This document shows, piece by piece, positions 1 to 4,008 of a stretch of DNA of 4,008 bases. The position numbers and the translations under genes were made by a program. The notes beneath the pieces were generated by a model. The model had not been told where the DNA came from and ran no database searches. It saw only the letters and a list, made by a program, of their open reading frames with translations. The stretch comes from a virus (taxonomy: Duplodnaviria > Heunggongvirae > Uroviricota > Caudoviricetes). The stretch is taken from IMG/VR virus record IMGVR_UViG_3300014784_000118, one strand, 5' to 3'. Every line of letters starts with the position of its first letter. Position 1 is the first letter of the stretch.

Positions 1-49
1 GTGGAACACTCGCAGGGCTTCTAACCAACAACGTAAACTAGGAGCCGTT

Positions 50-250
50 ATGGTTGCCGTAAATCATATACCACACCTTGTACACACACAAACGGCCTTT
101 GTGTGGCGTTTTCTGGCACTGAGTGCCGGAGAATCCCAAATCATCCACGTAACCGCCTGGACGGAACGCGAAGCGCGTAGTCGTTGCCCGTCCGGTTGTG
201 TTGCTGTATTCGCTGCAAAAATCCGCCAGGGAGAAACCTATGCACAATAA
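50..250 (+). CDS. hypothetical protein (66 aa)
   Basis: ATG at 50 preceded by a strong Shine-Dalgarno AGGAG (41-45). Same strand as the neighbouring genes, and its end overlaps the next start by 11 nt. An upstream gene appears to end at TAA 22-24. No recognisable motifs. Confidence 0.4.
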   Translation: MVAVNHIPHLVHTQTAFVWRFLALSAGESQIIHVTAWTEREARSRCPSGCVAVFAAKIRQGETYAQ

Positions 251-470
251 AACCACACCGGACGCAGCAGAAGAAGCAATGCAAATACTGATACGTGCGC
301 TCGTTGATGTTACCCACATGGTGGAGATTATGGAGAGAAAATCACAGTCGGAGCACGACAAAAGAAAACTTAAAACAATAAAAATAATTGCCAAAAACTC
401 GCTGATAAAAGTTACAGACATCCTTAATGAGGACATTAAAAGAATAAGGGAGAAAATTTGTGATGCATAA
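240..470 (+). CDS. hypothetical small helical protein (76 aa), AT-rich gene
   Basis: ATG at 240 with SD AGGGAG (228-233). The ORF track start at 198 is a GTG with no RBS, so 240 is preferred. The protein is K/E-rich and looks helical. A sampled stretch (300-460) is about 34% GC, well below the rep gene. Confidence 0.5.
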   Translation: MHNKTTPDAAEEAMQILIRALVDVTHMVEIMERKSQSEHDKRKLKTIKIIAKNSLIKVTDILNEDIKRIREKICDA

Positions 471-690
471 AATCCCTTTTGAAGTATTAATCCACTCTGA
501 AAACGCATTAATTAAAGCACGCGAAATGAATGCGTTATTAATTAAATTAATTGAAGTGCCGGAAGGTGGCGAAGATCATTCATCATTAATGTTTGCCGCT
601 GTTCAGACATTATTGACACCTGTTATTGATGAACTCAATAAGGCTATGGCAATTCACGAGAATAATAAAGCGCCCCACACCGGAGAATAA
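463..690 (+). CDS. hypothetical small acidic protein (75 aa), AT-rich gene
   Basis: ATG at 463 (the track uses GTG at 460), with SD-like AGGGAG at 447-452. It overlaps the stop of the preceding gene (TAA 468-470). The protein is acidic and predicted helical, with an internal near-duplication NALIKA / NALLIKL. Confidence 0.5.
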   Translation: MHKIPFEVLIHSENALIKAREMNALLIKLIEVPEGGEDHSSLMFAAVQTLLTPVIDELNKAMAIHENNKAPHTGE

Positions 691-695
691 AAATA

Positions 696-995
696 ATGAA
701 ACTTAAATATTCTGGCTTAACTGCCAGTGGCAAAACTCGCACTAAATTCATGCGCGGTGATATTTACCGCGACCAGTACGGCGGCACGGTAATGATTAAG
801 GGCGTGGCGGGACGGTGCGTAACTTACCGCCGTGAAGGTTACGAATATGATTGCGTGATGCCTGTTTATCAGTTCCGGCGTGATTTTTCTCTGGTACAGA
901 CCGCGCCGCATAACGTGCCCACCAGCAACGCCAGGGCACGGGCAAACATCCAGAAGCTGAAAACCATGGTTAACGGATTCAGGGGCAAGAAATGA
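696..995 (+). CDS. hypothetical protein (99 aa), translationally coupled to rep
   Basis: ATG at 696 with SD GGAGA (682-686). Its stop TGA (993-995) overlaps the rep start ATG (992-994) as ATGA. The protein is basic with G/R/Y-rich segments; no family assignment is possible by eye. Confidence 0.55.
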   Translation: MKLKYSGLTASGKTRTKFMRGDIYRDQYGGTVMIKGVAGRCVTYRREGYEYDCVMPVYQFRRDFSLVQTAPHNVPTSNARARANIQKLKTMVNGFRGKK

Positions 996-2392
996 AAAGC
1001 GCACCGAACTTAAAAAAACAGCCTTACGACAAGATGACCGAAGTCATTATTTTTGCGGGTAGTGATGCCTGGGCACATGCGAAACAGTGGCAGGAACAGG
1101 ACGGGCGACTGGCTGGCGATAATGTGCCTCCCGTTGTGCTGGCTGATGATCAACTGGATGAACTGGCAGACCTGAGAATCATCGACGAGGGGCGCTATTG
1201 TGTCCGGCTGTACAAGGCAGGCCACATCAGGCCATCAAATATTAATGCCATTGCGCACAAGCTGGCGGCGGCGGGTGTAACTGATGCGAATTATTACCCC
1301 GAAGGGATGCACAGCCATATGCGGGAGAACTGGCGCGAATACCTGGAACGGGTGCGCGGGAAAGAGCCGGCGGAAGAAAAAAACCACCAGCGAAAAACCA
1401 CGCTACCGATGAGCGTTGGATCTACCGGATACGACACGCAACTGGATTACGTGGTTAAGGGGATTATTCCGGCGGTATCGCTATGCAGCATATACGGGGC
1501 TAGCGGGTCCTATAAATCATTCCTTGCCGGATCGTGGGCGTGCCATGTTGCCACTGGTCGCCAGTGGGGAGGCCGCAGGGTTGCACATGGTGCGGTTCTC
1601 TATGTGGTTGGTGAAGGCGGTATCGGCGTTCCGCGTCGTGTAAAAGCCTGGGAGGTTGTGCACGGTGAGCAGGTGAAAAATCTGTATCTGGTAAACCGTC
1701 CCATCTTTCCGGCTGTCCCGCTTGATGTTGATGAACTGGTTATTGCTGCCAGTCAGGTGGAGAGGGAAACGGGTAAACCTGTTCGCATGATTATTCTGGA
1801 CACGCTGGCGCGCTGCTTTGGCGGCAATGATGAAAATGACTCCCGCGACATGGGGGCGTTTATCCGTGGGTGTGACGAACTGAAACGACGCACAGGGGCC
1901 ACGGTGCTGGTGGTTCACCATTCCGGCAAGGATGAGACGAAAGGCGCGCGCGGTTCCAGTGCATTTCGTGCATCACTGGATGCTGAATACCGGATACGCA
2001 GGGAGGACGCAGGAAGCGAAGCGCTGGTTATCTCATGCACCAAAATGAAGGACGCGGAGGAACTCAAAGAAGCCGCATATGACTTACGCGTGGTGGAGCT
2101 TTTTACCGACGCTGACGGGGAGTTAATCACGTCGCTGGTGGTGGTGGATAAGCCGCGCCCTCCCGTTGAACTGGAGCGCATCGAGGAGGCAGGCAACAAG
2201 ACGGAAAACCATACCGCGCTATGGGGGTGCATACGTTCACGCACACAGCACGGCGACAAGTGCACGATCCCGCTGTTACGTGACGATATGAAAAAGCTGG
2301 GGTATGACACAAAACACCTTAAACGATGGTTAGCCAAACTGGAAAAAGACGACGTGATCTACATTGACGGTGATGATGTAGGACCACTGTAA
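992..2392 (+). CDS. replication initiator / RepA-like AAA-type (RecA-fold) ATPase-helicase, 466 aa
   Basis: Walker A GASGSYKS at nt 1496-1519 (aa 169-176). Walker B hydrophobic run plus Asp (RMIILDT, D270 at nt 1799-1801). HHSGK motif (aa 309-313), typical of RepA/DnaB-like AAA_25 helicases. The C-terminal about 60 aa is basic and helical, consistent with a winged-helix DNA-binding domain. An iteron array lies immediately 3' of the stop codon. The N-terminal about 140 aa has no motif I can recognise. Confidence 0.8.
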   Translation: MKSAPNLKKQPYDKMTEVIIFAGSDAWAHAKQWQEQDGRLAGDNVPPVVLADDQLDELADLRIIDEGRYCVRLYKAGHIRPSNINAIAHKLAAAGVTDANYYPEGMHSHMRENWREYLERVRGKEPAEEKNHQRKTTLPMSVGSTGYDTQLDYVVKGIIPAVSLCSIYGASGSYKSFLAGSWACHVATGRQWGGRRVAHGAVLYVVGEGGIGVPRRVKAWEVVHGEQVKNLYLVNRPIFPAVPLDVDELVIAASQVERETGKPVRMIILDTLARCFGGNDENDSRDMGAFIRGCDELKRRTGATVLVVHHSGKDETKGARGSSAFRASLDAEYRIRREDAGSEALVISCTKMKDAEELKEAAYDLRVVELFTDADGELITSLVVVDKPRPPVELERIEEAGNKTENHTALWGCIRSRTQHGDKCTIPLLRDDMKKLGYDTKHLKRWLAKLEKDDVIYIDGDDVGPL

Positions 2393-2591
2393 AAAGTGGG
2401 CATTAAAAGTGGGAAAGGTGGGAAATTTAACGTAATTTTAACAAAATTACCCACTTTCCCACGTGTATATATCCCAAAAAGTGGGCACTAAAAAAATACC
2501 TATGAAACAAGATGATATAAATCCCAAATTTCCCACGTTGGACGAAGTGGGAAAACGTAAAAAGTGGGCGAAAAAAGTGGGTAGAGGTGGG
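2393..2591. repeat. iteron array / putative origin of replication (ori)
   Basis: Direct repeats with an (A)nAGTGGG or AGGTGGG core: GTGGG at 2396-2400, 2409-2413, 2418-2422, 2481-2485, 2547-2551, 2564-2568, 2577-2581, 2587-2591. Inverted copies with a CCCAC core at 2450-2457, 2455-2463 and 2529-2537. AT-rich spacer 2423-2449 (aaatttaacgtaattttaacaaaatta), a possible unwinding element. An ATCCCAAA 8-mer is repeated at 2471-2478 and 2521-2528. The position right after rep matches the usual ori placement in PICIs and iteron plasmids. Confidence 0.7.
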
Positions 2592-2594
2592 CAA

Positions 2595-2846
2595 ATGACT
2601 CAAAAACACAGAGACAGAACAGAGCCAAAATATAAAGCGTTAGACATGACAGAGCACGCCTTAAAGGTGGCAATCAGAACGATAGACCGCCACGCGGGGG
2701 AAGGATACGCGAAGGAACATCCCGACCTGATAAGCGCATTCATGACCACGACGGCGGCAAATTTTGCCACGCTGACAGAGCGGGAGATTGCGGAAGCTGA
2801 ACAGGTGACAACCATCAACGTTAAAAACGTAGAGGTGGAATCATGA
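2595..2846 (+). CDS. hypothetical protein (83 aa)
   Basis: ATG at 2595 preceded by GAGGTGGG (2584-2591), which serves as SD and is also the last iteron copy. The stop TGA 2844-2846 overlaps the ssb start ATG 2843 (ATGA coupling). The in-frame upstream start at 2463 would translate the iterons and is rejected. Confidence 0.55.
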   Translation: MTQKHRDRTEPKYKALDMTEHALKVAIRTIDRHAGEGYAKEHPDLISAFMTTTAANFATLTEREIAEAEQVTTINVKNVEVES

Positions 2847-3265
2847 CAGCACAGATAGCGGCTTACGGGCGGCTGGTGGCTGACCCACAGTTAAAGACCA
2901 CCAGCAAGGGCACACAAATGACGATGGCGAGTATGGCTGTCCCCCTGCCGTGCAGCCAGGCAGATGACGGAACGGCTACGATGTGGTTATCCGTCCTGGC
3001 GTTTGGCAGACAGGCCGACGCACTGGCAAAACACCGCAAAGGCGAGCTGGTGAGCGTGGCGGGTAACATGCAGGTAAGCCAGTGGACAGGCCAGAACGGC
3101 GAAACGCGGCAGGGCTGGCAGGTTATCGCAGACAGCGTAATCAGTGCGAGAACGGCGCGACCGGGCGGCAAAAAAGGCCAGCAGGGGCAGGCTACTGACG
3201 CACTGAACAGGGCAAAACAACAGGCGGGGAATGATGATCCGTACGGGGATAACATACCGTTTTAA
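2843..3265 (+). CDS. ssb: single-stranded DNA-binding protein (SSB-like, OB-fold), 140 aa
   Basis: The N-terminal about 105 aa follows the SSB OB-fold pattern: (I/V)xxxGRLxxDPxL near the N-terminus, then WLSVLAFGRQAD...KGELVSVAGNMQVSQWTGQNGETRQGWQVIADSV, paralleling E. coli SSB WHRVVLFGKLAE...KGSQVYIEGQLRTRKW. A Gly/Gln-rich linker follows, and the C-terminal tip ...DDPYGDNIPF resembles the canonical SSB DDDIPF tail. SD GAGGTGG lies upstream. Confidence 0.8.
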   Translation: MTAQIAAYGRLVADPQLKTTSKGTQMTMASMAVPLPCSQADDGTATMWLSVLAFGRQADALAKHRKGELVSVAGNMQVSQWTGQNGETRQGWQVIADSVISARTARPGGKKGQQGQATDALNRAKQQAGNDDPYGDNIPF

Positions 3266-3280
3266 GCAACGAGTGACAGA

Positions 3281-3303
3281 AGCCGGAGAAATCCGGCTTT
3301 TTT
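3281..3303 (+). terminator. rho-independent terminator after ssb
   Basis: Perfect 7-bp stem AGCCGGA (3281-3287) / TCCGGCT (3292-3298) with a GAAA tetraloop, followed by a T-run (3298-3303), 16 nt after the ssb stop codon. Confidence 0.65.
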
Positions 3304-3507
3304 GTAGGTACTCCTGGTGGGGGTGGCCTGTCCACGGGGCGGAGGGGCGCGGAAAAAGGCGCATTTTTTGATTTTTATGGCACCATCACCACCACTATAA
3401 GTTATTGATATGTTGAGAAATAAAAATTTTTAGTGTCGAATCAGGTTGTTTTTTGTTCATCACCGGAACGTTCCCGAAAACATTTACAAAAAACAGGCGC
3501 AAAAAAA

Positions 3508-3540
3508 GCGCCCCCGATTGCTGTTACCGGAGGCGCTTTT
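3508..3540. terminator. hairpin with flanking A/T runs (possible bidirectional terminator or regulatory hairpin)
   Basis: Stem GCGCCCCC (3508-3515) / GGAGGCGC (3529-3536), 7 of 8 pairs, with a 13-nt loop. It is followed by TTTT on the + strand and preceded by A7 (3501-3507), which gives T7 on the - strand. No minus-strand gene is evident downstream to use it. Confidence 0.3.
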
Positions 3541-3638
3541 ACACGACAAAGGAGTTTTTATCGCCAGGATGACGAGTCTTAATACTGCTTCAATGGCAAA
3601 AATGCGTCAATAACTTTGCCTCTCTGAGAATAATCAGA

Positions 3639-3657
3639 AAAATCATAATCTGATTTT
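3639..3657. promoter_or_regulatory. operator-like inverted repeat upstream of the 3732 gene
   Basis: AAAATCA (3639-3645) - N5 - TGATTTT (3651-3657). It overlaps a -10-like CATAAT (3644-3649) and sits about 75 bp upstream of the ATG at 3732. Confidence 0.25.
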
Positions 3658-3731
3658 CAGGTAGAAAATGATTTATCTATTACTTTTATCGATCAATAAT
3701 GATGCCCGTTAATCAAAACGGAGGCGGATTT

Positions 3732-3926
3732 ATGCCAGAGAACAACACCAGAAAGCCGGATAAAAGTGCCACGGTACACATAGACGCCGGAACTATGGAG
3801 AAGATCGAACGCTATCAGCAGTTCATCAAAGATAATCACCCGGGTATGCCAGTACCCACGAAAGGACAAATCACACGCAGCGCGGTTGAATACTGGTACA
3901 GGGCAACGTTAGGGGTCTGGCTATGA
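3732..3926 (+). CDS. hypothetical small protein (64 aa), possible ribbon-helix-helix DNA-binding protein
   Basis: ATG at 3732 with a strong SD GGAGG (3720-3724, 7-nt spacing). The ATG at 3699 on the ORF track lacks an RBS. The pattern short beta-strand (ATVHID), helix (GTMEKIERYQQFIKDN), loop, helix (ITRSAVEYWYRA) suggests an RHH fold. Its stop overlaps the next start (ATGA at 3923-3926). Confidence 0.5.
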   Translation: MPENNTRKPDKSATVHIDAGTMEKIERYQQFIKDNHPGMPVPTKGQITRSAVEYWYRATLGVWL

Positions 3927-4008
3927 AAACATGGTTTTCCATTAAGGCTATGGCAGATGTTGTCTATGTGCGCATTTATGACGAGATCGGCGGGTACGGT
4001 GTAAAAGC
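3923..4008 (+). CDS. partial CDS (N-terminus only, runs off the window end); possible ClpP/S14-family prohead (head maturation) protease
   Basis: ATG at 3923 with SD AGGGG (3911-3915), translationally coupled to the upstream gene. The N-terminus MKTWFSIKAMADVVYVRIYDEIGGYGV contains the (I/L)YDEIG...GV motif characteristic of the start of ClpP-like phage prohead proteases. Only 28 codons are visible, so the family call is tentative. Confidence 0.4.
   Translation, partial: MKTWFSIKAMADVVYVRIYDEIGGYGVK

What the first reader, a model, noticed from the sequence alone, without database searches (positions are those of the whole stretch)
240..690. AT-rich overlapping two-gene cassette inside a GC-richer replication operon: candidate accessory module
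Genes 240-470 and 463-690 are much lower in GC than rep, ssb and the flanking genes (about 34% in a sampled stretch, against roughly 55% by eye). They encode small helical proteins, one lysine-rich and one acidic, with overlapping stop and start. This compositional island looks like horizontally acquired cargo (a moron) inserted in the replication module. Small paired genes of this kind in satellites and prophages often turn out to be toxin-antitoxin, anti-defence or helper-interference functions. Nothing in the sequence identifies which; this is the most likely location in the window for an undescribed function.
Basis: partly seen in the sequence, partly recalled or inferred. Interest (0 to 1): 0.5.

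Follow-up and report, generated by a model that had tools for sequence, protein, structure and literature searches.

The report
Rare AT-rich small-gene pair in PICI
The two small AT-rich genes are real, but they are not a foreign insert: they are a rare, compact version of two uncharacterised small-protein families found at this same spot in most related E. coli phage-satellite islands, and their function is still unknown.

Summary
Genes 240-470 (A, 76 aa) and 463-690 (B, 75 aa) overlap by 8 nt. They are 37-38% GC against 51-59% for the neighbouring genes, and both are predicted alpha-helical hairpins.

The window is the icd-like / rgdR (DUF4222) / pri-rep / ori / ssb operon of an E. coli phage-inducible chromosomal island (PICI). 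A and B are not an insertion. Homologues of both families occupy the same slot in 63 of 66 rgdR-anchored relatives and 54 of 73 rep-anchored ones, usually with a third gene between them.

The window carries a rare allele, 5 of 75 distinct versions. It shares 25-39% (A) and about 22-57% (B) identity with the other classes. It replaces the usual ~615-bp segment between conserved flanks, with breakpoints near 270/271 and 664/665.

The same allele travels with two unrelated Pri-Rep cores. Close relatives with 95-97% identical Rep lack A and B. B occurs without A. No match was found in Pfam, NCBIfam, the anti-phage-defence HMM library PADLOC or the PDB, and there is no promoter or terminator of its own. 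B is under purifying selection (dN/dS 0.20).

This argues against a toxin-antitoxin pair, a classical moron or a Rep-specific accessory. The most likely role, by inference only, is small protein-binding modulators of the induction phase. Modest interest.

The parts
50..250 (+). icd-like gene (66 aa), first gene of the operon seen in the window. It overlaps the start of A by 11 nt.
   Evidence: NCBIfam NF033153 phage_ICD_like, E 1.2e-17. PHROG phrog_29966 and phrog_1743. Annotated 'host cell division inhibitor Icd-like' in relatives.
240..470 (+). Gene A (76 aa): a rare, deeply divergent, AT-rich allele of a PICI-specific small-protein family, predicted to be an alpha-hairpin.
   Evidence: ORF with AGGGAG at 228-233. 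Weak full-length match to phrog_5146, E 4.8e-6. A family profile finds 758 clusters at 90% identity; all 120 listed hits with a source name are E. coli. Residues 1-25 are conserved across alleles and the rest diverges. AlphaFold2 gives helices 9-34 and 38-75, pLDDT 84. The exact protein is indexed in 2649 blocks of public assemblies.
463..690 (+). Gene B (75 aa): a member of a minor clade of a second PICI-specific small-protein family, predicted to be an alpha-hairpin, acidic.
   Evidence: Full-length match to phrog_2196, E 3.6e-10. Homologues at 51-97% identity in E. coli, Shigella and E. albertii, and 779 clusters with the family profile. AlphaFold2 gives helices 6-31 and 39-69, pLDDT 82. 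dN/dS is 0.20 within the window-type clade. B lies within 40 bp upstream of DUF4222 in 65/66 loci.
271..664 (.). The replaced (recombinant) segment: the part of A plus B that has no DNA similarity to the common alleles. It is the true compositional island (35.5% GC).
   Evidence: blastn against L106 and L084 holds at 92-99% up to window 268-270 and resumes at 665. The corresponding segment in those relatives is about 615 bp at 44-45% GC.
463..470 (+). ATGCATAA: B's start codon overlaps A's stop codon, the layout of translational coupling.
   Evidence: Read from the sequence. The same junction layout is annotated in relatives.
679..690 (+). Last four codons of B (His-Thr-Gly-Glu, stop). They contain GGAG (682-685), which is the likely Shine-Dalgarno sequence of the DUF4222 gene that starts at 696.
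   Evidence: Read from the sequence. The C-terminal HTGE is retained across B alleles that are otherwise about 30-38% identical. DNA similarity to relatives resumes at 665.
696..995 (+). DUF4222 gene, a homologue of RgdR. It carries the RGD tripeptide at residues 20-22.
   Evidence: Pfam PF13973, E 3.3e-23. RgdR is described as a DUF4222 protein with an RGD motif encoded in O-island 51 (PMC10877973), and as encoded by all analysed E. coli PICIs (PMC6092414).
992..2392 (+). Pri-Rep of the RepA-helicase (AAA_25) type, with a separate N-terminal domain of about 122 aa.
   Evidence: Pfam PF13481, E 4.9e-44, and phrog_2850. The N-terminal 122 residues are 61% identical to the N-terminus of a D5_N/DUF5906 Pri-Rep that follows the same A-B-DUF4222 trio in L163.
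2393..2594 (.). Replication origin: at least nine AAGTGGG-type iterons in both orientations around an AT-rich core.
   Evidence: the repeat finder. The layout matches the Gram-negative PICI origins described in PMC6092414.

Best explanation
SHOWN. The window is the early/replication operon of an E. coli phage-inducible chromosomal island (PICI). Its order is icd-like, A, B, rgdR (DUF4222), pri-rep, iteron origin, a small gene, ssb.

A and B are the local representatives of two small-protein families specific to PICIs and satellite-like elements. In most related islands these families sit in exactly this slot, usually as A-M-B with a third gene M between them, or with A fused to M.

The window carries a rare, compact, AT-rich allele that lacks M. 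It replaces the usual ~615-bp segment between two conserved flanks: the first ~10 codons of A, and the last ~8 codons of B, which hold the ribosome-binding site of rgdR. That is the signature of homologous recombination between islands, not of an insertion.

Both proteins are soluble two-helix hairpins. The genes have no promoter of their own and are laid out for translational coupling within the operon. B is under purifying selection.

INFERRED. The genes are transcribed with the operon once the island is induced. In Gram-negative PICIs the activator of induction is AlpA. Each hairpin probably pairs into a four-helix bundle and acts as a small protein-binding modulator of a host or helper-phage factor during induction. 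They are not a cognate toxin-antitoxin pair and not a partner matched to one Rep type. The target is unknown.
For: Identity of the element:
- DUF4222, AAA_25 and SSB domains; icd-like; iterons.
- Relatives carry an integrase and an AlpA-family gene at one end and a capsid module at the other, about 10 kb in all, inserted in tqsA and other sites.
- PICI literature.

Family conservation in place:
- A..B in 54/73 rep-anchored loci.
- A..B in 63/66 DUF4222-anchored loci, with B within 40 bp of DUF4222 in 65/66.
- A B-like gene sits directly upstream of the primase in the satellite-like Klebsiella element vB_KppS-Ant.

Rare allele and replacement:
- 5 of 75 distinct A..B segments are window-type (456 bp against 675-1040 bp). 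At 50% identity A splits 70 against 5, and B 63 against 12.
- Breakpoints lie near 270/271 and 664/665.

Independence from neighbours:
- The identical A, with B and DUF4222, occurs with AAA_25 or D5_N/DUF5906 Pri-Rep, with two capsid modules and several integrases.
- Rep at 99% identity accompanies B at 38% identity or no detectable window-type B (L083, L084). icd at 100% identity accompanies A at 39% (L106).

Real genes:
- dN/dS of B is 0.20.
- The exact A protein is indexed in 2649 blocks of public assemblies.

Fold: AlphaFold2 hairpins with pLDDT 82-84.

Restricted to PICIs and satellite-like elements:
- The major A and B alleles are absent from 50,697 phage records. Window A is also absent. 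Window B hits only vB_KppS-Ant.
- Only 28 clusters match the B profile among 1.84 billion representative proteins.
Against: - The functional part is inference only. There is no informative match in Pfam, NCBIfam, PADLOC, PDB sequences or Foldseek.
- No experiment on these genes was found. Only genes after the origin were screened for phage interference in EcCICFT073.
- Dimerisation and protein binding are guesses from a generic fold.
- 'Core' is too strong. 8 of 73 rep-anchored relatives lack both families, including L087, L108 and L109 with Rep 95-97% identical to the window's and a different small gene in the slot.
- The samples are IMG/VR contigs and are not phylogenetically independent, so the fractions are descriptive.
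- AlpA-dependent co-transcription is taken from work on other PICIs. The promoter lies outside the window.
Confidence: 0.6

Rival explanations
1. Horizontally acquired cargo (a moron) inserted in the replication module, encoding a toxin-antitoxin pair or another self-contained accessory system.
For: - Strong GC and GC3 deficit.
- Small, paired, overlapping genes.
- Variable presence: the full cassette is in 43 of 5426 complete E. coli genomes, against 1836 genomes that match some part of the window.
- Complementary charge, with A basic and B acidic.
Against: - Homologues of both families occupy the same slot in most relatives.
- The window's version is shorter than the alternatives, so it is a replacement and not an insertion.
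- There is no + strand promoter-like site in 1-1100, and only weak terminator-like hairpins at the chance level.
- No match in PADLOC, Pfam or NCBIfam.
- B occurs alone, directly after icd (L158), and window-clade B pairs with other A classes. A and B are therefore not an obligate cognate pair.
- The common A allele is acidic, so the charge complementarity is not a family trait.
Confidence: 0.08
2. Replication accessory proteins that act with Pri-Rep or the origin, such as a helicase-loading adaptor or a copy-number modulator. The analogy is to P4 Cnr, which acts on the alpha initiator, or to the ColE1 Rop hairpin dimer (both recalled from general knowledge).
For: - Position immediately upstream of rgdR and pri-rep in the same operon.
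- A B-like gene sits directly upstream of the primase in vB_KppS-Ant.
- The Pri-Rep N-terminal domain of ~122 aa travels with the upstream module across two Rep core types and could be a common docking surface.
- Rop appears among the generic hairpin matches (E 2.1, not significant).
Against: - The same A/B allele serves two unrelated Rep cores.
- Nearly identical Rep, origin region and SSB occur with a 38%-identical B or with no A or B at all (L083, L084, L087, L108, L109).
- Pairwise identity of A does not track the adjacent DUF4222 gene (correlation 0.00), and B tracks it only modestly (0.39), as expected from physical adjacency.
- In EcCICFT073 a cloned pri-ori segment with arabinose-driven rep was maintained as a plasmid (PMC6092414).
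Confidence: 0.15
3. Arms-race factors aimed at variable partners: determinants of which helper phages are exploited or blocked, or inhibitors of host defence systems. The allele classes would be maintained by balancing selection.
For: - A few deeply divergent allele classes (25-40% identity) sit between flanks that are 90-99% identical and are shuffled independently of neighbours.
- The genes are small, restricted to PICIs and satellite-like elements, early and AT-rich.
- Purifying selection acts within a class.
- Surface-variable hairpins keep a conserved hydrophobic core.
Against: - There is no homology to any known interference, anti-defence or defence protein.
- Known Gram-negative PICI interference genes lie after the origin, not here (PMC6739421).
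- The number of classes is small: 4-5 at 70% identity, similar to DUF4222 itself.
- The operon is expected to be silent until a helper induces the island, which fits poorly with a role at DNA entry.
Confidence: 0.15
4. Not functional genes: chance ORFs in an AT-rich spacer, or decaying remnants.
For: No domain or fold assignment. AT-rich DNA yields few stop-free frames, but here a 156-aa ORF also runs on the opposite strand at 38-508.
Against: - dN/dS of B is 0.20.
- Ribosome-binding sites and coupled stop/start.
- Confident helical models.
- Family-wide conservation of core residues across 30-40% identical alleles.
- The exact A protein is indexed in 2649 blocks of public assemblies.
Confidence: 0.02

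Closest known systems
Gram-negative (E. coli) phage-inducible chromosomal islands such as EcCICFT073 and O-island 51 / CP-933C (Fillol-Salom et al. 2018, PMC6092414; Flockhart et al. 2012, PMC3378721)
   Same: The rgdR (DUF4222) gene upstream of pri-rep, and an iteron origin with an AT-rich core just after rep. Relatives have an integrase and an AlpA-family gene at the left end, a size of about 10-15 kb, and small 'hypothetical' genes between the regulator and pri-rep.
   Different: The published work did not name or test the small genes before rgdR. This window's Pri-Rep is the RepA/AAA_25 type, and its closest relatives carry a ClpP-protease/capsid fusion gene rather than the Rpp/cos system studied in EcCICFT073.
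PHROG families phrog_5146 (A) and phrog_2196 (B), both 'unknown function'
   Same: Full-length matches: A residues 1-70 to profile positions 1-72 of 74, E 4.8e-6; B residues 1-69 to 1-71 of 74, E 3.6e-10.
   Different: The matches are weak because the window carries divergent alleles. The families have no annotated function. Neither window A nor the common A and B alleles are found in 50,697 GenBank phage records, and window B hits only the satellite-like vB_KppS-Ant. The PHROG members are therefore probably satellites or prophage-like entries; this is an inference.
Phage morons (genes with their own promoter and terminator inserted between core genes)
   Same: Compositional contrast with the neighbours, and small size.
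   Different: No promoter or terminator of its own. The slot is occupied by homologous genes in relatives, and the window's version is a shorter replacement.
Type II toxin-antitoxin pairs
   Same: Two small overlapping genes, one basic product and one acidic.
   Different: No toxin or antitoxin domain. There is no obligate pairing, since B occurs alone or with other A classes. No autoregulated promoter is evident.
Small alpha-hairpin regulators such as ColE1 Rop/Rom, or immunity proteins such as Tsi2
   Same: About 65-75 residues forming a two-helix hairpin that could pair into a four-helix bundle.
   Different: Only generic, non-significant structural similarity (best Foldseek E 0.1-0.5; none at or below 0.001) and no sequence similarity.

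Membership tests
Gram-negative PICI (E. coli type) | pri-rep gene followed by an origin made of two iteron sets flanking an AT-rich region | tested here: met
   AAA_25 Rep at 992-2392. At least nine AAGTGGG iterons in both orientations at 2393-2594 around an AT-rich core.
Gram-negative PICI (E. coli type) | rgdR (DUF4222) gene, reported in all analysed E. coli PICIs | tested here: met
   PF13973, E 3.3e-23, with the RGD tripeptide at residues 20-22. Literature.
Gram-negative PICI (E. coli type) | Integrase at one end, an AlpA-family regulator, a size of about 10-15 kb, and a specific att site | tested here: met
   These lie outside the window and were seen in close relatives. L001 is about 10.4 kb, inserted in tqsA, with an integrase and an HTH regulator. 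L163, L164 and L166 have PF00589 and PF05930 genes.
Gram-negative PICI (E. coli type) | Induction, replication and packaging dependent on a helper phage | not testable with these tools
   Needs experiments.
Type II toxin-antitoxin module | Recognisable toxin and/or antitoxin domain | tested here: not met
   No hits for A or B in Pfam, NCBIfam or PADLOC at E up to 1. No significant match in PDB sequences or folds.
Type II toxin-antitoxin module | The two genes are inherited as an obligate cognate pair | tested here: not met
   B occurs alone after icd in S22EC and L158. Window-clade B occurs with major-class A plus a third gene in L123, L128, L129 and L159. The correlation of A and B pairwise identities is only 0.23.
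Type II toxin-antitoxin module | Toxicity of one product rescued by the other | not testable with these tools
   Needs expression experiments.
Moron | Own promoter and terminator bracketing the gene(s) | tested here: not met
   In 1-1100 there are 2 promoter-like sites, both on the - strand, against 2.0 expected. There are 3 terminator-like sites (two on the + strand, one inside B at 519-535) against 1.3 expected. This is a consensus scan only.
Moron | Present as an insertion relative to otherwise collinear relatives | tested here: not met
   Relatives hold a longer homologous array in the same slot. The segment 271-664 replaces about 615 bp.
Rep-specific replication accessory protein (works like P4 Cnr) | Co-inheritance or co-variation with its cognate initiator | tested here: not met
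   The same allele occurs with AAA_25 and with D5_N/DUF5906 cores. Rep at 95-99% identity occurs with a different B or with no A or B.
PHROG phrog_2196 (B) and phrog_5146 (A) | Significant full-length profile match | tested here: met
   B E 3.6e-10; A E 4.8e-6, which is weak. Both cover nearly the whole profile.
Known anti-defence proteins | Homology to a described anti-restriction, anti-CRISPR or similar family | tested here: inconclusive
   Pfam and PHROGs give nothing, but no dedicated anti-defence library was available.

The most novel reading that the evidence does not exclude
A and B (with the third gene M in other islands) form a recombining specificity cassette of E. coli PICIs. Their few deeply divergent allele classes would bind different helper-phage or host proteins, and so set which helpers an island can exploit or block, or which hosts it can establish in. 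The AT-rich window allele would then be a distinct specificity type imported from a lower-GC branch of the satellite gene pool.
Probability: 0.15. Interest if true: 0.6.

Novelty: new member of a known kind. Interest (0 to 1): 0.3.

Why it matters
The small genes between the regulator and pri-rep of Gram-negative PICIs have not been studied, as far as the searchable literature shows. Published interference screens covered only genes after the origin.

This analysis gives a concrete handle on that slot. It holds two (or three) small-protein families restricted to PICIs and satellite-like elements. They fall into a few deep allele classes that recombine independently of Rep type, capsid module and integration site.

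If these proteins turn out to modulate helper or host factors, allele swaps would be a simple way to test what sets satellite-helper compatibility. As it stands, this is a tidy re-description of two hypothetical genes in a known kind of element, not a new system.

Tried and rejected
- **Family libraries.** Pfam, NCBIfam and PADLOC gave nothing for A or B. PHROGs gave only 'unknown function' families.
- **Solved structures by sequence.** Profiles of both families against PDB sequences gave only chance-level coiled-coil matches (best E 0.0064 to DesK helices for A, 0.17 for B).
- **Fold searches.** Foldseek of both models against the PDB, and of B against viral models, gave no match at E <= 0.001, only generic hairpins.
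- **A and B as paralogues.** hhalign probability was 0.9%. Rejected.
- **Window A's second helix derived from the middle gene M.** hmmsearch and hhalign gave no signal. Rejected.
- **A and B near rep homologues in other genera.** 80 loci (Xenorhabdus, Pectobacterium, Citrobacter and others) gave no hit by tblastn or profile. The distant B-family members in Yersinia, Salmonella, Erwinia, Pectobacterium and Enterobacter lie elsewhere, and their context could not be looked up.
- **Phage records.** tblastn found no window A and neither major allele. Window B hit only the satellite-like vB_KppS-Ant.
- **RNA and signals.** The Rfam scan found nothing at gathering score, and nothing at all in the cassette. 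The promoter/terminator scan was at chance level.
- **Source of the window.** No exact source was found. The closest overall is L168 (94-96.5% identity), and the A..B segment is identical to L164.
- **Complex prediction.** A prediction for A+B could not be run, because only single-chain jobs were available and both were used.
Full report
**1. What is in the sequence**

The window holds a run of same-strand genes:

| Coordinates | Gene |
|---|---|
| 50-250 | icd-like |
| 240-470 | A |
| 463-690 | B |
| 696-995 | DUF4222 |
| 992-2392 | AAA_25 Rep |
| 2393-2594 | iteron-rich gap |
| ends 2846 | small gene D |
| 2843-3265 | ssb |
| 3699-3926 | small gene E |
| from 3923 | start of a protease/capsid gene |

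A's stop and B's start overlap in ATGCATAA, and both starts have an AGGGAG upstream.

GC is 37.7% for A and 36.8% for B, against 51-59% for the other genes. Third-codon-position GC is 40% and 32%, against 58% in rep, so amino-acid composition alone does not explain the bias. The five lowest 394-bp windows of the whole window all fall inside the cassette (minimum 33.8%). No coding window elsewhere is below 53.3%.

A is mildly basic (pI 8.8, 13% Lys) and B is acidic (pI 5.4). AlphaFold2 with family alignments predicts a two-helix hairpin for each (pLDDT 84 and 82).

**2. What the element is**

The DUF4222, AAA_25 and SSB domains, the icd-like model and the AAGTGGG iterons around an AT-rich core just after rep match the layout described for Gram-negative PICIs. 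That paper states that RgdR is encoded by all analysed E. coli PICIs and that such islands correspond to O-island 51 (PMC6092414). RgdR is a DUF4222 protein with an RGD motif (PMC10877973). The window's protein has RGD at residues 20-22.

Close relatives in complete genomes are islands of about 10 kb with an integrase and an HTH/AlpA-family gene on the left and a capsid module on the right, inserted in tqsA and other sites. Parts of the window match 1836 of 5426 complete E. coli genomes. No complete genome holds the whole window at high identity (best place: 90% of the query covered at 94% identity).

**3. The cassette is a slot, and the slot is usually occupied by the same families**

I fetched 80 IMG/VR loci with Rep 64-99% identical to the window's, and 80 loci from other genera.

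- In 73 loci with both icd-like and DUF4222, the interval between them is 199-1350 bp. Its GC is always below that of rep (37-49% against 52-56%). The window's interval is 449 bp at 37.1% GC. It is shorter than all but four of the intervals and has the lowest GC.
- Profiles iterated from A and from B detect A-like genes in 64 of the 73 loci and B-like genes in 55, in the order A..B in 54.
- In most loci a third gene (M, about 78 aa) lies between A and B, or A is fused to M in a protein of 150-155 aa.
- Anchoring instead on DUF4222 (at least 86% identical) gave 66 usable loci: 63 with A..B, 2 with B only, 1 with neither. B ends within 40 bp of DUF4222 in 65 of them, with either of two Rep types downstream.
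- Family profiles find 758 (A) and 779 (B) clusters at 90% identity. In both searches every listed hit that carries a source name is from Escherichia or Shigella, annotated 'hypothetical' or 'prophage protein', with no Pfam domain.
- An exhaustive profile search for B over 1.84 billion representative proteins found only 28 clusters. The distant ones come from Yersinia, Enterobacter/Citrobacter, Erwinia, Salmonella and Pectobacterium.
- In the satellite-like 16.5-kb 'phage' vB_KppS-Ant, a 36%-identical B sits directly upstream of the primase.
- Window A is absent from 50,697 phage records, and so are the common A and B alleles.

**4. What is special about the window's copy**

Against relatives whose flanks are 92-99% identical (L106, L084), DNA similarity stops at window 268-270 and resumes at 665. 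The replaced segment, 271-664, is 35.5% GC. The corresponding segment in those relatives is about 615 bp at 44-45% GC.

The left flank includes the first ~10 codons of A. Beyond that point the A proteins stay recognisably similar up to about residue 25. The right flank includes B's last codons, His-Thr-Gly-Glu. Their GGAG (682-685) is the likely ribosome-binding site of rgdR, which explains why HTGE survives in otherwise 30-38% identical B alleles.

Among 75 distinct A..B segments, 5 are window-type (456 bp, no M). The rest are about 675-700 bp or about 1040 bp.

- At 50% identity, A splits into two classes of 70 and 5. Window A is 25-39% identical to the major class.
- At 50% identity, B splits 63 and 12. 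Window B is about 55-57% identical to the other members of its own clade that were sampled, and about 22-41% identical to the rest.
- All B alleles are AT-rich, 38-47% GC and mostly about 40%. Other A alleles are 45-54%, so only A's low GC is allele-specific.

The window therefore carries a rare allele that arrived by recombination between conserved flanks. It is a replacement that is shorter than what it replaced.

**5. Tests that bear on function**

- **(a) Coding.** Within the window-type clade B has dN/dS 0.20, comparable to icd-like (0.27) and DUF4222 (0.36). The exact A protein is indexed in 2649 blocks of public assemblies.
- **(b) Linkage to Rep.** The identical A, with B and DUF4222, precedes an AAA_25 Rep in L168 and a D5_N/DUF5906 primase in L163-L167. 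These islands have different integrases, att sites and capsid modules. Conversely, L083 and L084 have Rep 99% identical to the window's, yet L083 carries a 38%-identical B and L084 a major-class B that tblastn with window B did not detect. L087, L108 and L109 (Rep 95-97%) have neither A nor B, but a different small gene. A function matched to one Rep type, or required for this replicon, is therefore unlikely.
- **(c) Pairing.** B occurs alone right after icd (S22EC; L158). Window-clade B also occurs with major-class A plus M. Pairwise identities of A and B correlate only weakly (0.23). This argues against a cognate toxin-antitoxin pair.
- **(d) Signals.** There is no promoter-like site on the + strand, terminator-like sites are at the chance level, and there is no Rfam match in the cassette.
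- **(e) Homology.** Nothing was found in Pfam, NCBIfam or PADLOC, in PDB sequences or by Foldseek. A and B are not detectably related to each other or to M.
- **(f) Literature.** The screen for EcCICFT073 interference genes covered only genes after the origin (PMC6739421). The rgdR study mapped its effect to the region between z1841 and z1842 and did not address the upstream genes (PMC3378721). I found no experimental data on A or B.

**6. Most likely account**

Shown:
- A and B are genuine, translationally coupled genes of the PICI operon.
- They are members of two small-protein families, restricted to PICIs and satellite-like elements, that occupy this slot in most related islands.
- The window has a rare, compact, AT-rich allele placed by homologous recombination.
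- They are independent of Rep type, capsid module and integration site.

Inferred:
- They are expressed when the island is induced. AlpA-dependent transcription is established for other Gram-negative PICIs. The promoter lies outside the window.
- They act as small, probably dimeric, protein-binding modulators of a host or helper factor.

I put about 0.85 on the anatomical and evolutionary part and about 0.3 on the functional part.

Rivals, in order:
1. A generic replication accessory.
2. Arms-race or helper-specificity factors.
3. Acquired cargo or a toxin-antitoxin pair.
4. Non-genes.

**7. Comparison and novelty**

The element is a member of the known E. coli PICI kind. The defining features that can be tested are met. 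The cassette fails the tested defining features of a moron, a toxin-antitoxin module and a Rep-matched accessory.

It is best filed as a new (rare) member of two uncharacterised PICI gene families. The families themselves remain an open, modestly interesting question. A specialist would not be surprised by AT-rich hypothetical genes in a satellite. The mosaic allele structure, however, offers a practical experiment: allele swaps.

**8. Limits**

- The locus samples are not de-replicated by phylogeny, so the fractions are descriptive.
- Gene starts in relatives were inferred from profile alignments.
- The promoter and terminator scans use consensus patterns only.
- No complex prediction and no experiment was possible.

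Noticed in passing
window 2393-2594 (and gene D, 2502-2846): At least nine AAGTGGG-type iterons in both orientations around an AT-rich core form the likely origin. The long ORF D (from 2502) runs through them. RefSeq relatives and phrog_1231 support a shorter gene of about 83 aa starting near 2595.
   Followed up: partly
window 992-1357; L163 10753-11127: The first ~122 residues of Pri-Rep are 61% identical to the N-terminus of a D5_N/DUF5906 primase that follows the same A-B-DUF4222 trio. The rest of the two proteins is unrelated. An N-terminal domain is therefore shared between two Rep core types and travels with the upstream module. In other genera the Rep homologues match only from about residue 104-135 onward.
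   Followed up: partly
window 3923-4008; L168 13695-15584; L001 12850-14739: The window ends in the start of a 629-aa ClpP-like protease / major-capsid fusion gene. In the closest relatives this is the only recognisable morphogenesis gene of a ~10-kb island, with no portal or terminase. That differs both from classical cos-type PICIs and from capsid-forming PICIs with a nine-gene packaging module. Other islands with the same A-B allele instead carry gpE-like capsid, gpD-like (HDPD) and Nu1-like genes.
   Followed up: no
L097 3009-3470, L160 2867-3328 and other loci: In many relatives A is fused in frame to the middle gene M (proteins of 150-155 aa), while in others the two are separate genes. 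One E. coli protein (P0364) joins the first 8 residues of an A allele to a B-family body. The slot is prone to fusions and deletions.
   Followed up: partly
L087 661-1411: A relative with Rep 97% identical to the window's has a duplicated icd-like ORF of 187 aa. In place of A and B it has a single 66-aa gene of a different family, with no detectable similarity to A or B, which also occurs upstream of A in longer slots.
   Followed up: partly
window 50-250: The gene annotated 'host cell division inhibitor Icd-like' also matches PHROG families labelled 'transcriptional repressor' (phrog_1743, phrog_6196). Its role in PICIs appears untested. In vB_KppS-Ant an icd-like domain forms the C-terminus of a 324-aa protein.
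   Followed up: no
window 3281-3306 and 3303-3698: A GC-rich hairpin (AGCCGG..CCGGCT) followed by a T run lies just after ssb. By eye it looks like an intrinsic terminator, but the scan tool did not list it. Then comes a ~400-bp AT-rich intergenic region with only sub-threshold Rfam matches (ctRNA_p42d, 23 bits against a gathering score of 50).
   Followed up: no
window 38-508, - strand: A 156-aa ORF runs antisense across icd-like and A. It is not annotated in any relative examined and is probably a by-product of composition.
   Followed up: no

What the first reader, a model, noticed from the sequence alone, without database searches (positions are those of the whole stretch)
992..2392. Rep protein with a RepA/AAA_25-type helicase core but an unrecognisable N-terminal domain and no obvious primase domain
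The Walker A (GASGSYKS), Walker B (MIILDT) and HHSGK motifs place the core in the RecA-fold RepA/DnaB-like helicase group. Satellite and PICI replication proteins are commonly primase-helicase fusions, but the 140-aa N-terminal region here shows no primase motifs I can recognise by eye. This suggests either reliance on host DnaG or another partner (perhaps the coupled 99-aa upstream gene), or a novel N-terminal domain. The C-terminal basic helical segment is the likely iteron-binding domain.
Basis: partly seen in the sequence, partly recalled or inferred. Interest (0 to 1): 0.5.

Follow-up and report, generated by a model that had tools for sequence, protein, structure and literature searches.

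The report
Satellite replication helicase without a primase
This gene encodes the replication starter of an E. coli phage satellite: a ring-helicase motor whose tail reads short DNA repeats next to the gene and whose head is an uncharacterised, apparently non-enzymatic module shared with three unrelated helicase types, so it is an interesting variant of a known kind, not a new system.

Summary
The ORF (992-2392, 466 aa) is real and its motifs are as described. It is the Rep protein of a PICI-type E. coli phage satellite, a large family that NCBI already names 'helicase RepA family protein'.

It has three parts:
- Core, residues ~148-392: AAA_25/RepA RecA-fold helicase (Pfam E 4.9e-44).
- N-terminal domain, residues 1-128: no Pfam match, but not an orphan. 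It is a confidently folded alpha/beta module of a small family (124 clusters in 1.84 billion proteins). It always sits at the N-terminus of AAA_25, D5-type SF3, DUF927 or VapE helicases. In these loci it always follows a DUF4222 gene.

The parts
696..995 (+). DUF4222 gene (99 aa), translationally coupled to rep through an ATGA overlap at 992-995
   Evidence: Pfam PF13973 E 3.3e-23. Directly upstream of rep in 73/73 loci whose Rep has this N-terminal module and in 0/69 loci with other N-termini. Also present upstream of the D5-type Reps in L002, L003 and EcCICFT073.
992..2392 (+). rep: 466-aa initiator-helicase (RefSeq name 'helicase RepA family protein')
   Evidence: ORF list; phrog_2850 matched full length; RefSeq annotation of homologues.
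992..1375 (+). N-terminal module, residues 1-128: compact beta-alpha-beta domain. Conserved AP (residues 4-5), h-h-h-[A/V/I]-G at the end of beta1, G77, and an E-N-W-x-x-Y-L-x-R-x-R helix at 112-122. No catalytic signature.
1376..1432 (+). Linker, residues 129-147, predicted disordered
   Evidence: pLDDT below 50 for residues 129-136. The recombination junction lies here: the window and L001 Reps are about 45% identical before residue ~133 and about 99% identical after it.
1433..2167 (+). RecA-fold RepA/AAA_25 helicase core, residues ~148-392. Walker A at nt 1496-1519 (K175), Walker B at 1787-1804, HHSGK at 1916-1930.
   Evidence: Pfam PF13481 E 4.9e-44; PDB 1g8y RepA alignment. The C-terminal limit is inferred from the length of RSF1010 RepA and from the start of the modelled C-terminal domain.
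2204..2389 (+). C-terminal winged-helix DNA-binding domain, residues 405-466. Recognition helix H3 = residues 443-452 (nt 2318-2347). Specificity residue His442 = codon 2315-2317.
2393..2594 (.). Origin of replication: 11 GTGGG iterons (consensus AAAGTGGG). Plus strand at 2396, 2409, 2418, 2481, 2547, 2564, 2577, 2587; minus strand at 2450, 2458, 2532. They flank AT-rich stretches.
   Evidence: 11 of the window's 20 GTGGG sites lie in these 200 bp; 20 observed against 8.8 expected, reached by 0/200 shuffles. Repeat families. Same layout as published E. coli PICI and SaPI origins (PMC6092414, PMC9371898). No DnaA box here.
2595..2846 (+). 83-aa conserved ORF of unknown function (phrog_1231). 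Its stop overlaps the ssb start (ATGA).
   Evidence: phrog_1231 E 9.2e-50 over residues 45-127 of the longer GTG-started ORF. Annotated as hypothetical in L001. Present in 71/73 loci carrying the N-terminal module.
2843..3265 (+). Satellite-encoded SSB (140 aa) ending in ...DDPYGDNIPF
   Evidence: Pfam SSB E 3.7e-16; TIGR00621 above its cut-off. The C-terminal IPF tip is read from the translation.

Best explanation
The ORF encodes the replication initiator-helicase of a PICI-type phage satellite of E. coli. It works like the self-loading Rep proteins of SaPIs, but its motor is a RecA-fold RepA/AAA_25 (SF4-like) helicase instead of an SF3 or MCM AAA+ motor. The C-terminal winged helix binds the AAAGTGGG iterons that lie just downstream of the gene on both sides of AT-rich DNA, and His442 at the start of the recognition helix reads the fourth base. 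Binding positions the helicase to melt the AT-rich centre and load itself (inferred). The satellite's own SSB then coats the unwound DNA (inferred). The protein has no primase. Its N-terminal 128 residues form a portable, non-catalytic alpha/beta module that occupies the position where relatives in other genera carry a zinc-ribbon plus Toprim primase. Primers must therefore come in trans, most likely from host DnaG or the host primosome (inferred). The module may be an adaptor or a Twinkle-like accessory domain; its function is not established.
For: Shown here.
- Core: AAA_25 E 4.9e-44 and a RepA (1g8y) match.
- Element context: int, alpA, icd-like, DUF4222, rep, ori, small ORF, ssb, prohead protease/capsid fusion, in a ~10 kb island inserted in tqsA. 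EcCICFT073 has the same backbone.
- Origin: 11 GTGGG iterons in the 200 bp after the stop codon.
- Specificity: on 128 non-redundant loci, His442 goes with GTGGG in 40/41 and Asn442 with GTGAG in 48/52, with none crossed, across five N-terminus types. Position 442 is the only one of 77 C-terminal positions that partitions iteron class. The minimal pair differs only by H442N and G452R. The window and L001 Reps have ~99% identical cores but differ in the recognition helix and in the iteron.
- No primase: no primase domain in Pfam or NCBIfam. hhalign against Zn-Toprim gives 0.3% probability. The catalytic Glu and DxD are absent in all 34 divergent family members. No primase-sized unassigned gene exists in the element.
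- Relatives: Serratia and Xenorhabdus homologues are Zn_Ribbon_Prim + Toprim_3 + AAA_25.

From the literature.
- SaPI Reps are self-loading initiator-helicases whose C-terminal WH reads 5-6 nt iterons just downstream of rep (PMC9371898).
- E. coli PICI origins have two iteron sets flanking an AT-rich region, and EcCICFT073 rep-ori replicates a plasmid in DH5alpha without a helper (PMC6092414). That Rep carries the same N-terminal module and no primase domain.
Confidence: 0.8

Rival explanations
1. The N-terminal module is a degenerate Toprim left over from an ancestral primase-helicase fusion. It now serves as a non-catalytic accessory domain, for ssDNA binding or support of the helicase ring, as the inactive primase-like domain of metazoan Twinkle does.
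Confidence: 0.4
2. The N-terminal module is an adaptor that docks a trans-acting partner onto whichever helicase motor it is fused to. The partner could be host DnaG or another replisome component, or the satellite's own DUF4222 protein. In this way the module would replace a cis primase.
For: The module is portable across four unrelated motor families, which argues for a motor-independent role. It sits where a primase domain is found in relatives. DUF4222 is adjacent and translationally coupled in 73/73 loci carrying the module, plus L002, L003 and EcCICFT073, and in 0/69 other loci. A Rep carrying the module, plus its ori, replicates in E. coli without a helper (PMC6092414).
Against: There is no direct interaction evidence. 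DUF4222 and N-terminal alleles show no covariation (Spearman 0.17) and all class combinations occur. The co-occurrence is confounded by the shared E. coli satellite backbone, since the 83-aa ORF and ssb show the same pattern. DUF4222 also occurs in a lambdoid prophage without such a Rep. The published construct was described as rep plus ori, which suggests DUF4222 is dispensable there.
Confidence: 0.3
3. The N-terminal module is itself a new minimal primase with an unconventional active site.
For: NCBI and PHROGs label many carriers 'DNA primase'. The module sits where a primase is expected. No other primase is encoded in the element.
Against: Those names trace to the D5/P4-type helicase part, not to this module. 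At 128 aa with no zinc-binding motif, it keeps only AP, G, A, P, L, G, A and R at 85% or more across the family, and no acidic residue at the Toprim catalytic positions. Rep homologues with no N-terminal domain at all, about 360-380 aa, also exist without a nearby primase.
Confidence: 0.04
4. The protein is not a replicative helicase. It would be a RecA/KaiC-like ATPase acting only as an origin-binding regulator, with host DnaB doing the unwinding.
For: AAA_25 is a broad family. NCBIfam gives only sub-threshold RadA hits. The match to RepA of RSF1010 is weak at the sequence level (E 0.0067).
Against: The Walker A, Walker B and HHSGK motifs align with RepA helicase motifs. Homologues are fused to primase domains exactly as in T7 gp4-type primase-helicases. 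The slot is interchangeable with bona fide SF3 replicative helicases. PHROGs relatives are annotated as helicase-primases.
Confidence: 0.05

Closest known systems
SaPI Rep initiator-helicases (Rep1, Rep2, PriRep5 of Staphylococcus aureus pathogenicity islands; PMC9371898)
   Same: The satellite context is the same. Rep is both initiator and helicase. A C-terminal winged helix reads short iterons placed just downstream of rep on both sides of an AT-rich region. The N-terminal domain has no known function. The primase may be fused, separate or absent.
   Different: SaPI Reps use SF3 or MCM-type AAA+ motors, whereas this protein has a RecA-fold AAA_25/RepA motor. SaPIs encode a Pri primase, upstream or fused, and this element encodes none. 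There is no sequence similarity.
EcCICFT073 Pri-Rep and the other E. coli PICI Rep 'allelic variants' (Fillol-Salom et al. 2018, PMC6092414)
   Same: The backbone is the same (icd-like, DUF4222, rep, ori, small ORF, ssb). The N-terminal module is the same (62% identity). The origin layout is the same, and the protein occupies the same slot in the element.
   Different: In EcCICFT073 the motor and DNA-binding domain are D5_N + DUF5906 (SF3) + Pox_D5, and the iterons are GGTAGAYA-type. Only that variant has been tested experimentally.
RepA helicase of IncQ plasmid RSF1010 (PDB 1g8y)
   Same: Homologous RecA-fold hexameric helicase core with matching Walker A, Walker B and H3 motifs; same Pfam family.
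   Different: RSF1010 RepA is the core only (279 aa). Origin recognition (RepC) and priming (RepB') are separate proteins. Here origin recognition is fused as a C-terminal WH, an extra N-terminal module is present, and no primase is encoded.
T7 gp4-type and P4-alpha-type primase-helicases, and the Zn_Ribbon_Prim + Toprim_3 + AAA_25 homologues in Serratia, Xenorhabdus, Pectobacterium and Morganella
   Same: The helicase core and winged-helix C-terminal domain are orthologous (52-72% identity), with the same iteron logic. An N-terminal domain precedes the motor.
   Different: Those proteins carry a bona fide zinc ribbon and a Toprim with the EGYAT and DxD motifs. The window protein has a 128-aa module with neither.
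Metazoan Twinkle mitochondrial helicase (PMC2241861)
   Different: The Twinkle N-terminal domain is clearly homologous in sequence to the gp4 primase, whereas here no sequence relationship is detectable. Twinkle has no iteron-reading WH.

Membership tests
RepA/AAA_25 RecA-fold hexameric helicases (Pfam PF13481; RSF1010 RepA) | Significant match to the family profile above the curated threshold | tested here: met
   PF13481 E 4.9e-44, 150.7 bits against a cut-off of 27, residues 148-315.
RepA/AAA_25 RecA-fold hexameric helicases (Pfam PF13481; RSF1010 RepA) | Walker A GxxGxxK[ST], Walker B hhhhD, and the H3 'HH..K' motif aligned with RepA of RSF1010 | tested here: met
   GASGSYKS 169-176, MIILDT 266-271 and HHSGK 309-313 align with RepA 1g8y residues 19-190.
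RepA/AAA_25 RecA-fold hexameric helicases (Pfam PF13481; RSF1010 RepA) | Hexamer formation and ATP-dependent 5'-3' DNA unwinding | not testable with these tools
   Needs purified protein. Inferred from homology only.
PICI/SaPI-type self-loading Rep initiator-helicases | Encoded in a phage-satellite replication module (int, alpA ... rep, ori) with the ori immediately 3' of rep | tested here: met
   Element anatomy in L001 and EcCICFT073. Iterons start 4 nt after the stop codon.
PICI/SaPI-type self-loading Rep initiator-helicases | Origin made of two or more sets of short iterons, in both orientations, flanking AT-rich DNA | tested here: met
   8 plus-strand and 3 minus-strand GTGGG in 2396-2591 around AT-rich stretches. 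Matches the description in PMC6092414 and PMC9371898.
PICI/SaPI-type self-loading Rep initiator-helicases | C-terminal winged-helix domain that specifies the cognate iteron | tested here: met
   WH fold. Residue 442 covaries with iteron base 4: 40/41 His-GTGGG and 48/52 Asn-GTGAG.
PICI/SaPI-type self-loading Rep initiator-helicases | SF3 or MCM-type AAA+ motor, as in the characterised SaPI Reps | tested here: not met
   The motor is RecA-fold AAA_25. It therefore works like a SaPI Rep but is not homologous to one.
PICI/SaPI-type self-loading Rep initiator-helicases | Rep plus ori sufficient for autonomous replication; loader-independent loading | not testable with these tools
   Shown only for the D5-type EcCICFT073 Rep (PMC6092414). 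Not tested for this RepA-type Rep.
DnaG-type (Toprim) primase domain | Match to the Toprim or Zn_Ribbon_Prim profiles | tested here: not met
   No Pfam or NCBIfam hit for residues 1-150. hhalign against the Zn-Toprim region of homologues gives 0.3% probability.
DnaG-type (Toprim) primase domain | Conserved Glu at the end of beta1 and DxD after beta3 (metal-binding catalytic residues) | tested here: not met
   The end of beta1 is h-h-h-[A/V/I]-G and the stretch after beta3 is h-x-h-x-x-[A/F/C]-G, with no acidic residue, in all 35 aligned sequences.
DnaG-type (Toprim) primase domain | Toprim fold | tested here: inconclusive
DnaG-type (Toprim) primase domain | Zinc-binding domain (CxxC...CxxC) for template recognition | tested here: not met
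   No Cys/His cluster in residues 1-147. Homologues that do have a primase show HGPCPACG.
Winged-helix DNA-binding domains | H1-beta-H2-H3-beta-hairpin topology with strong structural matches to solved WH domains | tested here: met

The most novel reading that the evidence does not exclude
The N-terminal 128 residues define a portable, catalytically dead, possibly Toprim-derived adaptor domain. E. coli phage satellites would graft it onto any of four unrelated helicase motors (RepA/AAA_25, D5-type SF3, DUF927, VapE) in place of a primase domain. Its job would be to capture the host primase or replisome, possibly together with the always-adjacent DUF4222 protein. This would explain how 'Pri-Rep' proteins with no primase active site support helper-independent replication.
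Probability: 0.25. Interest if true: 0.65.

Novelty: new variant of a known kind. Interest (0 to 1): 0.42.

Why it matters
PICI and cfPICI satellites are present in about a third of complete E. coli genomes and move virulence and defence genes, and their replication module is what lets them outgrow the helper phage. Three points follow from this analysis.

1. The 'primase' in the annotation of E. coli PICI Pri-Rep proteins is nominal. None of the variants that carry this N-terminal module has a recognisable primase active site, so how these replicons are primed is an open and directly testable question.

2. The N-terminal module is a small, well-folded domain family with no Pfam entry. It reassorts among four helicase classes, which makes it a clean example of domain-level modular exchange and a candidate host-factor adaptor.

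3. The rule that His442 goes with G and Asn442 with A is a one-residue, one-base specificity switch for a replication origin. It explains how closely related satellites keep incompatible origins, and it could be used to engineer orthogonal replicons.

Tried and rejected
- Megablast of the window against 50,697 phage records: no match. The element is a chromosomal satellite, not a catalogued phage.
- N-terminal module as a sequence-detectable remnant of the zinc-ribbon/Toprim primase of homologues: hhalign probability 0.3% with both a narrow and a wide alignment. Rejected at the sequence level.
- Profile of the N-terminal module against PDB sequences: only noise, Cas2 at E 0.16.
- afdb50 fold library: not available.
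- N-terminal module as the iteron reader: rejected. The same module sits in front of Reps whose iterons are GTGGG, GTGAG, GGTAGAYA or GGTGAACAG.
- Co-adaptation between DUF4222 and N-terminal alleles: none (Spearman 0.17).
- DnaA boxes in the origin: none in 2393-2594, and no enrichment in the window.
- My guess that the 292-aa ORF upstream of the short Reps (L046) was a split primase: it is an integrase.
- First guess at the EcCICFT073 location hit a lambdoid prophage; the second was correct.
- The sigma-70 promoter scan gave fewer hits than shuffled sequence and none relevant to rep.
Full report
**Observation.** The window contains an ATG-started ORF at 992-2392 on the plus strand that encodes 466 aa. 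Pfam assigns residues 148-315 to AAA_25 (PF13481) with E 4.9e-44. Residues 1-150 and 350-466, scanned on their own, match nothing in Pfam or NCBIfam. phmmer against PDB sequences finds only RepA of plasmid RSF1010 (1g8y), aligned over residues 150-321 with the ATPase motifs in register. The rep start codon overlaps the stop of the upstream 99-aa gene (ATGA at 992-995), and that gene is a DUF4222 protein. One correction: PHROGs matches the whole protein end to end (phrog_2850, function unknown), and the N-terminal 130 aa match part of a long profile labelled 'DNA primase' (phrog_864).

**Context.** The DNA has no near match among 50,697 phage records. Parts of it occur in 1,836 of 5,426 complete E. 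coli genomes, almost always on the chromosome. In the best full-length relative, the module sits in a roughly 10 kb island inserted in tqsA. The gene order is integrase, AlpA-like regulator, small ORFs, Icd-like, two small ORFs, DUF4222, 'helicase RepA family protein', a 200-bp gap, an 83-aa ORF, SSB, and a prohead protease/major capsid fusion. This is the layout of E. coli PICI and cfPICI phage satellites. The prototype EcCICFT073 has the same backbone. The Rep family is large and already named by NCBI, with hundreds of clusters at 59-97% identity in Escherichia, Shigella, Salmonella and Enterobacter.

**Origin.** The 200 bp between the rep stop and the next gene hold 11 of the window's 20 GTGGG pentamers, 8 on the plus strand and 3 on the minus strand, with consensus AAAGTGGG. 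They are arranged around AT-rich stretches. The window total of 20 compares with 8.8 expected and is reached by none of 200 shuffles. No DnaA box is present. This matches the origin architecture published for E. coli PICIs and SaPIs (PMC6092414, PMC9371898).

**C-terminal domain.** Sister elements gave a natural experiment. The Rep of L001 has a core about 99% identical to the window's over residues 133-419. It differs at seven C-terminal positions, four of them clustered in DTKHLKRW versus DVKNMRRW, and its iterons are GTGAG instead of GTGGG. I then fetched 160 loci and extracted each Rep and its downstream 260 bp.
- On 128 non-redundant loci, the residue four positions before the invariant RW predicts the iteron. 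His goes with GTGGG in 40 of 41 loci and Asn with GTGAG in 48 of 52, with no crossed case. SKKF helices go with GTGGGGG and VRKSF helices with GTGCGG.
- The rule holds whichever N-terminus the protein carries.
- Among 24 distinct 77-aa C-terminal alleles, position 442 is the only position that perfectly partitions iteron class, and it differs in all 120 cross-class pairs.
- The closest pair differs only by H442N and G452R. At least four independent His/Asn switches occur on different helix backgrounds.
- AlphaFold models residues 390-466 with pLDDT 86.4 as H1-beta-H2-H3-hairpin, and residue 442 sits immediately before H3.

**N-terminal domain: not an orphan.** A database search with residues 1-145 returned about 100 E. 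coli and Shigella proteins, 45-100% identical over the module, many labelled 'DNA primase'. Alignment shows that the same 125 aa, with invariant TEVIIFAGSDAWAHAK, head proteins that then diverge completely. In sister satellites the slot after DUF4222 is filled by 584-605-aa proteins with this module followed by D5_N, DUF5906 (an SF3 helicase) and Pox_D5. An exhaustive HMM search of 1.84 billion representative proteins finds only 124 clusters, and the module is always at residues 1-130. Full-length carriers are DUF927, D5_N/DUF5906, VapE-like or AAA_25 proteins. The 'primase' names therefore come from the P4/D5-type helicase part, not from this module. EcCICFT073 Pri-Rep, the one experimentally tested E. 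coli PICI Rep, begins with the same module (62% identity, E 3e-51) and has no recognised primase catalytic domain.

**N-terminal domain: is it a primase remnant?** Homologues of the core plus C-terminal domain in Xenorhabdus, Serratia, Pectobacterium, Morganella, Pantoea and Erwinia (52-72% identity) are 670-703 aa long. They carry Zn_Ribbon_Prim and Toprim_3 domains in front of AAA_25, with the HGPCPACG and AEGYATG motifs. A real primase thus occupies this position in relatives. Other relatives carry a different ~110-aa N-terminus (SDALF type) or none at all.
- Profile-profile comparison of the E. coli module with the Zn-Toprim region gives 0.3% probability with both a narrow and a wide alignment.
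- AlphaFold models the module confidently (pLDDT 88.6, pTM 0.83) as four beta-alpha units.
- Foldseek against the PDB finds nothing significant and no primases. A profile search of PDB sequences also finds nothing.
- In an alignment of 35 divergent sequences, the position of the Toprim catalytic Glu at the end of beta1 is always A, V or I followed by Gly. No acidic residue follows beta3, where DxD would be. Only AP, G23, A26, P47, L55, G77, A92 and R122 are conserved at 85% or more.

I conclude that the module is non-catalytic. Its fold may be Toprim-like, but this is a lead from one method, not an established fact.

**Link to DUF4222.** A DUF4222 gene lies directly upstream in 73 of 73 loci whose Rep carries the module and in none of 69 loci with other N-termini. 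It is also upstream of the D5-type Reps that share the module. This is confounded by the shared E. coli satellite backbone, because the 83-aa ORF and ssb show the same distribution. At the allele level there is no covariation (Spearman 0.17), and all class combinations occur. DUF4222, the N-terminal domain, the core and the C-terminal domain reassort almost independently. DUF4222 also occurs in a lambdoid prophage with no such Rep. A physical partnership is possible but not supported beyond co-occurrence.

**Mechanism.**
- Shown: a RepA-type ATPase core, a winged helix that co-varies with adjacent iterons, and no primase domain in the protein or the element.
- From the literature on analogous systems: SaPI Reps bind their iterons through a C-terminal WH, melt the AT-rich centre without ATP, and load themselves as hexamers (PMC9371898). 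The rep-ori segment of EcCICFT073 replicates a plasmid in DH5alpha without a helper (PMC6092414).
- Inferred for this protein: the same sequence of events with a RecA-fold motor, the satellite SSB coating the unwound strands, and primers supplied in trans. The SSB C-terminus ends in IPF like the host SSB tail, which in E. coli is a docking site for replisome proteins (general knowledge). Host DnaG or the host primosome is the most economical primer source. Transcription through the origin is an alternative.
- The role of the N-terminal module is open. Its portability across four motor families argues for a motor-independent function such as docking a common partner. The Twinkle precedent (PMC2241861) argues for an accessory role in ssDNA binding.

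**Comparison and novelty.** The protein works like a SaPI/PICI self-loading Rep, but its motor belongs to the RSF1010 RepA family, so it is not homologous to the characterised SaPI Reps. Unlike RSF1010, origin recognition is fused to the helicase and no primase is encoded. The family, the satellite context and the origin layout are already known. What appears undescribed in the literature I could search is threefold: the N-terminal module as a discrete domain exchanged among four helicase classes, the absence of any primase active site in these 'Pri-Rep' proteins, and the rule linking residue 442 to the iteron base. I rate this a new variant of a known kind, of moderate interest.

Noticed in passing
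window 2843-3265: The satellite encodes its own SSB (140 aa). Its C-terminus (...DDPYGDNIPF) keeps the IPF tip typical of the host SSB tail. Its ATG overlaps the stop of the upstream 83-aa ORF (ATGA at 2843-2846), the same coupling as between DUF4222 and rep.
   Followed up: partly
P0014, P0015, P0078 (alignment): Chimeric proteins of 172-233 aa in which roughly the first 80 residues of the Rep N-terminal module are fused in frame to the C-terminal part of the SSB. They look like deletion derivatives that have lost the helicase, the ori and the 83-aa ORF.
   Followed up: no
L126, 230 bp downstream of rep: Hybrid origin. The left and central iterons are GTGAG (matching Asn442), but the rightmost repeats are GTGGGG, as if a recombination junction lay inside the origin.
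   Followed up: no
L003:5540-5790: The D5-type Rep of this 10.8-kb circular element has GGTGAACAG/CTGTTCACC iterons. From memory, these resemble the TGTTCACC type I iterons bound by the phage P4 alpha protein.
   Followed up: no
L036, L031, L034 and others (Kosakonia, Kluyvera, Pantoea, Enterobacter soli), Rep residues 1-~115: A second uncharacterised N-terminal module (…SDALF[T/A]C.Y.WAHG…) sits on the same helicase core. It has no Pfam match and no DUF4222 upstream.
   Followed up: partly
L164:5192-5431 (E. coli CFT073 lambdoid prophage): A DUF4222 gene lies next to the excisionase in the early-left region of a lambdoid prophage, with no Rep of this kind nearby. DUF4222 is therefore not exclusive to satellites.
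   Followed up: no
L149, L155, L156, L158: E. coli-type rep genes whose longest ATG-started ORF begins only at the linker or core (327-342 aa), although tblastn matched from residue 1. They are probably frameshifted or truncated N-terminal modules.
   Followed up: no
window 3281-3303 and 3305-3698: A clean stem-loop plus T-run (AGCCGGA-GAAA-TCCGGCT-TTTTT) lies right after ssb, followed by a ~400-bp AT-rich non-coding stretch with a minus-strand terminator-like hairpin at 3513-3495. The function of this spacer before the packaging genes is unknown.
   Followed up: no
window 50-250, 240-470, 460-690, 3699-3926, 3923-4008: Flanking genes: an Icd-like ORF (by position in L001), two small overlapping ORFs (phrog_5146, phrog_2196), a 75-aa ORF (phrog_4934), and the start of the prohead protease/capsid fusion gene.
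   Followed up: partly
L046:2454-3332 and 3486-4628 (Enterobacteriaceae bacterium RIT693; same in Cedecea and Tatumella): A 380-aa Rep with no N-terminal domain lies directly after an integrase gene, with GTGGGGG iterons downstream. This is a minimal int-rep-ori arrangement without primase, DUF4222 or ssb.
   Followed up: partly

What the first reader, a model, noticed from the sequence alone, without database searches (positions are those of the whole stretch)
2393..2594. Iteron-type origin immediately downstream of rep: 8 direct and 3 inverted GTGGG-core repeats around an AT-rich spacer
The density of one short motif in both orientations over about 200 bp, directly after a RepA-like helicase gene, is the signature of a Rep-binding iteron origin. 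It defines this locus as the autonomous replication module of a mobile element (PICI-like satellite, phage-plasmid or prophage). The irregular spacing (9-17 bp between adjacent direct copies, with two clusters at 2396-2422 and 2547-2591) and the inverted copies bracketing the AT-rich stretch 2423-2449 suggest a melting site between two Rep-binding arms. The iteron sequence and number give the Rep/ori specificity, which can help classify the element.
Basis: partly seen in the sequence, partly recalled or inferred. Interest (0 to 1): 0.7.

Follow-up and report, generated by a model that had tools for sequence, protein, structure and literature searches.

The report
Replication origin of an E. 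coli phage satellite
The repeat block is real and is almost certainly the replication origin of a phage-inducible chromosomal island, a kind of origin already described for this family, and comparison with 140 relatives suggests that one amino acid of the replication protein decides which repeat word it reads.

Summary
The 202-bp gap between rep (992-2392) and the next ORF (2595) holds 8 direct and 3 inverted GTGGG cores, where about 0.5 are expected by chance. The window is the replication module of a Gram-negative PICI satellite, the same family as the published EcCI11128. Fillol-Salom et al. 2018 already described this ori layout for the family: two iteron sets around an AT-rich region, 3' of rep. 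Across 140 distinct relatives' origins, from E. coli to Xenorhabdus and Pectobacterium, the repeats keep their positions. The repeat word changes in concert at every copy: GTGGG, GTGAG, GTGCGGC or GTGGGGG. The word tracks one Rep residue, His442 in the window. His goes with GTGGG (40 of 42), Asn with GTGAG (50 of 54), and there are no crossovers. It is the only perfectly discriminating column among 471. This residue sits at the start of the recognition helix of a confidently modelled C-terminal winged-helix domain. Rep therefore looks like a self-loading helicase-initiator in the SaPI style, but built on a RecA-fold RepA-type motor (Pfam AAA_25). There are two AT-rich tracts, not one. The inverted copies lie on one side only of the first tract. 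The last repeat overlaps the ribosome-binding site of the next gene. The origin is an ordinary member of a known kind, and the one-residue specificity rule is a modest, testable addition.

The parts
992..2392 (+). rep: a 466-aa helicase-initiator. It has an N-terminal domain (about res 1-123), a RecA-fold RepA-type ATPase core (AAA_25, res 148-315 and onward) and a C-terminal winged-helix domain (res about 400-466).
   Evidence: ORF. Pfam AAA_25 E=4.9e-44. PDB 1G8Y RSF1010 RepA E=0.007. phrog_2850 matches full length. RefSeq annotates relatives as 'helicase RepA family protein'. AF2 models.
2189..2389 (+). Coding region of the Rep C-terminal winged-helix domain (res 400-466): helices H405-419, H426-435 and H440-452 (recognition helix), then a beta-hairpin wing at 456-465.
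   Evidence: The full-length model has pLDDT 76-92 here. The domain-only model has mean pLDDT 90.7 and pTM 0.79. All top Foldseek PDB hits are winged-helix DNA-binding domains (MepR, DtxR/IdeR, Fur, LexA, H1, MCM-WH) with TM 0.64-0.71 and rmsd about 2 A, but E-values >= 0.05.
2315..2317 (+). Codon CAC = His442, the putative specificity residue that reads core base 4. It is flanked by invariant K441, R445 and W446.
   Evidence: It is the only perfectly discriminating column of 471 among 56 distinct Reps (H in 31 GTGGG-type, N in 25 GTGAG-type; next best column 75%). Across genera H goes with GTGGG in 40/42, N with GTGAG in 50/54, with no crossovers. Invariant neighbours.
2393..2594 (.). The whole ori: the non-coding gap between rep and the next ORF (202 bp, 62% AT).
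   Evidence: A gap of the same 201-202 bp is present in all relatives examined.
2396..2422 (+). Left arm: three direct iterons with cores at 2396-2400, 2409-2413 and 2418-2422.
   Evidence: Position-conserved in relatives and switching in concert to GTGAG.
2423..2449 (.). AT-rich tract 1 (27 bp, 89% AT). It is the least stable 25-mer of the ori and one candidate melting site.
   Evidence: Nearest-neighbour dG is -24.9 kcal/mol for 2425-2449, against a window mean of -34.1 +/- 3.6. It is flanked by facing iterons (inverted repeat I1).
2450..2462 (-). Two inverted iterons (CCCAC at 2450-2454 and 2458-2462) that face the left arm.
   Evidence: They switch to CTCAC in GAG-type relatives.
2464..2472 (.). 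Conserved TGTATATAT motif. It does not depend on the iteron class, and its function is unknown.
   Evidence: Its columns are as conserved as the iteron cores in the 64-sequence ori alignment. It is present as CTGTATATA or CATATATAC in Xenorhabdus, Pantoea, Phytobacter and Pectobacterium oris.
2481..2485 (+). Single direct iteron at the left edge of AT tract 2.
2486..2531 (.). AT-rich tract 2 (46 bp, 76% AT) at the centre of the ori. Its sequence varies among relatives but it stays AT-rich. It is the second candidate melting site.
   Evidence: dG is -26.2 for 2489-2513. Mean AT is 0.74 across 65 distinct E. coli-type oris. Its columns show low conservation.
2532..2536 (-). Inverted iteron at the right edge of AT tract 2.
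   Evidence: I3: 2415-2428 / 2526-2539, 93% complementary.
2547..2591 (+). Right arm: four direct iterons with cores at 2547-2551, 2564-2568, 2577-2581 and 2587-2591. The last one overlaps the SD of the next ORF.
   Evidence: The SD overlap is read directly from the sequence (GAGGTGGGCAAATG).
2595..2846 (+). 83-aa ORF of unknown function (phrog_1231), the first gene after the ori. It is not the specificity determinant.
   Evidence: It has no column that segregates with iteron type (best 85%, at the N-terminus next to the ori).
2843..3265 (+). ssb: the satellite's own single-stranded-DNA-binding protein, a likely accessory of replication.
   Evidence: Pfam SSB E=3.7e-16. phrog_44.

Best explanation
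Positions 2393-2594 are the replication origin of a Gram-negative phage-inducible chromosomal island (PICI). The 11 short iterons (core GTGGG, usually AAAGTGGG) are binding sites for the winged-helix domain at the C-terminus of the Rep protein encoded just upstream. Rep is a RecA-fold, RepA/DnaB-like hexameric helicase that carries its own origin-recognition domain, so it acts as a self-loading helicase-initiator. After helper-phage induction, Rep molecules occupy the facing iteron groups on either side of an AT-rich tract (2423-2449 and/or 2486-2531), melt it, and load themselves as helicase rings. Host priming and polymerase functions, together with the satellite's own SSB, then replicate the excised island. 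Specificity is set largely by direct readout from the first turn of the recognition helix. Residue 442 reads core base 4: His or Lys goes with G, Asn with A, Ser with C. What is shown: the existence, clustering, positional conservation and concerted switching of the repeats; the one-column covariation with Rep; the winged-helix model; the element type. What is inferred: binding, melting, helicase loading, and which AT tract opens.
For: The repeats are real and far above chance. The context is a PICI. Relatives L001 and L171 carry int - AlpA (PF05930) - icd-like - DUF4222 - rep - gap - ssb/terS - capsid gene in 9-10.5 kb. L171 is the published EcCI11128, and L001 sits at tqsA like the published EcCI042 and EcCIK1516. 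For this family, Fillol-Salom 2018 report oris 3' of rep with two iteron sets flanking an AT-rich region, and they showed rep- and ori-dependent plasmid replication for EcCICFT073. Across 168 loci (140 distinct oris) the block always follows rep with the same architecture, even at 55-70% Rep identity in other genera. The repeat word changes at all copies together. In L009 vs L010, 11 of 11 cores differ at base 4, only 2 of the other 44 core columns differ, and spacers differ at about 25%. The word tracks Rep residue 442: H with GTGGG in 40/42, N with GTGAG in 50/54, S with GTGCGGC in 7/7, K with GTGGGGG, and no crossover. It is the only perfect column of 471. L140 and L162 have identical last 50 residues except H/N, yet have opposite words. 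At least about 9 H/N switches are needed on a CTD tree. Neighbouring proteins do not co-vary. The downstream ORF has no such column, and an identical DUF4222 protein (WP_000770163.1) occurs with both words. Residue 442 lies at the N-terminus of helix 3 of a confidently modelled winged helix. His/Lys-G and Asn-A are the classical side-chain/base preferences (established knowledge). Two loci with a broken rep (L003 internal stop, L005 truncated) have partly decayed iterons. SaPI Reps work this way: a C-terminal WHD reads 5-6-nt iterons just 3' of rep (PMC9371898).
Against: There are no experimental data for this element. Binding, melting and replication are all inferred. Residue 442 is only 75-275 bp from the iterons, so recombination would co-transfer them as a cassette. 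Linkage alone therefore explains part of the association, although it does not explain the concerted change of all copies. The parsimony count rests on a short, poorly resolved tree. The fold-search E-values for the small domain are not significant (>= 0.05), and the helicase core of the full-length model is poorly predicted (mean pLDDT 66). Rep has no recognisable primase domain, so priming is unexplained. A few distant Rep homologues (L085, L090, L076, at 52-56% identity) have no repeats within 215 bp. Which of the two AT tracts melts is not resolved.
Confidence: 0.85

Rival explanations
1. The repeats are mainly transcriptional operators. Rep's winged helix, or another regulator, would bind them to control the downstream operon (phrog_1231 - ssb - packaging/capsid genes) or to autoregulate, without origin function.
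For: The block lies directly upstream of the next operon, and its last copy overlaps that ORF's RBS (sequence). A conserved TATATA-containing motif lies inside it. Winged-helix domains are typical repressors.
Against: No sigma-70-like promoter was found in 2300-2700. Eleven sites in two arms with facing copies around AT-rich tracts is the published PICI/SaPI origin layout, not an operator layout. In this family the region 3' of rep was shown to be needed for replication, for EcCICFT073. This role is compatible with the origin as a secondary function rather than a true alternative.
Confidence: 0.07
2. This is an origin, but the iterons are read by a different protein, such as a host, helper-phage or other satellite initiator. 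Rep would serve only as the helicase, as in IncQ plasmids where RepC binds the iterons and RepA unwinds.
For: The ATPase core is of the RSF1010 RepA type. No binding experiment exists.
Against: Rep carries its own C-terminal winged helix. One residue on its recognition helix is the only perfect correlate of the iteron word. The flanking proteins tested do not co-vary (an identical DUF4222 protein occurs with both words). No RepC-like gene is annotated in L001 or L171.
Confidence: 0.05
3. The repeats are a packaging signal (pac/cos-like) recognised by a small terminase, or are recombination sites.
For: Satellites need a packaging site, and some relatives encode a TerS a few genes downstream (L009/L171).
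Against: The window's close relatives L001-L003 have no terS nearby yet keep the block. The word co-varies with Rep, not with the downstream genes, which are swapped freely among relatives. The layout matches origins.
Confidence: 0.02

Closest known systems
Replication origins of Gram-negative (E. coli) PICIs, Fillol-Salom et al. 2018 (PMC6092414), e.g. EcCI11128 and EcCICFT073
   Same: The element family is the same. L009/L171 is EcCI11128 itself, and its Rep is 93% identical to residues 141-466 of the window's Rep. [quoted passage not shown] EcCI11128 has GTGGG cores at the same 11 positions.
   Different: The window's ori is a different allele (about 84% identical over the left half). Its flanking bases differ: GTGGG followed by C/A/T rather than GTGGGGA. 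The functionally tested example, EcCICFT073, was not compared here. The figure listing the published iteron sequences could not be read.
SaPI Rep / ori (SaPI1, SaPIbov1, SaPI5), self-loading helicases (PMC9371898)
   Same: A single protein is both helicase and initiator. A C-terminal winged-helix domain reads penta- or hexanucleotide iterons. There are six to twelve iterons immediately downstream of rep, an AT-rich region in the middle, and at least two iterons on each side pointing in opposite directions. All of these are seen here.
   Different: The motor belongs to a different superfamily. SaPI Reps are AAA+ (SF3/MCM-like) 3'->5' helicases, whereas this Rep has a RecA-fold AAA_25 / RSF1010-RepA-like core. 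By analogy with RSF1010 RepA (established knowledge), it is expected to move 5'->3'. No sequence similarity was detected. The shared logic looks convergent or results from domain shuffling.
IncQ plasmid RSF1010 replication system (RepA helicase, RepC initiator, RepB primase, oriV iterons)
   Same: The helicase core family is the same (Pfam AAA_25; PDB 1G8Y). The origin has iterons beside an AT-rich region.
   Different: In RSF1010 (established knowledge) a separate protein, RepC, binds about 20-bp iterons, and a dedicated primase is encoded. Here the DNA-reading domain is fused to the helicase. The iterons have 5-7-bp cores in 11 copies in both orientations. No RepC- or RepB-like genes are annotated.
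Satellite phage P4 alpha protein with ori/crr (my own knowledge; also discussed in PMC6092414)
   Same: It is an enterobacterial satellite. One multidomain replicase has a C-terminal origin-binding domain that recognises short repeated words.
   Different: P4 alpha is a primase plus an SF3-type helicase. Its repeats are octamers split between ori and the distant crr. Neither feature is seen here.
Classical iteron plasmids (pSC101, R6K, F, P1; Rep_3-type initiators)
   Same: Repeated initiator-binding sites lie next to an AT-rich unwinding element.
   Different: Those iterons are 17-22 bp, regularly phased, and accompanied by DnaA boxes and IHF sites. Their initiator is a WH-WH protein without helicase activity. 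Here there is no DnaA box, IHF site or GATC in the ori, spacing is irregular at 8-17 bp, and there is no Rep_3 domain.

Membership tests
Gram-negative PICI (Fillol-Salom 2018) | An integrase at one end, an AlpA-type regulator, and unidirectional rightward transcription. | tested here: met
   Seen in relatives that cover the window at 90-94% identity. L001 has a tyrosine recombinase, Phage_AlpA (PF05930, E=5e-18), then the replication genes all on one strand. EcCI11128/L171 shows the same. The window itself does not reach int or alpA.
Gram-negative PICI (Fillol-Salom 2018) | [quoted passage not shown] | tested here: met
   compared with the description.
Gram-negative PICI (Fillol-Salom 2018) | Small size (about 9-15 kb) with no tail or lysis genes. 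| tested here: met
   In L001 the element spans about 10.5 kb between the tqsA fragments and carries only a protease/capsid fusion as a structural gene. EcCI11128 is 9.3 kb with terS and a capsid gene only.
Gram-negative PICI (Fillol-Salom 2018) | A characteristic PICI attachment site. | tested here: met
   L001 is inserted in tqsA, the site listed for EcCI042 and EcCIK1516. L171 lies next to yejM/tRNA-Pro, as listed for EcCI11128. The window's own insertion site is unknown.
Gram-negative PICI (Fillol-Salom 2018) | Helper-phage-dependent induction, replication and high-frequency packaging. | not testable with these tools
   This requires experiments.
SaPI-type self-loading Rep helicase/ori | Six to twelve 5-6-nt iterons immediately 3' of rep, an AT-rich centre, and at least 2 iterons on each side in opposite orientation. 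| tested here: met
   There are 11 cores. The pattern ->->-> AT <-<- and then -> AT <- ->->->-> is shown.
SaPI-type self-loading Rep helicase/ori | A C-terminal winged-helix domain that recognises the iterons. | tested here: inconclusive
   The winged-helix fold is modelled with pLDDT about 91, and the top fold hits are all WH domains, but E >= 0.05. Recognition is supported only by covariation and not by binding data.
SaPI-type self-loading Rep helicase/ori | An AAA+ (SF3/MCM-like) ATPase motor. | tested here: not met
   Pfam gives only AAA_25 (RecA-like RepA/DnaB type). The PDB sequence hit is RSF1010 RepA. The weak fold hits are RadA/Rad51/T7 gp4. It works like a SaPI Rep but is not a member.
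IncQ (RSF1010) replicon | A RepA-type RecA-fold hexameric helicase. | tested here: met
   AAA_25 E=4.9e-44. 1G8Y E=0.007 over residues 150-321. The hexameric state was not tested.
IncQ (RSF1010) replicon | A separate iteron-binding initiator (RepC) and primase (RepB), with about 20-bp iterons. | tested here: not met
   No such genes are annotated in L001 or L171. The iteron cores are 5-7 bp. The DNA-binding domain is fused to the helicase.
Classical iteron plasmid origin (Rep_3 initiators) | 17-22-bp phased iterons, DnaA boxes or IHF sites, and a Rep_3 WH-WH initiator. | tested here: not met
   There are no DnaA boxes, IHF sites or GATC in 2300-2700. Spacing is irregular at 8-17 bp. There is no Rep_3 hit.

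The most novel reading that the evidence does not exclude
A single side chain at the start of the recognition helix of Rep's C-terminal winged helix (His442 here) sets the identity of base 4 of every iteron: His or Lys with G, Asn with A, Ser with C. A one-codon change together with concerted turnover of about 11 sites would then create a new, orthogonal replicon specificity. This has happened repeatedly in a family of RecA-fold (SF4-like) self-loading helicase-initiators. These would be the structural counterpart, on a different motor, of the AAA+ SaPI Reps. I found no description of this rule in the searchable literature.
Probability: 0.55. Interest if true: 0.5.

Novelty: new member of a known kind. 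Interest (0 to 1): 0.3.

Why it matters
It fixes what this locus is: the rep-ori module of a PICI satellite. Satellites of this kind move virulence and defence genes among enterobacteria. The origin layout itself is not new. The useful addition is a concrete, cheaply testable specificity rule. The rule is Rep residue 442 His/Asn against iteron base 4 G/A, with further classes Ser/C and Lys/G. It offers a way to type PICI replicons from sequence, to predict which co-resident satellites could cross-activate each other's origins, and to engineer orthogonal Rep-ori pairs. It also shows that the 'helicase plus C-terminal winged helix plus 5-nt iterons' design known from staphylococcal SaPIs has been built on a different helicase superfamily.

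Tried and rejected
1. Chance or low-complexity origin of the repeats is rejected by shuffles.
2. A structured RNA is rejected. The Rfam E-value scan of 2200-2800 gave only sub-threshold chance hits on the palindromic part (best 21.5 bits against a gathering score of 50).
3. A promoter or terminator in 2300-2700: none was found.
4. Host-factor sites (DnaA box, IHF consensus, GATC) in the ori: none was found.
5. The fold search with the full-length Rep model was uninformative. The model has mean pLDDT 66, no hit reached E <= 0.001, and the weak hits were RadA/Rad51/T7 gp4.
6. The 127-aa GTG-start ORF 2463-2846 that runs through the repeats is treated as spurious. RefSeq annotates only the 83-aa form from ATG 2595, and the upstream part consists of the position-conserved repeats.
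7. The downstream 83-aa ORF and the upstream DUF4222 protein were considered as alternative specificity determinants and rejected (an identical DUF4222 protein occurs with both words).
8. Apparent exceptions to the His/Asn rule were checked. L132 is an ori deletion between the arms. L087 has a frameshifted rep, so my stop call was wrong. L027, L034 and L040 carry an ATGAG variant that still has A at base 4. L031 is rearranged. L085 has no repeats within 215 bp after rep. Among K-type Reps, L076 and L090 also lack them.
9. I considered whether co-resident satellites avoid sharing an iteron class. A glance at IMG/VR contigs from the same genome shows both same-class pairs (L116 + L153; L143 + L144) and different-class pairs (L148 + L149). 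This gives no support, and it was not tested systematically.
10. Literature searches for this Rep type (DUF4222 neighbour; PICI + iterons + specificity) returned nothing specific.

Full report
OBSERVATION. The window carries a 466-aa ORF at 992-2392, followed by a 202-bp gap, an 83-aa ORF at 2595-2846 and an SSB gene at 2843-3265. The gap holds GTGGG at 2396, 2409, 2418, 2481, 2547, 2564, 2577 and 2587. It holds the reverse complement CCCAC at 2450, 2458 and 2532.

The remaining 3806 bp hold 9 copies, which predicts 0.48 copies in the gap (Poisson P = 4.8e-12). In 20,000 composition-matched shuffles of the gap, the commonest non-AT 5-mer never exceeded 8 copies, against 11 observed. RGTGGG occurs 12 times in the window against 3.9 expected, with 0 of 200 shuffles reaching 12. 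Most copies extend 5' to AAAGTGGG.

WHAT THE ELEMENT IS. Megablast against complete E. coli genomes finds the window in 1,836 of 5,426 genomes, almost always on the chromosome. In the best hit (L001) the homologous region lies in a roughly 10.5-kb insertion that splits tqsA. Its genes, in order, are:
- a tyrosine integrase
- a 62-aa AlpA regulator (PF05930)
- small ORFs
- an Icd-like protein
- a DUF4222 protein
- a 'helicase RepA family protein'
- the gap
- a small ORF
- SSB
- a ClpP-protease/major-capsid fusion
There are no tail or lysis genes.

Supplementary Table 1 of Fillol-Salom et al. 2018 lists PICIs EcCI042 and EcCIK1516 at tqsA. It also lists EcCI11128 at AP010960.1:2855234-2864550. 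My relative L009/L171 (NC_013364.1) lies inside EcCI11128 and has the same gene order. The window is therefore the replication module of a member of the published Gram-negative PICI family.

WHAT IS ALREADY KNOWN. The same paper states that in Gram-negative PICIs the region immediately 3' of rep is the origin. [quoted passage not shown] It also reports that plasmid maintenance driven by the EcCICFT073 replicon needs both rep and the ori.

For staphylococcal SaPIs, Rep is a self-loading helicase. Its C-terminal winged-helix domain recognises penta- or hexanucleotide iterons. Six to twelve of these lie just downstream of rep, with an AT-rich centre and at least two iterons on each side pointing in opposite directions (PMC9371898).

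COMPARATIVE TEST. I collected 10 annotated E. coli relatives, 80 loci from other species and 80 IMG/VR contigs. For 168 loci I located the rep stop codon and took the next 215 bp, which gave 140 distinct sequences.

The block is always there, with the same layout:
- three (sometimes four) direct copies
- a 27-bp spacer
- one or two inverted copies
- a conserved TGTATATA-like motif
- one direct copy
- an AT-rich tract of about 45 bp
- sometimes an inverted copy
- three to five direct copies ending right at the start of the next ORF
This holds in Xenorhabdus, Pantoea, Kosakonia, Phytobacter, Chania and Pectobacterium at 55-70% Rep identity.

What changes is the word: GTGGG, GTGAG, (G)TGCGGC or GTGGGGG. 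It changes at all copies together, in both orientations. In the colinear pair L009/L010, all 11 cores differ at base 4. Only 2 of the other 44 core columns differ, while spacers differ at about 25%. This concerted behaviour is what a set of sites read by one protein should show.

WHICH PROTEIN READS THEM. I aligned 56 distinct full-length Reps of the E. coli type, 31 with GTGGG oris and 25 with GTGAG oris. Exactly one of 471 columns separates the two groups: His versus Asn. The next best column classifies only 75% correctly (first seen).

In the window this residue is His442 (codon CAC, 2315-2317), within the motif K441-H442-L-K-R445-W446, whose K, R and W are invariant. Counted on distinct oris across all genera:
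- His goes with GTGGG in 40 of 42.
- Asn goes with GTGAG in 50 of 54.
- Ser goes with GTGCGGC in 7 of 7.
- Lys goes with GTGGGGG-type words.
- No His/GTGAG or Asn/GTGGG case exists.

The exceptions are deletions, frameshifts, an ATGAG variant that still has A at base 4, one rearranged locus (L031) and one divergent homologue (L085) with no repeats nearby. L140 and L162 have identical last 50 residues except for His/Asn, yet have opposite words. On a neighbour-joining tree of the C-terminal domain with residue 442 masked, at least 9 His/Asn changes are needed. Shuffled states need a mean of 15.8 and a minimum of 10.

The neighbours do not co-vary. The downstream 83-aa ORF has no discriminating column. 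The identical DUF4222 protein WP_000770163.1 is found with both words. Base 6 shows a secondary covariation: G with 'EMK.F' helices, and no preference with 'DTK.L' or 'DVK.M' helices.

STRUCTURE. Pfam finds only AAA_25 (residues 148-315, E = 4.9e-44). The only PDB sequence relative is the RSF1010 RepA helicase (1G8Y, E = 0.007). An AlphaFold2 model of the full protein is mediocre overall (mean pLDDT 66) but confident for the N-terminal domain (about residues 10-120) and for residues 400-466.

Modelled alone, the C-terminal domain reaches pLDDT 90.7 and pTM 0.79. It has the topology helix, helix, helix, beta-hairpin. Every top Foldseek hit in the PDB is a winged-helix DNA-binding domain (MepR, DtxR/IdeR, Fur, LexA, histone H1, MCM WH), with TM 0.64-0.71 and rmsd about 2 A over about 62 residues. 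The E-values are >= 0.05, which is not significant for a 71-residue query.

Residue 442 lies in the first turn, or at the N-cap, of helix 3, the recognition helix. His/Lys with G and Asn with A are the classical side-chain/base preferences (established knowledge), so direct readout of base 4 is chemically plausible.

MECHANISM. I conclude, with confidence about 0.85, that 2393-2594 is the Rep-dependent origin of this PICI. Rep is a helicase that carries its own origin-recognition domain. Copies bound to facing iterons would melt an intervening AT-rich tract and load themselves as rings. The satellite's SSB (2843-3265) would coat the unwound strands. Priming must come from elsewhere, because no primase domain is detectable.

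There are two candidate melting tracts. The first is 2423-2449 (89% AT). Its 25-mer 2425-2449 has dG -24.9 kcal/mol against a window mean of -34.1 +/- 3.6. The second is the central 2486-2531 (76% AT), with dG -26.2 for 2489-2513. Each lies between iterons that point toward each other. Tract 1 is more conserved in sequence. Tract 2 is variable but stays AT-rich (mean 74% over 65 oris). I cannot decide between them.

No DnaA box, IHF consensus or GATC lies in the ori. No sigma-70-like promoter or intrinsic terminator lies there either, and no Rfam family comes near its threshold.

COMPARISON AND MEMBERSHIP. The locus is a member of the Gram-negative PICI family. Every defining feature that could be tested was met, and only induction and packaging are untestable here.

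It works like a SaPI Rep/ori: iteron number, length, position, orientation, AT-rich centre and a C-terminal winged helix. It is not a member of that protein family, because the motor is RecA-fold (AAA_25) rather than AAA+.

It shares its helicase core with IncQ RepA. It lacks the separate RepC initiator, the RepB primase and the 20-bp iterons of IncQ. It is not a classical Rep_3 iteron plasmid origin.

NOVELTY AND SCORE. The origin as such is an ordinary new member of a kind described in 2018, in the same element family. It would not surprise a specialist, so I score interest at 0.3.

The part I could not find in the literature is the one-residue/one-base specificity rule. A related point is that the SaPI-style self-loading design is here built on an SF4-like motor. 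Both are inferences from covariation and modelling. Tight physical linkage of residue 442 and the iterons (75-275 bp apart) inflates the association, although linkage does not explain the concerted change at all sites. I put the probability that residue 442 directly determines base 4 at about 0.55.

Noticed in passing
window 2464-2472 (TGTATATAT); same position in L012, L021, L038, L045, L067 and others: This motif lies between the inverted iterons and the next direct iteron. It is as conserved as the iteron cores, but it does not change with iteron class or genus (it appears as CTGTATATA or CATATATAC). Its role is unknown. It could be a melting nucleation point, a -10-like element, or a host-factor or priming site.
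   Followed up: partly
window 992-1381 (Rep residues 1-130): The N-terminal domain of Rep is shared at 53-72% identity with satellite replicases that carry quite different cores. These are annotated as 'primase-like DNA-binding domain', 'DUF5906' and 'DNA primase' (hits H81, H90, H95), and it also matches phrog_864 'DNA primase'. This suggests that an N-terminal module of unknown function is shuffled among PICI replicases. It is modelled with pLDDT 75-91.
   Followed up: partly
window 2584-2597: The last iteron (GGTGGG, 2586-2591) lies inside GAGGTGGGCAAATG, so it doubles as the Shine-Dalgarno sequence of the 83-aa ORF (phrog_1231, unknown function). In relatives the last iteron also directly precedes this ORF's ATG.
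   Followed up: no
L132 (rep stop 2916), L003 (rep 404-1813), L005 (rep fragment 1402-1809): These look like natural decay series. In L132 the ori has collapsed to three iterons, apparently by deletion between the left and right arms. L003 (rep with an internal stop) and L005 (truncated rep next to a primase-type gene) have several iterons mutated away from the consensus.
   Followed up: partly
L027, L034 (Xenorhabdus), L040 (Gilliamella), first 120 bp after rep: These loci have an ATGAG(GA) iteron variant (base 1 G->A) with an Asn-type recognition helix like that of GTGAG elements. Base 1 must therefore be read by something other than residue 442, or these origins are drifting.
   Followed up: no
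window 2466-2478 and 2516-2528: There are two 13-nt direct repeats, TATATATCCCAAA and TATAAATCCCAAA (92% identical, family D4). Each contains CCCAA, a 4-of-5 match to an inverted iteron core, so they may be degenerate extra sites. In some GAG-type relatives the corresponding bases read CTCAA (L001, L006).
   Followed up: no
window 50-250: The first ORF of the window is annotated in relatives as a 'host cell division inhibitor Icd-like protein'. It also matches PHROG 'transcriptional repressor' families (phrog_1743, E=4e-22). It is probably part of the satellite's early or regulatory region.
   Followed up: no
window 3281-3304 and 3300-3700: After ssb there is a GC-rich hairpin followed by a T run (AGCCGGA GAAA TCCGGCT TTTTT). 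I read this directly from the sequence, and the terminator scan did not list it. A non-coding stretch of about 400 bp follows, before a 75-aa ORF (3699-3926, phrog_4934) and the start at 3923 of the protease/capsid fusion gene seen in L001. The genes downstream of ssb are swapped freely among relatives (perC, mor, terS, capsid).
   Followed up: no
L013 + L018 (X. bakwenae), L015 + L025 (Xenorhabdus sp. TCT-1), L022 + L023 (X. stockiae): Single Xenorhabdus genomes carry two copies of this rep-ori module, both with Asn-type Rep and GTGAGGA iterons. Co-resident satellites therefore do not obviously avoid sharing an iteron class.
   Followed up: no

What the first reader, a model, noticed from the sequence alone, without database searches (positions are those of the whole stretch)
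2843..3265. Element-encoded short SSB with a degenerate acidic tip (GDNIPF rather than DDDIPF)
The OB-fold region aligns in pattern with bacterial SSB, but the protein is short (140 aa) and its C-terminal tip has fewer acidic residues than the canonical host SSB tail. That tail is the docking site for many host replication and repair proteins. A mobile-element SSB with an altered tip could selectively recruit or fail to recruit host partners, or act on the host or helper SSB interactome. It is co-transcribed with rep and the ori.
Basis: partly seen in the sequence, partly recalled or inferred. Interest (0 to 1): 0.5.

Follow-up and report, generated by a model that had tools for sequence, protein, structure and literature searches.

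The report
Phage-satellite SSB with variant tail tip
This is a genuine but ordinary single-stranded-DNA-binding protein gene carried by a common E. coli phage satellite (PICI); its slightly less acidic tail tip is a conserved family trait, not a decayed one, and the gene is already annotated in public genomes.

Summary
The ORF at 2843-3265 (+) is real and encodes a 140-aa bacterial-type SSB. It scores Pfam PF00436 59.5 bits (cutoff 26) and TIGR00621 61.5 bits (cutoff 53.95). Its AlphaFold OB fold matches only solved SSBs, followed by a disordered tail ending NDDPYGDNIPF. The protein is identical to RefSeq WP_000126660.1. The gene has megablast matches in 1541 of 5426 complete E. coli genomes (≥80% of its length in 973). 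It lies in the replication module of EcCICFT073-type Gram-negative phage-inducible chromosomal islands (PICIs): int, AlpA/HTH, Icd-like, DUF4222, Rep, iteron ori, small ORF, SSB, terminator, cos-like site, capsid gene. The literature already lists SSB in that module.

The tip does have only one acidic residue in its last six (E. coli has three). It is not degenerate, however. Across 101 family members D(-5) is invariant, the aromatic at -7 is always present, I-P is 95-97% conserved, and D/E at -9 and -10 exceeds 90%. The N position (-4) is one of the most variable columns (N/D/G/E/S). The identical SSB sits behind three different initiator/ori cassettes, which argues against a Rep-specific tip. 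Selective partner recruitment remains an untested possibility. Ordinary; low interest.

The parts
2843..3265 (+). SSB coding sequence (140 aa plus stop), identical to RefSeq WP_000126660.1
   Evidence: ORF list; Pfam, NCBIfam and PHROG SSB hits; 100% identical protein in L001 and L003 annotated as single-stranded DNA-binding protein
2843..3151 (+). OB-fold ssDNA-binding domain (residues 1-103). It keeps the equivalents of E. coli W54 (W48), F60 (F54) and W88 (W81). It lacks W40 (Q39) and H55 (L49), and its L23 loop is 5 residues shorter.
   Evidence: Alignment with E. coli and F-type SSB; AF2 pLDDT 82-92; Foldseek top 50 hits all SSBs, TM 0.65-0.81 normalised to the target
3152..3232 (+). Short disordered linker (residues 104-130). 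It is Gln/Lys/Gly-rich and is the site of indels within the family.
   Evidence: AF2 pLDDT below 50; family alignment shows cassette-like insertions and deletions here
3233..3262 (+). C-terminal tip DDPYGDNIPF (residues 131-140), the presumed docking motif for SSB-interacting proteins
   Evidence: Column conservation in 101 family members: D136 101/101, Y/F/W134 101/101, I138 96, P139 98, D131 92, D/E132 96; N137 is N48/D21/G19/E11/S2
2832..2838 (+). Shine-Dalgarno-like GAGGTGG, 4 nt before the ATG
   Evidence: Read directly from the sequence
2595..2846 (+). Upstream 83-aa ORF of unknown function (PHROG 1231). Its stop overlaps the SSB start codon (ATGA). It is found in front of the SSB in all four E. 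coli islands compared here.
   Evidence: It was not found next to the SSB in the 33 loci from other species.
3279..3304 (+). Intrinsic-terminator-like hairpin (GAAGCCGGA-GAAA-UCCGGCUUU) plus U-run, 14 nt after the stop; probable end of the replication operon
   Evidence: RNA fold -14.9 kcal/mol centroid, z=-3.2 against shuffles; conserved in L001, L003 and L004
2393..2594 (.). Iteron-type replication origin: AAAGTGGG-type repeats in direct and inverted orientation around an AT-rich core, between rep and the small ORF
   Evidence: Repeat families D1, D2, D7 and I1-I6. The layout matches the Gram-negative PICI ori described in PMC6092414.
992..2392 (+). Replication initiator, RepA-family helicase (AAA_25 ATPase), 466 aa
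   Evidence: Pfam PF13481 E=5e-44; PHROG 2850; RefSeq name 'helicase RepA family protein'
3306..3383 (.). cos-like block (…CACGGGGCGGAGGGGCGCGGAAAAAGGCGCATTTTTT…) directly after the terminator; context only, not part of the SSB gene
   Evidence: Conserved after the SSB gene in L001, L003 and L004 and repeated after the capsid gene. One L004 copy is a lambda-type cosN (GGGCGGCGACCT). EcCICFT073 is reported to carry two cos sites (PMC6739421).

Best explanation
The ORF encodes a functional bacterial-type SSB. It belongs to the replication module of an EcCICFT073-type Gram-negative phage-inducible chromosomal island.

Shown:
- It has an SSB OB fold, a disordered linker and a conserved amphipathic C-terminal tip.
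- It is the last gene of a same-strand block: DUF4222, Rep, iteron ori, small ORF, SSB.
- Its start overlaps the stop of the small ORF, and a terminator follows its stop.

Inferred: after a helper phage induces the island, the operon is transcribed and Rep opens the iteron origin. The island SSB then coats the exposed single strands. In this way it supplements a host SSB pool that is being drawn on by phage and satellite replication at once. Its I-P-F carboxy-terminus, D(-5) and aromatic (-7) dock into the same hydrophobic-pocket/basic-lip sites on host replisome and repair proteins that the host SSB tip uses. Affinities are probably somewhat shifted, because two of the three Asp residues that contact the 'basic ridge' are replaced (G at -6, N at -4) and the acidity sits further upstream (DD at -10/-9).

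The SSB is an accessory factor, not a core replicon factor.
For: - SSB identity.
- Island identity and gene order. The Nissle 1917 copy lies in an island at tRNA-Pro/yejM with int, AlpA, P4-type primase, major capsid, decoration and terS genes.
- Literature: Mageeney 2023 places 'Primase, SSB and DUF5906' genes next to the mapped ori in the replication category of Gram-negative PICIs (PMC10111431).
- Purifying selection on the tip: D-5 101/101, aromatic -7 101/101, I 96 and P 98 of 101, acidic -9/-10 above 90%.
- What those retained residues do: SSB-Ct sites consist of a Phe pocket, a basic lip for the alpha-carboxylate and a basic ridge for the Asp residues (PMC10164576). In the chi model, D173 (= D-5) pairs with R135 and F171 (= aromatic -7) fills a second pocket (PMC3045619). 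DnaG binding is mostly hydrophobic and H-bond driven, with only a 3-fold salt effect (PMC3632105).
- Linker length: about 27 residues, above the 11-20 residue minimum tolerated in E. coli.
- Accessory role: the cloned EcCICFT073 replication region, described as including rep and the putative ori, drives plasmid replication in DH5alpha (PMC6092414).
- Operon end: terminator.
Against: - No experiment was found on this protein: ssDNA binding, oligomeric state, expression timing and partners are all inferred.
- The equivalents of W40 and H55 are missing, so the wrapping mode and tetramer stability may differ from E. coli SSB.
- Two 'basic ridge' contacts are lost: D172-K132 and the D174-R128 H-bond in the chi model. 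Binding to some host partners could therefore be substantially weaker than assumed.
- In relatives from other genera the tip diverges strongly: only 6 of 30 have [ILV]PF. A pure 'dock onto the conserved host proteins' model does not predict this.
- It was not checked whether the published EcCICFT073 rep-ori clone excluded the SSB gene.
Confidence: 0.72

Rival explanations
1. Selective-hub model. The altered tip was selected to change the partner spectrum. It would bind a cognate island or helper-phage protein, or only a subset of host SSB partners, rather than the whole host interactome.
For: - Precedent: phage HK620 SSB has a variant tip (NDYPPF) whose last six residues are needed to recruit its cognate recombinase Sak4 (PMC5928155).
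- G at -6 is specific to this family. In 39 xPF-tipped representatives of the wider clade, -6 is D in 30 and never G.
- In relatives from other Enterobacterales the OB domain stays 51-89% identical while the tip changes extensively (IPF, TPF, PPF, DDDF, EDDF, PEF). Rapid tip turnover is what partner switching would produce.
- A small conserved ORF of unknown function is translationally coupled to the SSB in E. coli islands and could be such a partner.
Against: - The identical SSB protein sits behind three different initiator/ori cassettes: RepA helicase, a 605-aa primase and a P4-type primase, each with unrelated iterons. The tip is therefore not matched to a particular Rep ATPase or origin domain.
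- The position that makes the tip look odd (-4) varies freely, including D and E in 32% of family members. That looks like relaxed constraint, not tuned constraint.
- The elements most important for generic docking (I-P-F-COO-, D-5, aromatic -7) are all retained.
Confidence: 0.18
2. Interference or immune-evasion model. The SSB mainly acts on the helper phage or on host surveillance. It could compete with phage or host SSB for ssDNA and partners to hamper helper replication or recombination. Alternatively, its tip may have drifted away from the canon to avoid titrating ExoI/SbcB and setting off SSB-sensing defence systems.
For: - Phage SSB or SSB-like proteins are reported triggers of defence systems. 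One example is AbpAB (PMC10732053, title and abstract). Another is DRT10, where a phage SSB-like protein with an FDDDIPF tip is linked to SbcB (bioRxiv 10.64898/2026.04.29.721553).
- PICIs are known to interfere with their helpers (PMC6739421).
- The tip diversifies quickly across genera.
Against: - There is no direct evidence.
- The gene has no PADLOC match.
- The gene sits in the replication module directly after the ori, not among the interference or packaging genes.
- The known E. coli PICI interference mechanism is Rpp acting on TerS.
Confidence: 0.07
3. Decaying passenger gene. The reduced acidity would mark a tail that no longer docks to anything, with the protein acting as a bare ssDNA coat or doing nothing.
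For: - Only one acidic residue lies in the last six, at the low end of relatives (2 of 39).
- rep plus ori appears sufficient for replication.
Against: - The tip motif is strongly conserved across 101 non-identical family members, and full-length reading frames are widespread in E. coli genomes.
- Total acidity in the last ten residues (3) is the modal value among relatives.
Confidence: 0.03

Closest known systems
SSB genes of EcCICFT073-type Gram-negative PICIs (for example the E. coli Nissle 1917 island at tRNA-Pro/yejM; RefSeq WP_000126660.1 and WP_000126681.1)
   Same: - Same protein (100% identical) or 91% identical.
- Same position after rep, the ori and a small ORF.
- Same downstream terminator and cos-like block.
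- SSB is already listed as a replication-category gene of these islands (PMC10111431).
   Different: Nothing of substance differs in the SSB. The window's island uses a RepA-family helicase and AAAGTGGG iterons instead of a P4-type primase. It carries a prohead protease/capsid fusion gene instead of lambda-type capsid, decoration and terS genes.
E. coli chromosomal SSB (P0AGE0; PDB 1eqq, 1eyg)
   Same: OB fold, with W54, F60 and W88 equivalents retained. Disordered linker. C-terminus with an aromatic at -7, Asp at -5 and I-P-F.
   Different: - Only 26% identity over the OB domain.
- 140 aa against 178 aa, with a linker of about 27 residues against about 56 that is not Gly/Pro-rich.
- W40 is Q and H55 is L.
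- The tip is GDN rather than DDD, with acidity shifted to -9 and -10.
F-type conjugative plasmid SSB (WP_001493864.1 on pWI2-incFII)
   Same: A mobile-element SSB with a tip that is also not fully acidic: …EGEDYGFSDDIPF, with the pattern acidic-acidic-x-aromatic-x-D-x-IPF.
   Different: The plasmid protein is a close relative of host SSB. It is 175 aa with a long linker, and only 23% identical to the window protein (E=6e-07). It is encoded in the conjugative leading region, not in a phage-satellite replication module.
Phage HK620 SSB with its partner Sak4
   Same: A mobile-element SSB with a non-canonical tip (NDYPPF) that still functions as a docking motif (PMC5928155).
   Different: In HK620 a cognate partner is encoded next to the SSB and has been shown experimentally. 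Here no partner is known, and the adjacent Rep varies while the SSB stays identical.

Membership tests
Bacterial SSB family (Pfam PF00436 / TIGR00621) | N-terminal OB-fold domain matching the family profile above the curated cutoff | tested here: met
   PF00436 59.5 bits against 26; TIGR00621 61.5 bits against 53.95
Bacterial SSB family (Pfam PF00436 / TIGR00621) | Three-dimensional OB fold superimposable on solved SSBs | tested here: met
   AF2 residues 1-103 at pLDDT 82-92. The Foldseek top 50 PDB hits are all SSBs, E down to 3e-09, target-normalised TM 0.65-0.81.
Bacterial SSB family (Pfam PF00436 / TIGR00621) | Aromatic ssDNA-stacking residues (E. coli W40, W54, F60, W88) | tested here: inconclusive
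   W54, F60 and W88 equivalents are present and near-invariant in the family (W48, F54, W81). The W40 equivalent is Gln.
Bacterial SSB family (Pfam PF00436 / TIGR00621) | Disordered linker followed by an amphipathic C-terminal tip ending in Pro-Phe | tested here: met
   The tail from residue 104 to 140 is low-confidence or disordered in the AF2 model. The tip ends …YGDNIPF and is conserved in the family.
Bacterial SSB family (Pfam PF00436 / TIGR00621) | Canonical acidic triplet in the hexapeptide (DDD-[IL]-P-F) | tested here: not met
   The hexapeptide is GDNIPF, with 1 acidic residue in the last six. 2 of 39 xPF-tipped relatives have 1, 20 have 2 and 17 have 3. This is a variable feature among mobile-element SSBs, so it does not exclude membership.
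Bacterial SSB family (Pfam PF00436 / TIGR00621) | Homotetramer that binds ssDNA with high affinity | not testable with these tools
   Needs purified protein. The H55 equivalent (tetramer stability in E. coli) is Leu.
Gram-negative PICI (EcCICFT073 type) | Integrase and AlpA/HTH regulator at one end, genes mostly on one strand, island of about 10-20 kb at a specific att site | tested here: met
   Not inside the window, but seen in the near-identical islands: L001 (in tqsA, about 10.5 kb), L003 (next to tRNA-Ile) and L004 (next to tRNA-Pro).
Gram-negative PICI (EcCICFT073 type) | Replication initiator followed immediately by an ori made of iteron sets flanking an AT-rich region | tested here: met
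   Iterons at 2393-2594 after the rep stop at 2392. Layout as described in PMC6092414.
Gram-negative PICI (EcCICFT073 type) | Phage-derived late genes and/or cos sites for packaging by a helper | tested here: met
   A prohead protease/major capsid fusion gene starts at 3924 and is annotated in L001 and L003. cos-like blocks are present.
Gram-negative PICI (EcCICFT073 type) | Induction, replication and high-frequency transfer dependent on a helper phage | not testable with these tools
   Experimental criterion. It has been shown for EcCICFT073 in the literature, not for this island.

The most novel reading that the evidence does not exclude
The SSB clade carried by Enterobacterales PICI-type satellites keeps a conserved OB domain but turns over its C-terminal docking tip unusually fast (IPF, TPF, PPF, DDDF, EDDF, PEF; GDNIPF in E. 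coli). This could reflect selection on which host, helper or immune proteins the satellite SSB engages. Examples would be avoiding ExoI/SbcB-linked or SSB-sensing defence triggers, or recruiting a still unknown satellite partner such as the translationally coupled 83-aa ORF. The tip would then be a specificity determinant rather than a neutral variant.
Probability: 0.15. Interest if true: 0.55.

Novelty: already known. Interest (0 to 1): 0.2.

Why it matters
It matters little as a discovery. The gene is an already annotated, very common component of a well-described class of E. coli phage satellites, and its presence there has been noted in print.

The useful outcome is the clarification that the tip is a conserved variant (DDP[YF]GDxIPF), not a decayed one. 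A second useful point is that the same SSB cassette recombines freely with different initiator/origin cassettes.

If tip variation in satellite SSBs did turn out to set partner specificity, it would offer a natural series of variants for dissecting how the SSB interactome is read. It might also show how satellites share or compete for the host replisome with their helper phage.

Tried and rejected
- Megablast of the whole window against the phage collection gave no match. tblastn of the SSB against phages found only SSBs about 30% identical. The gene therefore belongs to satellites or islands, not to sequenced phages.
- An Rfam scan of the window at E≤1 found nothing credible.
- A PADLOC scan of all window proteins gave no hit, so there is no support for a defence-system role.
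- The antisense and overlapping ORFs (2863-3255 −, 2987-3364 −, 3231-3371 +) have no Pfam hit and one negligible PHROG hit. They were rejected as genes.
- The simple terminator scan missed the hairpin after the SSB stop. Folding the stretch directly showed it.
- The idea that the tip is co-adapted to the neighbouring Rep was considered. It was largely rejected, because the identical SSB follows three unrelated Rep C-terminal/ori cassettes. The three Reps do share an N-terminal domain of about 130 aa, which I could not test as a docking site.
- The 83-aa upstream ORF was looked for next to SSB homologues in 33 loci from other species and not found. It is therefore not a universal SSB partner.
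- No complex (multimer) prediction was possible with the tools, so tip docking was not modelled.

Full report
**Observation**

The window contains an ATG-initiated ORF at 2843-3265 on the + strand. A GAGGTGG Shine-Dalgarno-like element lies 4 nt upstream. The start codon overlaps the stop of an 83-aa upstream ORF (ATGA at 2843-2846).

ORF length alone would not be significant, because two other ORFs of at least 140 aa in the list are probably spurious antisense frames. The family evidence is unambiguous, however.
- Pfam SSB PF00436: E=3.7e-16, 59.5 bits against a gathering score of 26.
- NCBIfam TIGR00621: 61.5 bits against a cutoff of 53.95.
- PHROG 44 'single strand DNA binding protein': E=2e-39.
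- phmmer hits to 26 solved SSBs, including those of Thermus, Thermotoga and E. coli.

An AlphaFold2 model built on a 31-sequence family alignment has residues 1-103 at pLDDT 82-92 as a beta-barrel with one helix, and residues 104-140 below 50. All of its 50 best Foldseek matches in the PDB are bacterial SSBs. The antisense ORFs across the same stretch have no credible family match.

**What the element is**

The window has no megablast match in the phage collection. It matches 1836 of 5426 complete E. coli genomes, almost always on the chromosome. The SSB gene alone matches 1541 genomes by megablast, and at least 80% of its length in 973. There are up to six places per genome, and the strains include Nissle 1917, ATCC 25922 and O157:H7.

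In E. coli 89-3156 the matching region is an island of about 10.5 kb that splits tqsA. Its gene order is: integrase, HTH regulator, several small ORFs, Icd-like, DUF4222, 'helicase RepA family protein', a small ORF, 'single-stranded DNA-binding protein' WP_000126660.1, then a 'ClpP-like prohead protease/major capsid protein fusion'. The same SSB protein (100% identical) occurs in strain E2855, in an island next to tRNA-Ile.

A 91% identical copy occurs in Nissle 1917, in an island next to tRNA-Pro/yejM. That island carries integrase, AlpA, a P4-family primase, major capsid, head decoration and small terminase genes. This is the layout of the Gram-negative phage-inducible chromosomal islands typified by EcCICFT073 (PMC6092414; PMC6739421).

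Several features agree with that description.
- The 203 bp between rep and the small ORF (2393-2594) hold AAAGTGGG-type iterons in direct and inverted orientation around an AT-rich core. This is the origin organisation reported for these islands.
- A strong hairpin plus U-run follows the SSB stop (3279-3304; z=-3.2).
- Directly after it lies a conserved cos-like block (…CACGGGGCGG…). It recurs after the capsid gene in the related islands, and one Nissle copy is a lambda-type cosN. This fits the two cos sites reported for EcCICFT073.

Mageeney et al. already classify 'Primase, SSB and DUF5906' genes as the replication category of Gram-negative PICIs, colocalised with the mapped origins (PMC10111431). 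The gene is therefore both annotated and noted in the literature.

**The protein compared with E. coli and F-plasmid SSB**

I verified my copy of E. coli SSB against PDB 1eqq: 178 of 178 residues are identical. I took an F-type plasmid SSB from an IncF plasmid record.
- The window protein is 26% identical to E. coli SSB over the OB domain (E=1e-09).
- It is 23% identical to the plasmid SSB (E=6e-07).
- The equivalents of the DNA-stacking residues W54, F60 and W88 are present (W48, F54, W81) and near-invariant in the family.
- W40 is Gln, H55 is Leu, and the L23 loop is five residues shorter.
- The linker between the OB domain and the tip is about 27 residues, against about 56 in E. coli. It is Gln/Lys/Gly-rich rather than Gly/Pro-rich, and it carries cassette-like indels within the family. 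It is still longer than the 11-20 residues reported as the tolerated minimum in E. coli (PMC10164576).

The tips align as follows:
- E. coli: P-P-M-D-F-D-D-D-I-P-F
- Window: D-D-P-Y-G-D-N-I-P-F
- F-type plasmid: E-D-Y-G-F-S-D-D-I-P-F

The comparator plasmid SSB is thus itself not DDDIPF.

**Is the tip degenerate?**

Among 101 non-identical full-length family members from the homology search, the tail columns are as follows:

| Position | Residue(s) | Count |
|---|---|---|
| -5 | D | 101/101 |
| -7 | Y/F/W | 101/101 |
| -3 | I | 96/101 |
| -2 | P | 98/101 |
| -9 | D/E | 96/101 |
| -10 | D | 92/101 |

The terminal F is fixed by my filter, so it carries no information here. The -4 position is N in 48, D in 21, G in 19, E in 11 and S in 2. 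It is the second most variable column of the whole protein. The family motif is therefore DDP[YF]-G-D-x-IPF, and the N that makes the tip look odd is one state of an unconstrained position.

In 39 representatives of the wider clade that end in [ILVM]PF, the last six residues contain one acidic residue in 2, two in 20 and three in 17. The last ten contain three acidic residues most often, as the window protein does. Position -6 is D in 30 of 39 and never G. So the window tip is at the low end of hexapeptide acidity and ordinary in overall tail acidity. Its really family-specific feature is G at -6.

Published models assign D173 (= -5) and F171 (= -7) to contacts that are retained here. D172 (= -6) and D174 (= -4) make a salt bridge and a hydrogen bond to chi that would be lost or weakened (PMC3045619). 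DnaG binding is reported to be dominated by hydrophobic and H-bond contacts, with only a three-fold salt effect (PMC3632105). Some redistribution of affinities among partners is therefore plausible but unmeasured.

**Tests of the 'special partner' idea**

The identical SSB protein follows three different initiators:
- a 466-aa RepA-family helicase with AAAGTGGG iterons;
- a 605-aa primase-family protein with CTGTTCACC iterons;
- in the 91% copy, a 584-aa P4-type primase with GGTAGA-type iterons.

The three Reps share only an N-terminal domain of about 130 aa. The SSB cassette therefore recombines independently of initiator and origin specificity. This argues against a tip tuned to a given Rep ATPase or origin domain, though not against one tuned to the shared N-terminal domain.

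The 81-92-aa ORF in front of the SSB is conserved in the four E. coli islands compared (72-92% identity). It was not found beside SSB homologues in 33 loci from other Enterobacterales.

In those loci the SSB OB domain is 51-89% identical to the query, and many lie downstream of P4-type primases. The tips, however, differ widely. Only 6 of 30 have [ILV]PF, 16 of 30 end in PF and 27 of 30 end in F, with endings such as TPF, PPF, DDDF, EDDF and PEF. Fast tip turnover in this satellite-associated clade is the one observation that a simple 'dock onto conserved host proteins' model does not predict. It keeps the selective-recruitment reading alive.

Two precedents bear on this. The HK620 SSB tip NDYPPF recruits its cognate Sak4 (PMC5928155). 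Phage SSB-like proteins also act as triggers of defence systems (bioRxiv 10.64898/2026.04.29.721553). No PADLOC model matches any window protein.

**Most likely mechanism**

Shown: SSB fold, disordered tail, conserved amphipathic tip, position at the end of a same-strand rep-ori block, overlapping stop and start codons, and a terminator.

Inferred: on helper-phage induction the block is transcribed, Rep opens the iteron origin, and the island SSB coats the displaced strands. It recruits host replisome and repair proteins through its I-P-F carboxy-terminus, D-5 and Y-7. This adds SSB capacity at a time when helper and satellite replicate together.

The SSB is probably accessory. [quoted passage not shown] I could not verify that the published clone lacked the SSB gene. 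I put this explanation at about 0.72. The selective-partner model stands at about 0.18, an interference or immune-evasion role at about 0.07, and a decaying passenger at about 0.03.

**Novelty and verdict**

Its identification as an SSB is correct. 'Degenerate' is not supported, and the functional speculation is untested and partly weakened. The protein is identical to an existing RefSeq entry, is present in about a quarter of complete E. coli genomes, and belongs to a described satellite class in which SSB genes have been noted. I rate it 'already known', with interest 0.2.

The most novel reading not excluded is that tip diversification in satellite SSBs is adaptive and sets partner or immune specificity (probability about 0.15, interest 0.55 if true).

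Noticed in passing
window 992-1380 (Rep residues 1-130); L003 7654-8040; L004 6684-7080: Three otherwise different PICI initiators share an N-terminal domain of about 130 aa (63-76% identity). They are a RepA-family helicase of 466 aa, a primase-family protein of 605 aa and a P4-type primase of 584 aa. Their C-terminal parts and iterons differ. This points to modular shuffling of initiator specificity behind a constant N-terminal module.
   Followed up: partly
window 3306-3383; also L001 ~15230-15310 and ~17770-17850; L003 ~10465-10540 and ~13000-13080; L004 ~9465-9540 and ~11905-11985: A conserved block sits directly after the SSB gene: terminator hairpin, G-rich stretch, then CACGGGGCGG…GCGCGGAAAAA.GCGCATTTTT. 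It recurs after the capsid gene in each related island. One Nissle copy carries a true lambda-type cosN (GGGCGGCGACCT). [quoted passage not shown] The window copy reads GGGCGGAGGGGC instead of GGGCGGCGACCT.
   Followed up: partly
window 2595-2846 (+): An 83-aa ORF of unknown function (PHROG 1231, no Pfam hit) whose stop overlaps the SSB start codon. It is conserved in front of the SSB in all four E. coli islands compared. It was not found beside SSB homologues in 33 loci from other species.
   Followed up: partly
window 2393-2594: Iteron origin: AAAGTGGG-type repeats, at least eight copies in both orientations around an AT-rich core. The related islands have unrelated iterons (CTGTTCACC; GGTAGA/CTGTCTACC) at the same position.
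   Followed up: yes
window 3495-3540: A GC-rich hairpin flanked by A-runs on one side and T-runs on the other (AAAAAAAGCGCCCCC…GGAGGCGCTTTT). It lies in the 430-nt untranslated gap between the SSB and the next ORF and looks like a bidirectional terminator. Only weak, sub-threshold Rfam matches were found (ctRNA_p42d, 23 bits against 50).
   Followed up: no
window 3699-3926 and 3924-4008 (+): A 75-aa ORF (PHROG 4934, unknown function) whose stop overlaps the start of a ClpP-like prohead protease/major capsid fusion gene. That gene runs off the window end. So the satellite carries its own capsid-protease gene but, in the related island L001, no other recognisable head genes.
   Followed up: partly
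L006, L009, L017, L019, L034 (SSB homologues in Klebsiella, Enterobacter, Rosenbergiella): Some relatives end in …YDDDF or …HEDDF, with no Pro before the terminal Phe. This tail style departs markedly from the canonical bacterial SSB tip.
   Followed up: no

Follow-up and report, generated by a model that had tools for sequence, protein, structure and literature searches.

A satellite-specific 64-aa gene coupled to a protease-scaffold-capsid fusion gene in the probable late zone of a PICI-type element

The window, that is, the whole stretch of 4,008 nucleotides analyzed here, carries a replication module followed by the beginning of a two-gene cassette that includes a capsid gene. The replication module includes RepA (992-2392), five copies of the iteron AAAAGTGGG (2392-2581) and SSB, in agreement with the Rep-iteron module proposed in the initial annotation. 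The features at and beyond the end of the replication zone are the following.

3280..3305, plus strand: intrinsic terminator after the SSB gene, closing the replication zone (stem AGCCGGA/UCCGGCU, loop GAAA, U-run)
3296..3470, plus strand: cos1, a copy of a helper cohesive-end site (cosQ/cosN and a cosB-like part), from alignment with helper prophage DNA
3504..3540, unstranded: G+C-rich hairpin between cos1 and the cassette promoter, terminator-like on the minus strand, weaker on the plus strand and there followed by UUUU
3627..3678, unstranded: nested inverted repeats adjoining the -35 box (AATCAGA-N10-TCTGATT at 3627-3650; arms at 3636-3651 and 3663-3678)
3672..3700, plus strand: promoter-like element of the cassette (-35 TTTATC at 3672-3677, 17-nt spacer, -10 AATAAT at 3695-3700)
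3732..3926, plus strand: gene for a 64-aa satellite-specific protein (PHROG 4934, no function assigned)
3923..4008, plus strand: first 28 codons of a fusion gene (629 aa in relatives) whose product joins a prohead protease of ClpP-like type to a major capsid protein by way of a scaffold linker, running past the window end

The ORF that starts at 3923 reads MKTWFSIKAMADVVYVRIYDEIGGYGVK; only these 28 codons lie in the window, and the remaining features of the fusion are taken from near-identical relatives. The DNA at 3923-4008 is identical to that of loci L004 and L005, the segment 3600-4008 is 100% identical to NZ_AP045170, and in all three the ORF encodes a 629-aa ClpP-like prohead protease/major capsid fusion. 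The L004 protein scores 891 bits against NCBIfam NF045540 (curated cutoff 475); a search with the 28-aa window fragment alone gave no match to this model. In the full-length relatives, the ClpP-related head maturation protease family NF045542 covers residues 16-172, Pfam CLP_protease matches with an E-value of 5e-33 and, in the region beyond the window, Phage_capsid_4 matches residues 330-623 (E 8e-55). The catalytic Ser (GMAASMAS) and His (MMIHAP) align with the catalytic residues of ClpP and are kept in 71 of the 71 full-length IMG/VR copies. The initial annotation had suggested that the partial ORF begins a ClpP-like prohead protease, and the two family matches and the conserved Ser and His bear this out; of the Ser-His-Asp triad that it had proposed to look for, the first two residues are present and the Asp position is occupied by Thr, in the satellite fusion and in the helper proteins alike. 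Its view of the protease as a separate gene did not hold, the protease being the first domain of a fusion. The single chain carries a maturation protease of the ClpP-like type, then a scaffold linker, then a major capsid protein of the HK97-fold family. The gene is truncated in six of the 78 IMG/VR copies and intact in all 11 E. coli copies examined, with pN/pS of 0.02-0.16, and is under purifying selection.

The gene upstream is a 64-codon ORF from the ATG at 3732 to the TGA ending at 3926, with the product MPENNTRKPDKSATVHIDAGTMEKIERYQQFIKDNHPGMPVPTKGQITRSAVEYWYRATLGVWL and an SD sequence, GGAGG at 3720-3724, 7 nt before the ATG. The mechanical ORF list offers an alternative upstream ATG at 3699 (75 aa), but 3732 is likely to be the true start because the N-terminal extension lacks conservation between genera and its coding DNA shares bases with the proposed -10 box. 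The stop codon overlaps the start of the fusion gene as ATGA (3923-3926). The small ORF that the initial annotation had described as coupled to a protease ORF is present, and, as also stated there, no portal gene precedes the protease. The ATGA overlap recurs in 76 of the 78 IMG/VR loci that carry the 64-aa gene, and in 70 of these 76 the downstream ORF is a full-length fusion (at least 600 aa). Across at least 10 enterobacterial genera, the protein retains 51-84% amino acid identity, and the alignment has 11 columns that are invariant and 17 that are nearly so; pN/pS lies near 0.3 and dN/dS near 0.1-0.2, dS being saturated. The gene is under purifying selection and is more than a chance ORF. 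Its 46 homologues, all from Enterobacterales, make up a narrow family. The gene occurs only with satellite-type fusions, never with helper fusions, and has no match among 50,697 phage records; it is a real, satellite-specific gene. RefSeq annotation frequently misses it.

The terminator that closes the replication zone folds at -15.8 kcal/mol (z -4.2), a value equaled by none of 200 shuffled sequences, and is kept in relatives. The cos site was detected only through alignment with helper prophage DNA: it aligns with the DNA that lies upstream of the small-terminase gene (DUF1441) in lambdoid helper prophages and is nearly identical to the site of one such helper (L003), cosB side included. The lambda cosN pattern, with up to 3 mismatches, had no match at the right place; a putative cosN-like core, GGGCGGAGGGGC at 3337-3348, was assigned on the model of lambda GGGCGGCGACCT. 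The relatives have a second cos site, with a different helper cosB type, after the fusion gene. The hairpin at 3504..3540, where the terminator scan reports a terminator-like site on the minus strand, folds at -27.4 kcal/mol (z -4.2) on that strand and at -18.1 kcal/mol (z -2.1) on the plus strand; it shows a sub-threshold Rfam match to ctRNA (E 0.11), and over the whole window Rfam gave sub-threshold matches only. The nested repeats, found by an inverted-repeat search (I4), local folding and direct reading, represent a candidate operator or activator site, and additional candidate repeats surround the -10 box. A sigma-70 consensus scan of 3200-4008 called no promoter, the element at 3672..3700, with its weak -35 box, falling below the stringency of the scan. 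The homologous position upstream of the 64-aa ORF is nevertheless kept in nine lineages: it reads TTTACG-N17-TATGAT or TATTAT in loci of Pectobacterium, Moellerella, Rahnella and Yersinia and in a metagenomic contig (L012), and TTGTCG-N17-TAGTAT in another locus (L017). This cross-genus conservation points to a sigma-70-like cassette promoter.

The fusions of the satellites closely resemble those of lambdoid phages (NF045540; VT1-Sakai, CP-1639, mEp460 and Stx2 phages), with the same domain order, a passing NF045540 score and the same Ser, His and Thr-for-Asp pattern. However, they are only 51-55% identical to the helper versions, compared with about 60% among themselves, and 23-35 residues are missing from the linker between the protease and the scaffold in all three satellite lineages aligned. 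Because the best match among the 50,697 phage records is only 52% identical, the satellite fusions represent a separate lineage. The gene context differs as well: the phage fusions are preceded by a portal gene, the satellite fusion by the 64-aa gene.

The relatives of the element are about 9.7-10.6 kb long, with co-oriented genes in the order integrase, HTH/AlpA, (Bro/Icd), DUF4222, replicase, SSB, 64-aa gene, fusion and a 93-aa ORF, and they end about 0.9-1.2 kb after the fusion gene. Between the fusion and the element end, the relatives examined have no portal, connector, HNH, TerS, TerL, tail or lysis gene. The 93-aa ORF shows no TerS similarity and belongs to no Pfam or NCBIfam family; it was also considered as a diverged decoration protein, and no similarity to the helper DUF2190 protein was found. 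Six of the loci examined (L002-L004, L006, L007 and L010) lie inside the gpA terminase gene of a lambdoid prophage, two (L011 and L018) inside the helper's own ClpP/MCP fusion gene, and others (L001, L005, L008, L009 and L020) at chromosomal sites such as tqsA and tRNA-Pro. The window itself contains neither the integrase end nor att sites of its own. The hallmarks of Gram-negative PICIs, namely an end with integrase and AlpA/HTH genes, a replicase with an adjacent ori, a total length of about 10-20 kb, co-orientation and the lack of lysis and tail genes, are found mostly in the relatives, and the modules of a complete prophage (terminase, portal, tail, lysis, immunity) occur only in the surrounding helper prophage, which the satellite interrupts. 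The 79 IMG/VR contigs are free of terminal direct repeats and thus give no hint of packaged forms that are circular or of unit length; contigs of 10-12 kb with a circular or terminally redundant structure, which would indicate independent packaging, were not found. The start of a capsid-morphogenesis module on a satellite with a Rep-iteron replicon, as the initial annotation had it, is borne out by the fusion homologues and the iterons. The structural genes that it had expected downstream are represented by the major capsid protein, within the fusion, and not by portal or terminase, and its proposal of a capsid-forming satellite or a complete prophage fails on the same evidence: because, in the relatives, no portal, terminase or other structural gene follows the fusion before the element ends, the element is neither a complete prophage nor a cf-PICI as defined in the literature. 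It is best classified as a classical Gram-negative PICI or a helper-embedded PICI, with a single captured capsid gene in its late zone.

Taken together, these features indicate that 3296-4008 is most probably the start of the late (packaging and capsid) zone of a Gram-negative PICI-type satellite of about 10 kb. The helpers are likely to be lambdoid phages of the Stx/mEp460/VT1-Sakai head type. The order of features is the SSB terminator, cos1, the hairpin, the promoter, the 64-aa gene and the fusion, followed in relatives by the second cos, the 93-aa ORF and the element end. Upon helper induction, the satellite would excise and replicate from its RepA-iteron replicon, and its cos would be recognized by the helper terminase (DUF1441 TerS and GpA TerL). 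The fusion presumably takes part in capsid formation: the cassette would supply a capsid subunit that processes itself and is assembled on the portal of the helper, either into shells of its own or together with the helper subunit, by analogy with SaPIbov5 Ccm. The outcome would be favored packaging of satellite DNA, interference with the helper or both. We also consider, as a rather unlikely extension, that the fusion, as the only structural gene, and the 64-aa gene, as a small cofactor, make up a minimal shell kit owned by the satellite. Capsids of its own, perhaps smaller ones, would be built on a portal stolen from the helper and filled via the helper-type cos, with the shortened linker and/or the 64-aa protein setting the size. 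If true, this lineage would sit between the classical PICIs, which use helper capsids, and the cf-PICIs, which make the whole head.

The 64-aa protein appears to be a satellite-specific partner of the fusion capsid gene. The predicted elements are an extended segment and two helices (19-35 and 44-63) in a two-helix protein with a basic, disordered N-terminal tail. The order of these elements is compatible with a ribbon-helix-helix (RHH) fold without showing one, and the initial annotation had called the protein RHH-like and proposed comparing it with the RHH/Arc/MetJ/CopG folds. Profile, structure and fold searches lent this identity no support and detected no such relationship: Pfam had no match for eight members of the family at E-values up to 10, NCBIfam had none for the 64-aa protein, profile searches against PDB returned noise only, and hhalign scores against hand-typed RHH sequences were no better than those of shuffled controls. 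Two AlphaFold models, of only moderate confidence (pLDDT 66), showed no RHH signal, and neither did Foldseek searches of the models against PDB and BFVD. The protein has no detectable relative of known function; matches to gpW-like, decoration and other helper or satellite proteins in BLAST were at chance level only, and the ORF does not resemble the C-terminal end of the helper portal, a remnant of which was considered since the portal precedes the fusion in phages. The likeness to RHH regulators (Arc, Mnt, CopG) lies in the small size and the basic N-terminal tail, in a short segment of hydrophobic-alternating character (TVHID) ahead of two helices, and in the position of the gene, first in an operon behind a repeat-containing promoter; unlike in these regulators, the inter-helix loop is about five residues longer than is typical.

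Three kinds of role can be envisaged for this protein. Tentatively, it might be a small dimeric DNA-binding regulator, possibly RHH-like, that acts on the repeat-rich promoter region just upstream. Possible but doubtful is a role in assembly or size determination as a cofactor of the fusion protein. On this reading, which would exclude the regulator role, it would act as an internal scaffold of small size or a size determinant, as SaPI CpmB does, or else inhibit or chaperone the fused protease. The translational coupling to a capsid gene that is probably highly expressed, the strong SD sequence, the predicted two-helix structure, the exclusive association with satellite-type fusions and the lack of a match to any DNA-binding family speak for such a cofactor; however, the protein resembles no known scaffold, the fusion already has a scaffold segment of its own, and the basic disordered tail and the first position behind the repeat-rich promoter also suit an autoregulator. 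Some other role might apply, but we would not favor it. Among the conceivable ones is redirection of the helper terminase to the satellite cos, which would make the protein a functional analogue of Rpp. This is a known strategy of E. coli PICIs (PMC6739421), and the gene lies downstream of cos1, where phages have the small terminase gene, but the reading is distinctly improbable. Rpp proteins have about 144-153 aa and an N-terminal winged HTH that mimics the DNA-binding domain of the helper TerS (PMC6739421), whereas the protein in question is 64 aa long and its model contains no HTH; BLAST detected no resemblance to the DUF1441 small terminase. Furthermore, redirection seems unnecessary because the satellite cos sites are near-copies of the helper cos, including cosB, and a better candidate for this role exists in other genera, where the fusion gene is followed by a separate mini-TerS (73-89 aa, an N-terminal TerS homologue).

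The cassette as a whole also admits other readings. The protease, scaffold and major capsid functions are those that build a shell, and cos sites are carried, as would be expected of a cf-PICI-like satellite or a complete or defective prophage that makes a whole head. Such an element is nonetheless very hard to reconcile with the data: every relative examined ends shortly after the fusion without portal, connector, HNH, TerS, TerL, tail or lysis genes, whereas the definition of cf-PICIs requires capsid, protease, portal, connectors, HNH, TerS and TerL (bioRxiv 10.1101/2022.09.08.507074), and at about 10 kb the elements are smaller than the cf-PICI prototype (15.4 kb). Alternatively, the cassette could be a passively captured, neutral remnant of a helper late operon, with the 64-aa ORF spurious or decaying. 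According to one description, the late zones of PICIs are dynamic and hold many genes captured from helpers (PMC10111431); deletion of the capsid homologue c1499 (or c1500) of EcCICFT073 did not restore normal lambda plaquing, leaving the interference unrelieved (PMC6092414); such PICI capsid genes have been reported to be dispensable for helper-assisted transfer; and the truncated IMG/VR fusions and the frequent omission of the 64-aa ORF from RefSeq point in the same direction. Neutrality is nevertheless improbable given the purifying selection on both genes, the retention of the pair with its ATGA overlap across at least 10 genera, and the status of the satellite fusions as a lineage of their own. 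The absence of the 64-aa gene from phage records further implies that no sampled phage was the source from which it and the fusion were taken up together. A functional capsid cassette in the late zone of a PICI-type satellite remains the preferred explanation.

The cassette is carried by a type of satellite already known from E. coli and parasitic on lambda-like phages. It is real but for the most part ordinary, the 64-aa protein being its only uncharacterized component. Capsid homologues are the commonest phage late genes in Gram-negative PICIs, and their role has been a question since 2018. The present cassette may be a cleaner test case because the protease, scaffold and capsid functions reside in a single polypeptide, because the lineage is satellite-only and under purifying selection, and because the fusion is nearly always accompanied by one small uncharacterized partner gene and a conserved promoter of its own. 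It is found in 151 of 5,426 complete E. coli genomes, including Shiga-toxin-producing strains O157:H7, O111 and O121, often inside Stx-type lambdoid prophages, and may therefore affect the production of those phages.

Compared with known systems, the zone order in the relatives is that of the helper-embedded PICIs (Tommasini, Mageeney and Williams 2023, PMC10111431), where PICIs are described as having four zones, Integration-Bro-Replication-Late; as in those elements, relatives reside in gpA or in the ClpP/MCP fusion gene, co-oriented with the late operon, although other relatives occupy chromosomal sites. That work already mentions PICIs bearing a CLP_protease gene but describes neither the 64-aa gene nor the cassette as a unit, and a literature search combining PICI and Clp protease found no paper. 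The cf-PICIs (EcCIEDL933; Alqurainy et al., bioRxiv 10.1101/2022.09.08.507074) likewise encode a capsid protein and a maturation protease, but they also encode the portal, head-tail connectors, HNH, TerS and TerL and borrow only tails, whereas the present element has none of these additional genes. Among the classical PICIs, EcCICFT073 (Fillol-Salom et al. 2018, PMC6092414) is similar in size (about 10 kb), in its co-oriented int, alpA, replicase with ori and late zone, in its lambdoid helpers, and in having a homologue of the helper major capsid protein and two helper-related cos sites; in this element, the one E. coli PICI tested, the DNA that was packaged was of phage size (PMC6092414). The differences are that EcCICFT073 carries lambda E- and D-type capsid/decoration homologues and RppA in place of the fusion and the 64-aa gene, no Rpp homologue being seen in the present element, and that it has its own cosB, whereas the cos sites described here copy the helper cosB region. 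Finally, SaPIbov5 encodes Ccm, a homologue of a capsid protein by which assembly is redirected (Hawkins et al. 2021, PMC8569155). It belongs to a Gram-positive host and is a capsid protein alone, with neither a protease fusion nor a small partner gene; still, as a diverged homologue of a helper capsid protein on a cos-type satellite, it provides the working model for how the present fusion might change assembly.

The last part of the window holds two overlapping ORFs, the coordinates and description of which in the initial annotation were correct. The first encodes 64 amino acids; the second, MKTWFSIKAMADVVYVRIYDEIGGYGVK, starts within the ATGA shared with the stop codon of the first and is open past the window end. 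The mechanical ORF list contains a 75-aa version of the small ORF that starts at 3699, the extra residues of which are not conserved in other genera. The features of the window relevant here are as follows.

2392–2581: iterons, five exact copies of AAAAGTGGG and inverted partners, just after the RepA gene
3280–3305: strong terminator after ssb (RNA fold)
3296–3470: cos1, a copy of the helper cos site, aligning with helper-prophage DNA that lies upstream of the DUF1441 small-terminase gene
3504–3540: hairpin (RNA fold)
3627–3678: nested inverted repeats
3672–3700: promoter-like TTTATC-N17-AATAAT (cross-lineage conservation)
3720–3724: GGAGG, upstream of the 64-aa ORF
3732–3926, plus strand: 64-aa ORF, ATG 3732 to TGA 3926 (direct ORF reading)
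3923–3926, plus strand: ATGA overlap, stop of the 64-aa ORF and start of the next ORF

A megablast search of the whole window against 5,426 complete Escherichia coli genomes produced partial matches in 1,836 of these and at least 80% window cover in 12; the final 409 bases of the window were found in 151 genomes, at up to 3 copies each and with 100% identity once. The DNA of positions 3923–4008 is identical in two related loci, L004 and L005, and in all annotated relatives the downstream ORF has 629 amino acids and is labelled ‘ClpP-like prohead protease/major capsid protein fusion protein', a name that PGAP assigns routinely. The full-length fusion matches NCBIfam NF045540 (891 bits, cutoff 475), NF045542 (head-maturation protease domain, residues 16–172), Pfam CLP_protease (E 5e-33) and Pfam Phage_capsid_4 (E 8e-55). 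Together with the alignment of full-length relatives to solved ClpP structures, these matches bear out the identification of a ClpP-like prohead protease from the N-terminal YDEIGGYGV; the protease, however, is not a stand-alone gene product but only the first domain of a protease–scaffold–capsid fusion. As for the expected Ser-His-Asp triad, the catalytic Ser (in GMAASMAS) and His (in MMIHAP) are present and are retained in all 71 full-length IMG/VR copies, but the Asp position is occupied by Thr, as it is in the helper-phage proteins.

The satellite fusion is a lineage of its own. Its identity to the fusion of the surrounding prophage is 51–55% and does not exceed 52% for the best match among 50,697 phage genomes (at the top, Stx-converting phages, VT1-Sakai, CP-1639 and mEp460-like phages), compared with 58–62% between the E. 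coli satellite fusion and those from other genera. All three aligned satellite lineages are shorter by 23–35 residues, which are missing from the Pro/Ala-rich linker and the beginning of the scaffold segment. The gene is kept by selection in satellites, with all 11 of the examined E. coli copies intact and pN/pS of 0.02–0.16. Truncation affects 6 of the 78 IMG/VR copies: L053, L054, L055 and L057 share a 381-aa form, perhaps a pseudogene allele that is spreading or else a protease–scaffold-only variant, and L047 and L087 encode 199 and 359 amino acids, respectively.

The 64-aa ORF, too, is a real gene. It matches no Pfam or NCBIfam family, only PHROG 4934, a family with no assigned function. 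Searched exhaustively with HMMER, a set of 1.84 billion representative proteins yielded 7 homologues, and a profile search gave 46; among the latter, those with a named source all come from Enterobacterales (Escherichia, Klebsiella, Kosakonia, Trabulsiella, Salmonella, Yersinia, Dickeya and Moellerella) or a Caudoviricetes metagenome bin, and all the named proteins are labelled hypothetical. Genome scans added Kluyvera, Pectobacterium and Rahnella, and tblastn against the phage collection gave no match. The pN/pS of the gene is about 0.3 and its dN/dS about 0.1–0.2, with HPEMPVPTKGQIVRS the most conserved stretch of the protein. In 76 of the 78 IMG/VR loci with this gene, its stop overlaps the next start as ATGA, and in 70 of these the next ORF is the full-length fusion; the pair was found, inside PICI backbones, in all six extra genera. 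Given this distribution, the purifying selection and the conserved ATGA pairing, the 64-aa protein is a partner of the satellite capsid gene and is specific to satellites. Its RefSeq annotation, as seen in records H33–H35, H37 and H40, is inconsistent: only some genomes have the ORF annotated despite 98% identical DNA.

The cos1 site has a cosN-like core, CACG-GGGCGGAGGGGC-GCGG, and is nearly identical to that of the L003 helper through the cosB side. In relatives, a second site, cos2 (L004:12095–12270, L001:19755–19930), lies directly 3' of the fusion gene and has the cosB type of the L004 helper, so that two co-oriented cos sites, each of a different helper specificity, flank the cassette, an arrangement that recalls cos1 and cos2 of EcCICFT073 (PMC6092414). 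The TerS proteins of these two helpers share 78% identity, and the two cos types may widen the helper range. The 67-aa ORF that annotation places across the fusion gene's 3' end is simply cos2 translated. Nine lineages conserve the promoter-like element upstream of the small gene: in the metagenomic contig L012 and in the loci of Pectobacterium, Rahnella and Yersinia it reads TTTACG-N17-TATGAT or TATTAT, with the spacer palindrome TACGAT-N11-ATCGTA, and Moellerella has weaker versions of both. Because the consensus scan called no promoter at the cassette, we infer one only from these sequences. On the minus strand, 3504–3540 folds into a strong hairpin (−27.4 kcal/mol, z −4.2), after which comes a U-run. 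Rfam gives a sub-threshold match there to a plasmid antisense ctRNA (E 0.11), and the vicinity has no minus-strand gene that would need such a terminator.

The 3' flank of the fusion gene differs among elements. In E. coli the fusion gene is followed by a 93-aa ORF (PHROG 1561), unrelated to the proteins found there in other genera, where a cos-like sequence accompanies a 73–89-aa HTH protein (L011:12305–12526, L014:7382–7639, L016:9262–9531, L018:9255–9479, L019:9238–9462). In L014 and L016 the HTH protein is a mini-TerS, a homologue (41–49% identity) of the DUF1441 small terminase in its N-terminal, DNA-binding part, and could have an Rpp-like function; by eye, the L011, L018 and L019 proteins resemble it. 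A 199–207-aa ORF comes next in four of these five loci (L014, L016, L018 and L019), a candidate lambda tail protein gpI-like gene by reading.

AlphaFold2 models of the 64-aa protein (two runs, with 8 and 31 sequences; pLDDT 66) have an extended N-terminal part and helices at 19–35 and 44–63. Foldseek with the model found nothing in PDB and nothing below E 1 in BFVD, PDB profile searches returned only noise, and hhalign against hand-entered ribbon-helix-helix sequences scored no better than shuffled controls. On reading, the TVHID–helix–PTKGQIVRS helix pattern resembles the ribbon-helix-helix strand–helix–helix layout. Our leading, if tentative, reading is a small protein that dimerises, binds DNA and regulates the cassette promoter. 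A role as an assembly or size cofactor is somewhat less likely. A terminase redirector of the Rpp type is unlikely, because the satellite cos sites copy those of the helper, the 64-aa protein has no similarity to TerS, and in other genera a separate mini-TerS lies 3' of the fusion gene.

In relatives, the element spans about 9.7–10.6 kb of co-oriented genes: integrase, HTH/AlpA, (Bro-N or Icd-like genes), DUF4222, replicase, small ORF, SSB, 64-aa gene, fusion, 93-aa ORF and the element end. L020, the relative that matches the final 409 bases of the window at 100% identity, has a gene for a PerC-family regulator (8403–8675) separating ssb from the cassette; the window lacks it. Among L003–L010 and L020, this cassette occurs with three unrelated replicases (RepA/AAA_25, found at 992–2392 in this window; D5-type primase; DUF927) and with several different integrases and sites of attachment (tqsA, tRNA-Pro, gpA and others), which indicates modular recombination between PICI backbones. 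Of the loci examined, six (L002–L004, L006, L007 and L010) interrupt gpA, the large-terminase gene, in a lambdoid prophage that has a 659–675-aa fusion of the same family as its own head gene, and two (L011 and L018) are inserted in the helper's own ClpP/MCP fusion gene. One genome, CP077465, contains two such satellite-in-prophage composites.

What is established is which genes the element has, that its cos site is of helper type, that the catalytic Ser and His are intact, that both genes are under selection and that their coupling is conserved. Upon helper induction, the satellite would excise and replicate from the RepA–iteron origin, the one referred to in the initial annotation, with its five exact repeats at 2392–2581 next to RepA. 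The helper terminase would then cut at the satellite cos site and package from there. The cassette would be transcribed either from its own promoter or, in embedded copies, by read-through of helper late transcription (PMC10111431), and would supply a self-processing capsid subunit that might form shells on the helper portal or co-assemble with the helper subunit, as does the SaPIbov5 capsid homologue Ccm (PMC8569155), a model for the satellite fusion. That the role is necessary is called into question by EcCICFT073, the DNA of which goes into heads of full size and which still interferes with lambda after deletion of its capsid homologue (PMC6092414); PICI capsid genes of this sort are also reported to be dispensable for helper-assisted transfer (PMC10111431).

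The element class, the carriage of helper capsid homologues and the embedding in helper late genes are already published. We did not find, in the satellite papers examined or by searching the literature for PICIs with Clp protease, any description of the 64-aa partner gene and its conservation, of the cassette as a promoter-bearing unit, of the linker deletion specific to satellites or of the cos pair matching two helper types; these are details within a known kind of element. The initial annotation envisaged a complete prophage or a capsid-forming satellite; the element is neither. Of the structural genes sought downstream in relatives, the major capsid gene is present, within the fusion, but portal and terminase, as well as connector, tail and lysis genes, are absent from the element, which ends after the fusion and the 93-aa ORF. 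Capsid-forming PICIs, in contrast, additionally encode portal, connectors, HNH, TerS and TerL, and the element is therefore not one of them. It corresponds to the Gram-negative PICIs that Fillol-Salom et al. described (PMC6092414), and a satellite with a capsid fusion that interrupts the helper's own copy fits the published pattern of the helper-embedded PICIs of Tommasini et al. (PMC10111431), which share with the relatives here the same embedding and the same Integration–Bro–Replication–Late plan.
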